Below are positions 1 to 64,000 of a stretch of 64,000 nucleotides of DNA, one piece after another. Within the stretch, counting starts at the first letter, position 1, and each line of letters begins with the position of its first letter. The notes under the pieces were generated by a model. It made no database searches. It was not told the origin of the DNA and saw only the letters and a program-made list of their open reading frames with translations. The position numbers and the translations under genes were made by a program. Origin of the DNA: Candidatus Poribacteria bacterium (GTDB lineage: Bacteria > Poribacteria > WGA-4E > WGA-3G); NCBI GenBank assembly GCA_965242965.1, contig OZ251518.1, positions 4,064,001 through 4,128,000 on the forward strand, read 5' to 3'.

Positions 1-509
1 GCGAGTGAGAAGGAATGCGCCGCTCGTCCATACCGCAAATCGCCGCAAACCCCCACAGTCAGGCCATCTACCTGTCCTTTTCGTCTGATGATGGTATAAA
101 GGTCTGTGAGTGCCTGCGTGGGGTGCGCGTGGCTGCCATCGCCGCCGTTAATGACAGAGATGTTCGCGTAGCGCGCCATTACCTGTGCCGCGCCCGCCCA
201 GTTGTGCCGGACGACAATCAAGTCTGCGTAATTCGTCACCATCCGCGCAGTATCGGCGAGGGTTTCACCTTTGGTAGCGGAGGTGCCGCTCGGGTCTGCG
301 AAGCCGAGTGTACCGCCGCTGAGGCGTTCCATCGCGCTCTCAAACGAGAGCCGCGTGCGCGTGCTTGGCTCATAAAACAGCGTCGCTAGCAACTTGCTGC
401 GGCAGATGCCGGCCCATGTCTCCAGTTGCGATTGCATCCCAGCGGCGAGCCGAAAAACGCCTTCAATCTCAAAATTCGACAAATCGTCAAGGGTTACCAG
501 ATGTCTCAT
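1..509 (-). CDS. pyrB: Aspartate carbamoyltransferase catalytic subunit (3' end outside window)
   Basis: Manual translation from ATG at 509 (SD GAGGAG): MRHLVTLDDLS...LFYEPSTRTRLSFE...KGETLADT...VVRH...INGGDGSHAHPTQALTDLYTI, matching ATCase motifs; lies downstream of pyrD. Not in ORF track because it runs off the edge. Confidence 0.95.
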   Translation of the reverse strand, partial: MRHLVTLDDLSNFEIEGVFRLAAGMQSQLETWAGICRSKLLATLFYEPSTRTRLSFESAMERLSGGTLGFADPSGTSATKGETLADTARMVTNYADLIVVRHNWAGAAQVMARYANISVINGGDGSHAHPTQALTDLYTIIRRKGQVDGLTVGVCGDLRYGRAAHSFSL

Positions 510-608
510 TTTCTCCTCAATGCTTCGCAGCAGTCGGCTCCGTTTTCCCGATACCGCGCATCAAGCCCGCGAGAGCTTTCCTGCTGCATGTGTTTTATGA
601 AGTCGCGC

Positions 609-1532
609 CTACACCCTTAAACTTCCAACTAATTCTTGAATTGATGCCATCTTCGCCTCTTTCAGATACGCGCGGATGCCGTCGACAACCTCTAGGGACG
701 CGTTCGGATTCACGAAATTCGCCGTGCCGACGGCGACAGCCGATGCACCGGCGATGAAAAATTCCACCGCGTCGGTAGCGTTCATAATGCCGCCCATTCC
801 GACGATGGGAATGGAAACGCTTTTGTAGACTTCCCACACCAAGCGGAGTGCCACTGGCTTTATGGCGGGCCCCGAGAGTCCGCCTGTTACATTTGCGAGT
901 TCAGGCGTGCGCGTTTCGGCGTTAATTGCCATGCCGAGGAGCGTGTTAATCGCCGAGAGCGCGTCCGCGCCGGCATCCTCAACGGCGCGCGCGATGACGG
1001 TGATGTCCGTGACGTTCGGCGATAACTTGACTAACAGCGGCAACTGTGTCTTCTCGCGCACCTGTTTCACCAATTGATGCGCCAGATGTGCGTCCACACC
1101 GAAACTCATTCCGCCGCAATCAAGGTTAGGACAGGAAATGTTGAGTTCCACGCCGGCAATCCCAGCCGCGCCGTTGAGTTTTTCGATAACCGTGAGGTAT
1201 TCCTCCACAGTCTTGCCGCAGACATTCACAATCACTTGCACGTCAAAATTGCGGAGGTAAGGAAGTTTCTGCGAAATAAAACTGTCTACGCCGACGTTTT
1301 GGAGGCCGATGGCGTTCAGCATGCCGGCGGGAGTCTCCATGATGCGTTGCATAGGGTTGCCGGGCCAGGGTGTGCTTGTTACACCCTTGACGACGATAGC
1401 ACCGAGTCGGTTCAAATCAACGAAGTCGGCGTATTCGCTGCCGTAGCCGAAGGTGCCGGAGGCAGTCATCACAGGATTCCTCATCGGAATGCCGCCGATA
1501 TTGACGCAGAGAGAGGTGTGGGGTGTAGTCAT
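609..1532 (-). CDS. pyrD: Dihydroorotate dehydrogenase, family 1
   Basis: NPVMTASGTFG, MLNAIGLQN, ELNISCPN, VKLSPN, GGLSGPAIKP motifs; ATG at 1532 preferred over TTG at 1568, which is part of the -35 box. Confidence 0.95.
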   Translation of the reverse strand: MTTPHTSLCVNIGGIPMRNPVMTASGTFGYGSEYADFVDLNRLGAIVVKGVTSTPWPGNPMQRIMETPAGMLNAIGLQNVGVDSFISQKLPYLRNFDVQVIVNVCGKTVEEYLTVIEKLNGAAGIAGVELNISCPNLDCGGMSFGVDAHLAHQLVKQVREKTQLPLLVKLSPNVTDITVIARAVEDAGADALSAINTLLGMAINAETRTPELANVTGGLSGPAIKPVALRLVWEVYKSVSIPIVGMGGIMNATDAVEFFIAGASAVAVGTANFVNPNASLEVVDGIRAYLKEAKMASIQELVGSLRV

Positions 1533-1539
1533 AGGGATT

Positions 1540-1568
1540 ATGATAATAGATTTGAGAGAAAATGTCAA
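1540..1568 (-). promoter_or_regulatory. sigma70-type promoter for pyrD-pyrB (probably leaderless)
   Basis: TTGACA-N17-TATCAT on the minus strand, ending 7 nt before the ATG at 1532. Confidence 0.65.
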
Positions 1569-1618
1569 GTGGAAAAAGTATCAATTTTGGGGTGCAGATT
1601 TGCGTAAGTAAAAAAAAT

Positions 1619-1647
1619 TTGACAAAAGGCAAAAAATGTGGTATTAT
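1619..1647 (+). promoter_or_regulatory. sigma70-type promoter for the RRM gene
   Basis: TTGACA(1619-1624)-N17-TATTAT(1642-1647). Confidence 0.65.
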
Positions 1648-2027
1648 ATAACGTGTGTATATTTTAGGGAAATTGAAGAGTGTCCGCTGAAAAAGTTACG
1701 AGTAGTTTTTTGACAGTTTTCCCTGTCGGCACCGGATGCCTTCTGAAGACAGAAGGGTTTCCTGTCCCGACACGAGATAAATAAGCGTTCATTGTGCCAA
1801 TCTACGCTTGCTGCCAAACTCCTGCCGAGAAAGAGGGAGTCTCGCCTGCTGGGATTCGGTTGCGTGTGCACACGTGTGCAACGCCGAAGTCCCACGAGGT
1901 GCTGCCTCCTGACAGTGCCCAGTTTCTCATTTTCCCGTTACTTTCAACCAAAAGGACAGGACAGGTGCGAAAGAGTGAGGCGCGCTGCAAGCGCGCGTCA
2001 CCGGTGCCAGTCCTAAGGAGAAACGCG

Positions 2028-2306
2028 ATGAATATCTACGTTGGCAACGTGCCATACGCAGCAACCGAAAACGATTTGGAAGAACTTTTTGGAGAATACG
2101 GTCCCGTTGCTACCGCCACGATTATCCGTGACCGGTATGACGGCCGCTCCAAAGGGTTTGGCTTCGTGGAGATGGAAAACCAAGAGGACGGCGAACGGGC
2201 GATAGAAGCATTGGACGGCTATGACATGATGGGCCGTCCGCTGAAAGTCAACCAGGCGCGTCCTCGCGAAGAGCGTCCACCTCGCCACCACCACTACGAT
2301 GCTTAG
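2028..2306 (+). CDS. Single-domain RNA-binding (RRM/RNP-1) protein
   Basis: MNIYVGNVPY (RNP2) and KGFGFVEM (RNP1); SD AAGGAG upstream of ATG 2028. Confidence 0.93.
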   Translation: MNIYVGNVPYAATENDLEELFGEYGPVATATIIRDRYDGRSKGFGFVEMENQEDGERAIEALDGYDMMGRPLKVNQARPREERPPRHHHYDA

Positions 2307-2557
2307 GCATCTCGGCGGCACGTCGCTCGCGATGTGTCGCAGTTAACAACGTTTCGCCCCGGATACGGAAACCAACGTCGGTTTCCGCCGGGGCTTTTCT
2401 GTTTGGCACGAAACGAGTAGGCGCGCTTGGAAAGCGCGCCTACAAGTGGTATGATATGAAATTAACTTGATTCCTATCGTCTCTGTAGGGAAAAATCCCC
2501 CGAACGCAGCGGCAAACTGAGTCTGGCAGACCCGAGAAGAATCAACTTCATTGGGCA

Positions 2558-3331
2558 CTATTCCTTCCGCTTGAGTTTCCCCCAAGTGACAGCAGCTTTG
2601 CCAGCCGGCTCTACGGCGACACCCAGCGCGGTTAACCCGTTATTCATGATGTCGGCAATATCGCTATCTTCCAACGGTGAATGGAAAATGGCGACTTCGT
2701 CCATCGCACCGGTGAACCAATTGCCTTCGCCATCCCAAACGCCGCAACCGCCGATATTCACGTTGAAATCGGAACGCCCGTGGTTGGGCCAACTCCCTGC
2801 CTTCTCCGTAGCGGTGCCATCAACATAAACCTTTGTGAACTCGCGCGTTGCAACGGTGGCGACATGATGCCACTCACCGGGCGGATGTTCGTAAGGATTC
2901 TCGTTACCACCCGCTGTGGGTGTCCACAGCATGACGGTGGTTGGGTTGATAAAACCGAATTCGGGGGAATCGTTCTGCCCTACCAACCCGACGCGGTTGG
3001 CAGTGATATTCCCCGGTTTCACCCAAGCAACGATTGTAAATTCGCGCAAGCCGTTCAGGAGTTTCTGCCCGGTCTGGACGCAATTGCCGGCACCATCAAA
3101 GGCTAAGGCACCACCAAACCGTCCCTCTACCCAGACAGGCGCGTTTACAACCGTCCCGTGATTATTGTTACCAGAGGAGTCCATAGCGGTACTCCCAGCA
3201 CCATCATCAAACAGCCAAACGCCGACAACTTTGCTCATGTCTACATCGGCACTGCCACTCGGCACAGCGACGAGACTCAGAACCATCAGACTCAGGCTGA
3301 ACAGGATACCTGTTAAAACATTCAATTTCAT
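2558..3331 (-). CDS. Secreted LamG/concanavalin A-like domain protein
   Basis: Signal peptide; VGVWLFDDGAG..A.DSSGN, GRFGGALAFDG, WHHVA, FTGAMDEVAIF; C-terminal AVEPAGKAAVTWGKLK. Confidence 0.85.
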   Translation of the reverse strand: MKLNVLTGILFSLSLMVLSLVAVPSGSADVDMSKVVGVWLFDDGAGSTAMDSSGNNNHGTVVNAPVWVEGRFGGALAFDGAGNCVQTGQKLLNGLREFTIVAWVKPGNITANRVGLVGQNDSPEFGFINPTTVMLWTPTAGGNENPYEHPPGEWHHVATVATREFTKVYVDGTATEKAGSWPNHGRSDFNVNIGGCGVWDGEGNWFTGAMDEVAIFHSPLEDSDIADIMNNGLTALGVAVEPAGKAAVTWGKLKRKE

Positions 3332-3654
3332 TTTTATCCTCTCACTTTCTTTAGAATTTACCTCGCCTCTCGGCGGGGATTGAACACATATTTATTATGA
3401 CATATTTTTCATAAAAATGCAAGTTTTTTTATTTCTTGACATTTAAACGGGGAATGCGGTATCATAGTTAAAAATTCTCAGCACCTGTTCGTTTTCGATT
3501 TCCGCTCTCCCGATGTAAGGTAAAGACAGCTGCCCAGATTCGCCTGTCAATTGCCGACAGACAGATAGACAGACTGACAGATAGGGACATCTGTCCTTAT
3601 AGGGCGCATCCGAGACTGAATCGTTCTAAAAAATTCCGTTCAAAATAGGACAAC

Positions 3655-5652
3655 ATGAAAAAAATAGTCTTCATTACACCATTTCTCTTCATCTTCGGGC
3701 TGATGCCTGCGTTCTCGGTGGACTTTATCACTTTGACGCGCGAGTTCGGCGGCAAAGGCGCAACCGAAGGCGCGTTTGGCAAGGAGATTCACCTCGCTTT
3801 TCGCGAGAATATCTACGTCAGCGATAAGGAGCATCGGCTCATCCAAAAATTGTCGCCGACAGGCACGTTCCTGATGCAGATTCCCGCCGATGCGACTTCT
3901 CCCGAAAATATCTTGCGCAAACCGGGGCACCTCGCCGTGGATACCGCGGGAAATATCTACGTCGCCGATGTCACCGCGCATCACATCGCCGAAACGACAG
4001 AACCGAAAATCTACATGTTCGCGCCGTGCGTCCACAAATTCAGCGCAACGGGTGAACCTTTAGATACCTATTTCGTTGAATCAGTGGATGAACGCCCGCG
4101 CATCGTTTTAACCGGCGCGCTCATCGTGGACGAAGAGGGAAAAACCGCCTTCGGCATTCAACCGAAAGGCTATGACAGGGCCCTCCGCGTCGCGGTTAAT
4201 TCACAAAACCAACTCTATGTTTTAGACGCGAAACGCGGGCGCATCCACTACTTCGATGCCGATGGAAAGCCGTTGCGCACCTTCGGCCGCTACGGCGCGG
4301 GCGATGGAGAATTCGACATGGATGCCGCTGATCTCGCGATTGACGCGCGCGGCAATGTGCTTATCGCTGATACCGGCAACCATCGCATCGTTCAGTTTGA
4401 TGCAAATGGCACTTTCATCCGAAGTTTCGGAAGAAAAGGACGCGGCAACGGACAATTCACGAAGCCGATGGCTCTCGCCGCGCTGCCGACAGGCGAAATC
4501 CTTGTCAAAGATGCCAGTCAATTCCGCCGCAAAGTCGGCGGATTGCCCGAAGTTGTCGCGCTATCGCCGACGTTGACGCAACTCAATGAAAGCACCCCTG
4601 GCCAAACCGAACTCGCCGATATGATTACCGACGCAACCCGGGCGGAATACGGGCCCTTCGCGCACAGCACCGGCACGACAACTAACCTCGCCGCGCTCAA
4701 TCGCCGGCTACGGCTGCTGGAAGAGGCGGAATACAGCCGCTACTATGAAACCGAAGGCGACGACGAAGACAAGGCAGAATTGGCTGAGGAACTCAAACGA
4801 AAGGACATCCGGCTGACGCTTTTTCATAACGTCATCTCGCGGGTTCAGAAGTTTGACAGGGATGGCAGATACATCGGGCGCATCATTTATGAAACAGACC
4901 GGCTCAGCGAGGAAAAACACGACGTGAGTTTCCTGGCACTCGATGCCGCGGGGTATCTCTATTTACGTGATGCAAGCGATTTCACAATCGCGCAATATGC
5001 CATCACCGGGTTCACGATTAAACCCTCGCACATGAACGGGTTCTATAGCGTGCGCGCAGCCAACCTTGACAACGAATATCTCGAAGATTACGAGGATATT
5101 GATGTCTCAACCGATGTGCAGGATGAACTCAGCCAGTTAGAATTGAAAAATATGTTCGGGTGGACGTATAGCCTCTCGGAACGGTGGCACTTGACATTCC
5201 TTGACGAGCTCACCTACGGCGAGCAGGACGAACGTTATGTCACGCCTGCCAAAGTTGAGGATAGTTACGATTTTCAGACGCAGGCATTGGAAAACGCCTT
5301 CGCTGCCAACCTGAAATTCATCACGAACCCGAATCCCTATCGGTATAAGGAGTTGAATCTGTCCATCGGACGCATTGACGGCACTTCGGATTTGACGCAG
5401 GACGCGCTGTTTCCGGAACTTAACCGTCAGCGTCGTGAAGACACCGGTGATGCGAATTCGACAGTAATCGAACTTAACTGGGATTTGTGGGCGCGGACGA
5501 ATTTGTGGTTCCGCTACGCCGATCTGAATCCTGCGGAGACGAGTCGCAACTTTGTCCGCCGCTTCTACGATGTCTCCGGCGATCTGTATGAGGTGTTCGG
5601 TAGCCGCAATCAGGCGCGGCAGTTCCTCGGCGAATTGACGATAAAATTCTAA
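3655..5652 (+). CDS. Secreted NHL-repeat beta-propeller protein with beta-rich C-terminal domain
   Basis: Signal peptide; NHL repeats (PGHLAVDTAGNIYVAD, DLAIDARGNVLIADTGNHRIVQFD, FGRKGRGNGQFTKP); ends LGELTIKF. Confidence 0.8.
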   Translation: MKKIVFITPFLFIFGLMPAFSVDFITLTREFGGKGATEGAFGKEIHLAFRENIYVSDKEHRLIQKLSPTGTFLMQIPADATSPENILRKPGHLAVDTAGNIYVADVTAHHIAETTEPKIYMFAPCVHKFSATGEPLDTYFVESVDERPRIVLTGALIVDEEGKTAFGIQPKGYDRALRVAVNSQNQLYVLDAKRGRIHYFDADGKPLRTFGRYGAGDGEFDMDAADLAIDARGNVLIADTGNHRIVQFDANGTFIRSFGRKGRGNGQFTKPMALAALPTGEILVKDASQFRRKVGGLPEVVALSPTLTQLNESTPGQTELADMITDATRAEYGPFAHSTGTTTNLAALNRRLRLLEEAEYSRYYETEGDDEDKAELAEELKRKDIRLTLFHNVISRVQKFDRDGRYIGRIIYETDRLSEEKHDVSFLALDAAGYLYLRDASDFTIAQYAITGFTIKPSHMNGFYSVRAANLDNEYLEDYEDIDVSTDVQDELSQLELKNMFGWTYSLSERWHLTFLDELTYGEQDERYVTPAKVEDSYDFQTQALENAFAANLKFITNPNPYRYKELNLSIGRIDGTSDLTQDALFPELNRQRREDTGDANSTVIELNWDLWARTNLWFRYADLNPAETSRNFVRRFYDVSGDLYEVFGSRNQARQFLGELTIKF

Positions 5653-5762
5653 ACTGGGAGTCCGCCGAAAAACTTGACATTCTCCTGCAAGATTTGCGAG
5701 ACTATTACGACATCGCCGCCGGCTTCGGCCCGGGCGATGCACCGAAAGGAACCGTAATCTGC

Positions 5763-6263
5763 ATGCAAAATCAACAATCAAAAGCACGGGTAGACGAGAG
5801 GGTCCCGTTTCTCGGTGTGAAACGTCGCTGGGTAGGCTATGCGTTGTTCATCTTCGTCATAAGCGTTCTTGTCTACACGGGCTTCTCCACGGCGGATTCG
5901 CTGACTACCGATGGGTGGCAGGGTTTCAGAACCGTCCGTGCAGTTTTTCACGATACATCGCAGGCACTGCCGTTTTTAGGCATCTTACCGATAGTTATCT
6001 TAGTGGTATGGGAGTTCATCATGATTCTTTATGAAATCGTTAAAGAGCAAATCGAGGCGCGTCAGCGCACGCGCATTGCCGCCCACGAAGCGCGCGGCGA
6101 AGAACGGGGTATCAAACTCGGCGAAGAGCGGGGCAAGGAATTAGAACGCGACACCTGGGTAGACTGGCTTGAACGCCGAGACGCAGCGGCAGCGGCGGGA
6201 GAACCGTTCACCGAACCGAATCCTGCCGAGAAACACAACGGCACCTCACCGCCTGCACCCTAG
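5763..6263 (+). CDS. Hypothetical membrane protein with a GEERGIKLG-type C-terminal tail
   Basis: Two hydrophobic segments followed by a charged helical tail; AAAGGA upstream of ATG 5763 (ORF track starts at TTG 5694). Confidence 0.6.
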   Translation: MQNQQSKARVDERVPFLGVKRRWVGYALFIFVISVLVYTGFSTADSLTTDGWQGFRTVRAVFHDTSQALPFLGILPIVILVVWEFIMILYEIVKEQIEARQRTRIAAHEARGEERGIKLGEERGKELERDTWVDWLERRDAAAAAGEPFTEPNPAEKHNGTSPPAP

Positions 6264-6276
6264 CGAGACTCGCCCA

Positions 6277-6591
6277 ATGATTCTTTATGAAATCGTTAAA
6301 GAGCAAATCGAGGCGCGTCAGCGCACGCGCATTGCCGCCCACGAAGCGCGCGGCGAAGAGCGAGGTATCAAACTCGGTGAAGAGCGGGGTATCAAACTTG
6401 GCGAAGAGCGAGGTATCAAACTCGGCGAAGAACGAGGTATCAAACTCGGCGAAGAACGCGGCAAGGAATTAGAACGCGACACCTGGGTAGACTGGCTTGA
6501 ACGCCGAGACGCAGCGGCAGCGGCGGGAGAACCGTTCACCGAACCGAATCCTGCCGAGAAACACAACGGCACCTCACCGCCTGCACCCTAG
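6277..6591 (+). CDS. Tandem duplicate of the C-terminal module of the upstream gene, with three extra 24-bp repeats
   Basis: Near-identical to 6021-6263; EERGIKLG unit expanded from 1 to 4 copies. Confidence 0.55.
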   Translation: MILYEIVKEQIEARQRTRIAAHEARGEERGIKLGEERGIKLGEERGIKLGEERGIKLGEERGKELERDTWVDWLERRDAAAAAGEPFTEPNPAEKHNGTSPPAP

Positions 6592-6687
6592 CCGAGACTC
6601 GCCAGCACTTGCGGCGAGAATCAATGAACTCGGTAGGCGCGGTTGCAAACCGCGCCTACCGACAGATTAGGAGAATGACAACAAACA

Positions 6688-7638
6688 ATGGATTTTCGTG
6701 CATTGCACCCCGAAGAATTAGAGGCATGGTTTGACCACGTCGGACATGTCTTCTCAACCTCGCGGCAATACTTTGTCAATCATTGGCAAAATGATCCGTG
6801 GAAAGACTTTGAGGGCATCCGTGTCGCTGTGGACAACGGACAGATTGTCAGCACGCTTCGCGTTTTTATCCGTTCTATGTTCCTGCACGGCGAACCGGTT
6901 TCCGTGGGCGGCATCGGCGAGGTAAGCACGCTGCCCGAATACCGCCGACGCGGACTTGCGACGCAACTGCTCAAGGATGCCATCTGTTTCATGGAAGAAC
7001 GCGAAATCGCTGTATCGTCCCTTCACGGTTCTCAGCGCATTTACTCGGCTGAGGGATGGGAAAGCGTGCCTCGGCATGAGGCGATGCAACACTTTTCGCA
7101 GCGCGAAAGCACGGACTGGACGATACGCCCAGTCGATTTCAATTCGCAAAATGAACTCGCGCAGATTGCGACACTTTATGATAGTTATTCGCGCAAATTC
7201 AACGGGGCCTTTGTCCGAGATGAACCGGCGTATTGGACAGATTGGGTGCAAACCGAATCCCCGAATGCATGGATTGCAGAAAAATCGGGGATGTTGGAAG
7301 GTTACATCGCCGTCGCTGGAAAATTGAGTGTTGAAGAGTTCGCCGTTTCTGATGCGCAATTCGCGCAGGATAGAGGCAAACGGCTATTTGAGGCGATGCT
7401 TGGGCATATCATCGCGCAGCAGGAAGCGGAGACGCTTGAGGTGAAATACGCGGCACCGATTGCCGACGGGTTCAACGCGCCCAAAGTTCATGCTTACGGC
7501 GGCACGATGTATCGCATCATGAACGCCGACAAAATGCCGCGTTGTGATTCACTGCCCGCGCTCCTGCACAATCAACCGGAATCTTTGACACAAGGAATCC
7601 AGTCACATCATATTTTTTGGCCTACCGATGGGTTTTAG
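6688..7638 (+). CDS. GNAT family N-acetyltransferase (Eis-like)
   Basis: GGIGEVSTLPEYRRRGLATQLL acetyl-CoA-binding motif; SD AGGAGA. Confidence 0.88.
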   Translation: MDFRALHPEELEAWFDHVGHVFSTSRQYFVNHWQNDPWKDFEGIRVAVDNGQIVSTLRVFIRSMFLHGEPVSVGGIGEVSTLPEYRRRGLATQLLKDAICFMEEREIAVSSLHGSQRIYSAEGWESVPRHEAMQHFSQRESTDWTIRPVDFNSQNELAQIATLYDSYSRKFNGAFVRDEPAYWTDWVQTESPNAWIAEKSGMLEGYIAVAGKLSVEEFAVSDAQFAQDRGKRLFEAMLGHIIAQQEAETLEVKYAAPIADGFNAPKVHAYGGTMYRIMNADKMPRCDSLPALLHNQPESLTQGIQSHHIFWPTDGF

Positions 7639-7760
7639 CATCTATCGTCGTGTCAGGTTTGCGAGGGACAGGCCCTCGCGCTACGGGCACAGGCAAAAAG
7701 GTCGGGTTTGCGAGGGACAGGCCCTCGCGCTACGGACACTGGCAAAAGGAAGAGGAGAAC

Positions 7761-8765
7761 ATGAACATGGCAAAATTACGCGTTGGAGTTATTGGATGTA
7801 GCGGCATCGGCACGACACATGCCTCCGGCTTAGTCGGATTGCCGAACGTTGAACTCGCCGCCGGGTGCGATTTTGTCCAAAGCACCCTTGACGCTTTCAA
7901 AGCGAAATGGCAGGATAACTGGCAGGACATATCCCTCTATACCAACCATCGGGAAATGCTCGCCGATGCGAATGTAGACATCGTCACCGTTGCAACGTCA
8001 GACCATCGGCATGCAGACCTGGTTGTTGACGCGGCGAACGCTGGTGTCAAGGGCATCTTCTGTGAGAAGCCGATGGCTACCAGCGTTGAAGATGCCGATA
8101 GGATGCTGGAGGCAACGGAACGAAATAACACGATTCTCTCGGTCGATCACACGCGCAGGTGGCAGCCGTTATGGCGGCATACGAAAGAGAAAGTCGTTGG
8201 GAGCGGCATGATTGGCGATGTCCAATATGTCATCGGCACGCTGAGCGGCGGCCGCGCGATGCTCTTCCGTAACGGCACGCACCTTGTTGACGCTATCTGC
8301 TACTTCGCCGAGTCGGCACCGGAGTGGGTCTCGGCAGAATTGGAAGACGGCTACGAAGCATATAGCGAGTATCAGGGCGACGGAGGACATGTCCCCGCCA
8401 CCGAACCGTCGGCGCATGGGTATATCCACTTCGCCAACGGCGTGCGCGGCTATTACGCAGGCGGCCCGAAGACAACGCTTGCCGGTTTCCGCCTTGAAAT
8501 CGTCGGCACGAAGGGCTATATCCTCATCAGCGACAAAGGCGCGATGCTCCACCAAGGCGACGATATCAGCGAGATTATTGCACCGGTGTGGGATGTCGTT
8601 GGCATTCCGGCGGGAGTGCAAGAACTCGTCAGTCTTGTCGCAGATGGCGGCGAACCAGTCTCTCCCGGCAGTGAGGGCCACAAAGTGGTTGAGATTATCA
8701 TCGGTTTCCTTACCTCGCAGCAGCGGGAAAATGGAAAGGTGCGTCTGCCGTTGCCGCGGGGATAG
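7761..8765 (+). CDS. Gfo/Idh/MocA family oxidoreductase
   Basis: LRVGVIGCSGIG, IFCEKPMA, GTHLVD; SD GAGGAG before ATG 7761. The longer ORF-track N-terminus is REP sequence. Confidence 0.9.
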   Translation: MNMAKLRVGVIGCSGIGTTHASGLVGLPNVELAAGCDFVQSTLDAFKAKWQDNWQDISLYTNHREMLADANVDIVTVATSDHRHADLVVDAANAGVKGIFCEKPMATSVEDADRMLEATERNNTILSVDHTRRWQPLWRHTKEKVVGSGMIGDVQYVIGTLSGGRAMLFRNGTHLVDAICYFAESAPEWVSAELEDGYEAYSEYQGDGGHVPATEPSAHGYIHFANGVRGYYAGGPKTTLAGFRLEIVGTKGYILISDKGAMLHQGDDISEIIAPVWDVVGIPAGVQELVSLVADGGEPVSPGSEGHKVVEIIIGFLTSQQRENGKVRLPLPRG

Positions 8766-8776
8766 TGGAGAAAGTT

Positions 8777-9268
8777 ATGGAAGCGACTTTTCGTCCGGAA
8801 AAATTCCAAAAGGTCTTGATGTCGTATTTAATTATGTGGGGCATCCTGTGGGCAGCGATCGTGCTGATTGTCAGCTTTGCGCCGCCGCATCGTGTTTTCG
8901 GGAAAGTTATCCTATACGGCACCACCTCGGTCGGTTACTTTGCGAACGGTTTATTTTCTCTCGGTGTAATAACGATCAGTCCAATTGTCTCGGTTGGGGT
9001 TATCGCTATCGGCCCGGGTGCCTGTGGGGTTATTGCGCTCGGCGGTGGCGGTGCGTGTGGGATTTACGCTGTCGGCGCGCATGCGGTAGGCGTTTTTGCT
9101 ATCGGGATAAACGCCCTCGGTCTCTTTACGTTGTCGCATTCGGAGAGCGGGAGGGGCCAGTATGTTTTCTCACCGAAACGCCAAGATGCGCGGGCGGTAA
9201 GACTCTATACGCGTTGGTTTCCGCAGTTTAAGCAAGCGTATCAGTCGGATGCTGAAGAGGAAAAATAG
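8777..9268 (+). CDS. Hypothetical membrane protein with GxxAxG repeats
   Basis: Hydrophobic N-terminus; GVIAIG/GVIALG/GIYAVG/GVFAIG repeats; SD GGAG. Confidence 0.65.
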   Translation: MEATFRPEKFQKVLMSYLIMWGILWAAIVLIVSFAPPHRVFGKVILYGTTSVGYFANGLFSLGVITISPIVSVGVIAIGPGACGVIALGGGGACGIYAVGAHAVGVFAIGINALGLFTLSHSESGRGQYVFSPKRQDARAVRLYTRWFPQFKQAYQSDAEEEK

Positions 9269-9308
9269 TGGCAAATGATGTTGAGCGGCAAAAACCGTCC
9301 TTCTGTTC

Positions 9309-9705
9309 GTAGGGCGAGGGCCTGTCCCTCGCCATCCCTTCTGTCTGGAGCAGGATTTCCAAGATGAGCAAGATATGAGCAGGATTTCCAAGATTTTCAA
9401 GATTAGCAGGATTAGGCGGTTTTTATTGCGCCGAAAGTCTCTTTAGGTCTGTAAGACCTTAATGTCTATAGAGCAATGCGACGCGAAGATGGCTAAGGTC
9501 TGTAGGACCTTAATATGCGTTTTATTTGGTGGCTATCCGAACCACGCCGCTGAACCGTAGGGCGAGGGCCTGTCCCTCGCCGTGCCTCGGTCTTAACAGC
9601 AAATGTCCGTGGCATCCGGGCTGTGGACGGTTTTCGTTTAGGTCGGTAGATCGCGGGGGACAGGCCCCCGCGCTACGGTGAAACGTAGAAAACCGCGCTA
9701 CGGGA
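9309..9705. repeat. Cluster of GTAG REP-like hairpins, CAGGAT/CAAGAT short repeats and a partial AGGTC-GTA-GACCT element
   Basis: GTAGGGCGAGGGCCTGTCCCTCGCC at ~9309 and ~9557, reverse REP at ~9650-9676. Confidence 0.8.
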
Positions 9706-9734
9706 GCAGCAGCGTTTTTTTCCGCGAAATAACC

Positions 9735-9938
9735 TTGACAAAAAACGCGACATTTGCTAAAATAAACGCAGTTTTAAACATTTTTGGCGATTTTTCGCGT
9801 GAATTTGACTGTTTTCACGATTTTTCGCAGAAAAAGTTTGACAAAAAACCGAAATTCATGTAGAATATGGTTAATTGTCAACATTTCCACGATTTTTCGC
9901 AAAAAAAGTTTGACATTTATTGCATGTTCGTGTATCAT
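9735..9938 (+). promoter_or_regulatory. Three tandem near-consensus sigma70 promoters
   Basis: TTGACA-N17-TAAAAT (9735-9763), TTGACA-N17-TAGAAT (9838-9866), TTGACA-N17-TATCAT (9910-9938). Confidence 0.7.
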
Positions 9939-10011
9939 TAATGCAAACGTAGTGATACGCGCGAAAAAAACGCGCCACCGCGAGACCGAAACCGAACAGA
10001 GGAACGATACC

Positions 10012-10170
10012 GTGAACCAGCGAATTGTTTTTTCCATTGCTAACCAGGTCGCCGTAGACCTGCTTGGGTACCGAGAGATGCACGTTTGCCGTGCGTCTAT
10101 GCCCGTTGTCGCGCCGTCACGAGTTCCCGTCCACCTTAATGCTCAAAAGGGAGGATTTACCCCCCCCTAA
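10012..10170 (+). CDS. Putative 52-aa leader peptide
   Basis: AGAGGA SD 8 nt before GTG 10012; stop TAA follows a C8 tract directly. Confidence 0.4.
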   Translation: MNQRIVFSIANQVAVDLLGYREMHVCRASMPVVAPSRVPVHLNAQKGGFTPP

Positions 10171-10204
10171 TTTACTAGCGTTAAGTAGTTTTTTTTTTCT
10201 TCAC

Positions 10205-10441
10205 AAGACAGCGGCGACTTTCGTCGTTCCGTTGTCTTCTACCCCGCACGCATTCGTTGCGTGGCGGGTTATTTTTGTTGCATCGGGACTGGCCCGATGC
10301 ATTTCCCAGGGCTTTCCGAGTAGGAGATTGAAACCGTCCCCGAATTGAATCGACTCACGGTAGAAGGCCACAGTCAATTCGGTGCGCGGACACAATACAT
10401 TTACACACAAAACCCCGCCGTCGCAACAGAAGACAGCGGGG
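10205..10441 (+). promoter_or_regulatory. Putative structured cis-regulatory RNA leader
   Basis: Consecutive hairpins, plus a 3' segment complementary to the 3' strands of the first two (see findings). Confidence 0.5.
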
Positions 10442-10453
10442 AAGGAGAATAAA

Positions 10454-11077
10454 ATGAAATTCTTAACACTTGCAGTTGCAATAGCACTGCTAGGTATTTT
10501 CGGATGCGATGAACCTAATCAGATGATGCAGCAGGTCACGCGCGAGACAGGCGAGATCGGCGAGACAGGTGAGACGGCTCCAACCGCTGGAGATGTCCTC
10601 ATCGAAAGCCACACGCCGGCACCGTTTCGGTGTCCAGACCCCTATTGGTGCGAGCCCGTCTTTTCTTACACGAACGTGCCGGGCGAGGATAACACAGGGC
10701 AGTTGACGATATACGTTGATATCCCCGAAGCTGTCGGTGACGGTCCTCATACCGTTCATCTGACATACGATCCGGACCTGCTAGAAACGGACATCCCAAA
10801 CCAGCGACTCGCAGAATTCCCAGAGTGGGACTTCAAACGAATGGAGTCCACCTTCTTTCTGAAACGCGGTGACACGATTGTCTTTAAGTATGAGTTGATT
10901 CATGAAGAGGTGCTTGGTGCCGTGATCGGGGTTTGGTACGGCGAAAGCCTCCGGATCCAGGATGCAGAAAATGTCACCGAAGGCGTAGAAGTTGCGTTTG
11001 GAATCGCCTCGGGATGGGACGAGTCGTTGGAGGCACTCGCGGCTGGTGATTTTTGGATAGAGCCGTCCACGGAATGA
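10454..11077 (+). CDS. Hypothetical lipoprotein
   Basis: MKFLTLAVAIALLGIFG-C lipobox-like signal; SD AAGGAG. Confidence 0.75.
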   Translation: MKFLTLAVAIALLGIFGCDEPNQMMQQVTRETGEIGETGETAPTAGDVLIESHTPAPFRCPDPYWCEPVFSYTNVPGEDNTGQLTIYVDIPEAVGDGPHTVHLTYDPDLLETDIPNQRLAEFPEWDFKRMESTFFLKRGDTIVFKYELIHEEVLGAVIGVWYGESLRIQDAENVTEGVEVAFGIASGWDESLEALAAGDFWIEPSTE

Positions 11078-11087
11078 GGGACTTATC

Positions 11088-11417
11088 ATGCCAACGCAAA
11101 ATGATGTGCAACTTAACATCAGTGTTCGCGATGGTGCATCACAAACGCTGGCGCGCGTCACGAAACAATTGCAGGCTTTGCAAGGTGCTGTCTCGCAAGT
11201 GACAGCATCTTCGCAACGCCTGACAGATGCATCGAGTCATATCAATAGCGCATTTCAAACGCAACGTCAACGTGTGAATACGCTGGTGAGAATCACGGAT
11301 ACTTATGAGGACAGCTTGCGCGATGTGCAACGTGCAACGGAGAAAGTGCAGGAGAGTCCCGATAGAGGGGCTCGCAAGCGGCGAGCCCCTCTCGTTTTGC
11401 AAATCGGCGATTTATAG
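11088..11417 (+). pseudogene. Truncated coiled-coil ORF resembling the N-terminus of a phage tape-measure protein
   Basis: NDVQLNISVRDGASQTLARV then an A/Q/S/T-rich helix; ends in a hairpin and REP pair. Resemblance judged by eye only. Confidence 0.4.
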
Positions 11418-11515
11418 AGAAGAAAGAGTCGGGACCGGGAGGTCCCTCCTACTGCAATTCTCATTTTCGGGACCGGGAGGTCCCTCCTACTGCAATACCA
11501 TTTATTAACTTGGTA

Positions 11516-12643
11516 TTACCCCGTCAGCACAATCGCATTCTCCGCGCGCCAAGTCAGAGACACCTGAGCACCACGACGAAAGCGATGCATCTCACCCGCG
11601 CCAGTATTCTGCTGATGCACAATAACTGGCGTGGGATAATCTGTCTGCACCGTGTATTGAAGCGTCGTGCCGAGATAACTCTCGTCCTGAATGATGCCGT
11701 TTAGGCGCGATACGGCATCGAGATCAGAGGACTCTCCTACCGGAGAGATAAGATCAATGCGTTCCGGCCGAATCGCCACGGTGACAGAGTCACCGGGTTG
11801 GACATTGCCGTTGTGTGTGCAGACGATTTGAATAGGCGGTTCGGTTGCGAGTGCAACGGTTGCGAATTTGGTTGTTGGGGTAAGAGTGGTTTCTAGGCGT
11901 GAAAGCGTCCCTTCAAAAAAATTAGAGGTGCCGATGAAATTTGCGACAAAACGGGTTTGCGGCGCGTCGTAAATTTCGGCAGGCGTGCCTACCTGCAGGA
12001 GCTTCCCATCGCGCATTACCGCAATCCGGTCGGAGAGTGCCAATGCTTCACCCTGGTCATGCGTGACGTAGACGAACGTGATGCCGACTTGACGTTGCAA
12101 CGTTTTGAGTTCGATCTGCATCTGTTTTCGCAACTGTAAATCGAGTGCGGCGAGAGGTTCGTCTAGCAACAGGATAGTGGGTTGGTTGATTAACGCACGC
12201 GCGAGTGCAACGCGTTGCTTTTCGCCCCCGGAGAGTTCACTCGGTTTCCTGTCTCCGTAACCCGGTAGCCTAATGAGTTCAAGGAAACGTTCCACTTCGG
12301 ATGCCGTTTTTGCCTTCGGCATCTTTTTCATCTGCAGTCCAAAGGCGATGTTTTGCGCGACGGTTTTATGCGGAAACAGCGCGTAGTTTTGGAAAACGGT
12401 GTTGACAGGCCGGCGATAGGGTGGCGTTTGCTTCATCGGTTCTCCGTTGATGCAGACCTTCCCGGATGTGGGATAGACAAACCCACCGATGATGCGCAGC
12501 GTGGTGGTTTTCCCGCATCCACTCGGTCCGAGCAGTGAAAAAAATTCGCCGCCTTCTATCTGCAGTGAGACATCGTCCACGGCGCGCGTGTCGCCGAATT
12601 GTTTCGTTACCGATGTGAGGGTAATCTGTCCAACATTTTCCAT
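11516..12643 (-). CDS. potA: Polyamine-type ABC transporter ATP-binding protein
   Basis: GPSGCGKTT, PPYRRPVNTVFQNYALFPH, LSGGEKQRVALARAL, LLLDEP, YVTHDQ; C-terminal TOBE-like region. Confidence 0.88.
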   Translation of the reverse strand: MENVGQITLTSVTKQFGDTRAVDDVSLQIEGGEFFSLLGPSGCGKTTTLRIIGGFVYPTSGKVCINGEPMKQTPPYRRPVNTVFQNYALFPHKTVAQNIAFGLQMKKMPKAKTASEVERFLELIRLPGYGDRKPSELSGGEKQRVALARALINQPTILLLDEPLAALDLQLRKQMQIELKTLQRQVGITFVYVTHDQGEALALSDRIAVMRDGKLLQVGTPAEIYDAPQTRFVANFIGTSNFFEGTLSRLETTLTPTTKFATVALATEPPIQIVCTHNGNVQPGDSVTVAIRPERIDLISPVGESSDLDAVSRLNGIIQDESYLGTTLQYTVQTDYPTPVIVHQQNTGAGEMHRFRRGAQVSLTWRAENAIVLTG

Positions 12644-12818
12644 ATTTTCGTAATTTTCGGACTAACCTAAAGCGTTTGAGAACGTCTCTGGATGCGATTC
12701 ACAACAGATCAAGACTAGGCGGGCTTGCCCTACAGGCGTAAGACGAATCCGTAGGAGAGACCTCCCGGTCTCGATGCACTTCCATAGGGGTTTTGCCCTA
12801 CAGGAGTAAGACGAATCC

Positions 12819-14072
12819 TCAGAGGTTTGTTCTCTGGCAAACGACGATGTTTTCTTCATGCATTGTTGCGGCTGTTTTCCCGGCGACGTTGGTGGGGCTA
12901 TTCTTGTGGGGCATCCGTTTGTTCGGGATGTTCCGAACGATGGTTTCCTGATGCGAAAAGCCGTGTCGCCCGAACTCAGCAATCACAAACGCATCTGTCG
13001 GAAGCATCACGCCTTTCACACTGCGATTGCCGACAACGTAGCACACCGTCGCGCGGGCGGAGAGTATCTTCGCGACGGTATGGATACTTCGCCCGAGGTC
13101 GATGTAGAAGGCGGAAACTTGTTGCGCCCGCTTCGCGTCGACAGACCGGATTTCCTCAATAGCCGCGTCTACCGGCGAGTCGGCTAATTTGCTTTCGGTA
13201 TGATAGCCACCCATTGCAAGTCTGTCTACTTTTCGCGCATTGGGCAAGCCGAGCCATTCAGCGGCGAGGCGTGAGAATTGTCCATACGCAACCGTCGTGT
13301 GCGAATCACCGTAGGGTGGAGATGTAACGACGATGTCATATCCGCCTAACGGACGCGGCATCGGGAACTCTCCAGAGACTGTATTAACGCCAGAGACTGA
13401 TGCCTCAACGTTTTGCCGTTTCTCCATGAACCTCACTAATCCCTGCTGATTTCGGCTCAGTTTCTTGCGAAAAATGCCGAAAACATCGGGTTGAAAGCGC
13501 GCCAGTTTCTCGGCAGGCATCCGATGCAATTTGAATTCACCGTTTCGGGTATAGGAACATTCGCGCACCGTTTCCGAAAAGGCTATCCACAGAAAGTTGC
13601 GAACTGTCTCCTCTTCCACCTCGCCTATCCACGCGCGCAGAAAAGCGAGGGTTCTGATGACTTCTTCAGAAAACCAATATGCCAAATTCGGAATCTCCGG
13701 AACAGGTTTTTCCGGCACCTTATCGGAAAACTCCACCTGAAAGAGACAATCGTTCAGTTTGTCAAGATGCGCAGCGAGGAGTCGAGGCGGAATCGGGGTT
13801 AACTTGGCCGTGGCTATCAGGCGCACGAGTGGATTGATGTCGCACCCCACGCTGTGCATGCCGAACAACGATGCCTCCACCAATGAAGTGCCTGTGCCGC
13901 AATACGGATCCAGCAGCCATCTGCCTTTCATGCCGTAACGCTTCAGAAGTTTCCGCGCGATTTGCGGAATCATCATGGCGGGATACGTGTGGAAGCAGTG
14001 GGTATATTCCTTCGTGTCGGCAGCCCGGAAATCCCATGCTTCGTCTTTGTATTTACGGTTTTCTCGATTCAT
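12819..14072 (-). CDS. DNA methyltransferase, probably N4-cytosine (alpha motif order)
   Basis: HTYPAMMIPQI, motif I LLDPYCGTGT, motif IV TSPPY; ATGA overlap with the REase stop. Confidence 0.88.
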   Translation of the reverse strand: MNRENRKYKDEAWDFRAADTKEYTHCFHTYPAMMIPQIARKLLKRYGMKGRWLLDPYCGTGTSLVEASLFGMHSVGCDINPLVRLIATAKLTPIPPRLLAAHLDKLNDCLFQVEFSDKVPEKPVPEIPNLAYWFSEEVIRTLAFLRAWIGEVEEETVRNFLWIAFSETVRECSYTRNGEFKLHRMPAEKLARFQPDVFGIFRKKLSRNQQGLVRFMEKRQNVEASVSGVNTVSGEFPMPRPLGGYDIVVTSPPYGDSHTTVAYGQFSRLAAEWLGLPNARKVDRLAMGGYHTESKLADSPVDAAIEEIRSVDAKRAQQVSAFYIDLGRSIHTVAKILSARATVCYVVGNRSVKGVMLPTDAFVIAEFGRHGFSHQETIVRNIPNKRMPHKNSPTNVAGKTAATMHEENIVVCQRTNL

Positions 14073-14758
14073 ACCAAGTCTTCCCGTTTTCCAAAGCACA
14101 AGTTTAAGAATCTCTGGTCGATCCGAAAACCGGTGCCGTGATTCCTCACTCCGCCATTCTCGTTCAGGTGCATCCGCACGTCAACGATGACGATATCCTT
14201 CCGAATCAAATCTAAGAAATTATCCGCTTGAGGTTGTGTGAGGAAAACTGCCTCGTTAAACCAGAATTCCTCTTTCCTGTCTGAATTTATCCGGGTATCG
14301 GCGTAAACGATAACCAGAGTCGGCATCTTCTCCCGGAAGGTCTCCATCACGCGCGCCGCCGACCACTCAGCAATAAGGGTTCCATCGACGTGAAAAAGTC
14401 TGACAGCGGCTTGTTCAACTTTCACGTAAAGTCCCTGATTATTGGGTCGATTGTTGACGGTGCAGTAGAGAGAGGGACGGCCGTTGGTATCAACATAGCC
14501 GTAGTTCTCAATCAGTTCACGCTGTTTTATCTTCCAAACGCCACGGTTGAAAGTAAACAGGGTGACTCGGTTTGAGACGGCCTTTCTCTGCGATTTCACC
14601 TCAATTTCACCGAAATCAGGAGATTTCAGGTTATTCTCCTTTAATCCGAGCAAAGTTTCCAGGGTATACCCGATGCCGGTGTTGCTTTTTCGCAATGAGA
14701 CAACATAGCCGCGTTCCTTGATTGCAGCCAGTTTGTCTTTTAACTCCGTTATATCCAT
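14069..14758 (-). CDS. MvaI/BcnI family restriction endonuclease
   Basis: NTGIGYTLETLLGLKENN..PDFGEIEVKSQR and RNHGTGFRI; translationally coupled to the MTase. Confidence 0.85.
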   Translation of the reverse strand: MDITELKDKLAAIKERGYVVSLRKSNTGIGYTLETLLGLKENNLKSPDFGEIEVKSQRKAVSNRVTLFTFNRGVWKIKQRELIENYGYVDTNGRPSLYCTVNNRPNNQGLYVKVEQAAVRLFHVDGTLIAEWSAARVMETFREKMPTLVIVYADTRINSDRKEEFWFNEAVFLTQPQADNFLDLIRKDIVIVDVRMHLNENGGVRNHGTGFRIDQRFLNLCFGKREDLV

Positions 14759-14767
14759 ATTGCACCT

Positions 14768-16213
14768 TCACTCAGCGGATAGTACCCGCGTCAAAATCTG
14801 ATTCACCAGTTGCGGATTCGCCTTGCCGCGCGTCGCACGCATGACCTGGCCGACAAGGAACCCAATCGCCTTCTTCTTGCCATCGCGGTAATCTTGCGCG
14901 GGACCGGGATGCTCCTCCACCACTTGTTGCACAATCGCCTCGATTTCCGAGGTATCGGTAATCTGCGACAACCCCTTCGCTTTCACGATGTCCTTCGGCA
15001 TTTCGCCTGTCTCAAAAGCATCGTCAAGCACTGACTTGGCAATCTTGCCGCTGATGGTAGCGTCATTAATCAGTTGGATGAGCTCGCTCAGATGCGCCGG
15101 TGTGACTTTCGCATCGGGGATGTCTATCTCCGCAGCGTTGAGTAACCGCGAAATATCTCCCATTATCCAGTTCGCGCACGCCGTCGGTTCGCCGCTAAGT
15201 TGCGCCGCTTCATCGTAGAAGTCAGCGAGGTGACGGGTGGCAGTCAGGAACTCCGCGTTTTCGGTGGAGATGCCGTAGTCGGCGATGAACCGTTTGCGGC
15301 GAGCCGCGGGGAGTTCAGGAAGCGTCGGTTGGAGCCCGGCGAGCCAGTCGGCATCGATTTGAACGTGAACCAGGTCTGGTTCAGGGAAATAGCGGTAGTC
15401 GTCCGCTTCTTCTTTGCCGCGCATGGCTGCCGTTTTGCCGGTGCTGGCATCGAACAACAGCGTCTCTTGGATAACCTCGCCGCCGGCATCCAGAATCCGT
15501 GCCTGCCGTTGCACCTCGTATTGCATCGCGTCAAGCAGTTCCTGAAACGAGTTCTTGTTCTTAATCTCGGTGCGCGTGCCTAATTCTTGGCTGCCCATGG
15601 GACGGAGGGAGAGGTTCGGTTCGCACCGGAGGCTTCCCTCTTCCATGTTGCAATCGCTTACACCGATGTATTCCAAAATCTCTTTGACGGCGCGGCAGTA
15701 GGCGACTGCCTCTTCGGGAGAATGGATTTCGGGTTCACTCACAATTTCCAAGAGCGGCACACCGGCGCGATTGAAGTCCATGAAACTCCGCGTCGCGTCG
15801 CCGGTGACTTCGGCGTGGACAGATTTGCCGGTATCCTCTTCCAAATGGATTCGGCGGAGGGCAACGGTGCGGGGTGCGCCGTTAAAGTTGAAGGTGACTT
15901 GTCCGTTCAGACATAACGGCATGTCATACTGCGAGATCTGGTAGTTTTTCGGCAGGTCTGGGTAGAAATAGTTCTTCCTGTCAAACTTGCTGTATGGCGT
16001 GATGTCGCAATCCATCGCCAAGCCGGCGCGCACGGCAAACTCCACGGCGCGCTTGTTGATAACCGGCAGCGTGCCCGGCATCGCTAGGCAGACGGGACAG
16101 GTGCAGTCGTTCGCCGCCGCACCGAAGGTATACGCGCAATGGCAGAAGAGTTTGCTTTCCGTGCATAACTCGGCGTGAATCTCTAACCCGATGACTGTTT
16201 CGTATTTTTGCAT
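14768..16213 (-). CDS. gatB: Asp/Glu-tRNA amidotransferase subunit B
   Basis: YETVIGLEIHAEL, FDRKNYFYPDLPKNYQISQ, RIHLEEDTGKS, DYRYFPEPDL, GQVMRATRGKANP. Confidence 0.97.
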   Translation of the reverse strand: MQKYETVIGLEIHAELCTESKLFCHCAYTFGAAANDCTCPVCLAMPGTLPVINKRAVEFAVRAGLAMDCDITPYSKFDRKNYFYPDLPKNYQISQYDMPLCLNGQVTFNFNGAPRTVALRRIHLEEDTGKSVHAEVTGDATRSFMDFNRAGVPLLEIVSEPEIHSPEEAVAYCRAVKEILEYIGVSDCNMEEGSLRCEPNLSLRPMGSQELGTRTEIKNKNSFQELLDAMQYEVQRQARILDAGGEVIQETLLFDASTGKTAAMRGKEEADDYRYFPEPDLVHVQIDADWLAGLQPTLPELPAARRKRFIADYGISTENAEFLTATRHLADFYDEAAQLSGEPTACANWIMGDISRLLNAAEIDIPDAKVTPAHLSELIQLINDATISGKIAKSVLDDAFETGEMPKDIVKAKGLSQITDTSEIEAIVQQVVEEHPGPAQDYRDGKKKAIGFLVGQVMRATRGKANPQLVNQILTRVLSAE

Positions 16214-16236
16214 AATTTTCCTCAACCGCGATTTTT

Positions 16237-16606
16237 CTAGGGCAAATCCGTAATCGTTACGTCGCCATCCGTGACGATATCTAGTGTCAGGCGATTATCT
16301 TTAAGCAACGCCATGCCGACTAATGATGTCCCGGCTGTTCCGTGAACATACACGTTGCGTTCTGTGCCATGCCATAACACTTTCGCGCGATAAACATCAA
16401 AGTTGACAGTACTTCCATCACCGAGGATGCCAATCTGGTTAGCAAATCGTGGGAGGTTCAGGTGACGAATGAACTCACTCGGCAGACACAGAAAGCCGCT
16501 GAATCCTGTATCAATGAGTGCCTCCGTTTTTTTTCGAGTGATTTGGGCCGATAATCTTCAACTCGATGATGGCTTCTTGCTTGTCGGTAATTTTTCCTTT
16601 CATCAT
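16237..16606 (-). pseudogene. Retropepsin-like (clan AA) aspartic protease with a +1 frameshift in an A8 run
   Basis: Removing one base from the run at 16527-16534 gives MMKGKITDKQEAIIELKIIG...KTEALIDTGFSGFLCLP...SLVGMALLKDNRLTLD, with the DTG catalytic motif. Confidence 0.8.
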
Positions 16607-16869
16607 TGTTTCGGCACCGAGACTTGAAAGCCGAATCGATGAACCGCAGGAAACCCAATCCGCAAGCAGTAAACTATCGCGTCCGGATTTTTCGCATGGA
16701 TCTTGTCCATAGCTACCGCATCCTCGTCATCGATTTCATAGTTCCCTGTTTTGACATCAATGGCCAAGATTCTGCCTTTGTGCTCGGGTTCAACTTTGTC
16801 CCGCAATTGCTGATAAATCGCCTTGCCGCGGGAGACAACAACTTCTCGGGGATAATCTGAAGAGTTCAT
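16603..16869 (-). CDS. Small hypothetical protein (DUF5678-like partner of the aspartic protease)
   Basis: GKAIYQQLRDKVEPEHKGRILAIDVKTGNYEID...P.A..Y.LRIG; ATGA overlap with the protease gene. Confidence 0.7.
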   Translation of the reverse strand: MNSSDYPREVVVSRGKAIYQQLRDKVEPEHKGRILAIDVKTGNYEIDDEDAVAMDKIHAKNPDAIVYCLRIGFPAVHRFGFQVSVPKQ

Positions 16870-16896
16870 GGTAAGTTACCTCGCCTGCTTTACAAG

Positions 16897-17070
16897 GTGA
16901 TTGCGAGGGACAGGCCCTCGCACTACGCTATTGAAACAGAGTGATTGCGAGGGACAGGCCCTCGCACTACGTCATTGAAACAAGGTGATTGCGAGGGACA
17001 GGCCCTCGCACTACGATATTGAAACAGAGTGATGGCGAGGGACAGGCCCTCGCACTACGATATTGAACAG
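16897..17070. repeat. Four tandem 44-bp REP-containing units
   Basis: GTGAT(T/G)GCGAGGGACAGGCCCTCGCACTACGnnATTGAA(A)CA starting at 16897, 16941, 16985, 17029. Confidence 0.9.
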
Positions 17071-17144
17071 GTATTTCCCCAAAAGACGATGGATGTCAAC
17101 CCGTTAGGCAGTAGTGCGCGCTTGGCACGCGCGCCTACTAATTC

Positions 17145-17909
17145 CTACTGCGATAACTCGTTGACAATTGACACGTTCGCTTCCACTTCGCTGCGGGAAG
17201 TCATCCCGATAGTCATTGCGTGGACGCAGGAAAGCCCCATCACAAACTCAATCGCCTCTCGTGCACCGCCTGCTTCTTTGGCGAGTTTGCTCATGCCGAG
17301 CACTTTCATGCCGTAGATACCCTTGCCGGCGAACGCCATCAATTCCATCGTCCGGATAACATCCGCCGGGGATGCGTCCATGTGAACACCGGCGTAGTTA
17401 ATCCGTGCCAGCACCACGTCCACCCACGGTGTCATGGCGGCGGTTTGGAACGCGCCGTAATCGTGACAAGATACGCCGTGCGCGCGGATGAGCCCCTGCT
17501 CCTTACACCGCACAAGTGCCTCCATCGCGTCCGGATACCGCTTCGGCCAATCCACCTGTGTGAGACAGTGGAGCAGCACGATGTCCACGTAATCCGAACC
17601 GATTTCCTTGAGAAACCGCTTGACATCCGCTTCCACATCTGCACGGGTGCGCGACACCGTTTTCGTCGTGATGGTGACGCTGCTTCTATCTACGTGCTTA
17701 AGAGCCTCTCTCACATGCGGATGACTCCCGTACTGGTCTGCTGAATCCCAGAACGTCACGCCTTTGTCGTGTGAAAAAAGCAGCAGGTCGCGGAGGCCTT
17801 CCAGCCCTAAATCTGTCTGATTTGAGCGGCCGTTCCAACCGTTCGACCCGGTGCCAATAGATAGCCGTGAAACGTCCAATCCCGTTTTTCCGAGTGCAAC
17901 AATTTCCAT
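17145..17909 (-). CDS. Aldo/keto reductase
   Basis: LGKTGLDVSRLSIGT, FWDSADQYG, DYVDIVLLH, GLIRAHGVSCH; SD AAGGAG. Confidence 0.9.
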   Translation of the reverse strand: MEIVALGKTGLDVSRLSIGTGSNGWNGRSNQTDLGLEGLRDLLLFSHDKGVTFWDSADQYGSHPHVREALKHVDRSSVTITTKTVSRTRADVEADVKRFLKEIGSDYVDIVLLHCLTQVDWPKRYPDAMEALVRCKEQGLIRAHGVSCHDYGAFQTAAMTPWVDVVLARINYAGVHMDASPADVIRTMELMAFAGKGIYGMKVLGMSKLAKEAGGAREAIEFVMGLSCVHAMTIGMTSRSEVEANVSIVNELSQ

Positions 17910-18120
17910 TGAAATTCTCCTTCCAGTCAAGTTAGGTTTAAGTATAGCAGAAAAGTTCACAATATGTCAAGCATTTTTACGCTATTGTCTTTTTTTGTTG
18001 CTTTTTACCAATAAGAAACGTTACAATTAAAATAGCCGGAAGTAATGATTCCGCAAAATTTGAAAAATCCGAGAACTACGGCGCATCTAGTTAGACACGG
18101 CCAAGCGTTCTGCAAACCGA

Positions 18121-20421
18121 ATGCTTGGCACGATGCCAAAAATAGGAATGGAGTATATGAACGTTTTTATCAAATCCCGAACGCCTTACCGATATTGGAA
18201 AATCTTCACATTTTTGCTGCTGAGTTGGGGATGCTCCCTCGCTTCTCAGCATGTCTCCGCCGACGAGATACAGGTGCATCTCGCGGGCAACAGTGCCTTC
18301 GCCGAGGTAGAAAAAGGCGATTACAAACGCGCTGTCTTGAAATTAGAGGCATTGTTGCGCGCAGACCGGACTGAACCGGAGAAGAAAGAAATCCATCACG
18401 TGCTCGGCTACTGCTATGAGAAGCTGCGGAATCGTCCAAAAGCGATTGGGAACTACGCCCGCGTCGCGTCGCGGACGTATCCGCTGGCCGATTGCGCCGT
18501 GTATCGGCTTGCCCGCCTCTATGCCGAGATGAAAGACGATGCGAAGGCAGTGAAATGGTATACGCACCTCGTGGAGGACTATCCGGCGAGTTTCTATCAC
18601 GCCGAGGCACAGTTCGCGTTGGCGCGCCTCCACCTCAAACGGAAAGAGTGGGCCGCCGCGAAGCCGTTGTTTGTCGCCCTACGCGAGGAGCCGCGCTACG
18701 CCAGAGAGGCGGCACAAGGTGCTGCCCGCTGTGATGAGGGCCTCGGCGACGCGGCTGCCGCCTTTGAGGCTTACCGTGCACTGCTGCATGCAAATGCTAC
18801 CGATGCTGTCGCCGAAGAGACGCTCGGCCGGTTTAAGTTGCTGGCGCGGACACATAAGAGCCTGAGGCTGAAAACGGCAGACCGGCTCATTTGCGGGCAA
18901 GTCTTCTTAAATCGTAAGAAATGGAAATTAGCGGTTGCGGAATTTCAGCGTATCGCCGCCACAAAAAACCTGAAACTTCGGGGGCAAGCGCGCTACTTGA
19001 TGGGACAGGCGTATCAGGGCCGGAAGTGGTATAACACCGCTATCAAGCAGTATAACGTCGTCATTGCCCTCGGTGGGAAGAGCGACTATTTGACGCGCGC
19101 GCACTACGAAAAAGCGGTATGCTATCAAAAGAAGGGGCACCTGAAAACCGCGACGAGTCAACTGAAACCCTTCACGCGTCTCTATCCGTGGAGCAGATTG
19201 CGCGATGACGCGCTCTATACCCTCGCGCAAATTTATCAAAAGCGCGGGAAATTAACGCTCGCCCGCGAAACGTATGCGCAGCTCATTGAAATCGCCCCAG
19301 AGAGTCCGTATGCAGATGTCGCCGCATGGCGCATCGGCTGGCAGCGGTTTGACGAGAAGCGTTATGAGGAGAGCTACAAGGCGTTTGAGGGATTGAAGGC
19401 GAACTTCCCCTGCAACCGCTATGCGATGGGCGCGCATTTTTGGATGGCGAAAATCCGTGAACGCCAAAACCAGCCAGAACTGGCGCGCGAAATCTACACC
19501 GAAGTGGCAACTGCAAACTACTGGTACTACAGTGCGAGAGCCAAAGCGATTCTCAAGATGAGCGAGGCCGAACTGGCACCGAGAGCCGTGCCGGACGAAG
19601 AATTGCCTGGCACCGCTGCGTGTCCGCCACAGGCGAAGGCACTCATGGCACTCCGGCTCTATGAAGACGCGATTATGCAGTTAAAGCACCACATTACCGC
19701 GCCGGATGTCCTGGCGGACACGGCATGTTTCTACGCGCTGATCGACTGTTATGAACGGCTGGCGCGCTACGATGAGGCCCGGAAGTTGGCGGAACAGGCA
19801 TTGAACAGCCCTATCTTCGCGAATCCTGACGCAGAGGAGACGAAGCAGTTGCGGCAATGGCTTTATCCGCGCTACTACGAACAACTCGTAGAGAAATACG
19901 CGAAAGCGCACAATGTAGACGCATACCTCATGTTTGCGATGATGTTGGAGGAAAGCCGCTATCGCGCCGATGCTGTCAGTTGGGCGGGGGCCATCGGGTT
20001 GATGCAGATTATGCCAGCGACAGGGAAAGAACTCGCACGGCAACTGAAAATCCGCCGATTCCGTTCCTCAATGCTGAAGCAACCGGAGGTGAACATCCGC
20101 ATGGGGGCGAAATATATCGCCTACCTCAACTCGCTGTTTGATGGCGATGCGATGCTCGTGACAGGGGCATATAACGGCGGCCCCGGCAGAATGAGCCGGT
20201 GGGTGAAGTCAAAGAAGATTGCGGATATTGATGAATTCGTTGAGAAAATCACGATTCGCGAAACCCGGTTGCATATTAAGAAAGTTATCAACAGTTACGA
20301 TAACTACGTTGAGATTTACGGGCGAGATGAGGCACCTGCGGTGAATTCTGCTCGCGACATGAAGCAGATTCGTCCCAGCAAACGGCTTGAGAGTCCGTTC
20401 ATCGGCCAGCGGAGCAATTAA
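18121..20421 (+). CDS. Soluble lytic transglycosylase with TPR superhelix
   Basis: TPR repeats, then an SLT domain: EESRY..DAVSWAGAIGLMQIMPATG, GAYNGGPG, RETRLHIKKV. Exact start uncertain. Confidence 0.9.
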   Translation: MLGTMPKIGMEYMNVFIKSRTPYRYWKIFTFLLLSWGCSLASQHVSADEIQVHLAGNSAFAEVEKGDYKRAVLKLEALLRADRTEPEKKEIHHVLGYCYEKLRNRPKAIGNYARVASRTYPLADCAVYRLARLYAEMKDDAKAVKWYTHLVEDYPASFYHAEAQFALARLHLKRKEWAAAKPLFVALREEPRYAREAAQGAARCDEGLGDAAAAFEAYRALLHANATDAVAEETLGRFKLLARTHKSLRLKTADRLICGQVFLNRKKWKLAVAEFQRIAATKNLKLRGQARYLMGQAYQGRKWYNTAIKQYNVVIALGGKSDYLTRAHYEKAVCYQKKGHLKTATSQLKPFTRLYPWSRLRDDALYTLAQIYQKRGKLTLARETYAQLIEIAPESPYADVAAWRIGWQRFDEKRYEESYKAFEGLKANFPCNRYAMGAHFWMAKIRERQNQPELAREIYTEVATANYWYYSARAKAILKMSEAELAPRAVPDEELPGTAACPPQAKALMALRLYEDAIMQLKHHITAPDVLADTACFYALIDCYERLARYDEARKLAEQALNSPIFANPDAEETKQLRQWLYPRYYEQLVEKYAKAHNVDAYLMFAMMLEESRYRADAVSWAGAIGLMQIMPATGKELARQLKIRRFRSSMLKQPEVNIRMGAKYIAYLNSLFDGDAMLVTGAYNGGPGRMSRWVKSKKIADIDEFVEKITIRETRLHIKKVINSYDNYVEIYGRDEAPAVNSARDMKQIRPSKRLESPFIGQRSN

Positions 20422-20540
20422 GCACTGACGGCATACCGTAGGGTGATAGGGTGACACCTCGTAAATCGGGAAACCCTTAGATAGCGTGGCGAGGGACAGG
20501 CCCTCACCCTACTGTCTCTTGGCGATAGGGTTCGTGTTAT

Positions 20541-20618
20541 TCTTATTAACGTTAGGGCGCGCAAACGTTAATAACGCCATATCTTATTAACGTTAGGGCG
20601 CGCAAACGTTAATAACGC
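20541..20618. repeat. Two identical 37-bp repeats, each containing an 11-bp perfect inverted repeat (putative operator)
   Basis: TCTTATTAACGTTAGGGCGCGCAAACGTTAATAACGC at 20541-20577 and 20582-20618. Confidence 0.85.
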
Positions 20619-20647
20619 TAATTACCGTAATAGGAGGTGATAGGGAT

Positions 20648-21832
20648 ATGACTCCGAAAGACTTCAGAGATTCAAGTGCAGGGAGGTGTCTTCGCAGTGG
20701 CCGTCGTCCTACCTATTGGGCATTTGTGCCCAATCCACTGCCTCCCAATATCAAAGTGGATTGGGAATTAGCAACGCTTTTATCAGCGGCAAACGGCAAA
20801 CTTGGGGAGTTATCTGGGGCGGGGCAACTGCTTCCAAACCCGCATTTGTTAATCAACCCGTTTATTCGGCGTGAGGCAGTAACAAGTTCTAGAATTGAAA
20901 ATACGCAATCGGGATTAGAGGAGCTCTTTCTATTTGAAGCGGATGAAACGCAGCCGCCGGCGATACCGGATGTCCAAGAGGTTGTCAATTACGTGAGAGC
21001 CATGGAGTACGGCATCCAGAGGATGCAGGCGTTGCCGTTGAGTTCAAGGTTTCTCTGCGAAATACACGAGATTCTGATGAGGGGTGTCCGTGGGGAACAC
21101 GCAACGCCGGGGTTCCTGCGGACAAGCCAGAATTGGATTGGGAGTCCTGGATGCAGCTTGATGGACGCGACGTATGTTCCACCGCCGGTTCCCGAGATGA
21201 AGCAATGTTTTTCAGATTTAGAAAAATACATCCATTCCGATGCGAGGGAGCCCGCGCTGATTCAATGCGCGCTCGTTCATTACCAATTTGAGGCAATTCA
21301 CCCGTTCGTTGATGGAAACGGAAGAATCGGCAGGCTGCTTATCACCCTCATGCTCTTAGAGAAAAAGTTGTTATCGCAGCCGATGCTCTATCTCTCGGAT
21401 TTTTTTGAGGCGCATAGAGAAGCGTATTATCAATCGCTGTTGGATGTCAGCCAGAAGGGAAATTGGAAAGGATGGCTTACATTTTTCTTAAATGGCGTTC
21501 GCCAGCAGTCGGAGGCGGCACTTTTGACGACGCAAAACTTACTGGCATTGAACGAGGAATACCGGGAAATTGCAAAAGCACCGAAGGTGCCGAAATCTGT
21601 AAATCTGCTAGTCGAACGATTATTCGGAAAACCTATCGTCTCAATTTCGGAATTAACGAAGACTTCGGGAATGTCGTATCCTACCGTTCAGCGCGGGGCG
21701 GATTACCTTATTGAACGAGGCAAACTCCGAGAAATCACAGGGAAGCGACGGAACCGTTTGTTTGTTGCAGATGAAATCCTCAATATTATCAGGAGCGAAC
21801 GAACGCAATCGGTGTGTTCTGAAGCCAATTAA
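20648..21832 (+). CDS. Fic family protein with C-terminal HTH-like region
   Basis: EAVTSSRIENT, HYQFEAIHPFVDGNGRIGR; SD AGGAGG. Confidence 0.93.
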   Translation: MTPKDFRDSSAGRCLRSGRRPTYWAFVPNPLPPNIKVDWELATLLSAANGKLGELSGAGQLLPNPHLLINPFIRREAVTSSRIENTQSGLEELFLFEADETQPPAIPDVQEVVNYVRAMEYGIQRMQALPLSSRFLCEIHEILMRGVRGEHATPGFLRTSQNWIGSPGCSLMDATYVPPPVPEMKQCFSDLEKYIHSDAREPALIQCALVHYQFEAIHPFVDGNGRIGRLLITLMLLEKKLLSQPMLYLSDFFEAHREAYYQSLLDVSQKGNWKGWLTFFLNGVRQQSEAALLTTQNLLALNEEYREIAKAPKVPKSVNLLVERLFGKPIVSISELTKTSGMSYPTVQRGADYLIERGKLREITGKRRNRLFVADEILNIIRSERTQSVCSEAN

Positions 21833-21859
21833 TTTTCAAAGCAGCAAAGCGGCACATCA

Positions 21860-23512
21860 CTAACCCTCTAATACTATCAACTGCGGTGACTTGCCTCGGG
21901 TGAGGATGATACGACGGTGCCATGTCGTATCGTCTTTCTCCGGGAAATCTGAACGGTAGTGCGCGCCGCGACTCTCCGTCCGGAGAAGTGCCGCCGCCGT
22001 GATACATCGGGCGACATCCAGCATATTCGTGGCTTCGTATTTTTTGTAGTTCGCAATGCATTCGGCAGACATACCTGCGGTTGTCACATCTTGCATTTCT
22101 TTTCGGCGAGTTGTGCCGGCGAGTTGTTGCAATTCCGCAACCGTTTCCTGTAACCCTTCCTCATCGCGTTCAATACCAACGTTTTTCCAGAGTGTCTCCT
22201 GAATCGTGTGTGTTATGTCTTCAACCCAGTCGGCGGTGATATGGGCAGTGTGAGGTGTATCGCTGTCGGCGTGTAAAAAGCCTGCTGTCTCGGTTTGCGC
22301 GAAAGTTGCGGCATTAGTGCCAGCGCGCGCGCCATAGACGAGGCATTCCAACAGCGAATTGCTCGCCAAGCGATTCGCGCCGTGCACCCCGGTGCATGCG
22401 ACTTCGCCGCATGCATAGAGTCCGCGCACGTTCGTTTCTGCTTCTGTGTTGGAGCGGATACCGCCCATCATAAAATGCGCGCCGGGACGGACAGGAATGA
22501 GGTCTGTGCGGATATCGAGTCCGTAGCGTTGTGTTGTCTCGAAAATTGTCGGGAAGCGTTCAACGATAAATTCAGCCGGTTTATGGGTAATGTCAAGATA
22601 GACGCACGGGAACCCGGTTAGGTGCATTTCCGTATGGATGGCACGGCTGACGACATCGCGCGGTGCGAGTTCGCCGAGTTCATGGTATTTCTCCATGAAG
22701 CGTTCGCCGCGGATAGAGATGAGTTTTCCGCCTTCGCCGCGCACTGCCTCGGAGATGAGGAAATGAGGCGCGCCGTCAAGAAAGAGCGTCGTCGGGTGGA
22801 ATTGCACGAACTCCATGTCAATGAGTTCGCACCCGGCTCGCCACGCCGCAGCGATGCCGTCGCCGGTGGCGACTTCGGGGTTAGATGTGCAGGGATAGAG
22901 ACGGCCGAGCCCGCCTGTCGCTAGAATCGTCGCTTTGGCGCGGAGCGCGACGTGCTTGCCTTCAACGATAGCCAGCGCGCCATAACACTGGTTTTCCGCT
23001 GTCAGCACCTCAAGCGCGAAGGCGTTGGTGAGGACGTGTATGCCTTCCGTGTTGAGCACCTGTTGCACCAAGACATCGGTTGTCTCCCTACCGGTGGCAT
23101 CGCCTTTATGGACGATGCGGCGGCGGCTATGGGCGGCTTCTCGCGTGAACCGCGGCAGTGTGCCTTCCCAATCAAAAGCAGCACCCCAGTCAATAAGTTC
23201 AGCGACGCGCGGAACCCCTTCGGCTACCAACGTTTCAACAGCCGAAACGTCGCAGAGGCCAGCACCAGCGACGAGCGTGTCTTGGACATGGAGCGCGAGG
23301 GTATCGTCCACGTTCATGGCGACAGCGATGCCTCCCTGCGCATAGCGGGTGTTGCTCTCCTTGAGGACAGACTTCGTCAGCAAGGTTACGTTAACGCCGG
23401 GCACAGCGGCGGCAGCGAGTGCCGCGCGTAAACCAGCAGCACCGCTACCGATAATAAGAACGTCGGTGTTACGAACTTCCGGAATACAAGCGCGCTCAGG
23501 GATACTCATCAC
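21860..23512 (-). CDS. nadB: L-aspartate oxidase
   Basis: IIGSGAAG, SNTRYAQGGIA, REAAHSRRRIVH, EFVQFHPT, ELAPRDVVSR, HGANRLASNSLLE, ESRGAHYRSD. Confidence 0.93.
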   Translation of the reverse strand: MMSIPERACIPEVRNTDVLIIGSGAAGLRAALAAAAVPGVNVTLLTKSVLKESNTRYAQGGIAVAMNVDDTLALHVQDTLVAGAGLCDVSAVETLVAEGVPRVAELIDWGAAFDWEGTLPRFTREAAHSRRRIVHKGDATGRETTDVLVQQVLNTEGIHVLTNAFALEVLTAENQCYGALAIVEGKHVALRAKATILATGGLGRLYPCTSNPEVATGDGIAAAWRAGCELIDMEFVQFHPTTLFLDGAPHFLISEAVRGEGGKLISIRGERFMEKYHELGELAPRDVVSRAIHTEMHLTGFPCVYLDITHKPAEFIVERFPTIFETTQRYGLDIRTDLIPVRPGAHFMMGGIRSNTEAETNVRGLYACGEVACTGVHGANRLASNSLLECLVYGARAGTNAATFAQTETAGFLHADSDTPHTAHITADWVEDITHTIQETLWKNVGIERDEEGLQETVAELQQLAGTTRRKEMQDVTTAGMSAECIANYKKYEATNMLDVARCITAAALLRTESRGAHYRSDFPEKDDTTWHRRIILTRGKSPQLIVLEG

Positions 23513-23595
23513 TCATTCACCTCTGCACAAAAACGTAGATATTGACAACGTCAATATCGGATAAACGGAGAGAGACGTTTGGCATACGTTTACCG

Positions 23596-24006
23596 TTATC
23601 GAACGCCTCGCGAATAACGAAAAACTTTTCCGTTAGCGGTAGCGATGAGCGTGCCATCGGGTAACGTGACAGCCGCCTCGGCAAGCACCAACCGTCGTGA
23701 TGCTTTCGTCCGTTTTGCCGATACGGTGAGTTTCACCCCGGTCGGCGATGGGTTTCGGAATCGGACATCAAGCTGCGCAGTGACAGCCGGTTTCCCGAAC
23801 GTGGCGATGCCGACGTAGGTTATCGCTTCATCAAGCAAGGTGCTGATAATGCCGCCGTGGAGGACATCAGCCCAGCCTTGCAGGTGCGAAGGTGGCGTGC
23901 ATTCAATTGTCACCGTCTCACCCCCGTCGCTGATTTGCGGTTTCACCTGCAAACCGAACGGATTTTTTATGCCGCACACGAAGCAAAAATCGTTATTTTC
24001 CAACAT
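23596..24006 (-). CDS. PaaI family thioesterase
   Basis: CFVCG..NPFGL, VLHGGIISTLLDE. Confidence 0.88.
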   Translation of the reverse strand: MLENNDFCFVCGIKNPFGLQVKPQISDGGETVTIECTPPSHLQGWADVLHGGIISTLLDEAITYVGIATFGKPAVTAQLDVRFRNPSPTGVKLTVSAKRTKASRRLVLAEAAVTLPDGTLIATANGKVFRYSRGVR

Positions 24007-26692
24007 CGGCTGTTTTCCCTTCGCTTTGCGTCAATACAGATAAACTGCGCGAGAGTTTCGCCTCTTCTGCTAATAGGCGTTCTAAATGCTCGCGTTTTTG
24101 TGCGACAACTTTTTCGGGAGCACGCTGGAGGAAGTTGGGGTTCTCCAACGTCTTCTGGGCCACTGCCACATCCTTGACTGCCTGTTGGTGCCGCTTATTC
24201 AGGCGGGCGCGTTCTGCGTCCAAATCGATGACACCAGCCAGTGGTATATAAAGCACCAACTCGCCGATAACTGCCTCGGCGGAAGCCGGCGGTTTCTGCA
24301 CCGTCTCTGCCACAGTGATGTCTTTCACCTTTGTAAACGCAGGAAGATAGTGACTAAGATGTGTCGCGAGCTGCTCGCGTAAGTTGGCATCGGGCGATTG
24401 GATGAGGACTTCCACCGATGCACCGAGCGGCACGTTCAGTTCACCGCGGATGCTCCGCACACTCTCAATTACCGTCATCACTGCCGCCATCGTCGCCTCT
24501 GCTTCTGGATGCGCACCTGCCGGTTCTGGCCAAGGGGCGATGCAGACAGATTTTTTGTCATTTGCCGCGCCTGTTCCATCATCTTGGTTGAGTTGCTGCC
24601 AGAGCTCCTCACTCAAAAACGGCATGAAGGGGTGCAAGAGGCGCATCGTCTGTTCCAGGACATCGGCGGCTACCCAGAGTGCTTGGGGTTCGCCGCGCGC
24701 GAGTCGCTGTTTGACACATTCAAGATACCAATCGCAGAATTCGTGCCAGAGGAACGCGTAGACTGTCTGTGCTGCTTCGTAGAAACGGAAATTCTCAAGC
24801 GCGTCGGTTGTCGTAGCAATCGCGTGGCTCAAGCGGCTGCGTATCCATTCAACTTCTAATGGCGTGCTATCGCGATTGGGAATTGCGCCTATCGGATGCT
24901 CCTTCAGATTCATCAGCGTGAACCGGGCGGCGTTCCAGATTTTATTGGCAAACCGTTTGCCTGCCTCAATCTGCGATTCGAGCAAAGGGACATACGGGTT
25001 CGGTGTGCTGGCAATCGCCAAGGCAAACCGGAACGCATCGGTGCCGTAGGTGGCAATCGTCTCAAGCGGATTGATGATATTCCCCTTGGATTTGCTCATC
25101 TTCTGTCCCTTCTCATCAGCAACGAGGCCGTGCAGATAGACGGTGCGGAACGGCACCTCGTCCAGACACCCGAGCCCGAGCATCATCATGCGTGCCACCC
25201 AAAAAAAGAGGATATCCCAGCCGGTGACGAGAACAGAAGTCGGATAGAAGGTGTCAAGTTCCGCAGTTTTTTCGGGCCACCCCATCGTGGCGAACGGCCA
25301 GAGGCCAGAACTGAACCACATGTCTAGCACATCTTCGTCTTGCCGCAGTTCGGTGCCTCCGCACGTTTCGCACGTTTGCGGGGTGTCCATAGCGGCGATG
25401 ACAGCATCGCATGCATCGCAATACCAGATGGGGATGCGGTGTCCCCACCACCGCTGACGCGACAGCGTCCACGGTTCAATGTTCTCCATCCAGTGAATGA
25501 AGCGCGCTGTCTCACGTTCCGGGATAAACTTCACATCACCATTTTGGGCGGCGGCGAGGGCGCGTTTGGACAGCGGACGAACATCCATGAACCACTGCAA
25601 CGAAATGGCAGGTTCAATAATCGTGCCGCACCTGTCGTGATGGCCAACGGCATGTCGATGCGGAACGATTTTGACGAGGTATCCCTGCTCGCGCAAATCG
25701 GCGACGACGCGCTCACGGCATTCCCAGCGGGATAAACCGAGGTAGGGTTCACCGGCGTGCTCGTTCATGCAGCCATCTTTCGTGAAAATCGTCCGCTGTG
25801 CTAAATCGTGCCGCAAGCCTATCTCATAATCGTTCGCGTCGTGTCCCGGTGTCACCTTCAGGGCACCGGTACCAAACTCGGTATCAACATAAGCATCACC
25901 GATGATGGGAATCTCGCGCTCTTGTAAGGGGAGCGTCACCGCTTTACCGATGAGGTGCCGGTAACGTTCGTCTTCAGGATGCACGGCAACGGCGGTGTCA
26001 CCTAACATCGTCTCGGGACGCGTCGTCGCAATTTCCAAAAACGCAGCCCCATCGGCACCCGAGTCCACGCCGACAACCGGGTAACGGATGTGATAGAAAT
26101 GTCCATCTACCTCTATCGGTTCAACTTCAAGGTTGCTGACAGCGGTGTTGCATTCCGGGCACCAATTCACCATGTAAGTATCACGATAGATGAGGCCCTG
26201 CTCATAAAAGCGGACGAAGGCGGTGCGGACGGCTTGAGAAAGTCCCTCATCAAGCGTAAACCGCTCGCGCTCCCAATCACAGGAGCATCCGAGGTGTCTG
26301 AGTTGAGAGAGGATAGTGCCGCCGGATTCTGCCTTCCACTGCCACACGCGCTCAATGAACTTTTCGCGGCCAAGCACCGCTTTGCTGGTGCCTTCCTCGG
26401 CGAGTTGTTGCTCAACGATAAGCTCCGTGATAATGCCGGCGTGGTCCGTCCCAGGCATCCACAGGGTATTATACCCCTGCATACGTCGCCAGCGAATGAG
26501 ACAGTCTTGGAGCGTATTGTCCAGCGCGTGCCCGATGTGCAAGCTGCCCGTGATATTGGGGGGTGGAATCACGATGGCATAGGGCGGCTTCTCCGATGTC
26601 GCCTCGGCGTGAAAATAGCCGTTTTCTTGCCAAAATTGATACCATTTCCCCTCAATGTGCTGAGGTTCGTAAGTTTTTGGAAGATGTGTCAT
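23993..26692 (-). CDS. valS: Valine--tRNA ligase
   Basis: PPPNITGSLHIGH, PGTDHAGI, ATTRPETMLGD, KMSKS, C-terminal coiled coil. Confidence 0.97.
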   Translation of the reverse strand: MTHLPKTYEPQHIEGKWYQFWQENGYFHAEATSEKPPYAIVIPPPNITGSLHIGHALDNTLQDCLIRWRRMQGYNTLWMPGTDHAGIITELIVEQQLAEEGTSKAVLGREKFIERVWQWKAESGGTILSQLRHLGCSCDWERERFTLDEGLSQAVRTAFVRFYEQGLIYRDTYMVNWCPECNTAVSNLEVEPIEVDGHFYHIRYPVVGVDSGADGAAFLEIATTRPETMLGDTAVAVHPEDERYRHLIGKAVTLPLQEREIPIIGDAYVDTEFGTGALKVTPGHDANDYEIGLRHDLAQRTIFTKDGCMNEHAGEPYLGLSRWECRERVVADLREQGYLVKIVPHRHAVGHHDRCGTIIEPAISLQWFMDVRPLSKRALAAAQNGDVKFIPERETARFIHWMENIEPWTLSRQRWWGHRIPIWYCDACDAVIAAMDTPQTCETCGGTELRQDEDVLDMWFSSGLWPFATMGWPEKTAELDTFYPTSVLVTGWDILFFWVARMMMLGLGCLDEVPFRTVYLHGLVADEKGQKMSKSKGNIINPLETIATYGTDAFRFALAIASTPNPYVPLLESQIEAGKRFANKIWNAARFTLMNLKEHPIGAIPNRDSTPLEVEWIRSRLSHAIATTTDALENFRFYEAAQTVYAFLWHEFCDWYLECVKQRLARGEPQALWVAADVLEQTMRLLHPFMPFLSEELWQQLNQDDGTGAANDKKSVCIAPWPEPAGAHPEAEATMAAVMTVIESVRSIRGELNVPLGASVEVLIQSPDANLREQLATHLSHYLPAFTKVKDITVAETVQKPPASAEAVIGELVLYIPLAGVIDLDAERARLNKRHQQAVKDVAVAQKTLENPNFLQRAPEKVVAQKREHLERLLAEEAKLSRSLSVLTQSEGKTADVGK

Positions 26693-26694
26693 GG

Positions 26695-27264
26695 TTACGT
26701 AAAAAGCGGGGCTACCCACCCGTACTCGCCTCCTTCGGTTTGATAAAGCAGATTCACCTGCCGAGTGTCGGCGTTTAAGAAGAGGAGCAGTGTATCACCT
26801 GCGGTGTGGAGTTCGGTTGCGGCTTCCATCACCGTCATCGGTTTCGCGGCGAATTTCTCCGGTGCTTCAATGATGCGCGGGGTTTCCGCGGCAGCCAAAG
26901 CCTCGGTTTCGTGAAGTTCCTCCGTTTCCGGTGGATTGAGATGCGCGACGACATCGCGATGCGGGAGTTTTCCGTGCCGCCGGTCCTTCACGCGCTCCCG
27001 GTAACGGCGAATTTGGCTGAGGATTTTGTCCGTTACCGCATCCAGGGACGCGAAAAGTTCGTGCGCCCGGCTCTCAGCGTGAAACGCGGCACGGGCAGCG
27101 GTGACGTTCATCTCCGCCTCAAAACGGTGCTTTTCAGCGGTGATGACGACGTGGAGTTCAAGCAGCGAACCGAATCGAGCCTCGATTTTATCCGCACGTT
27201 TTTGTAAATGGGCCCGGATATCGTCCGTAATTGTCAGATGGCGGCCCGTAATGGTGACTTTCAT
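26695..27264 (-). CDS. hpf: Ribosome hibernation promoting factor (long HPF)
   Basis: MKVTITGRHL.ITD, KPMTVMEA, FLNADTRQVNLLY..GG.YG; downstream of rpoN. Confidence 0.9.
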   Translation of the reverse strand: MKVTITGRHLTITDDIRAHLQKRADKIEARFGSLLELHVVITAEKHRFEAEMNVTAARAAFHAESRAHELFASLDAVTDKILSQIRRYRERVKDRRHGKLPHRDVVAHLNPPETEELHETEALAAAETPRIIEAPEKFAAKPMTVMEAATELHTAGDTLLLFLNADTRQVNLLYQTEGGEYGWVAPLFT

Positions 27265-27437
27265 AAATTACCTCCCTGGTAGGAGGGACAGCCTTGTCCC
27301 GATGTATTAATCGAGACAGGGAAGGCACTCCTACAAACTTAAGTAGCATCGAAAACGTAGATATTGACAACGTCAATATCGGCTTACGTAATAAGACGCA
27401 CTTACAACAAAAACCCTCATCGAACGCCTTGCGAACA

Positions 27438-29201
27438 TCAAACGCCTTGCGAACGACGAAAACGTGCGGCGGGGATACCGAGTTCGTCACGATATTTTTG
27501 GACGGTGCGCCGGGCGAGGAGAATACCGCTCGCTTTCAAGGCATCGCTGATACCCTGGTCGCTCAGTGGACGCGTCGGTTCTTCGTCGCGGATAAGGGAC
27601 TGGATTTGGTGTTTCACATACCGTGCGGAGACAGCCCCGCCTTGCCGCGTAGCGACTTTGTTACTGAAGAAAAATCTTAATGGATAAGTGCCATAAGGCG
27701 TTTGAACATATTTGTTGCGAGTGACGCGGCTGACAGTGGATTCGTGGATACCGAGCCGCGAGGCAATCATCTGGAGTGTCAACGGCTTGAGGCTGTGGAC
27801 TCCCTTCGTGAGAAACTCGGATTGCACGTCAAAAATCAACTCAGTGACTCGCACAAGGGCGCGCTCGCGATGAGCGATGCTGCTGAGGACATCGCGTGCT
27901 TCTTCATACCGTTCTTCAAGCCATTCTCGCGTTTCGGCATCTTGTGTTTCGTCCCTCATCAGGTTCACGTAATCGGCATTCATCTTGAGGCGTGGCATGT
28001 TATCTTCGGAGAGGATAGCGTAAAAGGGCCGGTGCTGCACGCCGTTTCTGTCAAACTTTCCGTATTCCACCTCCCGAATCTCAACATCAGGGATGACCGT
28101 GTGTGAGCCATCAGCTCTCGTGGCGACAGCGCGGGCGGGACGAACGGTGGCATCGGCGAAGGCACGGCCCGGATACGGCGTTAACGTGCCTAGCCATTTG
28201 ACAGCGGCTGCTACTTCTTCACTATCAACGTTCAAGGCGGTGGCGATGTCATCAAACTGACTATGAAGCAGTTTAACGAAGTGGTGCGTGATGATATGGC
28301 GGGCGAGCGGATGTGGCGCGTCCGCGGTGCGAATCTGGATGAGCAGTGCCTCGCGCGTATCACGATAGGCGATGCCGGTAGGCTCAAACGTGTCCTGAAT
28401 CTTGCGGAGAACGCGCTTCACCTGCTTCAGCGGACAGCCAACCGCCTCGGCGATGTCTGCCAATGTGAGGTGATAGACATCAAGAGAGCCGTTCTGCTGG
28501 ACTATCGTGTAGTGCTGATGATTGTCCTTATCCATAATTTTCCAACTGTTCGCCGTTTTGCGTCGGATGCTTGCCTTTTCTGAGAGGCGCGTTTCGTCTG
28601 GCAGGTTTTTCTGCAGAACGGTGCGCAGCGTTTTCGTGAGCACCCTTTCCTTCAACGCTTTTTTGAACTTCAGCGGAATCTGAAACAGTTTGAGCCGCAG
28701 GCAGCCATCGTCGTCCAGATTGCCGAGAATCTGCTCTCCGATGGCGACTTCGGTTTCGGTGAAGTCGGCAAGCCGCAGCTGTTCCTCCAAAAACTCGTGC
28801 AGGGAGCCGACTTGGGCGATTTCGGGCAATTGGGTTTCGGTGTTGACGTTTCGTGTGGCGCGCCATTCGCTGATGCTGACTCTGTCATCAAAGGCGAAAT
28901 CCAAGTCAATGTCAACAGCGGTATCTTCCTTGTCAATGTCCTCCTCTAGCGCGTTCCATTCCAGGGCCGGATCGAACTCTTCTGCGGGCAAGAAATCGAG
29001 CTCCTCTCCCACTTCGCTTTCATAAGGGTCTGCCAATTCAAGCATCGCGTTTTGTTCTGCCTGCTCCCAGATGAACTGTTCGAGTTCGTACCGCGGCATG
29101 CGGAGCACTGCCAATGCCTCTTGCAACTTGGGATTCGCGGCTACCCGATGCTTAGTTTTATGTTCAGGAGCATTTTTGTCAATCTGATGTTTGAACTTCA
29201 T
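27438..29201 (-). CDS. rpoN: RNA polymerase sigma-54 factor with internal insertion
   Basis: LKPLTL..IA..LGIHESTVSR, RpoN box ARRTVQKYR; lptB-rpoN-hpf gene order. Confidence 0.93.
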   Translation of the reverse strand: MKFKHQIDKNAPEHKTKHRVAANPKLQEALAVLRMPRYELEQFIWEQAEQNAMLELADPYESEVGEELDFLPAEEFDPALEWNALEEDIDKEDTAVDIDLDFAFDDRVSISEWRATRNVNTETQLPEIAQVGSLHEFLEEQLRLADFTETEVAIGEQILGNLDDDGCLRLKLFQIPLKFKKALKERVLTKTLRTVLQKNLPDETRLSEKASIRRKTANSWKIMDKDNHQHYTIVQQNGSLDVYHLTLADIAEAVGCPLKQVKRVLRKIQDTFEPTGIAYRDTREALLIQIRTADAPHPLARHIITHHFVKLLHSQFDDIATALNVDSEEVAAAVKWLGTLTPYPGRAFADATVRPARAVATRADGSHTVIPDVEIREVEYGKFDRNGVQHRPFYAILSEDNMPRLKMNADYVNLMRDETQDAETREWLEERYEEARDVLSSIAHRERALVRVTELIFDVQSEFLTKGVHSLKPLTLQMIASRLGIHESTVSRVTRNKYVQTPYGTYPLRFFFSNKVATRQGGAVSARYVKHQIQSLIRDEEPTRPLSDQGISDALKASGILLARRTVQKYRDELGIPAARFRRSQGV

Positions 29202-29236
29202 GGGAGTGCCCTCCGGACATTACGGAGCCAGACAGA

Positions 29237-29995
29237 CTATCCATCCGGGTTCTTCTGTCGAGGTTTCCACTGGAAGTGGTGTCCGAAATAGAGTTCCCTG
29301 GCAACATCGCTGTGGAGCAGTTCCTCGGGTGTGCCGGCGAGGGTAATCTTTCCATCGGTGATGAGGTAGGCTCTATCGACAATGTCAAGCGTTTCGGCGG
29401 CATTGTGGTCCGTAATGAGGATGCCCAAGTTCCGATTGCGCAAATGTGTGATAAGCTCTTTGATATCCGCGATGGCAATCGGATCGATGCCGGAGAGGGG
29501 CTCGTCCAACAAGATGAACGCGGGTTCAGCGGCGAGGGCACGCGCGATTTCGGCGCGCCGACATTCGCCACCGGAGAAGGTGAACGCTTTCCGATTAAGG
29601 AGATGCGAGATGCCGAGTTCGTCTGTCAATTCACGCACGCGCGACTTACGTTCGGTTTTCGACACACCGCGGGTTTCCAGAATCGCCTCAATGTTCTGCT
29701 GCAACGTGAGTTTTCGGAAAATTGAGGTTTCTTGGGCGAGGTAGCCGATTCCGAGTCGGGCGCGTTGATACATCGGCATGAAGGTGATGTCCCTCCCATC
29801 GTAGGTAATCCTGCCCGCGTTCGGCCGAATGAGCCCGACAACCATGTAGAATGTCGTCGATTTGCCGGCACCGTTGGGACCGAGGAGGCCGACTATCTCG
29901 CCGGGGTGAACCGAAAGACTCACCTGGTTGACGACAACAGGACCGCGCCGAGTATAGCGTTTGACGAGGTTGTGTGCTTGCAGTGCAGTGTTCAT
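29237..29995 (-). CDS. lptB: LPS export ABC transporter ATP-binding protein
   Basis: GPNGAGKSTTFYMVVG, MPMYQRARLGIGYLAQE, GILITDHN. Confidence 0.95.
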   Translation of the reverse strand: MNTALQAHNLVKRYTRRGPVVVNQVSLSVHPGEIVGLLGPNGAGKSTTFYMVVGLIRPNAGRITYDGRDITFMPMYQRARLGIGYLAQETSIFRKLTLQQNIEAILETRGVSKTERKSRVRELTDELGISHLLNRKAFTFSGGECRRAEIARALAAEPAFILLDEPLSGIDPIAIADIKELITHLRNRNLGILITDHNAAETLDIVDRAYLITDGKITLAGTPEELLHSDVARELYFGHHFQWKPRQKNPDG

Positions 29996-31005
29996 TTGTC
30001 TTCTTCCGTTTCGTTTTCAACATCGTCCTCTTCGGGTTGCTGGTTGTCTGCGTCAGCACTCTCGTCATCTGCCGCCGCAGGCGCGCTAGATTCTGCTGCA
30101 TCAGATTCAGCGTCCGTCTCTGCTTTCTCCTCTTCAACATCGTCCTCTTCGGCTGGCTGATTGTCCGCTTCAGCACGCTCGTCATCTGCCGCCGCAGGGG
30201 TGCCAGATTCTACTGCATCAGATTCAGCGTCTTCAACGTCTGTCTCTGATTTTTCCGCGCCTTCCGCCGCGGGCCCCTCACCCTCTTCAGACACGGCAGG
30301 AGCGTCTGCCGCCGCTTCTTCATCCGCACCCGCCGCTGTCTCGCCTGTTTCATCCGCCGCTTTCGGTGCTTCTTCAGCGGGGACAGGTTCCGCTTCGATG
30401 ACACGCACCTTGAACTTCACATCGCCTTCGGCAGTCTGTTCACCGGTGGTGCGGTTGTAAGTGAAGAGCACCGTCTCAAGCCTGTCCTTATTTTGTAGCA
30501 CTACCACGTCTGTCTTCAGGATAATCGTATTCGTGAGATGCTCCATCGTGGCGTGCTCACACGTAGCAAAGATTTCTGCATCGCGAATCTCGACGTTATT
30601 CTCGGCAACCGTGCGGACGGTGTCGCCAGTCACAGGATCCGTGTAAAAGGTGACCTTGTCGGCGTTGAGGTAGCCATCGGTGCGCAAGATTTTGACGTTG
30701 CCGGTGAGAATGGTGATGCCATCTTTCTCAAACCGTTCCAAGTTGTCGGCACTGCCGTTAATCTCTTCGCCTTTCTCTTCGCCTTTCTCTTCCCCTTTCT
30801 CTGCGTCATCCGCTGCTGCCTCGGTTTTCTCGCTCGGTTTGAGTTTAGGCTCTTCGCTCTGCACAGTTGCTTCTGGCGTTCCCTCTGGTGTTGCTTCTGC
30901 CGTTCCTTCTGTCTGGGCAATAGCACTGCATGCGAGGACACCCGCGATGAGCATCGCGATGAGACTCAGCCAGAGTGTTTTATGGTGAATGTGGGTGCGT
31001 TTCAT
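29992..31005 (-). CDS. lptA: LptA/OstA-like protein with acidic low-complexity tail
   Basis: Signal peptide; ILTGNVKI...LNADKV...AENNVEI beta-jellyroll pattern; sits between lptC and lptB. Confidence 0.75.
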   Translation of the reverse strand: MKRTHIHHKTLWLSLIAMLIAGVLACSAIAQTEGTAEATPEGTPEATVQSEEPKLKPSEKTEAAADDAEKGEEKGEEKGEEINGSADNLERFEKDGITILTGNVKILRTDGYLNADKVTFYTDPVTGDTVRTVAENNVEIRDAEIFATCEHATMEHLTNTIILKTDVVVLQNKDRLETVLFTYNRTTGEQTAEGDVKFKVRVIEAEPVPAEEAPKAADETGETAAGADEEAAADAPAVSEEGEGPAAEGAEKSETDVEDAESDAVESGTPAAADDERAEADNQPAEEDDVEEEKAETDAESDAAESSAPAAADDESADADNQQPEEDDVENETEEDK

Positions 31006-31570
31006 CGGTTTTTTCGTCCCTCGGATAAAGCTGAAATCGATTGTTTGCCATTTTGATGGTTTCAAGCGTCGGATCGGCGCGCAGTTCGGTGCCGTGCCAC
31101 GTGGACGTGCCCCGAACAACGGTGGCTTCATTCGGCGCATACAGGATACCGGCGCGATTTTTCCAATGGAGTTCCTCCGTGAGCAACGTGCCATCTTTGC
31201 TGACACCGACAACATTACCGGTAAGGTGCAGGTTATCCTTATCGGTGCCGGTGAGGAACTGCACACCTATCTTACTGGTTAACGTGATTACCACCTCGCC
31301 GTTTTCAAAAATCTCCACCGTCGGATTTTCGACGTGAATAGTCTCCTGATGGAGTGCGGATGCGTCGCCGATGAGCGTCCATTTGAGTGCGCCGCCCTCG
31401 CTGTGCTGCGTGGAAAACCTGTCCAGTTTTTGCGTCGGTGTCGGTGCCGGCGGTTCGGTAAGCGGCTCGTCAGCGTTCTGGCAGCCAATTACAAAGCACA
31501 GCATCCAAAAAAAGAGTGCCACCGCTATCGCGCTACCGCATCTCCTCAGAACGCGTTTTCCACCGCTCAT
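30980..31570 (-). CDS. lptC: LPS export protein LptC
   Basis: N-terminal membrane anchor; LTGNVVGVSKDG.LLTEELHW; operon position. Confidence 0.75.
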   Translation of the reverse strand: MSGGKRVLRRCGSAIAVALFFWMLCFVIGCQNADEPLTEPPAPTPTQKLDRFSTQHSEGGALKWTLIGDASALHQETIHVENPTVEIFENGEVVITLTSKIGVQFLTGTDKDNLHLTGNVVGVSKDGTLLTEELHWKNRAGILYAPNEATVVRGTSTWHGTELRADPTLETIKMANNRFQLYPRDEKTDETHPHSP

Positions 31571-32417
31571 GCATCCAGATCCACTGTTCCGGGTATCGCC
31601 GGATGTATCCCTCAATAATTTTGGTAAATTTCTGTGTGTTAATAACAAGTTCTTCCTCGTTTACCGCCGCGCGTTCTAGTGCTAAAGGCGGTTCAATGAT
31701 GGCGCGATGCGTGCCATCGGGTTGCCGAATGATAAAAGCCGGTAGTATCGCCGCACCGGTTTTCAGCGCAATCGCAACAGGACTGTAAGGCGTGTAGGCC
31801 GGTTTACCGAAGAAATCGACGAACACGCCGTTTACCTTCGTATCCACATCGGCGACGATGCCGAGCAGTTGATTGCGTTTGAGGCATCGGAGCGCGCTGC
31901 GCAGCCCGGTATCCCTGTCAATCGTGGCATAACCTGCTTGCGCCCGGTAACTGCTGACAAGCGCGTTTAACCGCGCGGAACGCAACTCCCGCACAATGGG
32001 CATCAACGGTGCCACCTGCGCCGAGATGCTTGCGGCGAGCAGCTCCCAGTTGCCGAAATGTCCTGTCAAGATAATCGCGCCTTTGCCGCGTGCGAGTGCT
32101 GCCTTAATGTGCGACGCGCCTTCAAAAGTCACCGCTTGTCGCAGGGCCCTCGCGTCCATGCCCGGAAATCGCAGAAATTCTACCACGTTTTTGCCGAGGT
32201 TTTCAAAGCACCGCTTCGCAATTGCTGTTGCGCATCGGTTATCCGAAATGTTCAGGCTTCGCTGGAGTTGCTCGCAAGCGCGCTCTCTTTCCTTCGTCGC
32301 GAGCCAGAAAGCGAGTCTGCCGAAGCCTGCACCGATGGCTAATGCCACCGAGTTCGGCAATCGTGAAACGCACGCGCCCATTAATTTGGCGGCAAATTCA
32401 TAACACCAATCTTTCAT
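31533..32417 (-). CDS. Lipid A biosynthesis lauroyl/myristoyl acyltransferase (LpxL/HtrB family)
   Basis: GKGAIILTGHFGNWEL, GVFVDFFGKPA, IRRYPEQWIWMHERWK. Confidence 0.9.
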   Translation of the reverse strand: MKDWCYEFAAKLMGACVSRLPNSVALAIGAGFGRLAFWLATKERERACEQLQRSLNISDNRCATAIAKRCFENLGKNVVEFLRFPGMDARALRQAVTFEGASHIKAALARGKGAIILTGHFGNWELLAASISAQVAPLMPIVRELRSARLNALVSSYRAQAGYATIDRDTGLRSALRCLKRNQLLGIVADVDTKVNGVFVDFFGKPAYTPYSPVAIALKTGAAILPAFIIRQPDGTHRAIIEPPLALERAAVNEEELVINTQKFTKIIEGYIRRYPEQWIWMHERWKTRSEEMR

Positions 32418-32549
32418 CACTATATAGTATAGCAAATTTCATGCGAAATTGCAAATAAATTTAATATTTTGTTGCATTTTGCGGGGATTTTCTTTGTTTT
32501 TCGGAGCATTTCGTTATTAGCATTCGGATAAAAAACGCCATCCCCTTCA

Positions 32550-33190
32550 CCGTAGGGCTTGGGCCCTCGGATGCCACACGCGCATCCGAGCGGGTGTCCC
32601 TCGCCATCGCTCGCGCGCCAGGCCCTGTAGGGCAGGATCGCCAGATCCTGAACCGTTTGTGATCAGGCGATCACAAACTACAGAGGGCCCGATGCGCCGC
32701 CCCCTCACCGTAGGGCGAGGGCCTGTCCCTCGCCATCGCTCGCGCAATCCAACGATCGCGGGGGACAGGCCCCCGCGCTACGAAAAAAAAACGCCACCCT
32801 CTCACCGTAGGGCGAGGGCCTGTCCCTCGCCATCGCTCGCGCTGCGGAAAAAACGTCTCTTCAGGTCCGTAGGACCTTAATGTCTATAGCACGTGAGGCG
32901 GCAAAGAACGCTAAGGTCCGTAGGACCTTAATAGATTTTGCCATGCGGCGCGTGTTTTTATTAAGGACCTAAAGGACCTTGACATGGGACCGGCACGTTT
33001 TTCTATAGACATGTAGGACCTAAAGGACCTAAAACGCCCCTCTTGACGATGGCGATCGCGGGGGACAGGCCCCCGCGCTACGATAAAAAACGGTTCTTGA
33101 GCCATCGCGGGGGAAACCCGCTCGGATGCGCGGGTGGCATCCGAGGGCCCACGCGCTACCGGAAAATCAAGACCAGAGGGCGCGCCTACC
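32550..33190. repeat. Large composite REP cluster
   Basis: Several CCTGT-loop REPs, a 55-bp double hairpin (32627-32681) and a ~170-bp palindromic element (32863-33030). Confidence 0.88.
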
Positions 33191-33270
33191 GAACACATCG
33201 AAATATGAAACCTTCTCGGTTAATTATCCCATTGACTTCTATTTCAATTTCGGGTAAACTTTAACCTGCT

Positions 33271-34572
33271 ATGCCGACACCCGAAAACATCAACACCCAC
33301 ATCATCCGGCTCGCCATTCCGAATATCGTCAGCAACTTCTCTATCCCGCTTTTAGGCGCGGTAGACACAGCGTTGATGGGGCGGCTAGATTCCGCACACT
33401 ACTTAGGTGCTGTCGGTATCGGCGGCGTGATTTTCAGTTTTATCTATTGGGGATTCGGATTCCTCCGCATGGCGATGACAGGGCTCGTCGCGCAAGCATT
33501 TGGGAGAAATGACGCGGCGGAATGTGGATGTTTGCTACTGCGGGGACTCTTCATCGGTGGGCTCGGTAGTTTTCTGCTCATCGTCCTCCAAGGGGCTATC
33601 GCTGAGGTGAGTTTTACGCTCATCAATGCGAGCCCAGAAGTGGAACGCCTCGCCCGCGTCTATTTTCACATTCGCATCGCTGCCGCACCGGCGACGCTCT
33701 GTCTGCACGCCTTCCACGGCACTTTTTTGGGGTTACAGAACGCGCGCTACCCGATGTTCCTGACAATTCTGGTGAACGTCATCAACATCGCGCTGAACCT
33801 GGTCTTCGTGCGAAAACTAGGGATGACGGTGGAAGGCATCGCGTTGGCAACCGTCATTGCGCAATATATCGGGTTGCTTTTGGCAGGCGCGCTCTTTTTC
33901 GTGCGGTATCGGTATCTGATACGCGGGACAGATATCCGAGGCGTGTTGCATCCGGCGCAACTCAAACGGTTTCTGAGCATTAGCGGCGATATTTTCATCA
34001 GAACCTGTTTTCTGGTGTTTAGTCACGCCTTTTTCATGGCGAAATCCGCTGAATTGAGCGATACCGTCCTAGCGATTAACACGATCCTGCTCCAATTCAT
34101 CAACCTCATGTCTTACGCGATTGATGGGTTCGCGTTCGCGGCGGAGAGCCTCGTCGGCAAATACAAGGGCGCGCAGGATACGCAGAATCTGAAACGGACA
34201 ACGCGCTACGTCTTCCGATGGGCGTTTCTGTTTGGCGGCGTGCTGATGTTAATTTTCTCGGTGTTCGGTGCCCGGGCACTACACCTCTTCACAGATCAGC
34301 CAACCGTGTTAACGCAGGCGGCTCCTTATCTCGGCTGGCTCTTCATCGCGCCTGTGGTTAACGTTGCCGCCTATATTTGGGACGGGATTTTCCTCGGCGC
34401 GACTGCATCGAAGCCGCTGCGTGACACGGTGATTTTTTCTACCTTGCTCTTCTTGGGTGCCGCGTATTTGCTGATGCCTTACGGGAATCACGGATTGTGG
34501 GGTGCGTTGACGTTGCTTTTGGTGGCGCGCGGCGTGTCGTTGACGGTGTTGGCACGCAAATATATCGCCTAG
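33271..34572 (+). CDS. MATE family efflux transporter (DinF-like)
   Basis: LAIPNIVSNFSIPLLGAVDTALMG, FGFLRMAMTGLVAQAFG, DGFAFAAESLVG. Confidence 0.92.
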   Translation: MPTPENINTHIIRLAIPNIVSNFSIPLLGAVDTALMGRLDSAHYLGAVGIGGVIFSFIYWGFGFLRMAMTGLVAQAFGRNDAAECGCLLLRGLFIGGLGSFLLIVLQGAIAEVSFTLINASPEVERLARVYFHIRIAAAPATLCLHAFHGTFLGLQNARYPMFLTILVNVINIALNLVFVRKLGMTVEGIALATVIAQYIGLLLAGALFFVRYRYLIRGTDIRGVLHPAQLKRFLSISGDIFIRTCFLVFSHAFFMAKSAELSDTVLAINTILLQFINLMSYAIDGFAFAAESLVGKYKGAQDTQNLKRTTRYVFRWAFLFGGVLMLIFSVFGARALHLFTDQPTVLTQAAPYLGWLFIAPVVNVAAYIWDGIFLGATASKPLRDTVIFSTLLFLGAAYLLMPYGNHGLWGALTLLLVARGVSLTVLARKYIA

Positions 34573-34574
34573 CA

Positions 34575-34970
34575 GAAGGCATCGGGCCCATCTCTGTAGT
34601 TCGGGAGCGCCCGCTCCCGAACGGGTCAGGATCAGGCGATCCTGACCTACAGAGGTGATGCGGTCTGACACCAAAACGCATGGCGAGGGACAGGCCCTCG
34701 CCCTACGTGAAAGGGAAGCGTTTTTTCATCGTAGCGCGGGGCCCTCGGATGCCAGACGCGCATCCGAGCGGGTTTCCTCCGCGATCGTTGCATAGCGAGG
34801 GACAGGCCCTCGCCCTACGGTGAAGGGGATTGTTTTTTTCCGTAGCGCGGGGGCCTGTCCCCCGCGATCGCAGCATGGCGAGGGAAACCCTCTCGCATGC
34901 GCGTGTGGCATGCGAGGGCCCTCGCCCTACGGTGAAGGGGAAGCGTTTTTTTTCACCGCATCGCGGGGGA
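34575..34970. repeat. Composite REP cluster
   Basis: Double hairpin at 34596-34650 plus several CCTGT-loop REPs; 34575-34706 is close to the reverse complement of ~38510-38641. Confidence 0.85.
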
Positions 34971-35097
34971 TCGTTCCGTTGCGAAATCCAAAAAAAACTT
35001 GAAATACGTCTCGATTTATGCTAAACTGAACAAAACACACCTTAAAAAACGTTCCTGATAGGTGAGGTCCAACCGCGCCTACCGGGGAGGATTATTC

Positions 35098-37476
35098 ATG
35101 AGATGGGAATTTTTACTCGTGCTTGGGCTAATCATCGGGTGCAACTTGGGACAACCACCACGGCGCGCAAACCCCGAATTCGCAAAGCAGTATCAAATCG
35201 GCGCAGACGCACTTTTCAATGATAACCTTGAGGAAGCAGAACAAGCGTTCCTCGCGTGCCTCGAGATCGACCCCGAGTCTGTCAATGCACGCATGCAGCT
35301 TTCGCGCGTCTATATCAAACAGCAGAAATTTGAAGAAGCATCGGCAACGTTAGACCGGGTTGACGAAACCTTCGCTGACCCGAGCCTGCTGCTCAGCCCG
35401 GAAGAATTGGCGGAAGCATACGTCATTATGTCGCAAATCCACAGTTACCAAGGGGAGTTCAGCGAGGCAACCGAAGATTTGACGAGTGCCTTAGAATTGG
35501 ACCCGAAGAATATCAACGCGCGGATGAGACTCGGCTACTTCCTCGGCGCACCGCAACAGATGCTTGTCCCAGACCTGGCCGCGTCCAAACGGCAATTCGA
35601 GAAGGTGCTGAAGAAGGACCCGAACCATCTTGAAGCGATGCTCCAACTCGGCCTCGCGGAATTCCGACTCGGCGACGCGGAAAAGGCGGCGGAACGGTTC
35701 AGGCATATCATTGAAAACTACGGCCGCCACGCCGGTGCCTACTACTACCTCGGTGTCTATTACCTGCGGCAAGCCTACCTAGGGAACCCCGACTCGCGGG
35801 AAGATAATGCGAAAAAGGCAATTGAGAATTTGAAAGCCTCCAACGATCTCAAGTCAAGCGATTTGGATACGATTTGGAACTTGTATACCGCCGCAAGGCT
35901 GGCAGGATACCCCGAAGATGTGTTAAATGCTTTCCGACCGGATGAGCGGGAAGAAGACTGGCAGGAGCATACGCTACCCGAGAACCCTCGGTTTACAGAT
36001 GTCGCACCTGATTTAGAGATGGACAAAACGGACGGTGGGCGCGGCAGTGCTTGGGCAGATTATGATGCCGATGGCGATTTGGACATCGTCGCCGTGGGGA
36101 CATATCAACCGCATGCGCTCTATCAAAATAACGGGGATGGCACGTTCACGAACGTCGCCAAGAAGGCCCGCCTCGCCGACCCGAGAGGCGGCTGGGGCTC
36201 CCTCTTTGCCGATTACGATAACGACGGCTACCCAGACCTCTATGTGACGCGCGGCGGCTGGTCTGGCGCAGACGACAACACGCTCTATCACAACAATGGT
36301 GACGGCACCTTCACCGATGTAACGCGCCACGCCGGCGTGCGCGCACCGCAAAGCAGTTTCTGTGCAGCCTGGGCAGATTACGATAACGATGGATACCTAG
36401 ACATCTACATAGCGAACGGCGTTATCGGCGATGGCGCGGCGAATGTGCTTTACCACAACAACGGCGACAGCACGTTTACCGACGTGGCAGAAGAAGCCGG
36501 CGTTGCAAACACCGGGAGCTCACTCGGCACCGCCTGGGGCGATTACAATAACGATGGCCACATCGATATTCACCTCGTCAACTATGGGGATAAGAACGTG
36601 CTTTATCGGAACAACGGCGATGGAACTTTCACCGACGTGACAGAGGAAACGGGGATGGATTTGACTATCACCGATTCGTTCGTCACCTTTTTCCTTGACT
36701 ACGATAACGATAGCGATTTGGACATTTTCATATCCAACTCCGGCTCCTATGGTTCGTTCATCCTGTCTCAATTCAGTGGCGAGGCGTTGCAGGATGGAGA
36801 ACGGCAGGTGCTTTATCGGAACAACGGCGATGGAACTTTCACCGACATAACGAAGGAAGCTGGACTCTCCTGGTCCTTCGGGGCAATGGGCGCAAACTTC
36901 GGCGACGTTGATGGAGATGGCAACCTTGACATCTATCTGGCGACAGGCGCACCGCAGATGGGACGCTTGGAACGCGACGCGCTCTTCCTCAACAACGGCG
37001 ATGGAACTTTCACCGATACGACTATCGCTTTAGGGCTCGGCAACCTCGGAAAAGGACACGGCGTTACTTTCGGCGATGCAGATGCTGATGGAGACCAGGA
37101 TATTTACGTCTCTGTCGGTGGTGCATTCATCGGGGACCAGTGGCCCAACCTATTTTATCAAAACCAAGGACCGGCAAGCAATTGGCTCACCGTCAAACCA
37201 GTCGGCATCGAAAGCAACCGTGATGGCATCGGCGCGAGAGTGACGGTAACCGTCGGCAATAGAACGCTTTATCGGGAAGTGAGCGGCGGATGCGGGTTCG
37301 GTTCAACGAACAGCATCCAATTAGAAATCGGATTGGGGGATGCAACGTTGGTGGATAGATTGGAAATCGTCTGGCCCTCCGGACAGGTAGATATGTATGA
37401 GAACCTGTCCGTGAATCAAGTGCTAGTCGCCACGGAAGGTGACAGCATGAAGGGCACATCGGATCCGAATAAATAG
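35098..37476 (+). CDS. TPR + FG-GAP/VCBS + ASPIC/UnbV (CRTAC1-like) lipoprotein
   Basis: LIIG-C lipobox-like signal; TPRs; repeated WADYDNDG..D and LYHNNGDGTFTDV; SNRDGIGARVTV...EIVWPSG; SD GGAGG. Confidence 0.9.
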   Translation: MRWEFLLVLGLIIGCNLGQPPRRANPEFAKQYQIGADALFNDNLEEAEQAFLACLEIDPESVNARMQLSRVYIKQQKFEEASATLDRVDETFADPSLLLSPEELAEAYVIMSQIHSYQGEFSEATEDLTSALELDPKNINARMRLGYFLGAPQQMLVPDLAASKRQFEKVLKKDPNHLEAMLQLGLAEFRLGDAEKAAERFRHIIENYGRHAGAYYYLGVYYLRQAYLGNPDSREDNAKKAIENLKASNDLKSSDLDTIWNLYTAARLAGYPEDVLNAFRPDEREEDWQEHTLPENPRFTDVAPDLEMDKTDGGRGSAWADYDADGDLDIVAVGTYQPHALYQNNGDGTFTNVAKKARLADPRGGWGSLFADYDNDGYPDLYVTRGGWSGADDNTLYHNNGDGTFTDVTRHAGVRAPQSSFCAAWADYDNDGYLDIYIANGVIGDGAANVLYHNNGDSTFTDVAEEAGVANTGSSLGTAWGDYNNDGHIDIHLVNYGDKNVLYRNNGDGTFTDVTEETGMDLTITDSFVTFFLDYDNDSDLDIFISNSGSYGSFILSQFSGEALQDGERQVLYRNNGDGTFTDITKEAGLSWSFGAMGANFGDVDGDGNLDIYLATGAPQMGRLERDALFLNNGDGTFTDTTIALGLGNLGKGHGVTFGDADADGDQDIYVSVGGAFIGDQWPNLFYQNQGPASNWLTVKPVGIESNRDGIGARVTVTVGNRTLYREVSGGCGFGSTNSIQLEIGLGDATLVDRLEIVWPSGQVDMYENLSVNQVLVATEGDSMKGTSDPNK

Positions 37477-37612
37477 TCCCGAAGGGTGGGGAGCCGTCCC
37501 GCGCCGTGCGGCGACGCGGGGGACAGGCCCCCGCGCTACGTGTGCCGGTAGGCACTTTGTCACAGATAACTGATGTCGACAGCCCCCGCGCTACGTGTGC
37601 CGGTAGGTTCGC

Positions 37613-38383
37613 TTATTCTTTAATCACAAAGAATTTCTCCTCTTTAATCCGTTCTTCCGGGAAGCGCGCGCGCGCCCAGATCGCCTTTGCATTCTCGATC
37701 ATCTGTGGATGTCCGCATGCGTAGACGACTGAGTTCGTATGATTGAAGTCTTGCGCGTCCCCGTATTTGCGGATGACATCTTCGGCGCGCCCACTTTCGC
37801 CTTCCCAACTCGGGTCTTCCCACGGCCGGCTGACTGTCGGGACGAAAGAGAACCATTCTTCCTGCGCGGCGAGTTCGTTAAGTTCGTCCATGTAGTAGCC
37901 GAGTTCCCAGGAACGGCTCGCGCCGACGATGGCGAGGAGTTGGTGCGGGCTCGGTTCGCCGCGTTCCTGCTCGATTTTCTGCGTGCGCGCGATGCTAATG
38001 TAGGGTGCCGCGCCCGTGACGGTGCCCGCCATGAGGTGCCGCGTCATGCCGCTCTCGGTGTCCATGACGAACTTCCCGACGAGACGTTCGCGGAAAAACA
38101 CACTGTCGCCGAGTTTCAATTCCCAGAACAGCGGAGTTGTTTCACCCTCCGGCACTAATTCCACGAACACTTCCATGAACGGCTCATGCGGCGAGGAGAC
38201 GATGGAGTAGGGACGCTGGACAATTTTCTCACCGACCTGGAAGCCGATAGTGGCGTATTGTCCCGGAATAAACGGGAGCTGCTTCTCCATCCCAAATTTG
38301 AACGCCGCCAAGTCTTCGGAAAAGTCCTCACGTTCAATAAGTTCGCCTTTACAATACTGCGCTCTAGCGCGTCTTCTTCGCAT
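37613..38383 (-). CDS. fpr: Ferredoxin--NADP+ reductase
   Basis: FIPGQYATIG, RPYSIVS, GTVTGAAPY, VPTVSRP, YACGHPQMI, EKFF. Confidence 0.85.
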   Translation of the reverse strand: MRRRRARAQYCKGELIEREDFSEDLAAFKFGMEKQLPFIPGQYATIGFQVGEKIVQRPYSIVSSPHEPFMEVFVELVPEGETTPLFWELKLGDSVFFRERLVGKFVMDTESGMTRHLMAGTVTGAAPYISIARTQKIEQERGEPSPHQLLAIVGASRSWELGYYMDELNELAAQEEWFSFVPTVSRPWEDPSWEGESGRAEDVIRKYGDAQDFNHTNSVVYACGHPQMIENAKAIWARARFPEERIKEEKFFVIKE

Positions 38384-38406
38384 AATAAATTCCTTTACAA
38401 TTAAAT

Positions 38407-38701
38407 GAGGGTGTTTCATAAATCGCTCAACGTCGCGGGGAAACCCGCTCGGATGCGCGTGTGGCATGCGAGGGCCCCCGCGCTACGATAAAAAACGCCT
38501 TTCCTTCACGTAGGGCGAGGGCCTGTCCCTCGCCATGCATTTTGGTGTCAGACCGCATCCCCCCTGTAGGTCAAGATCGCCTGATCTTGACCCGTTCGGG
38601 ATCAGGCGATCCCGAACTACAGAGATGGGCCCGATGCCTTCCGGTATTCGCCCGCCCTCCAAGGCGGGATAAATACCGAAACGGAGTTATGAAACACCCT
38701 G
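38407..38701. mobile_element. MITE-like element (295 bp) with terminal inverted repeats and 8-bp target-site duplication, carrying REP hairpins
   Basis: TIRs GAGGGTGTTTCATAA (38407-38421) and TTATGAAACACCCTG (38687-38701); flanking AATTAAAT at 38399-38406 and 38702-38709. Confidence 0.75.
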
Positions 38702-38906
38702 AATTAAATCAAGTTACGTCAAAAACCGCCGAATAGGTTTTCGACAATCGGGTTTTGTCATATTATACACGAAAAACCAAAGTAGATCAAGAGAAAAGTT
38801 TTTCTTGCAATTTGATACGATTTTGGTTATGATTAACATTGGCAACGTAACCTAGACGCATCACATTGCGTTTTTAAACAAAAATCATTAGGAGGATAAT
38901 ATCATT

Positions 38907-39686
38907 ATGTTGAAATTTATGAACGTATTCGCCCTCATCATCGTGCTAGTTGCGGGATGCGTCTTTAGCGTCCAAGGCGCGAAGGATGATTGCGAAAATA
39001 TCGATGGCAAGGGCGCGAAGCCTATCAAAGAAGTCGGCAAGGAAGACGATGGCGTTCAAAACGATTACGACGAAGTCGTCGAAGAGGACGAACGCAAGGG
39101 TGTCACCTACCTCTCCCTCATCGGGGGAAGTTCGCCGAAACCGAACGATTGTGGACTCAACCCGAAAAATAAGGAAGATGAGTGGACAGGCTGGGGTGGC
39201 CCGCTGGATACAGACAACGCGACTATCGGCGAAGGTATCGGCACGCGGAACGAAATCGTCATCGGTGGCATCTATTTTCCGCGCGGCATCGGCACGCATA
39301 CCATCGGCACGCTCGTCTATGATCTTTCCGGTGATAACTACCTCAAATTTGAGGGATACATCGGCATGGCAGACGAGAAGGACCCGGCCGAGTGCGGACA
39401 CGGCGGCAGCGGCGATTTCATCTTTAGCATCGATGGCAAGGAAGTCTACGCCTCCGAAAAACTCCAAGGTACCGAAGACGGAAAGAATGTCGACGCGGTA
39501 AAAGTTGAGCTTGACATTCCGGCGAACGCCAAAGAATTGGAGATTATCATGGGTGATGGCGGCGATGGACTCGGCTGCGATCATTCCGCTATTGGCGATG
39601 CGAAGTTGCTCAACGCGCAAGCACTCGCCGTTGAACCGGCGAATAAACTGCCGACGATTTGGGGCCACCTGAAGTCTCAGTATTAA
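38907..39686 (+). CDS. Secreted NPCBM/NEW2-domain protein
   Basis: IVIGGIYFPRGIGTH...LVYDLSG...FEGYIG...DHSAIGDAKL; C-terminal AVEPANKLPTIWGHLK; SD AGGAGG. Confidence 0.8.
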   Translation: MLKFMNVFALIIVLVAGCVFSVQGAKDDCENIDGKGAKPIKEVGKEDDGVQNDYDEVVEEDERKGVTYLSLIGGSSPKPNDCGLNPKNKEDEWTGWGGPLDTDNATIGEGIGTRNEIVIGGIYFPRGIGTHTIGTLVYDLSGDNYLKFEGYIGMADEKDPAECGHGGSGDFIFSIDGKEVYASEKLQGTEDGKNVDAVKVELDIPANAKELEIIMGDGGDGLGCDHSAIGDAKLLNAQALAVEPANKLPTIWGHLKSQY

Positions 39687-39714
39687 ACACCGCCGTGATA
39701 CGAAGAACCGTTTT

Positions 39715-40165
39715 TTTATCGTAGCGCGGGGGCGTTTTTTATCGTAGCGCGGGGGCCTGTCCCCCGCGATCGTTTCAGGTCCCGGAGCGGGTTTCCTCGC
39801 GATCTCGGCATGGCGAGGGACAGGCCCTCGCCCTACGATGCAGGGAGGCGTTTTTTTATCGTAGCGCGGGGGCCTGTCCCCCGCGATCGTTTCAGGCTCC
39901 GTAGCGGGTTTCCTCGCGATCTCGGCATGGCGAGGGACAGGCCCTCGCCCTACGGTGCAGGGGGCGTTTTTTATCGTAGGGCTTGGGCCCTCGGATGCCA
40001 CACGCGCATCCGAGCGGGTTTCCCCCGCGATCGTTTCAGGCTCCGTAGCGGGTTTCCTCGCGATCTCGGCATGGCGAGGGACAGGCCCTCGCCCTACGAT
40101 GAGGGTGGTGTTTTTTTCGTAGACGCGCCGTCCTATTGCATCAAAACCAGGAGGGCTCTCCTACG
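39715..40165. repeat. Tandem array of three REP-doublet units
   Basis: GTAG REP, spacer CGTTTCAGG..CCG.AGCGGGTTTCCTCGCGATCTCGGCA, then inverted REP, repeated three times. Confidence 0.88.
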
Positions 40166-40241
40166 GATACACGTTTTTCCTTGCAATTTTATTTTCGTTG
40201 TGTTATCATATTAACAATTCTTGTTCATAAGGAGAAAATTT

Positions 40242-41009
40242 ATGAAAACAGTTATCTTAACCCTCGGCGTGCTGGTTTTCAGCCTCATCGCGGCGCACAT
40301 CAGCACCGCCGAGATTGATATGGAGACAGCCGTCGGCATTTGGCTCTTTGACGAAGGAAAAGGCGATGTTGCCGGCGATCTGTCTGACGCAGGAAACGAG
40401 GGCGAATTGGTGGAATCTCCCGCCTGGGTGAAAGGCAAATTCGGGATGGCTCTTGAATTTGATGGGAAAGCCAGCTGCGTCAAAACCGAACAGAAACTCC
40501 TCGATAGTTTAGAAGAATTCACGATTATCACGTGGATAAAGACCGGCGACATCACCGCGAATCGTATCGGCCTCGTCGGGCAAAACGATGCACCGGAATT
40601 CGGGTTCGGGAACCCGAAGGAACTGGCACTCTGGACACCCACCTCCGGTTGGAACCCGCACCCGTGGAAATTGAAGCACGGCGATGGCGAGTGGCACCAC
40701 GTCGGATGTGTCGCCACAACGGACTATGTCCACGTCTACATTGACGGCGAATACGAGGAAAAGAAGGGCGGCTGGGCAAATCACGGCGCGTCCGGTTTTA
40801 ACGTCAATATCGGCGGCTGCGGCGTGTGGGATCCCAATGGCAACTTTTTCACCGGTGCCATGGACGAAGTCGCTATCTTCCACTCCGCACTAGAGCAAGA
40901 GGATATCCAGACGTTGATGGGCGGATTCAATGCCTATTTGGCGGTTGAACCGGCCAATAAACTGAGCGTCACATGGGGACATCTGAAGGCGAATCATCAT
41001 TTTCGGTAG
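40242..41009 (+). CDS. Secreted LamG-like protein (tandem paralog 1)
   Basis: VGIWLFDEGKG, GKFGMALEFDG, WHHVG, FTGAMDEVAIF, AVEPANKLSVTWGHLK; SD AAGGAG. Confidence 0.87.
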   Translation: MKTVILTLGVLVFSLIAAHISTAEIDMETAVGIWLFDEGKGDVAGDLSDAGNEGELVESPAWVKGKFGMALEFDGKASCVKTEQKLLDSLEEFTIITWIKTGDITANRIGLVGQNDAPEFGFGNPKELALWTPTSGWNPHPWKLKHGDGEWHHVGCVATTDYVHVYIDGEYEEKKGGWANHGASGFNVNIGGCGVWDPNGNFFTGAMDEVAIFHSALEQEDIQTLMGGFNAYLAVEPANKLSVTWGHLKANHHFR

Positions 41010-41081
41010 AGCGAGCTCGCATCGGTAGGCGCGCTTACAAACCGCGCCTATCGGTTATCATTTCATAAAGGAGAAAAACGT

Positions 41082-41849
41082 ATGAGAAAAGTTATCTTAA
41101 CCCTCGGCGTGCTGGTGTTCAGCCTCATCGCGGCACACATCAGCACCGCCGAGATTGATATGGAGACAGCCGTCGGCATTTGGCTCTTTGATGAAGGCAA
41201 AGGCGATGTTGCCGGTGACCTGTCTGACGCAGGAAACGAGGGTGAACTCGTCAAGTCGCCCGCTTGGGTGAAAGGCAAATTCGGGATGGCTCTCGAATTT
41301 GACGGGAAAGCCAGCTGCGTCAAAACCGAACAGAAACTCCTTGATAGTTTAGAGGAGTTTACGATTATCCTGTGGGTGCAGACCGGGGACATCACCGCGA
41401 ATCGTATCGGCCTCGTCGGGCAAAACGATTCGCCAGAATTCGGGTTTATCAATCCGAACGAGTTGAACCTCTGGACACCCACCGCCGGTGGAACTTCAAA
41501 CCCGTGGGAATTCAAGCACGATGATGGCGAGTGGCACCACGTCGGATGTGTCGCCACGACAGACTATGTCCACGTCTATATTGATGGTGAATATGTTGAG
41601 AAGAAGGGCGGCTGGGCAAATCACGGCGCGTCTAATTTCAACGTCAACATCGGCGGCTGCGGCGTGTGGGACCCCGATGGTAACTTTTTCACCGGTGCTA
41701 TAGACGAAGTCGCCATCTTCCACTCTGCGCTGGAGCAAGAGGATATCCAGACGTTAATGGATGGATTCCAGACCTACTTGGCAGTTGAACCTGCCAATAA
41801 GTTGAGTGTGACGTGGGGACATCTGAAAAAGGTTAACCATTTCCGGTAA
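41082..41849 (+). CDS. Secreted LamG-like protein (tandem paralog 2)
   Basis: Highly similar to 40242-41009. Confidence 0.87.
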   Translation: MRKVILTLGVLVFSLIAAHISTAEIDMETAVGIWLFDEGKGDVAGDLSDAGNEGELVKSPAWVKGKFGMALEFDGKASCVKTEQKLLDSLEEFTIILWVQTGDITANRIGLVGQNDSPEFGFINPNELNLWTPTAGGTSNPWEFKHDDGEWHHVGCVATTDYVHVYIDGEYVEKKGGWANHGASNFNVNIGGCGVWDPDGNFFTGAIDEVAIFHSALEQEDIQTLMDGFQTYLAVEPANKLSVTWGHLKKVNHFR

Positions 41850-41874
41850 CGTTGTCGAAAACGTTCCATATTCA

Positions 41875-42372
41875 CGTAGGGCGAGGGCCTGTCCCTCGCC
41901 ATCCAACGATCGCGGGGGACAGGCCCCCGCGCTACGGTGTCCGGAACGGCCTCCCTTTACCGTAGGGCGAGGGCCTGTCCCTCGCCACGCACCGATCGCG
42001 AGAAAACCCGATCGCAGGCCGAAGACCACGCGCTCCGGGGCCTGAAACGATCGCGGGGGACAGGCCCCCGCGCTACGGTATTCGGAACGGCCTCCCTTAC
42101 CGTAGGGCGAGGGCCTGTCCCTCGCCATGCACCGATCGCGAAGAAACTCGCTCGGAACGGAGCTTGAAACGATCGCGGGGGACAGGCCCCCGCGCTACGG
42201 TGTCCGGAGCGGTCTCCTTTTACCGTAGGGCGAGGGCCTGTCCCTCGCCATCCAACAACCGCGCGCAAAACAGGCCCCCGCGCTAAGCCCATCTCTGTAG
42301 TTTGTGATCGCCTGATCACAAACGGTTCAGGATCTGGCGATCCTGACCTACAGAGGTGATGCAGTCTGACAG
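41875..42372. repeat. REP doublet array plus double-hairpin element
   Basis: Alternating GTAGGGCGAGGGCCTGTCCCTCGCC and GATCGCGGGGGACAGGCCCCCGCGCTAC; double hairpin at 42297-42351. Confidence 0.88.
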
Positions 42373-42404
42373 CCCGCCGGTAACGTGCTGTTTTTGCACA
42401 CAAA

Positions 42405-42623
42405 ATGAACATACAAGAAATGCTAACGCAGGAGATGCGTGAACTGCGCCGCTGCAACCCCGCGTTTCACGAACTTTTGAATGAACTTCTTCATTACAAA
42501 GACGGCACCGGAAATTATTCGGTCGACCGGCACAAGAAGTTGGACGAAGAGCCGGATATTGAGACGCTCGCAGCGCGAATCCAACGCAGACGCGAAACCG
42601 CGCAGAAGAACGAAAACGCGTAA
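42405..42623 (+). CDS. Small hypothetical protein
   Basis: 72-aa ORF directly upstream of the RM gene; no motif recognised. Confidence 0.45.
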   Translation: MNIQEMLTQEMRELRRCNPAFHELLNELLHYKDGTGNYSVDRHKKLDEEPDIETLAARIQRRRETAQKNENA

Positions 42624-42685
42624 ACGAAAACCACACGGTAGGCGCGCTTACAAACCCGCGCCTACCAACACGATTTCACACGATT

Positions 42686-45600
42686 ATGCCAACACTTAAA
42701 CTCAAACCCACACATGCCGCCATCACCGAATACTACACGGCGCAGGAACGATACGCACGACAGAACGTCACCCGCGAAACAGCCGTGCGCGGCGCATTCA
42801 TCCCACTGCTAGAAACCTGCGCACGCCAAATGCAGTGGACACTCCTCCTCGAAGAGCCACTCCATACGCAACAAAACCGCAGAATTGTCATTGACGGTGT
42901 GCTTGTTGACGATTTCCGATTGCCGCAAGGTTACTACGAAGCGAAGGATATCCTCGATGATCTCGATGCCGAAATTGACAAGAAAATCGCCGCGGGCTAC
43001 CCACTTGACAATACCCTCTTCCAAAACCCCGAACGCGCGGTGCTTTATCAAAACGGCGAGATGGTGATGGAGGCAGACTTGGCGGATGCGGAACAACTGG
43101 TCGAAATCCTCAAGGCGTTTTGTGCCTACCGTTCCGATAACGTCACCGAATGGCAGGCGGCGGTGGCGGACTTCAAAACGCAGGTGCGCGCACTCGGACA
43201 ACGGGCGACGCGCCTCATCCAAGCCGAACTGCAGCAGAACCCACACTTTCAAGAGGTGTTCACCACTTTTCACCAACACTGCCGAGATTCAATCAACCCC
43301 AATCTCTCTACCGCCGCGGTGGAGGAGATGTTGGTGCAACACCTGCTGATAGAACGAACGTTCCGGACCGTTTTCAATAACCCCGATTTCACGCAGCGGA
43401 ACGTCATCGCGCGCGAAATCGCGAACGTTACCCAAGTGTTAATGGAACGGATGCCCAGTTCCGGCGAATTCCTCAAACCGTTGGACCGGTTTTATGACAC
43501 CATCGAACGCACCGCCGCCGATTTGAAGGACTTCTCCCAAAAACAGCACTTCCTTAACACCGTCTATGAGCAGTTCTTCCAAGGCTTTTCGGTTGACGTG
43601 GCGGATACGCACGGCATCGTCTACACCCCGCAACCTATCGTCAGTTTCATGGTGAAAAGCGTTGAACAGATTCTGCAAACCGAGTTTAACCGTTCGCTTT
43701 CGGATGCCGGGGTGCATCTCATCGACGCGTTCGTCGGCACCGGCAATTTCATCGTGCATCTCATGCGCGAAATCGGCGACAAAAGCAAAATCGCACTGAT
43801 GGACAAATACGCCGAGGGACTCTGGTGCAACGAGGTCTTGCTCTTACCCTATTACATCGCAACGCTCAACATCGAACACGAATTCTACGTCGCCACCGGG
43901 ACATACCGCCCCTTTGAAGGCATCTGTCTCGTCGATACGTTTGACTTGGCGGAAGGGAGACAGGCGGAGATGTTCGCGCCTGACAATACGCAACGCGTGG
44001 AGAAGCAGAAGGCTGCACCGATGTTCGTCGTCATCGGAAATCCACCCTATAACGCTGGACAAATCAACGAAAACGATAACAATAAGAATCGAAAGTATCC
44101 AGCAATGGATGCACGCGTGAAAGAGACATACGCGCAAGCCTCCAACGAGCAAAATAAAAAGCCTCTCGCGGACGCGTATGTTAAAGGACTCCGGTGGGCT
44201 TCCGACAGAATCGGCAAGGAAGGCATCGTCGCTGTCGTCACAAACAACAGTTTTCTTGACGGTAGAGCATTTGATGGAATGCGGAAACATCTGGCGCAGG
44301 ATTTCACCAAAATTTACCACCTCAATTTTAAGGGGAATGCGCGCACCTCCGGGGAACGCCGCCGAAAGGAGGGAGGTAACGTTTTTGACGATGAAATCCG
44401 TGTCGGCATCGGGATAAGTTTCTTCATCAAAAAGGCGCAACCGAAATCGGAACCTGCGGAAGTGTGGCTTTACCACGTTGACGACTATCTCAAGGCACGT
44501 GATAAGCAGGAACTCTTAATGCAATTCGGGGACTATACAAAAGTTCCGATGAAACAGGTAACGCCTGATTCAAGGCACACTTGGCTCACAGAGGATTTGC
44601 GTCCCGAATTTGAGACTTTTCTCCCTATGGGGAGCAAGAAAGCAAAAAAAGGCGAAGGAAATACCATTTTCGGCACTTTCTGCTGCGGTTTGCAAACTGC
44701 AAGAGATGTGTGGTGTTATCATTTCGACCGGGACGAACTCGCGCGAAACATGCGCGCGATGATTGACACCTACAACGGGGAGGTTTTCAGATGGGAACGG
44801 CGCACGAACCTAGATGAACAACTTGACTCCTTTGTAATTTCTGATAAGCAGAAAATTAGTTGGAGTTCGGCGTTAAAAAGTCATCTCCGGCGCGGACGCA
44901 TTGCGGAATTTTCAGAAGAGAAAATTCGCCAAGCACTCTATCGTCCCTTCACGAAAATGCATCTTTTCTTCGATCGCATTCTTGATCATGCCGTTTTTCT
45001 GTTCCCATCCATTTTCCCGACTCCCGAAACGGAAGGGGAGAATCGGGTGATATGTGTCAAGGCACCGGGTTCAACCAAACCTTTTCACGCGCTGATGACT
45101 GACATCATTCCTGATTACCATTTCACAGGGGATTCTCGGTGCTTTCCGTTCTATACTTACGATGAGGATGGGACGAATCGGCGTGAGAACATCACGGATT
45201 GGGCATTGGCGGCGTTCCGTTCGCATTACGGCGATGCTTCGATCACGAAGTGGGATATTTTCAACTATACTTACGGGCTGTTGCATCATCCTGCGTATGG
45301 CGAGACGTATCGGGCGAATTTGATGCGCGATTTGCCGCATATCCCGTTTGCGGCAGATTTCTGGGCATTTGCGAAGGCGGGTGCGCGGTTGGCAGAGTTG
45401 CATGTTGACTATGAGTCGCAGCCGGAGTATCCGTTGCGTTTGGCGGAGAATCCTGATGCCTCTCCCGATTGGCGCGTGGAGAAGATGAAGTTGTCGAGGG
45501 ACAAGACAGAGATTCGGTATAATGCGTGGTTAACGCTGGCGGACATTCCTGCGGCTGCGTTTTCGTATCGGTTGGGAGCGCGTTCGGCGTTGGAGTGGGT

Positions 45601-45760
45601 TGTGGAGCAGTATCGTGTCAAACGCAATGACCCGAGTGGCATCGTGAACGATGCGAATTGTTTGGGTTCGGAGCGCGCTATCGTGCGGCATCTCTGTCAG
45701 GTGACATGGGTGAGTTTAGAGACGGTTCGGGTTGTTTCGGGTTTGCCGGGGTTGATTTGA
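42686..45760 (+). CDS. Single-polypeptide restriction-modification enzyme (Type IIG-like; m6A MTase with Type ISP-like specificity domain, no helicase)
   Basis: N-terminal IDG...YYEAKD nuclease-like motif; HGIVYTPQPIV, motif I DAFVGTGNF, motif IV GNPPY; YRPFTK, RRENITDWAL, Y.YGLLHHP.Y..Y..NL..DLPHIP, Y.LG.RSALEWVVEQY. Confidence 0.88.
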   Translation: MPTLKLKPTHAAITEYYTAQERYARQNVTRETAVRGAFIPLLETCARQMQWTLLLEEPLHTQQNRRIVIDGVLVDDFRLPQGYYEAKDILDDLDAEIDKKIAAGYPLDNTLFQNPERAVLYQNGEMVMEADLADAEQLVEILKAFCAYRSDNVTEWQAAVADFKTQVRALGQRATRLIQAELQQNPHFQEVFTTFHQHCRDSINPNLSTAAVEEMLVQHLLIERTFRTVFNNPDFTQRNVIAREIANVTQVLMERMPSSGEFLKPLDRFYDTIERTAADLKDFSQKQHFLNTVYEQFFQGFSVDVADTHGIVYTPQPIVSFMVKSVEQILQTEFNRSLSDAGVHLIDAFVGTGNFIVHLMREIGDKSKIALMDKYAEGLWCNEVLLLPYYIATLNIEHEFYVATGTYRPFEGICLVDTFDLAEGRQAEMFAPDNTQRVEKQKAAPMFVVIGNPPYNAGQINENDNNKNRKYPAMDARVKETYAQASNEQNKKPLADAYVKGLRWASDRIGKEGIVAVVTNNSFLDGRAFDGMRKHLAQDFTKIYHLNFKGNARTSGERRRKEGGNVFDDEIRVGIGISFFIKKAQPKSEPAEVWLYHVDDYLKARDKQELLMQFGDYTKVPMKQVTPDSRHTWLTEDLRPEFETFLPMGSKKAKKGEGNTIFGTFCCGLQTARDVWCYHFDRDELARNMRAMIDTYNGEVFRWERRTNLDEQLDSFVISDKQKISWSSALKSHLRRGRIAEFSEEKIRQALYRPFTKMHLFFDRILDHAVFLFPSIFPTPETEGENRVICVKAPGSTKPFHALMTDIIPDYHFTGDSRCFPFYTYDEDGTNRRENITDWALAAFRSHYGDASITKWDIFNYTYGLLHHPAYGETYRANLMRDLPHIPFAADFWAFAKAGARLAELHVDYESQPEYPLRLAENPDASPDWRVEKMKLSRDKTEIRYNAWLTLADIPAAAFSYRLGARSALEWVVEQYRVKRNDPSGIVNDANCLGSERAIVRHLCQVTWVSLETVRVVSGLPGLI

Positions 45761-45833
45761 AAAGAAATTAATCCTTGCAATTCGGCGTAATTGCGTGTAA
45801 ATTAATATCCAAGCGACGAGAGGAGGGATTGAA

Positions 45834-46364
45834 ATGAAAGGCGTTGTTGTTTTGCTAGTGGCGTTGTTTTTGGCTGTGCCTGCGCACGGCCAGGTCAGCG
45901 AAGAAAGGCTTGAGCAGATTATGAACCGGGCTCTTGAGCCGGTGCTGAACGAACTCCGTGAACTGAACGTAAAGTTTCACAAACTGGAAGCAAAGGTCCA
46001 CGCATTGGAAGCAAAGGTCCACGAACTGGAAGTGGAGCTCATCGTGGTAAAAGAGACTGTCCAAAAGGGGGAGATTGCGTTAAGCGGGCTGACGAGCGAG
46101 GTCCGCGGGAACGGGACCCGGATTACCGATGTGCGCGAGCAACTGACTTGGCAGTCAACTGGGCTGTTAACGGTGTCAGGCTTGCTGGTGACGTTGCTGC
46201 TGTGGGTCCTCAAGAAGGTATGGGATGAGCGTCGCGCAGACCGCGCTGAGTTGGCGGCGCAGCAGGCAGAACTTGTTCGGTTGCGCGCCGAGAACGAACG
46301 GCTCAAACCCCAAATTATTACGGAACGTGGGGGTGCCGCGAATGTTTCTGGGAACGTGCCTTAA
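45834..46364 (+). CDS. Hypothetical coiled-coil membrane protein
   Basis: Signal peptide, LEAKVH repeats, one TM helix, C-terminal coiled coil; SD GGAGG; upstream TTGCAA-N17-TAAATT. Confidence 0.7.
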   Translation: MKGVVVLLVALFLAVPAHGQVSEERLEQIMNRALEPVLNELRELNVKFHKLEAKVHALEAKVHELEVELIVVKETVQKGEIALSGLTSEVRGNGTRITDVREQLTWQSTGLLTVSGLLVTLLLWVLKKVWDERRADRAELAAQQAELVRLRAENERLKPQIITERGGAANVSGNVP

Positions 46365-46429
46365 CGGGGTGAATCGAGACCGGGAGGTCTCTCCTACCGG
46401 GAACAAAGCAATATCCGAGGAAGGGAAAG

Positions 46430-48037
46430 ATGGCAACTACCAGATATTTTGAGACTCGGGGGCCGGTGGATGCGGCGTTGCACTACGTCGTGCCTCGGAC
46501 GGCGGAGTTAGCCGATTTCATCGCGCGCGTCAAACTGGGGCGGTATATCGTGATTTTCGCGCCGCGCCAGACAGGCAAGACGACGTTTTTCCGGTGGGCC
46601 CTAGCCGCGCTCGCAGCGGAAGACACAACCTATTTTCCGATTCATCTGGATTTTGAGGCGTATAAAAACTACTCGCCTGCCGATTTCTACGCCAATCTCC
46701 ACGAAGATATTCTTGAGGAGATTGAGGACGTTTTCCAGCAGCGGGGCATCGCGATGCCGGATGCCTTAACGGCGTTTTTAGCGGATGCGACGCTCACAGA
46801 TCACGTTGCCATGATAAGGTTTTTTAGAAGGTTCGCGCGTTTGCTAGGAAAGCCGCGGATTGTCCTTCTCATCGACGAATTTGATGGCATCCCGCAGGCA
46901 CTCGTGAGTGATTTTCTGTATGCACTCCGCCGTGTGTATGTCTCAAAGCGTCTTGATGACAGGGCTCCCTATAGCGTCGGCATCGTCGGTGTCAAGAACA
47001 TCACACAGTTGAACTACGATAGGACTATCTCGCCGTTTAATATCCAAGAGGAGTTCCACTTACCCAACTTCACGTTGGCACAAGTGCAGGAACTGTTCGG
47101 ACAGTATACCGCTGAAGTCGGACAACCGTTTGAACCGGCAGTCGTTGAAACCCTGCATCGGCAGACAGCCGGACAGCCGTTTCTCGTCAACCGCCTCGCG
47201 CAACTCCTCACACAGGAACCGGAGATACCGAGAACGGAGACAATCTCATTGACGCACTTCGCTGCAGCACACGCCACCGTTCTCGTGGAAGATAATGTCA
47301 ACATCCAACATCTGCGCGCCAATGTTCGCCGAAACCCGCGGTTTGAAAACCTCCTCATGAACATCGCCTTATCAGAGGACGGTGTCCTTTTCACGTTTGA
47401 CAACGAAGTCATGAGCGAACTTGCAACTTACGGTGTCATCGCCCGGGGAACCGATGGCATGTGTGAGATTGTCAATCCTATTTATCTTTACCGTATCTTG
47501 CGAACCTTCGCGCCGCTCGTCAACGGCTTAGAAGCCGACTACTACCCCGAGGACACGCGTGGGGGTAGTCACTACCTCACTTCTGATGGACAGTTGCAGA
47601 TGGACAGGCTCATGGAGAACTTCCGCGATTTCATCGCCCGCGTCGGGTTCAGGATACTGGAGGTGCCACAGACACCGCGGGAATATGTAGGACAACGCCT
47701 GCTGTTCGCCTATCTCGAACAGGTAGTGAAGCAGCAAGGCGGCGGGATGTTCCTTGAGGTGCCGACAGGGCGCGGCCGCATGGATTTACTCGTCGTCCAC
47801 CGCGGCCGCAAATATATCGTAGAAACGAAGATTTGGCACGGCACAGCGAGTTATGCAGATGGCAAGCGGCAGCTTGCCAAGTATCTCACGCTTGAGGATG
47901 CCGCCGAGGGATATTACCTCGTCTTCGATCACCGGCAGCAGCCGCAGCCCCGGACGGAAACCGAACAGATAGAGGGCAAGACGCTCCGGAGCTATGTCAT
48001 TCCTATCGTCCAAGAACGCCCATCGGACGCGGTATAG
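46430..48037 (+). CDS. AAA-like ATPase fused to C-terminal PD-(D/E)XK nuclease-like domain, copy 1
   Basis: Walker A APRQTGKTT, Walker B LLIDEFD, SPFNI, GQPFLVN; C-terminal LEVPTGRGRMDL...YIVETKIW...QLAKYL. Confidence 0.85.
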   Translation: MATTRYFETRGPVDAALHYVVPRTAELADFIARVKLGRYIVIFAPRQTGKTTFFRWALAALAAEDTTYFPIHLDFEAYKNYSPADFYANLHEDILEEIEDVFQQRGIAMPDALTAFLADATLTDHVAMIRFFRRFARLLGKPRIVLLIDEFDGIPQALVSDFLYALRRVYVSKRLDDRAPYSVGIVGVKNITQLNYDRTISPFNIQEEFHLPNFTLAQVQELFGQYTAEVGQPFEPAVVETLHRQTAGQPFLVNRLAQLLTQEPEIPRTETISLTHFAAAHATVLVEDNVNIQHLRANVRRNPRFENLLMNIALSEDGVLFTFDNEVMSELATYGVIARGTDGMCEIVNPIYLYRILRTFAPLVNGLEADYYPEDTRGGSHYLTSDGQLQMDRLMENFRDFIARVGFRILEVPQTPREYVGQRLLFAYLEQVVKQQGGGMFLEVPTGRGRMDLLVVHRGRKYIVETKIWHGTASYADGKRQLAKYLTLEDAAEGYYLVFDHRQQPQPRTETEQIEGKTLRSYVIPIVQERPSDAV

Positions 48038-48091
48038 CCACGCGTGTTATTCCACGGACGAGACTAGTTATCAACAAGGAGGCAAAAACTG

Positions 48092-49693
48092 ATGGCAACC
48101 CGATATTTTGAGACTCGAGGGCCCGTGGATGCGGCGTTGCACTACGTCGTGCCTCGGACGGTGGAGTTAGCCGATTTCATCGCGCGCGTCAAACTGGGGC
48201 GGTATATCGTTATCTTCGCGCCGCGCCAGACGGGCAAGACGACGTTCTTCCGGACAGCCCTGAAAACGTTGCTAGTTGAGGAGCCAAACTACTGTCCTAT
48301 TGAACTCAATTTCCAGGTGTATAAAAACGTCACACCGACTGCATTCTACGCGCATTTCTCGCAGAAGTTGCGCGAGGAAATTGAGAATGTCTTCCAAAAA
48401 CGGCAAGCGGTTGTTCCGGAGGCGTTGCACCGTTTGTTGGAGGAGTCAGTGCTAACCGATCATCTTGCGATGTTGGATTTCTTCAAACGTCTGGGGCGGG
48501 TGTTAGCCCCACAGCGGTTTGTCCTCATCATCGACGAGTTTGATGGTATTCCGCCGGCAATCGTGAGCGATTTTTTGTATGTGTTGCGGCAGACGTATCA
48601 TGAGGCGTTGGCTTCGCGGTGTCCGTTCAGTCTGGGGCTCGTGGGTGTGAAGGACCTCACGCAGTTGAACTACGACAGAACGATTTCGCCGTTCAATATC
48701 CAAGATGAGTTCTACTTGCCCAGCTTCACGTTGGAACAGGTGCAGGAACTGCTCGGACAGTATACCGCTGAAGTCGGACAACCGTTTGCCCCAAAGGTAA
48801 TCGAGACGTTGCATCGGCAGACAGGGGGGCAGCCCTTTCTCGTGAATCGTTTCGCGCAACTCCTCACACAGGAACTGGAGATACCTAAAACGGAGACTGT
48901 CTCACTAACGCACTTCGCGGTAGCACATGCCGCCGTTCTCGTGGAAGATAATGTCAACATCCAGCATCTGCGCGCCAATGTCCGACGAAACCCGCGGTTT
49001 GAACGTCTCCTTATGAACATCGCCTTATCAGAGAACGGCGTGCTCTTCACGCGTGACAACGAAGTCATGAGCGCACTTGCAACTTACGGTGTCATCGCCC
49101 GGGGAACCGATGGCATGTGTGAGATTGTCAATCCCATTTATCTTTACCGTATCCTGCGAACCTTCGCGCCACTCGTGAATGGCTTAGAAGCCGACTACTA
49201 CCCCGAGGACACACGTAGTGGTAGTCACTACCTCACCGCCGATGGACAGCTGCGGATGGATAGGCTCATGGAGAACTTCCGCGACTTCATCGCCCGCGTC
49301 GGGTTCAGAATTCTGAATGTGCCGGAGACACCGCGGGAATATGTAGGGCAACGCCTGCTGTTCGCCTATCTCGAACAGGTGGTAAAGCAGCAAGGCGGCG
49401 GGATGTACCTCGAAGTGCCGACAGGACGCGGCCGCATGGATTTACTCGTCGTTCACCGCGGCCGCAAATATATCGTAGAAACGAAGATTTGGCACGGCAC
49501 CGCGAGGTATGAAGCCGGCAAACAGCAACTCGCCAAGTATCTGACAGTCGAGCAGGCTGCCGAGGGATATTATCTCGTCTTCGATCATCGGCAGCAGCCA
49601 CAGCCGCGGACAGAAACCGAGCAGATAGAAGGCAGAACGCTCCGGAGCTATGTCATTCCTATCGTCCAAGAACGCCCATCGAACACCGCGTAA
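48092..49693 (+). CDS. AAA-like ATPase / PD-(D/E)XK nuclease, copy 2
   Basis: Same motifs; SD AAGGAGG. Confidence 0.85.
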   Translation: MATRYFETRGPVDAALHYVVPRTVELADFIARVKLGRYIVIFAPRQTGKTTFFRTALKTLLVEEPNYCPIELNFQVYKNVTPTAFYAHFSQKLREEIENVFQKRQAVVPEALHRLLEESVLTDHLAMLDFFKRLGRVLAPQRFVLIIDEFDGIPPAIVSDFLYVLRQTYHEALASRCPFSLGLVGVKDLTQLNYDRTISPFNIQDEFYLPSFTLEQVQELLGQYTAEVGQPFAPKVIETLHRQTGGQPFLVNRFAQLLTQELEIPKTETVSLTHFAVAHAAVLVEDNVNIQHLRANVRRNPRFERLLMNIALSENGVLFTRDNEVMSALATYGVIARGTDGMCEIVNPIYLYRILRTFAPLVNGLEADYYPEDTRSGSHYLTADGQLRMDRLMENFRDFIARVGFRILNVPETPREYVGQRLLFAYLEQVVKQQGGGMYLEVPTGRGRMDLLVVHRGRKYIVETKIWHGTARYEAGKQQLAKYLTVEQAAEGYYLVFDHRQQPQPRTETEQIEGRTLRSYVIPIVQERPSNTA

Positions 49694-49748
49694 ACTCGCG
49701 GGGTGTGCGCTAGGAGGAACACCGCTACCCGCTAAGGAGGAAACAATT

Positions 49749-51350
49749 ATGGCAACCCGATATTTTGAGACGCAGGGACCGGTAGATGCCGCCGTAAACT
49801 ACGTTGTCTCCCGGCAATCGGAACGCGCCGATTTCATCCAGCGCGTCAAGCGCGGGCGATACATTGTCATGTTCGCACCACGGCAAACAGGAAAAACGAC
49901 GTTCTTCCGGTGGGCCCTAGCCGAACTCGCGGCAGAAGACGCAACCTATTTTCCGATTCAATTCAATTTTGATGTGTATGAAGGCCGGCCCGCCGCCCGG
50001 TTTTATCCGCATTTCGCTAAAAAACTCCGCGAGGCAATTGAGGGAGTCTTCTACGAGCGTGACATCAAGCTGCCTCCGCCGCTCGCACAGTTTTTAGCGG
50101 ACGCGACGATAGCCGACCAGGTAGATATGCTAGATTTCTTTCAGGCGTTGGGACGGCATCTCACCGACTATCGCGTCGTGCTACTGATAGACGAGTTTGA
50201 TGGCATCCCGCCTGAGGCAGTGACAGGGTTTCTTCACGCACTCCGTCATATCTATATTTCCGGTGTCGCGGCTCGGTGTCCTTATAGCGTCGGCATCATC
50301 GGGGTGAAGAACGTCGTGCAACTGAACTACGATAGGACGATTTCGCCGTTTAATATACAAGAGGAGTTCCACTTACCCAACTTCACGTTGGAGCAGGTGC
50401 AGGAACTGCTCGGACAGTATACCGCTGAAGTCGGACAGCCGTTTGACCCGGCAGTCGTTGAAACCCTGCATCGGCAGAGCGGGGGGCAACCGTTTCTCGT
50501 CAATCGCCTCGCGCAACTCCTTACACAGGAACTGGAGATACCGAAAACGGAGACTGTCTCACTGACGCACTTCGCGGCAGCACATGCCGCCGTGCTGGTG
50601 GAAGATAACGTCAACATCCAGCATCTGCGCGCCAATGTCCGACGAAATCCGCGGTTTGAACGCCTCCTCATGAACATCGCCTTATCAGAAAACGGCGTGC
50701 TCTTCACGCGTGACAACGAAGTCATGAGCGAACTTGCAACGTATGGTGTCATCGCCCGGGGAACCGATGGCATGTGTGAGATTGTTAATCCCATTTATCT
50801 TTACCGTATCCTGCGAACCTTCGCACCACTCGTCAACGGCTTAGAAGCCGACTATTTCCCCGCCGACACCGGCGGCGCAGGACACTACCTCACCGCCGAA
50901 GGGCAGCTGCGAATGGACAGGCTCATGGAGAACTTCCGCGACTTCATCGCCCGCGTCGGGTTCAGAATTCTGAATGTGCCGGAGACACCGCGGGAATATG
51001 TGGGACAACGCCTGCTGTTCGCCTATCTCGAACAGGTGGTGAAGCAGCAAGGCGGCGGGATGTACCTTGAAGTGCCGACAGGGCGCGGCCGCATGGATTT
51101 ACTCGTCGTTCACCGCGGCCGCAAATATATCGTAGAAACGAAGATTTGGCACGGCGCAGAGAGGTATGCAGCCGGCAAACGGCAACTCGCCAAGTATCTC
51201 GCGCTAGAAGATGCCGCCGAGGGATATTACCTCGTCTTCGATCACCGGCAACAGCCACAGCCGCGTACGGAAACCGAGCAGATAGAAGGCAGAACGCTCC
51301 GGAGTTATGTCATCCCCATCGTCCAAGAACGCCCATCGGACACCGCGTAA
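49749..51350 (+). CDS. AAA-like ATPase / PD-(D/E)XK nuclease, copy 3
   Basis: Same motifs; start at ATG 49749 after SD AAGGAGG. Confidence 0.85.
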   Translation: MATRYFETQGPVDAAVNYVVSRQSERADFIQRVKRGRYIVMFAPRQTGKTTFFRWALAELAAEDATYFPIQFNFDVYEGRPAARFYPHFAKKLREAIEGVFYERDIKLPPPLAQFLADATIADQVDMLDFFQALGRHLTDYRVVLLIDEFDGIPPEAVTGFLHALRHIYISGVAARCPYSVGIIGVKNVVQLNYDRTISPFNIQEEFHLPNFTLEQVQELLGQYTAEVGQPFDPAVVETLHRQSGGQPFLVNRLAQLLTQELEIPKTETVSLTHFAAAHAAVLVEDNVNIQHLRANVRRNPRFERLLMNIALSENGVLFTRDNEVMSELATYGVIARGTDGMCEIVNPIYLYRILRTFAPLVNGLEADYFPADTGGAGHYLTAEGQLRMDRLMENFRDFIARVGFRILNVPETPREYVGQRLLFAYLEQVVKQQGGGMYLEVPTGRGRMDLLVVHRGRKYIVETKIWHGAERYAAGKRQLAKYLALEDAAEGYYLVFDHRQQPQPRTETEQIEGRTLRSYVIPIVQERPSDTA

Positions 51351-51405
51351 GCGCGCGGGGTGTTCGCTATGAGGAGCACCGCTATCCGCTAAGGAGGAAA
51401 CAGTT

Positions 51406-53010
51406 ATGGCAACCCGATATTTTGAGACGCAGGGACCGGTAGATGCCGCCGTGAACTACGTTGTCTCCCGTCAATCGGAACGCGCCGATTTCATTCAGCG
51501 CGTCAAGCGCGGGCGATACATCGTCATGTTCGCACCACGGCAAACAGGAAAAACGACGTTCTTCCACGCCGCCCTGGAGACGCTTGCGGCAGAAGAGCCC
51601 ACCTACTTTCCTATCGCCCTCAATTTTGAGGAATATGAAGGCCTCACTGCCCCCGATTTTTACGAGGGGCTCCGTGAAGATATATTGGCAGCAATAGAGA
51701 ACACGTTTCATCAACGTGGCAGCGAACCTTCTGAGGCATTATCGCGATTTCTGGCGGAGGCGCAGATAACAAACCATATTGCCATGAGACGATTTCTTAG
51801 CCGGTTCGCGCGTTTTTTGGATGGGCAGCGGGTTGTCCTGCTCATTGATGAATTTGATGGCATCCCATCAGATGCGGTGATGGGGTTCCTCCATTCTCTC
51901 CGCCGTGTCTATGTCTCCGAGCCGCGCGACACTCGGTGTCCCTATAGTGTCTGTATCGTGGGGGTGAAGAACGTCGCGCAGTTGAATTACGATAGGACGA
52001 TTTCGCCGTTTAATATCCAAGAGGAGTTCCATTTGCCCGGCTTCACGTTGGAACAAGTGCAAGAACTGCTCGGACAGTATACCGCTGAAGTCGGACAATC
52101 GTTTGAACCCGAAGTCCTCGCAACGCTGCAGCGGCAGACAGGCGGACAACCGTTTCTCGTCAACCGCCTCGCGCAACTCCTCACACAGGAACTGGACATC
52201 CCCAAAGACATCACCATTTCCCTGGAACACTTTGCCCAGGCACATCAGAAACTCTTGATGGAAGACAATGTCAACTTTAATCATTTGACGACGAATGTCC
52301 AGCGAGACCCGAGATTTGAACACCTGTTGATGCGCATTGCTTCCTCGGCGCAACCCATCAGTTTCAATCCCTGGAATGATGTCATGAAGGAACTCGCAAC
52401 CTACGGTGTCATCGCGAAAGCGAACGATGGCAAATGTGAGATTGTCAATCCCATCTATCAGTATTGCGTCATCCGGGCATTTCAGCGGGAAATTAACGGT
52501 TTAGAAGGGGACTACTTCCCTGCGACTACCCGCACCGGGTATCAGGATTATCTCACCCCAACCGGCGACATCGCCCTGGCACCCTTGCTAGACAATTTTC
52601 GCGATTTCATCGTGCGTGCGGGGTTTCGGCTCCTCCACGTGCCGCAGCTCCCCCGGGAATCGGTGGGCCAACACCTCTTGGCGGCTTACCTCGATGGCTT
52701 TGTGAAAGCCGTCGGCGGTTTCCTCTATCTTGAAGTACCAACCGGACGGGGCCGGATAGATATGATCATCCTCCACAACCGGCGCAAGTATATCGTGGAG
52801 ACGAAGATATGGGGGGGCGCAGGACATTATGAAGCCGGAAAGAAACAACTCGTTGCATATCTCACGCTTGAGGATGCCGCCGAGGGATATTATCTCGTCT
52901 TCGATCACCGGCAGCAGCCGCAGCCGCTTACGGAAACCGAGCAGATAGAGGGCAGAACGCTCCGGAGCTATGTCATTCCCATCATCCAAGAACGCCCATC
53001 GGACGCTTGA
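51406..53010 (+). CDS. AAA-like ATPase / PD-(D/E)XK nuclease, copy 4
   Basis: Same motifs; more divergent middle and nuclease region; SD AAGGAGG. Confidence 0.85.
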   Translation: MATRYFETQGPVDAAVNYVVSRQSERADFIQRVKRGRYIVMFAPRQTGKTTFFHAALETLAAEEPTYFPIALNFEEYEGLTAPDFYEGLREDILAAIENTFHQRGSEPSEALSRFLAEAQITNHIAMRRFLSRFARFLDGQRVVLLIDEFDGIPSDAVMGFLHSLRRVYVSEPRDTRCPYSVCIVGVKNVAQLNYDRTISPFNIQEEFHLPGFTLEQVQELLGQYTAEVGQSFEPEVLATLQRQTGGQPFLVNRLAQLLTQELDIPKDITISLEHFAQAHQKLLMEDNVNFNHLTTNVQRDPRFEHLLMRIASSAQPISFNPWNDVMKELATYGVIAKANDGKCEIVNPIYQYCVIRAFQREINGLEGDYFPATTRTGYQDYLTPTGDIALAPLLDNFRDFIVRAGFRLLHVPQLPRESVGQHLLAAYLDGFVKAVGGFLYLEVPTGRGRIDMIILHNRRKYIVETKIWGGAGHYEAGKKQLVAYLTLEDAAEGYYLVFDHRQQPQPLTETEQIEGRTLRSYVIPIIQERPSDA

Positions 53011-53019
53011 GGAAACAGA

Positions 53020-55227
53020 ATGATTGCGGAAACAAATCAATTCCACAGCGCACTTTCCAAGTGCGCCTACCAATGCCAGAACATGCTTGCAAAACGGTAT
53101 TTTCTCTGTTTTCTGCTGTGCACTATTCCACTCATCGGGCAGCCGCAAGGCACGTGGCAGCCGATGTCAGCCGGCCCGCCGAGCGCGCGATGGCTCCATA
53201 CCGCTGTCTGGACAGGCGAAGCGTTCATCGTCTGGGGCGGCATTGATGCAAACGGCCCACTTCAGATAGGCGGCGGTTATATACCTGCGACGAACGTTTG
53301 GAGTCCACTTCCTACCGAGGGCGCGCCCGCTGCACGCGCAGACCACGGTGCTATCTGGACAGGCACACAGTTGATTGTTTGGGGAGGATTTGATAGAGAA
53401 AACACCGCACTGAAGAATGGCGGCATTTACACGCCAACATATCGGCAGTGGAATCGCCTCCCTGTCCAGAATGCCCCGGAGGCACGCGGTGGCCATACCG
53501 CTATCTGGACAGGACAGGAACTGATTATCTGGGGAGGATGGAACGGCAAAGGGATGCATTTTAGCACAGGGGGCCGTTACTCGCCAGAAAACAAGATGTG
53601 GCAACCGATGTCTCTCCACCATGCGCCGAAGCCACGCACGAGTCACACCGCTGTCTGGACAGGGGAAACGATGCTTGTCTGGGGTGGCGTGGATAAGCAC
53701 AAACAGCCTCTCCAAACCGGCGGTGTTTATGAACCCAAAACCGATGCGTGGTATCCTATTTCTATGACAAGCGCGCCATCGCCTCGCAGCGTGCATACGG
53801 CTGTCTGGACAGGGGAAACAATGCTTATCTGGGGTGGATTGGATAACGGACAACAACCCCTCCACACCGGTGGCATCTACTCGCCGATGACGGATACGTG
53901 GAAACCCCTCTCTACGAGAGCTGCGCCGAGTGCCCGCGCCGGCCACACCGCAATGTGGATAGGCGACAAGATGCTGGTATGGGGAGGCTTTGATAGGAAG
54001 GGACAACTCCTGCAGACAGGCGCGCTTTATGAACCGAGAACGGATGCATGGATGCCTCTCCCCGCGCAAAACGCACCCATCGGCAGACTCGGGCACGCAG
54101 CTGCGTGGACAGGCACGCAACTGCTCGTGTGGGGCGGCACCGATAAACGGCGTTATCTGGACAGCGGCAGCCGTTATGTCCCAGTAACCGCGCGGTGGCG
54201 GGCATTGCCCAATGAACGCGGTGCCACCGCTCGCGGCGGACACACCGCTGTCTGGACAGGAAAGGAAATGCTCATCTGGGGCGGCACGTCGCGAACCGGC
54301 TATCTCAATAGCGGCGGCAGTTACGCACCGAAAACTAACGCGTGGAAACCGCTCGCAACGGATGGCGCGCCTGCTGAACGCGCCGGACATACGGCAGTGT
54401 GGACAGGGACAGAGATGCTCGTTTGGGGAGGCACCTCACAGACAGGGCACCTCAATAGCGGCGGCAGTTACTCGCGGAAAACCGACGCATGGAAACCGCT
54501 TGCAACGCAGCAGGCACCTGAAAGCGCGCTTCTTCATAGTGCCGTTTGGACTGGCACGCAACTTATTGTGTGGGGTGGAATGAATATCTCTGAGATGCCG
54601 GTGAAGACAGGAGCGATTTACACACCCGATACTGACGTTTGGATGCCTATCTCCGTTGAGAACGCGCCGAGTCCTCGCAGTGGACACACCGCCGTATGGA
54701 GCGGCGAGATGATGCTCGTCTGGGGAGGAACTACACAGGACGGATATGTCAACACAGGCGGCCGGTATCACCTCGCGACTGATACATGGCACCCGCTGAG
54801 CCTCATCGGTGCGCCGGAGGGACGGTTCGGGCATACCGCCGTTTGGACTGGCACGCAAATGTTGATTTGGGGTGGCACTGATGGCGGACAGCCGCTCAGC
54901 ACTGGGCGAATCTATGATGCCAAAACGGATACGTGGCACCCGCTCCCTACGGAAAACGCGCCCGAGGCACGCTTCGGACATCGCGCAATCTGGAACGGCT
55001 CCGTGATGATTATCTGGGGTGGCTACGGTAGCCAAGGCAAACCGCTGAAGACAGGCGGCATGTATGAACCGCAAACCGAGACGTGGCGTTCCCTATCCAC
55101 TGAAGGAATCCCAGATGGGCGCGTGCTTCACACCGCGATTTGGGCAGGCGATAAACTGATAGTTTGGGGCGGCACGGACGGTAAGTTTCCGCAAAATACG
55201 GGCGCGATATGGAGGCAGATACCGTAG
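53020..55227 (+). CDS. Kelch-like repeat protein (14 repeats, probably two 7-bladed propellers)
   Basis: 14 units of the pattern AP..R..HTAVWTG..M.VWGG......GG.Y.P.TD.W; hydrophobic N-terminal segment; alternative start at 53083. Confidence 0.85.
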   Translation: MIAETNQFHSALSKCAYQCQNMLAKRYFLCFLLCTIPLIGQPQGTWQPMSAGPPSARWLHTAVWTGEAFIVWGGIDANGPLQIGGGYIPATNVWSPLPTEGAPAARADHGAIWTGTQLIVWGGFDRENTALKNGGIYTPTYRQWNRLPVQNAPEARGGHTAIWTGQELIIWGGWNGKGMHFSTGGRYSPENKMWQPMSLHHAPKPRTSHTAVWTGETMLVWGGVDKHKQPLQTGGVYEPKTDAWYPISMTSAPSPRSVHTAVWTGETMLIWGGLDNGQQPLHTGGIYSPMTDTWKPLSTRAAPSARAGHTAMWIGDKMLVWGGFDRKGQLLQTGALYEPRTDAWMPLPAQNAPIGRLGHAAAWTGTQLLVWGGTDKRRYLDSGSRYVPVTARWRALPNERGATARGGHTAVWTGKEMLIWGGTSRTGYLNSGGSYAPKTNAWKPLATDGAPAERAGHTAVWTGTEMLVWGGTSQTGHLNSGGSYSRKTDAWKPLATQQAPESALLHSAVWTGTQLIVWGGMNISEMPVKTGAIYTPDTDVWMPISVENAPSPRSGHTAVWSGEMMLVWGGTTQDGYVNTGGRYHLATDTWHPLSLIGAPEGRFGHTAVWTGTQMLIWGGTDGGQPLSTGRIYDAKTDTWHPLPTENAPEARFGHRAIWNGSVMIIWGGYGSQGKPLKTGGMYEPQTETWRSLSTEGIPDGRVLHTAIWAGDKLIVWGGTDGKFPQNTGAIWRQIP

Positions 55228-55472
55228 ACGCGGTTTGAAACAGTGCCTACGGCATGTAGGTGAGTCCTCCCGGTCTCGATGAAACATCCGGTATCGGGAC
55301 AAGGATGTCCCTCCTACCGAACCGGCTCCGGTATCGGGACAAGGATGTCCCTCCTACCGAAGAAGGATGTCTCCATCGCATGCTTATTCCCCGGCTCCAA
55401 CTCCAACACCTTTTCACAGGTAGGCGAGCCCTCCCGGTCTCGATGAAACATCGGCGCACGCTTTGATGCCTA
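55225..55472. repeat. REP cluster containing a 48-bp copy of the adjacent gene's 3' end
   Basis: GTAGG(A/C/T)G..CC..CC.GTC.CGA units; 55369-55416 identical to 55506-55553. Confidence 0.85.
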
Positions 55473-55483
55473 CGGTATTCTGT

Positions 55484-57163
55484 CTACTCGCGGAGCTGCA
55501 CCAGCGTCTCCATCGCATGCTTATTCCCCGGCTCCAACTCCAACACCTTTTCAAAAGCAGCTATTGCTTCTGAGACGTTACCAAGATTCTGGTGTGCCAC
55601 TCCCAATGCGCCGTAAGCGCGGGCGTGCGCCGAGTCAAGTGCCAGCACCTTTTCAAACTGCGCCACCGCCTTTGCGTAGTGGGTTTGCGTCAAAAAGATT
55701 AAGCCGAGTCTGTAAATCGCTTGCACATCTGTTGCATCGTCAGCGATGGCGACTTTGTAGTGCGGCTCGGCTTTGACATACGCCTGTTTTTTCCAATACA
55801 CCTCGGCGAGCGCGCGATGCAACGCAGGGGTATCGGGCGTGAGCACCAACGCCTTTTGATACGCCGCGATTGCTGTCACGTTCCTCCCAAGTTGATAATA
55901 GACGCGCCCCAAATAATAGTGAACCTCCGCTGTCAAATCGGTAATCTCCGTGGGTGTCATGTCCGTTTCACTGCGGAGCAACACGTGCGCGCTCTCAAAT
56001 GCGGCGATTGCCTCGTTATACCGTTCCGTATGAAGCAACGCGATACCGTAATCCCGCCACACCTCCACATCTTTTTGCTGATGCGAGATGAGGGGTTCAA
56101 ATTCTGCGGCGGCACTTGCAAAATCGCCTTCGGACAGATAACGTCTGCCGCGTTCGGCATAGAGTGGTGCAGTCACGCCTGCGCGAAGCACCTCCCACCA
56201 GAGCGGTTCAAGTAACCGGTTGAATCGGCTGGGTTCGCGCGCTGAGGTTGCATGCCGTTTTGCCGCCGCGGTATCGCCCAAGGCGAGATGCACTTGCGCC
56301 ATCAAGGCATGCGCCTCACGCTGATGCGGGTTAATCCGAAGGGCGCGTGCCAAATGTGTCCGTGCAAGCCCCACTTGCTGTCTCGTGAAGGCAATCTCTC
56401 CAAGCCAGAGTTCCGAAAACGGATTGTCGGGTTGGAGGATATTCGCGCGGGATAGGTGGTGCTTCGCCTCCTCAAGCCGGCCAAGCACCCGTAACGCCGA
56501 GGCGAGATAGAGATGCGCCGGCACATCCCCCGCCTTCAACGCCAGCGCACGTGTGAAGGCCTGCACCGCCGTTTGCGGTTCACGCTGCACCGTCACCCTG
56601 CCGAGAAAATAGTGCCACCGGAATCCATTCGGTGCGAGACGACTCGCTTGCCGATAACACGCCACCGATGTTTCTTCCCAGCCGTGGACGAGGTAGACAT
56701 GTCCTAATTTCCCCCACGCCTCGGCATCGTCAGGCGCATCCCGAACGGCTTGCTGCGCCAGCGCGATTGCATCCAACAGCAATTTCTCCGAAACGAGATG
56801 TAGATCAGCGGGTTCCGGAATCTCAATCTCCTCGGCAGCCATAGGCATCGCGTTTATCATCATAAGCAGCAGGGTAACCCCAAACAGGCTCCCTAGGCGC
56901 GCTTTGCCTGTAGGTGAGCCCTCCCGGTCTCGATGCATGCGATTTCGGGACAGGGATGTCCCTCCTACCGCACACCCCGTAGGAGAGCCCTCCTGGTCTC
57001 GCTGCATGCGATTTCGGGACAGGGATGTCCCTCCTACCGCACACCCCGTAGGAGAGCCCTCCCGGTCTCGATGGATGCGATTTCGGGACAAGGATGTCCC
57101 TCCTACCGCACACTCCGTAGGCGAGCCCTCCTGGTCTCGATGATGCTTGTATCTGAAATTCAA
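55484..57163 (-). CDS. TPR-repeat protein; N-terminus includes an in-frame REP array if the TTG start is used
   Basis: Many TPRs (AEAWGKLGHVY, ARAYGALGVAHQNLG..EAIAAFEKVLELEP); TTG 57163 overlaps the upstream stop; alternative ATGs near 56863. Confidence 0.82.
   Translation of the reverse strand: MNFRYKHHRDQEGSPTECAVGGTSLSRNRIHRDREGSPTGCAVGGTSLSRNRMQRDQEGSPTGCAVGGTSLSRNRMHRDREGSPTGKARLGSLFGVTLLLMMINAMPMAAEEIEIPEPADLHLVSEKLLLDAIALAQQAVRDAPDDAEAWGKLGHVYLVHGWEETSVACYRQASRLAPNGFRWHYFLGRVTVQREPQTAVQAFTRALALKAGDVPAHLYLASALRVLGRLEEAKHHLSRANILQPDNPFSELWLGEIAFTRQQVGLARTHLARALRINPHQREAHALMAQVHLALGDTAAAKRHATSAREPSRFNRLLEPLWWEVLRAGVTAPLYAERGRRYLSEGDFASAAAEFEPLISHQQKDVEVWRDYGIALLHTERYNEAIAAFESAHVLLRSETDMTPTEITDLTAEVHYYLGRVYYQLGRNVTAIAAYQKALVLTPDTPALHRALAEVYWKKQAYVKAEPHYKVAIADDATDVQAIYRLGLIFLTQTHYAKAVAQFEKVLALDSAHARAYGALGVAHQNLGNVSEAIAAFEKVLELEPGNKHAMETLVQLRE
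56909..57142. repeat. About 3.4 tandem 69-bp REP-doublet units
   Basis: Translates on the minus strand as repeated 23-aa units (H/Q)RD(Q/R)EGSPT(E/G)CAVGGTSLSRNR(I/M). Confidence 0.9.
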
Positions 57164-58896
57164 AACGGTTCCCCCTCTCCCTGAACAACTATCACCCGTT
57201 GATTGACAGCCGCACCGCGAAATTGTTCACGACGGCCATCAGGCCACCGCACCTCAATCGCTTGAATTGCATCAGTAGTGCCCAATCCGAAATGCACACT
57301 CGGTTCGCTGCTGCTAAGATAACTGCTATTCGGCAGCACGAAGCCGGTGTAAACCTGCGATGCTTTTCCGCCGATTTTAATCGTCACCTGTGCGCCGAGG
57401 GCATCTCGGTTTTGAGCCATCGCGCGCACGAGAAGCCAGTTGTGTTTGGGTGGCGGCGCATCGTTTCGGAAAACGCGAAGACGATTGTCAAGCATGGTGA
57501 CGACGATGTCTAAATCGCCATCTCTATCAATATCGCCGAAAGCCGCGCCGCGGCTCACCTCAATCTGTCCTGTGAAATCTGATGCCCGCGAACTGACATC
57601 GGTGAAAATAGGTAGCTCTGCCTGTCCGCCGTTCCGAGAATTCTGAAACAGCAGATTCGGTTCGGCATAAAATCCCCAGAATTCCCCCGCGTTCTTGCCT
57701 TCACTGACAGGAATGACAGGCATGACAGGCCCGCGTTTCACTCTACCGTTAACGACAGCAATATCCACATCTGCATCGTTGTCAAAATCGATGAACCCAC
57801 AGCCAAATCCTGTGAACGGCACATCGCGTCCAGCAAACCCGACGACTTCTGTCATATCCATGAAAGTCGCGCCTGACGCACCGCCGATATAGAGGGTGTT
57901 CGTCTCATCGGTTAAGTGCGTTACAAACAGCTCCGGGTGCGTGTCGCCGTTGACATCCCCGACAGCGATGCCCATGCTCCCCTCCGGTTGTCCGTAGGTG
58001 TTGAAGGCGAGTCCTCGCAAAATAGCCTCCTCGGTAAACGTGTTATCCTTTTGGTTCTTTTGGTTTACCCAAAGTTGATTCGCCTCTCCATCGTTAGCGA
58101 CGTAGAAATCGCTCCAGCCATCTCCCGTTAAATCGAGGCAGACGACACCGAGCCCGCGCCCCGGAGCCCCCGCGATGCCGACTTGTTCTGTCATGTCCGT
58201 GAAAGTGCCATCGCCGTTATTGAGGAAGAACCTGTCTGGGGCAGGAGGAAACCTTTGCGGATTGCAGTAATCTCGCGCGCCGTGTTTGCCTCGACAAATC
58301 GCCGCCGCGTCAAATTGAACATAGTTTGCCACGTAGAGATCGAGGTATCCGTCCCTGTTGACATCGCCAAACGCTGCGGATGTCCCCCATGCATCGTTGG
58401 AAAGTCCAACGGACTCTAACGTGAAAGTGCCATCGCCGTTATTGCGATAGAAAGCATCCGGTCCGAAGTTTGTCACGTAGACATCGGCATCGCCATCGTT
58501 ATCTACATCGCCGATAGCCACGCCTTGGCCGTATCCCGGATGCCCAATCGCGGCGGTTTCTGTGACATCAACGAACGTTCCATCGGATTGTTGCCGGTAT
58601 AGCCGATTCGGCGCGGGCATGTCTGACTGCCCGGGCGGCGGAAATCGGATATGCAGGATATCCAGCGCGCCATCGCCATTGAAATCAAATAGCGCAACAC
58701 CGCTTCCAATGACTTCGTGGAGCGCGTAAGTGCCGGCAGGCCACAAAGCATCCGTTTGCCGAAAGCCGAGTTCCGTGGTTATTTCAACAAACAGCGGCGC
58801 GTCCGATGCCGCTTGGCTTGCGCATACCACTATCGCGGCGATAATCAATGCGAGCGCGTAGCGTTTAAACACGTTATTTTCTCCGAACGTTCTCAT
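57160..58896 (-). CDS. CRTAC1-family FG-GAP + ASPIC/UnbV protein
   Basis: IGSGVALFDFNGDG, WGTSAAFGDVNRDGYLDLYVANY, SRGAAFGDIDRDGDLD, NRDALGAQV, VHFGLG...EVRWPDG. Start may be GTG 58872, which has a GGAG SD. Confidence 0.9.
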   Translation of the reverse strand: MRTFGENNVFKRYALALIIAAIVVCASQAASDAPLFVEITTELGFRQTDALWPAGTYALHEVIGSGVALFDFNGDGALDILHIRFPPPGQSDMPAPNRLYRQQSDGTFVDVTETAAIGHPGYGQGVAIGDVDNDGDADVYVTNFGPDAFYRNNGDGTFTLESVGLSNDAWGTSAAFGDVNRDGYLDLYVANYVQFDAAAICRGKHGARDYCNPQRFPPAPDRFFLNNGDGTFTDMTEQVGIAGAPGRGLGVVCLDLTGDGWSDFYVANDGEANQLWVNQKNQKDNTFTEEAILRGLAFNTYGQPEGSMGIAVGDVNGDTHPELFVTHLTDETNTLYIGGASGATFMDMTEVVGFAGRDVPFTGFGCGFIDFDNDADVDIAVVNGRVKRGPVMPVIPVSEGKNAGEFWGFYAEPNLLFQNSRNGGQAELPIFTDVSSRASDFTGQIEVSRGAAFGDIDRDGDLDIVVTMLDNRLRVFRNDAPPPKHNWLLVRAMAQNRDALGAQVTIKIGGKASQVYTGFVLPNSSYLSSSEPSVHFGLGTTDAIQAIEVRWPDGRREQFRGAAVNQRVIVVQGEGEPF

Positions 58897-58904
58897 TTTC
58901 CTAG

Positions 58905-59178
58905 AGCATCGAGACACCAAGAAGGCATCGAGACCAGGAGGTCTCTCCTACGGTGTCTCTTCGGTAGGAGGGACATCCCTGTCCCGAAACCGGAACATCG
59001 TGTGCGGTAGGAGGGACATCCCTGTCCCGAAACCGCATGCATCGAGACCAGGAGGTCTCTCCTACGGTGTCTCTTCGGTAGGAGGGACATCCCTGTCCCG
59101 AAATCGGGACATCGTGTGCGGTAGGAGGGACATCCCTGTCCCGAAATCGATGCATCGAGACCCGGAGGACTCTCCTAC
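58905..59178. repeat. Tandem REP array
   Basis: Four GTAGGAGGGACATCCCTGTCCCGA and three inverted TCGAGACC.GGAGG..TCTCCTAC. Confidence 0.88.
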
Positions 59179-59309
59179 CGGGACATTTTTTCTTGCATAA
59201 AAACGTTCCATCGTGTATCATATATAGCACAGGATTTACGCAGCCGAATGAGAGATTCTGGCATTTGCGTCCGTCCTGTATCATATAGACTCTGGAAAAG
59301 GAGAACATC

Positions 59310-60155
59310 ATGAAAGCGAAATTCACGTTTTTGGCAATCGCTCTCGTTGTGCTGCTGTGCCTCCCCACGGCGGTGCTCGCGCAACAGACGATAGAACTTC
59401 CACCAAACGCGGTAAATGGCGGCGGAAAACTTGTCTTGGACTCCCCCACGCGGTTGGGGATAACTCCTACAGCGTTGCAGGAAATCTCGGCGGCTCTCGC
59501 CAGGAGCGCGACGATTGAGTTGCTGAAACCCGCAGATTCTACTGCGCAGCCGAAAGACCTGGTTATCACCAAGGTCAGTTGGGAACGCGAGATGCGTACA
59601 GAATTCCACGAACTTATAGTTGGCGACTCTGAGCACCGAGTGTCGTATATTATCAAGGGACAACCGGAACCGATTCTAATTGTGCTTCACAACACGACGA
59701 AGAGTCGCATCGATTTGCAGGGCTGGCAGCTGCGGGTAACGCCCGATGCTATTCCTGATGAAACCGATAGGGTTATTGACAGGATGAGCAGCGTTGACAT
59801 TGAGTTTGCGCCAAGTTTCTGGTTGGAGGTCTCTGATGAAACCCTGGCAGAAGGACTTACGCAAGACACCGTCCTAGTGCCGCATAAATTTTCAATCTCG
59901 CGCGAGATAGACTACGCGCGCATCAACGACCCGGGTAAGACGCGGACAGAGCAGTTACGCGGTATCCCGGATGGCATCGATGCTGAGAGTTGGAAAGCCA
60001 GTTCGGGATTTGAAGCCGAAATGGTTGAGATGCACAACGGGCTCGTGAATGGCTGGATCGAGTTGCGCAGTGCTAACGATGAACCGATTGACTTCAAAAA
60101 GTGGATCCGGGTGGTGCGGCCTAAGGCAGATGGAACGTTCATTGAAGATCGTTAG
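59310..60155 (+). CDS. Secreted hypothetical protein, possibly lamin-tail-like fold
   Basis: Signal peptide; LVITKV...LHNTTKSRIDLQGWQL and WIELRSANDEPIDFKKW resemble LTD patterns; SD AAGGAG. Confidence 0.6.
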   Translation: MKAKFTFLAIALVVLLCLPTAVLAQQTIELPPNAVNGGGKLVLDSPTRLGITPTALQEISAALARSATIELLKPADSTAQPKDLVITKVSWEREMRTEFHELIVGDSEHRVSYIIKGQPEPILIVLHNTTKSRIDLQGWQLRVTPDAIPDETDRVIDRMSSVDIEFAPSFWLEVSDETLAEGLTQDTVLVPHKFSISREIDYARINDPGKTRTEQLRGIPDGIDAESWKASSGFEAEMVEMHNGLVNGWIELRSANDEPIDFKKWIRVVRPKADGTFIEDR

Positions 60156-60159
60156 TTAT

Positions 60160-60400
60160 GCGAGGGACAGGTCCCTTTATACCGTAGGCGCGGGCCTGTC
60201 CCGCGCCATTGCCCGATTTACCGTAGGGCGCGGGCCTGTCCCGCGCCATGCATTTGGCTGGCAGACCGCCTCACCCCTGTAAGTCAGGATCGCCTGATCC
60301 TGACCCGATCGGGAGCAGGCGCTCCCGAACTACAGATTTATACCGTCACCAACGTTTCCGCGCTGGTCGTGCGATCGCGAGGGACAGGCCCTCGCGCTAC
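60160..60400. repeat. REP cluster between convergent genes
   Basis: GTAG(G)GCGCGGGCCTGTCCCGCGCC twice, double hairpin at 60279-60333. Confidence 0.8.
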
Positions 60401-60456
60401 GAAACACGGGCGTTTCCGCGCCCATCGCGCATTCGCGAGGGTCCGTTTTTCCAACC

Positions 60457-61539
60457 CTACGTCAAATCTAACACACTCCGCGCGACTTCCCCTCTCCCCA
60501 ATGCCTCAAACGCATCGTTAATCCCCTCCAGCGGATAGGTGCGCGTGACAAGCTCATCTAACTTAAGATGTCCGGCTTGATAGAGGGATACCAAACGCGG
60601 GAAATCGACATGCGGACGCGCCGTGCCATACATCGAACCGATAACCGTCTTCTCTGCCATCAGCATCCGCGCATCGAAATCGACAGGCGTGTTCTCTGGC
60701 GCATGCCCGACGAAGACTGTCACGCCGCGGCTGCGCGTGCAGAGAATAGCTTGACGGAACGTCTCGCCGATTAACCCGATTGCCTCAAACGCGTAATGCA
60801 CACCACGTCCATCGGTAATGTCACGAATCTTTTCGACCGGGGATACTTCCGCGGCGTTCACGGTATGCGTCGCACCGAACTGCTTGCCCAATGCCAGTTT
60901 GTTGTCCAGCACATCAACGGCAATGAGCGGGTCCGCGCCTGACAGGCTCGCGCCTTGAATGCAATTAAGCCCAACACCGCCGCAGCCGAACACCGCCACT
61001 GAACTTCCCGGCTCAACCTGCGCGGTATTAATCGCCGCGCCGACACCTGTCATCACGCCGCAGCCGATGAGCGCGGCTTGCCGGAACGGCATCGCTTTAT
61101 CAATCGGCACAACTGCGTCTTGCGGCACCAAAGTCTCGGTGCTAAACGTGCCCAACCCCGCCATCTTGTCGATCTCGCCGCCATCTGCTTGCTTGGCTGG
61201 GCGGCCGGAGTTATCGGAAGGTAACGCGCACAGATTCGGGAACCCCTTCTGGCACATCTCACAGAACCCGCAGTTCCGCTTCCACGAGAGGATAACGTGG
61301 TCCCCGACTTGGACTTGCGTGACTTCACTCCCGATTTCTTCGACAATGCCCGCGCCTTCATGCCCCAAGATAAGCGGGAGGCCGACGTGCGGCCATTCGC
61401 CTTTGACGATGTGCCAATCGGAATGGCAGACACCGCTGGCCACCAAGCGCACGCGCACCTGATTCGCACCCGTATCGGGTAAGTCAAACTCTTCGATTTT
61501 CAAGTGTGTCTCAATGTCATACAACACAGCGGCTTTCAT
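60457..61539 (-). CDS. Zn-dependent alcohol dehydrogenase (class III-like MDR)
   Basis: GVCHSD, GHEGAG, CGFCEMC......C, GCGVMTG, GCGGVG; SD GGAGG. Confidence 0.93.
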   Translation of the reverse strand: MKAAVLYDIETHLKIEEFDLPDTGANQVRVRLVASGVCHSDWHIVKGEWPHVGLPLILGHEGAGIVEEIGSEVTQVQVGDHVILSWKRNCGFCEMCQKGFPNLCALPSDNSGRPAKQADGGEIDKMAGLGTFSTETLVPQDAVVPIDKAMPFRQAALIGCGVMTGVGAAINTAQVEPGSSVAVFGCGGVGLNCIQGASLSGADPLIAVDVLDNKLALGKQFGATHTVNAAEVSPVEKIRDITDGRGVHYAFEAIGLIGETFRQAILCTRSRGVTVFVGHAPENTPVDFDARMLMAEKTVIGSMYGTARPHVDFPRLVSLYQAGHLKLDELVTRTYPLEGINDAFEALGRGEVARSVLDLT

Positions 61540-61597
61540 GATTTTCCTCCATTTCGGAATGGCTTGGGGGTATTATACCAAATTTGGAAAAATAAAT

Positions 61598-61626
61598 TTG
61601 ACAAATTTGGTGAAAAATGGTATTAT
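61598..61626 (+). promoter_or_regulatory. sigma70-type promoter facing the LRR gene
   Basis: TTGACA-N17-TATTAT. Confidence 0.6.
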
Positions 61627-61647
61627 TTTAATAGATTATGAATTTTT

Positions 61648-62140
61648 AAGCGCGGGGGCCTGTCCTCCGCGATAAAACGCCCATGGCCCGTAGCGCGGGG
61701 GCCTGTCCCCCGCGATCGTTGGAGTGCGCGGGCATGAACGATGGCGAGGGACAGGCCCCTCGCCCTACGGTAAAACAGGCCGTCCCGGATACCGTAGCGC
61801 GGGGGCCTGTCCCCCGCGATCGTCATCGTCACGAGGCATCGTTTTAGGTCCTACGGACCTAAGAACCGTTTTTAATCGTAGCGCGGGGGCCTGTCCCCCG
61901 CGATCGTTGGAGTGCACGGAGGATGGAGAGGGACAGGCCCTCACGCTACGGGCCACGCGGAGATCGAGAGATCGCGAGGGACAGGCCCTCGCGCTACGGA
62001 GCCCGAGGACGATTTCTTACGCCGAAAACGTAGTTCGGGAGCGCCTGCTCCCGAACGGATCAAGAGCAGGCGCTCTTGAACTACAGATGCTACGGGCATT
62101 TTATATCAATGCAACGCGAGGGACAGGCCCTCGCGCTACG
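61648..62140. repeat. REP cluster
   Basis: At least eight CCTGT-loop hairpins and a double hairpin at 62030-62084. Confidence 0.85.
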
Positions 62141-62200
62141 AAACGCGAAAACGATTTCTGTTGGATAACCCACTCGTGAATACGAGATAGGAGATACACT

Positions 62201-64000
62201 ATGAAGATCCGAATTGCTATTGACGCTGCTATGAAACACGCCGCGCGCATACCGGTTGCCGCCTTGCAGGCTAGCCGCGAGGCAGTCAGTCGACTTAACC
62301 CCCCCTTTACTCTATACACGTTAACCCCAAACCCCACAAGGCAACATCGGCGTTCTTCCGGAGATTCCGTCCATGAACGCCGGACTGCCGTCAACATCCG
62401 CTTACCCGGTAACGTCGGCGTTCTTCTGGCGTTGGCGGTAATTGCGTTCTCCTGTTGCTGGATCCCTGTGGCTTCCGCAGATATGCATGATGACGGCGAA
62501 CCAGTGGATATCCCAGATCCTGTTTTAAAAAAGTGGGTGCTGGACCGGCCCAACGTTAATCCGGATAATCTTCCGTCGTATAATATCACGCGAGGAGACA
62601 TCAGGAGCTTAGAAACTCCGGAGAGTTGGCTACCAGATGAAACCATACTACGGATTCGTGTGGCGGCTGGTGCACCTGCAAACGAGCGTATCAAGGACTT
62701 AACCGGGCTAGAATACGCGACACAGGTGACCGCATTATGGCTCCATTATCATGCCGTTAGCGACCTCTCGCCTATTGAAGGTCTGACAGGTTTGAGGCGT
62801 TTAGCTCTCAGTGGTAATGAGATTCGCGACCTCACACCGCTCCGAAACCTGACAAATTTGACGACTTTAGAGCTCGCTGGTAATGATATTCGCGACCTCT
62901 CGCCGCTCCGAAACCTGACAAATTTGACGACTTTATATGTCGACGAGAATGATATTCGCGACACCTCGCCGCTTGGAACACTGACAAGTTTAACCACGTT
63001 ACACCTCAATGATAATGAAAATCTTGGTGCGAACCTTGCTGGACTCAGAAATCTGACGAATCTGAAATCCTTATGGATGCTATCTATCAACGCACGTGAC
63101 ATTCAGCCGCTTAAAGGGCTGACGAAGTTGGACACCCTCATGGCCTATAATAACCAAATCCGAGATCTCTCACCGCTCAGCGGCTTGAAAAATCTGAGGA
63201 CTTTGAACATTGCGGCTAATGGCATTCGTGATATTTCGCCGCTCACGGAGTTGACGTTCGAGAGTCTATACTTCAAAGGGGACTCAGATGAGCCCCACCA
63301 TCGTAGCAAGTTACTGAGTTACCCATCACTCTACACGTATCTTCCCATCATTCTAACTAACAATCCGGGGCTACAGGCACCACATCCTTTCCGGCCCCCT
63401 AACTATCGCGTTCCGACAACCCTAGTAAGCGTCTCTGACGAGAGTCACACCGTTGGGCTTGACGAGTCGCTGCAGCTCGTCGTGAAGGTGCTTGATGAAA
63501 ACAGCATACGGTTCGCGGGGGTGCCGGTGGTGTTCGCGTTGACAGAGGGAGAGGGAACTTTGGAACCAACGGAGGGAGCGGCACTGGATCCGACATACAA
63601 CCTCCGGTACGATGAGGAAGGGGAGGCGACTACGACCTTTACGCCGGGGAGCCGTCTTGGACAGCACATCGTGGTGGCAACGGTAACCCACGAGGAGACA
63701 ACGCTTGAAGTGGTCTTCACCATCAACGTGTTGCCCGGTGCCTCCCCTCCCGATGCGCCGATGTTATCCACAACAGGTCCCGCCTTGCCGACAAGTTTGC
63801 AGGTGAGTTGGGCTGCGCCGGTGTATGCTGTCGAAGGCTATGAGTTCCGCTATCGCATCGAAGGCAGCGAGGCATGGATAGATGCTGTCGTTGAGGGGAC
63901 AGAGACAAGTGCCACGCTCAGCGATTTAATCCCCGGCACCACTTATGAGTGGCAAGTGCGGGCGCAGACAAGCGTTGGTCCCGGCCCCTGGTCGGCGGTT
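62201..64000 (+). CDS. Large surface protein: internalin-like LRRs + Ig-like domain + fibronectin type III (3' end outside window)
   Basis: Manual translation (not in ORF track): VDIPDPVL...IKDLTGLEYAT, repeated LxLxGNxIRDLSPLxNLTNL, LVVKVLDEN...AGVPVVFALTEGEGTL, SLQVSWAAP...YEFRYR...LSDLIPGTTYEWQVRA; SD AGGAG. Confidence 0.9.
   Translation, partial: MKIRIAIDAAMKHAARIPVAALQASREAVSRLNPPFTLYTLTPNPTRQHRRSSGDSVHERRTAVNIRLPGNVGVLLALAVIAFSCCWIPVASADMHDDGEPVDIPDPVLKKWVLDRPNVNPDNLPSYNITRGDIRSLETPESWLPDETILRIRVAAGAPANERIKDLTGLEYATQVTALWLHYHAVSDLSPIEGLTGLRRLALSGNEIRDLTPLRNLTNLTTLELAGNDIRDLSPLRNLTNLTTLYVDENDIRDTSPLGTLTSLTTLHLNDNENLGANLAGLRNLTNLKSLWMLSINARDIQPLKGLTKLDTLMAYNNQIRDLSPLSGLKNLRTLNIAANGIRDISPLTELTFESLYFKGDSDEPHHRSKLLSYPSLYTYLPIILTNNPGLQAPHPFRPPNYRVPTTLVSVSDESHTVGLDESLQLVVKVLDENSIRFAGVPVVFALTEGEGTLEPTEGAALDPTYNLRYDEEGEATTTFTPGSRLGQHIVVATVTHEETTLEVVFTINVLPGASPPDAPMLSTTGPALPTSLQVSWAAPVYAVEGYEFRYRIEGSEAWIDAVVEGTETSATLSDLIPGTTYEWQVRAQTSVGPGPWSAV

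Follow-up and report, generated by a model that had tools for sequence, protein, structure and literature searches.

Fusions of an AAA-type ATPase and a PD-(D/E)XK nuclease form a widespread, frequently multi-copy and uncharacterised group, with examples in AAA_35/DUF8371, in DUF1703 and among the archaeal ATPases. The closest described case is DUF1703 in the symbiont Cardinium cCpun, where the family has expanded to at least 25 diverged paralogs in one genome (Siozios et al. 2019, PMC6387759). The account of the family in that paper describes intragenic recombination among the paralogs, independent expansions in scattered lineages and an unknown function; an action of the secreted nucleases on the host has been proposed, the paper suggests a role in symbiosis, and no homogenisation of the paralogs figures in it. 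The locus analysed here, four tandem genes (g1 to g4) in a 64,000-nucleotide stretch of a contig from a sponge symbiont, a Candidatus Poribacteria bacterium (the window), resembles DUF1703 (AAA-ATPase_like, PF09820, and PDDEXK_9, PF08011) in the single chain with its C-terminal nuclease and in the many recombining paralogs of one symbiont genome. It differs in that the tails are homogenised within arrays, and in a discrete variable insert in the ATPase core that the account of DUF1703 does not describe (PMC6387759). PF09820 and PF08011 gave no match in g1-g4 at E <= 0.01. Since they do match some relatives (16/65 and 9/65, respectively), the two groups look like sister families rather than one family.

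Other known proteins resemble parts of the chain. Residues 1 to about 350 find their best structural match in archaeal Walker-type ATPases (Pfam ATPase_2, PF01637; 2qen, PABY2304, and 2fna, SSO1545), with Foldseek E values for the g1 model of 2e-10 for 2qen (TM 0.64 on the target) and 5e-8 for 2fna, and PF01637 matches 14 of 65 relatives. However, 2qen and 2fna have no PD-(D/E)XK domain, and their function is unknown too. The order of AAA+ core, lid and winged helix recalls Orc1/Cdc6, as do the additional helices that follow beta2 and precede the Walker B strand; a helical insertion at this position is the specific motif of the initiator AAA+ clade. By model and fold search, three predicted helices lie between beta2 and beta3 of the window proteins, where they may correspond to that motif, and Orc1/Cdc6 are among the top fold matches. 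The acidic insert, the attached nuclease and about 20 copies per genome set the window proteins apart from Orc1/Cdc6, and the sequence relation is very weak (ORC4, profile E 1.3e-4). McrBC also couples an AAA+ NTPase to a PD-(D/E)XK nuclease, and the McrC nuclease is the best C-terminal match (6hz4_M, E 7.9e-5), but McrB and McrC are separate proteins whereas the window proteins are single-chain. McrB hydrolyses GTP, belongs to a different AAA+ clade and reads DNA through a separate N-terminal domain, and the McrB and McrC models of Pfam and PADLOC found no match in g1-g4.

The initial annotation had likened the genes to STAND/Avs effectors. An NTPase joined to a nuclease effector is indeed shared, and the window proteins carry two marks by which STAND proteins are defined, a pair of acidic residues in Walker B (D149-E150) and a G-x-P motif where the lid starts (G248-x-P250). 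Nevertheless, they have no TPR, WD40 or LRR sensor (Pfam and the model reveal none of these repeats in g1-g4, and the Avs models of PADLOC were unmatched), their variable part lies within the NTPase domain, and the fold is nearer to the archaeal ATPases and Orc1/Cdc6, which speaks against kinship with Avs. nSTAND1 is touched by 1 of 65 relatives.

Four tandem genes for ATPase-nuclease fusions

Positions 46430-53010 hold four intact head-to-tail ORFs on the + strand, with start-to-start distances of 1662, 1657 and 1657 bp and spacers of 54-55 nt. The start of g3 was set at the ATG homologous to that of the other copies, preceded by an AAGGAGG site; the longer ORF begins at 49650.

46430-48037, + strand: g1, 535 aa; AAA_35 AAA+ module, lid, winged helix and PD-(D/E)XK nuclease (DUF8371)
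46559-46585, + strand: Walker A of g1, APRQTGKTT, residues 44-52; same motif in g2-g4
46871-46885, + strand: Walker B of g1, IDEFD, residues 148-152
47600-48004, + strand: predicted PD-(D/E)XK nuclease domain of g1, residues 391-525, with E443, D452, E465, K467 and Q481
48092-49693, + strand: g2, 533 aa; N-terminus as in g1, own insert type, tail about 90% identical to those of g1 and g3
49749-51350, + strand: g3, 533 aa; N-terminus as in g4, own insert type, tail about 90% identical to those of g1 and g2
51406-53010, + strand: g4, 534 aa; own insert type, divergent tail at residues 256-480

By alignment, APRQTGKTT and IDEFD recur in all four genes, as does D452...E465-x-K467 (g1 numbering) near the C-terminus, so that the tandem arrangement, spacing and motifs noticed at first inspection are borne out. 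Pfam AAA_35 (PF14516) scores 50.0, 57.5, 53.3 and 55.8 bits on g1 to g4, against a gathering cut-off of 27, and matches 55 of 65 relatives. PF28130.1 is among the precomputed domains of a protein identical to g1 (P0151) and of nearly all close homologs; we use the atlas name DUF8371 for PF28130, an assignment taken from the precomputed domain listing. The full AF2 model of g1 (pLDDT 88.4) has as its top Foldseek matches 2qen, 2qby_A, 2v1u_A, RuvB, ORC4 and 2fna, with RFC and Cdc6 also matched. Motifs, model and fold matches agree on the features of an AAA+ protein, namely Walker A (GK[ST]), Walker B (hhhhDE) and a helical lid that comes after an alpha/beta core. G49, K50, D149 and P250 (lid motif G248-Q-P250) are invariant in the 65 relatives, and T51, E150, E443, D452, E465 and K467 are conserved in at least 90% of them.

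The nuclease domain was modelled with a pLDDT of 86.5 as an alpha-beta-beta-beta-alpha-beta core: helix 417-435, strands 439-445, 450-457 (carrying D452) and 460-468 (carrying E465 and K467), helix 472-488 and strand 493-500. The D on strand 2 and the (D/E)xK on strand 3 are those of the PD-(D/E)XK superfamily, and E443, D452, E465, K467 and Q481 are invariant across the 19 full-length paralogs of the genome. In Foldseek the domain matches McrC first, then OkrAI, SfsA, Bax1, Can1, Hjc and Cas4, and every listed match at E <= 0.001 is a nuclease of this superfamily. Among the 65 relatives, PDDEXK_3 is matched as often as PDDEXK_9 (9/65), and NucS_C in 3/65. Altogether, Pfam, models and fold matches confirm an NTPase joined to a PD-(D/E)XK nuclease. 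The predicted structure establishes a single chain that begins with an AAA+ module like those of Orc1/Cdc6 and the archaeal ATPases, continues through a helical lid and a winged helix, and ends in a McrC/Hjc-like nuclease; its Walker A and B motifs and its catalytic residues are intact.

Repeated genes may be mis-assembled, and none of the public short-read contigs bridges the whole array. However, the copies differ from one another at 10-50% of their nucleotides, and contigs from the runs of three studies individually cover all four variable blocks; therefore, an assembly artefact is very unlikely as the source of the array, and we give it next to no weight. The length of the contig that carries the array (5.66 Mb) also speaks against it, as do the records of insert types paired by contig: g2-type and g3-type insert proteins are both recorded for a contig of the identical length, 5,736,848 bases, and g1 and g2 types, likewise g3 and g4 types, are recorded together on other contigs.

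A variable insert within the ATPase domain

The conservation profile over the 19 paralogs, the model and the helical periodicity together delimit the variable block of g1; the limits in the other copies are approximate and come from the alignment.

46586-46999, + strand: variable block of g1, residues 53-190
46640-46849, + strand: variable core of g1, residues 71-140, with predicted helices 83-105, 111-119 and 125-138
48245-48655, + strand: variable block of g2
49902-50312, + strand: variable block of g3
51559-51972, + strand: variable block of g4

Over the roughly 140 residues that follow Walker A, every pair of g1-g4 shares 48-76% of nucleotides and 27-73% of amino acids, in keeping with the strong divergence of all four copies first noted there. 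In the AF2 model of g1 the core folds into an insert of three helices that follows beta2 (68-74) and precedes the Walker B strand (143-149), which places the variable part within the NTPase domain rather than in a separate repeat domain. Mean pairwise identity among the 19 paralogs is 0.33-0.45 over residues 71-140 and mostly 0.53-0.83 elsewhere; a second patch of low identity, residues 311-330 (0.44), falls in the winged helix. Variability along the insert has a period of 90-100 degrees and its sole invariant residues are hydrophobic: one face is hydrophobic and conserved, and the exposed face is variable. The net charge of the variable core ranges from -7 to +2 (mean -2.6) across the 19 paralogs, and that of the winged-helix patch from -7 to 0 (mean -3.6).

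Each insert of g1-g4 has counterparts that are 91-100% identical in proteins of other genomes. Single-linkage clustering of 138 sequences at 80% identity gave 27 insert clusters, 16 tail clusters and one middle-segment cluster. Moreover, omega was 0.12-0.15 within an insert type, compared with 0.11-0.18 in other gene segments, and 0.16-0.28 between types, where dS is saturated; these values give no sign of diversifying selection within or between types, and because of the saturation past positive selection can be neither demonstrated nor excluded by the comparison between types. Judged by these sequence comparisons, the insert is not hypervariable but consists of discrete, old types under purifying selection. 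The idea that the copies are distinct specificity types on one chassis agrees with this, since the types look discrete, old and conserved across genomes.

Mosaic genes and homogenised tails

The near-identity of g1-g3 downstream of the block holds at about 90% of nucleotides from residue 191 or so to the end, but, contrary to what the initial annotation had supposed, the insert is not the only variable segment. The identity of g4 to g1-g3 over residues 256-480 is 0.45-0.70 at the protein level, and dS over this segment is 1.8-2.1 between g4 and the others versus 0.22-0.34 among g1-g3. The first 52 residues likewise exist in two types, one in g1 and g2 and the other in g3 and g4, with dS of 0.22 and 0.11 within a type and 1.7-1.85 between types. 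Among 9453 pairs, 48 have a common insert type with tails less than 75% identical; the converse, inserts below 60% identity on tails of at least 90%, holds for 104. In trees of the tails the members of an array group together (support 100/100, 100/99 and 96/99), whereas the tree of the inserts has a star shape and puts the four window genes in a clade of their own in 2% of bootstrap replicates. At the syntenic locus of a genome of the same genus (G002) there is one gene versus four here; it resembles g1 in its N-terminus (0.77) and insert (0.86), and its tail is 0.81 identical to that of g4 and 0.62 to that of g1. The alignments and trees thus reveal the genes as mosaics, and indicate that tails are homogenised within an array by gene conversion and that arrays grow or collapse. 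Recombination in the conserved flanks of the insert reshuffles inserts and tails.

A genome-wide family and its neighbourhoods

The array does not stand as a self-contained four-gene system. The genome holds a family of about 20 genes, arrayed or single: 19 full-length paralogs, a truncated copy of 364 aa and a fragment of 258 bp. Most copies are singletons among unrelated genes, most have their own extended -10-like sequences, and the N-termini inspected are hydrophilic and look unlike signal peptides. Of 18 further genomes in its taxonomic family, 17 have AAA_35/DUF8371 genes (1-23 matches apiece), as do 2 of 12 genomes from the other three families of the order. By homology and distribution, g1-g4 are the local part of a lineage-specific expansion of standalone AAA_35/DUF8371 genes in one poribacterial family. 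REP-like repeats lie near several copies.

Upstream of the array are two genes.

42686-45760, + strand: Type IIG-like restriction-modification gene, 1024 aa, neighbour with no partnership implied
45834-46364, + strand: small coiled-coil protein with hydrophobic segments, 176 aa, syntenic in G002

The Type IIG-like gene, already seen from the sequence, is confirmed by PADLOC (REase_MTase_IIG, E 1e-234) and Pfam (Type_ISP_C, ISP_coupler, N6_Mtase). It is 1 of 28 such genes in the genome, and 4 of 58 family loci have one within 6 kb versus about 3.2 expected, which is no enrichment. The coiled-coil protein does not accompany the gene family at other loci. In PADLOC-DB 2.0.0 no named or candidate system matches g1-g4, the best matches being mad8 (E 3.8e-4 over 52 residues) and PDC-S54 (E 5.5e-4 over 44). 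The copies mostly sit beside housekeeping genes (polysaccharide synthesis, GlnE, Maf, an AMP-binding enzyme), and some beside Type IIG genes, an XPB/DUF790 pair with an HSDR_N protein, methylases, PIN or HEPN proteins. At 22 loci with titles that make no mention of Poribacteria, PADLOC matches 12 of the 115 neighbours at E <= 1e-8; most of these are generic (RecQ-like helicase, cyclase, radical SAM), and the only specific-looking ones are PDC-S01 with PDC-S27 at one locus (L038) and PDC-S27 at another (L031). Neither these 22 loci, nor the Type IIG count at 58 loci, nor the mixed contexts in this genome indicate defence-island enrichment. The reading of the array as a defence system is weakened by these results, and since PADLOC gives no match, Type IIG genes are not enriched, the fold is not that of Avs and diversifying selection is not seen, we put a role in defence no higher than plausible.

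What the insert may do

We propose that the locus belongs to a recombining AAA_35/DUF8371 repertoire in which the insert sets specificity, probably for use in conflict, and we give this explanation as a whole a probability of about 0.5. The window proteins would act as ATP-regulated DNA endonucleases, and the exposed, mostly acidic face of the insert would set what each paralog recognises or responds to, perhaps joined by the second variable patch in the winged helix. A protein or other non-DNA ligand appears a more likely target for the insert than the DNA backbone. On that view the roughly 20 paralogs would be a germline repertoire, with a range of specificities built on a single effector chassis, most likely directed at foreign DNA or phages in the sponge environment. 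The NTPase-nuclease architecture, the variation in copy number and the defence-type neighbours at some loci are consistent with a conflict role. We speculate further, and hold this as a doubtful but possible extension, that the insert is a swappable specificity cassette in the AAA+ core that provides at least 20 specificities for one ATP-gated nuclease, an innate-immunity design undescribed for any defence system. The conserved flanks (the Walker A region and the part from residue 191 or so) would let recombination move such a cassette between chassis, and the same flanks would let arrays expand or collapse. The logic is comparable to that of HsdS in type I restriction, whose target-recognition domains are shuffled.

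In any case, the locus offers a testable site of specificity: an exposed helical insert of about 70 residues, of discrete conserved types and shuffled by recombination. If swapping inserts alters responses, it would reveal a new means by which bacteria assemble recognition repertoires, and a large DUF family, prominent in sponge symbionts, giant sulfur bacteria and filamentous Chloroflexota, would gain a function. Should swapping alter nothing, the genes are still a clear example of concerted evolution beside protected divergence in one gene.

Two alternatives assign the insert another task. It could lie at or near the AAA+ subunit interface and insulate the 20 or so paralogs from one another by blocking mixed, poisoned oligomers, the target being set elsewhere or shared. 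In AAA+ rings the beta2-beta3 segment faces the neighbouring subunit and the central channel, many near-identical chassis appear to coexist in one cell, and discrete, conserved types are what matched interfaces would be expected to give. However, paralogs share their first 52 residues and their tails without restriction, which would leave most of any interface uninsulated, and we find this reading unlikely. Alternatively, the insert might correspond to the initiator-specific motif of Orc1/Cdc6 and, with the winged helix, read DNA sequence, structure or modification; the family would on this reading consist of ATP-dependent restriction-like or modification-dependent endonucleases with differing sites. 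The two most variable patches fall in the beta2-beta3 insert and the winged helix, which in Orc1 are the two DNA-contacting elements. Orc1/Cdc6-DNA complexes (2qby_A, 2v1u_A) are among the best fold matches, and the nuclease domain is like McrC and type II enzymes. Yet the negative mean charges of both patches are unlike a surface that holds the DNA backbone, and this alternative seems to us improbable.

Other explanations dispense with recognition in conflict altogether. The genes might serve a chromosomal DNA transaction, such as the processing of repair or recombination intermediates, or act on the host. Hjc and Bax1 are indeed among the nuclease fold matches, most copies sit amid ordinary genes with extended -10-like sequences of their own, and a symbiosis role has been suggested for the sister family DUF1703 (PMC6387759). 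About 20 diverged copies, varying from 0 to 23 among related genomes, would nevertheless misfit a core function, and the array is dispensable, judging from the one gene at the syntenic locus. Action on the host moreover accords poorly with N-termini that do not resemble signal peptides; we regard a role outside conflict as quite improbable. There is also a slim chance that these are selfish or mobile genes that owe their spread to the nuclease they encode or to some associated element. The genome has many dispersed copies, 18 of the 19 full-length ones lie on one strand, and the REP-like repeats could be read in the same way. Against this, nothing is conserved past the ORF ends except these short repeats, of which the genome contains about 1,840 and 4,880, the neighbourhoods have no transposase or integrase partner, and relatives were not found in viral contigs with the patterns used. 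The paralogs are, finally, 59-65% identical to one another, a level that does not point to recent spread.

Mosaic divergence of the four-gene array

The four array genes (g1-g4) are arranged as follows:

46430-48037, + strand: g1, intact ORF
48092-49693, + strand: g2, intact ORF
49749-51350, + strand: g3, intact ORF, with an ATG matching that of the other copies and an AAGGAGG site ahead of it
51406-53010, + strand: g4, intact ORF

Start-to-start distances are 1662, 1657 and 1657 bp, the spacers measure 54-55 nt, and the alignment places APRQTGKTT, IDEFD and the C-terminal D...ExK in all four proteins. ORFs and alignment agree with the initial annotation, which had described four intact genes with this spacing and these motifs. 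A longer ORF for g3 opens at 49650. A scan for promoters and terminators gave signals at or below chance.

The array had also been described as carrying one variable block. Residues 53-190 (numbering of g1 throughout) do differ in every pair, with nucleotide identity of 48-76%, dS of 1.25-2.7 and dN of 0.29-0.45, and this part of the claim stands. The block is not alone in varying, however. Residues 1-52 occur as two types, g1=g2 and g3=g4 (dS 0.22 and 0.11 within types, 1.7-1.85 between them), and over residues 256-480 g1-g3 are similar (dS 0.22-0.34) whereas g4 is divergent (dS 1.8-2.1). Residues 191-255 and 481-535 are similar across the four genes (dS 0.30-0.79). We read g1-g4 as a mosaic produced by recombination or gene conversion, rather than as otherwise uniform genes with one variable block. 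The dN/dS analysis proposed earlier was run on the four genes; because dS between insert types is saturated (1.25-2.7), its between-type values are uninformative.

Block types and their exchange between genes

For every one of the four blocks, other genomes encode counterparts that are 91-100% identical in amino acids and often attached to a different tail, the tail being the C-terminal part after the conserved middle segment. For example, the database protein P0171 combines a g1-type block (0.95) with a g4-type tail (0.91), and P0198 a g3-type block (0.98) with a tail nearest that of g4 (0.83). We compared 138 sequences, namely 19 from the genome containing the window (G000) and the 119 best database matches to g1, a sample skewed towards g1. 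At an 80% identity threshold, single-linkage clustering gave 27 clusters for the blocks, 16 for the tails and one for residues 191-255. Among the 9453 pairs, 48 had a common block and tails less than 75% identical, and 104 had tails at least 90% identical and blocks less than 60% identical. Moreover, the maximum-likelihood trees of blocks and tails of the 19 paralogs are in conflict. In the tail tree, array members fall together according to their location (support of 100/100 for g1-g3, 100/99 for the 5358 pair and 96/99 for the 3584 trio), on terminal branches of 0.011-0.082; the median terminal branch of the block tree is 0.39, and 2% of its bootstrap trees recover the window array as monophyletic. 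Within a single type, g1 compared with its ortholog in a genome of the same genus (G002), omega was 0.12 over the whole block and 0.15 over the block core, against 0.11-0.18 over the other segments. The cross-genome counterparts, the clusters, the tree conflict and the low omega together indicate that the blocks are not hypervariable but old, discrete and kept by purifying selection, and that the gene outside the block evolves in concert within arrays. We regard discrete types, recombination and concerted evolution as established here.

A contig of X6, a public sponge-associated sequencing run, joins 48256 to 51571 and thereby links an N-terminus of the g2 type, at codon 55 right after Walker A, to an insert of the g4 type. 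This join resembles the chimera type of database proteins such as P0164; as the contigs are short, it hints only weakly at a recombinant from a different strain.

A genome-wide family with a polymorphic array

The initial annotation treated the array as a self-standing four-gene system. It turned out to be part of a genome-wide family, since G000 (5.70 Mb, two contigs) carries 19 full-length copies (530-579 aa), together with one copy truncated at 364 aa and one 258-bp fragment. Paralogs outside the window array are 59-65% identical to g1, and two further arrays lie on the 5.66-Mb contig, C1:

C1:3,584,918-3,589,814: three-copy family array with overlapping ATGA stop/start codons
C1:5,358,888-5,362,107: two-copy family array

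The gene family is present in 17 of the 18 other genomes of the same taxonomic family, with 1-23 matches per genome, and in 2 of 12 genomes spread over the order's three remaining families. Distant full-length relatives (25-40% identity) amount to 145 cluster representatives at E <= 1e-30; in species-representative genomes, searched with a 12-sequence alignment as query, they are multi-copy per genome in Thiomargarita/Thiotrichaceae and in Caldilineaceae/Anaerolineae. In viral contigs, none of the 40 matches to the patterns used was a relative. Source names of close homologs put the organism in Candidatus Poribacteria, and the database names of these proteins are only 'hypothetical' or 'AAA-like domain-containing'.

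On C1, 18 of the 19 full-length copies, and 13 of 14 loci when the truncated copy is included, lie on the + strand, against a ratio of 1187:1184 for the long ORFs of G000; in related genomes the copies are on mixed strands. Along the contig, cumulative GC skew bottoms out at 0.19 Mb and peaks at 5.65 Mb, and therefore lacks the ordinary two-replichore shape.

The window neighbourhood is kept in G002, which has two LamG-like genes, the Type IIG gene, the 176-aa coiled-coil gene that in the window precedes g1, and then Kelch and TPR genes. This syntenic locus holds one family gene, versus four in G000. Its N-terminus (0.77) and block (0.86) are g1-like and its tail is g4-like (0.81 versus 0.62 for g1), which is what recombination within the conserved middle segment would be expected to yield, whether by collapsing a four-gene array or by seeding one. 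As to whether the array itself might be an assembly artefact, all four blocks were found in contigs of runs from three studies, and database records suggest that the block types g1+g2, g2+g3, g1+g3 and g3+g4 lie together on contigs of other assemblies. The contigs of four public runs are all short pieces, none of which spans the whole array. We put the chance of an artefact close to nil. Elsewhere in the window, ORF translations at 40221-41009 and 41082-41849 give tandem secreted proteins of ~260 aa, highly similar to each other; G002 has the pair too, at 86% and 93% identity to the 40221-41009 protein.

Protein architecture and the variable insert

In Pfam searches g1-g4 match AAA_35 above threshold and NERD, at the C-terminus, below it. 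Precomputed annotation adds PF28130 (named DUF8371), so that g1-g4 are members of AAA_35 and, on that annotation, of DUF8371. A full-length AlphaFold2 model built on an alignment of 65 sequences (pLDDT 88.4) matches, over residues 1 to ~350, the archaeal Walker-type ATPases 2qen and 2fna, Orc1/Cdc6, ORC4, RuvB and RFC; because of these fold matches, the region is predicted to be an AAA+ core with lid and winged helix. The C-terminal domain, modelled alone (pLDDT 86.5), best matches the McrC nuclease domain (E 7.9e-5), followed by OkrAI, SfsA, Bax1, Can1, Hjc and Cas4. Residues E443, D452, E465, K467 and Q481 fall on canonical nuclease elements, are invariant in the 19 paralogs and are each at least 90% conserved among the 65 relatives, whose Pfam matches also include AAA-ATPase_like (16), ATPase_2 (14), PDDEXK_9 (9), PDDEXK_3 (9) and NucS_C (3). 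Domain order and catalytic motifs are established by these results. As the motifs are intact and the residues conserved in paralogs and relatives, the predicted ATPase and nuclease centres both look functional.

The earlier proposal that the variable part lies within the ATPase fold is borne out by the model, which shows the block as three helices (83-105, 111-119 and 125-138) that follow strand beta2 (68-74) and precede the Walker B strand (143-149). We count the position and nature of the insert among the established results. This position is the site of the specific insertion in initiator-clade AAA+ proteins. Over the 19 paralogs, mean pairwise identity is 0.33-0.45 at residues 71-140 and mostly 0.53-0.83 elsewhere, with a second low-identity patch (0.44) at residues 311-330, in the winged helix. 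Variability within the block has a helical periodicity of 90-100 degrees, and its invariant residues are all hydrophobic (F86, Y87, L113, L117, F131, L139). Judged from this residue pattern rather than from coordinates, one face of the block is probably conserved and buried, the other variable and exposed. The variable core is acidic on average (net charge -7 to +2, mean -2.6), as is the winged-helix patch (mean -3.6), which argues against a reader of the DNA backbone and speaks for recognition of a protein, of some other ligand or of a site elsewhere in the assembly. In the paralog at G000:C1:2239891-2241630 (L007:7392-9131), an in-frame insertion of ~30 residues sits where the variable insert ends, immediately ahead of the Walker B strand, and leaves the frame open.

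Neighbouring genes and repeats

The array had been noted to sit behind a restriction gene. The position is correct but uninformative about function, because the Type IIG family is 28-fold in G000 (Type_ISP_C matches, nearly all open frames of ~1,000-1,160 aa) and shows no enrichment near family loci. Other genomes supplied 58 family loci for comparison (57 titled Poribacteria, one 'uncultured bacterium'). Of these, 4 have a Type IIG-like gene no more than 6 kb away, versus ~3.2 expected from the G000 density, and at none is it upstream on the same strand. We therefore rejected the Type IIG gene as a functional partner. Twenty-eight such enzymes in one 5.7-Mb genome make an unusually large battery. 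The 176-aa coiled-coil gene was likewise discarded as a partner: two of its nine G000 paralogs have a family copy less than 2 kb away, and the 58 loci contain no such gene.

The flanks of the family genes have nothing in common but short REP-like repeats. Two REP/MITE-like hairpin repeats, of the GAGACC-N-GGAGG...CTCTCCTAC and GCGAGGGACAGGCCC types, number ~1,840 and ~4,880 copies in G000, and in the window such repeats lie at:

46364-46403: REP/MITE-like repeats
38946-42636: REP/MITE-like repeats

Being this abundant across the genome, they were rejected as family-linked, and the family genes are therefore not part of a larger mobile unit; none was found when the flanks were searched for one. 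Selfish spread of the copies seems very improbable to us. The repeats also give spurious repeat-peptide ORFs at 38.9-42.6 kb and explain a depth spike of more than a million at 46288-46531 in public sponge-associated runs.

PADLOC and NCBIfam gave no significant match for g1-g4, and the PADLOC result leaves the array outside the named defence systems among which the initial annotation had proposed to look. Some G000 copies do have neighbours of defence type. The copy at C1:583,680 has a second Type_ISP_C/N6_Mtase gene directly upstream, and the three-copy array is preceded by:

L012:531-6815 (G000:C1 ~3,578,530-3,584,815): a 938-aa Tubulin_2 + HSDR_N protein, an uncharacterised 217-aa protein, and an XPB-like helicase with a DUF790 (Bax1-like) nuclease

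On its downstream side this array is followed by an N6_N4 methylase gene, and the surrounding L012 genes may form a defence or repair island. Other G000 copies have PIN and HEPN/nucleotidyltransferase genes nearby. Of the 115 neighbours at the 22 loci with no Poribacteria in their titles, 12 match PADLOC at E <= 1e-8; most matches are generic, the only specific-looking ones being PDC-S01 and PDC-S27 in L038 and PDC-S27 in L031. A single 706-aa frame (L009:2066-4186, - strand; G000:C1 ~2,873,065-2,875,185) matches all three DnaN beta-clamp domains (1-384) and then the FtsZ/tubulin GTPase and FtsZ_C domains (393-706), and represents an unusual fusion or else a read-through of two genes.

Possible mechanism and relation to known systems

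We infer that ATP binding or hydrolysis by an oligomer would gate a DNA endonuclease, and that each paralog would owe the specificity of its response to the exposed insert. Taken as a whole, this interpretation has, in our estimate, a probability of about 0.5, defence against foreign DNA or phages being its most likely use. Architecture and evolutionary behaviour fit a conflict system, and direct support is thin. The insert could instead serve insulation, keeping paralogs from forming mixed oligomers, which we consider unlikely. To much the same degree we doubt that insert and winged helix read DNA as Orc1 does, an idea weakened by the acidic charge of both. A role outside conflict, or one aimed at the host, is slightly less probable again; the remaining G000 copies lie among polysaccharide, nitrogen-regulation and other ordinary genes.

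Among the papers listed in our literature searches, none reported a function for this AAA_35/DUF8371 architecture, and the words 'ATPase' and 'nuclease' are absent from the text of PMC5649159. The review PMC10952713 lists PF09820 in RADAR RdrA, PARIS and Old-tin; no PADLOC model of these three systems matched g1-g4. Like McrBC, the array proteins join an AAA+ NTPase with a nuclease of McrC type, but tested against the definition of McrBC they fall outside it. With STAND/Avs, which had been cited as common anti-phage NTPase-nuclease fusions, the likeness is one of logic, and g1-g4 fall outside that group as well. What appears to be new is a discrete cassette within the ATPase core, shielded from the homogenisation that acts on the remaining gene. 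The nearest described phenomenon is the expansion of DUF1703 (AAA-ATPase_like + PDDEXK_9) in the insect symbiont Cardinium cCpun, for which the sections consulted of PMC6387759 describe at least 25 diverged, recombining paralogs, independent expansions in other lineages and an unknown function. The two Pfam models of DUF1703 are unmatched by g1-g4 but matched by some of the 65 relatives, and DUF1703 is therefore a sister family.
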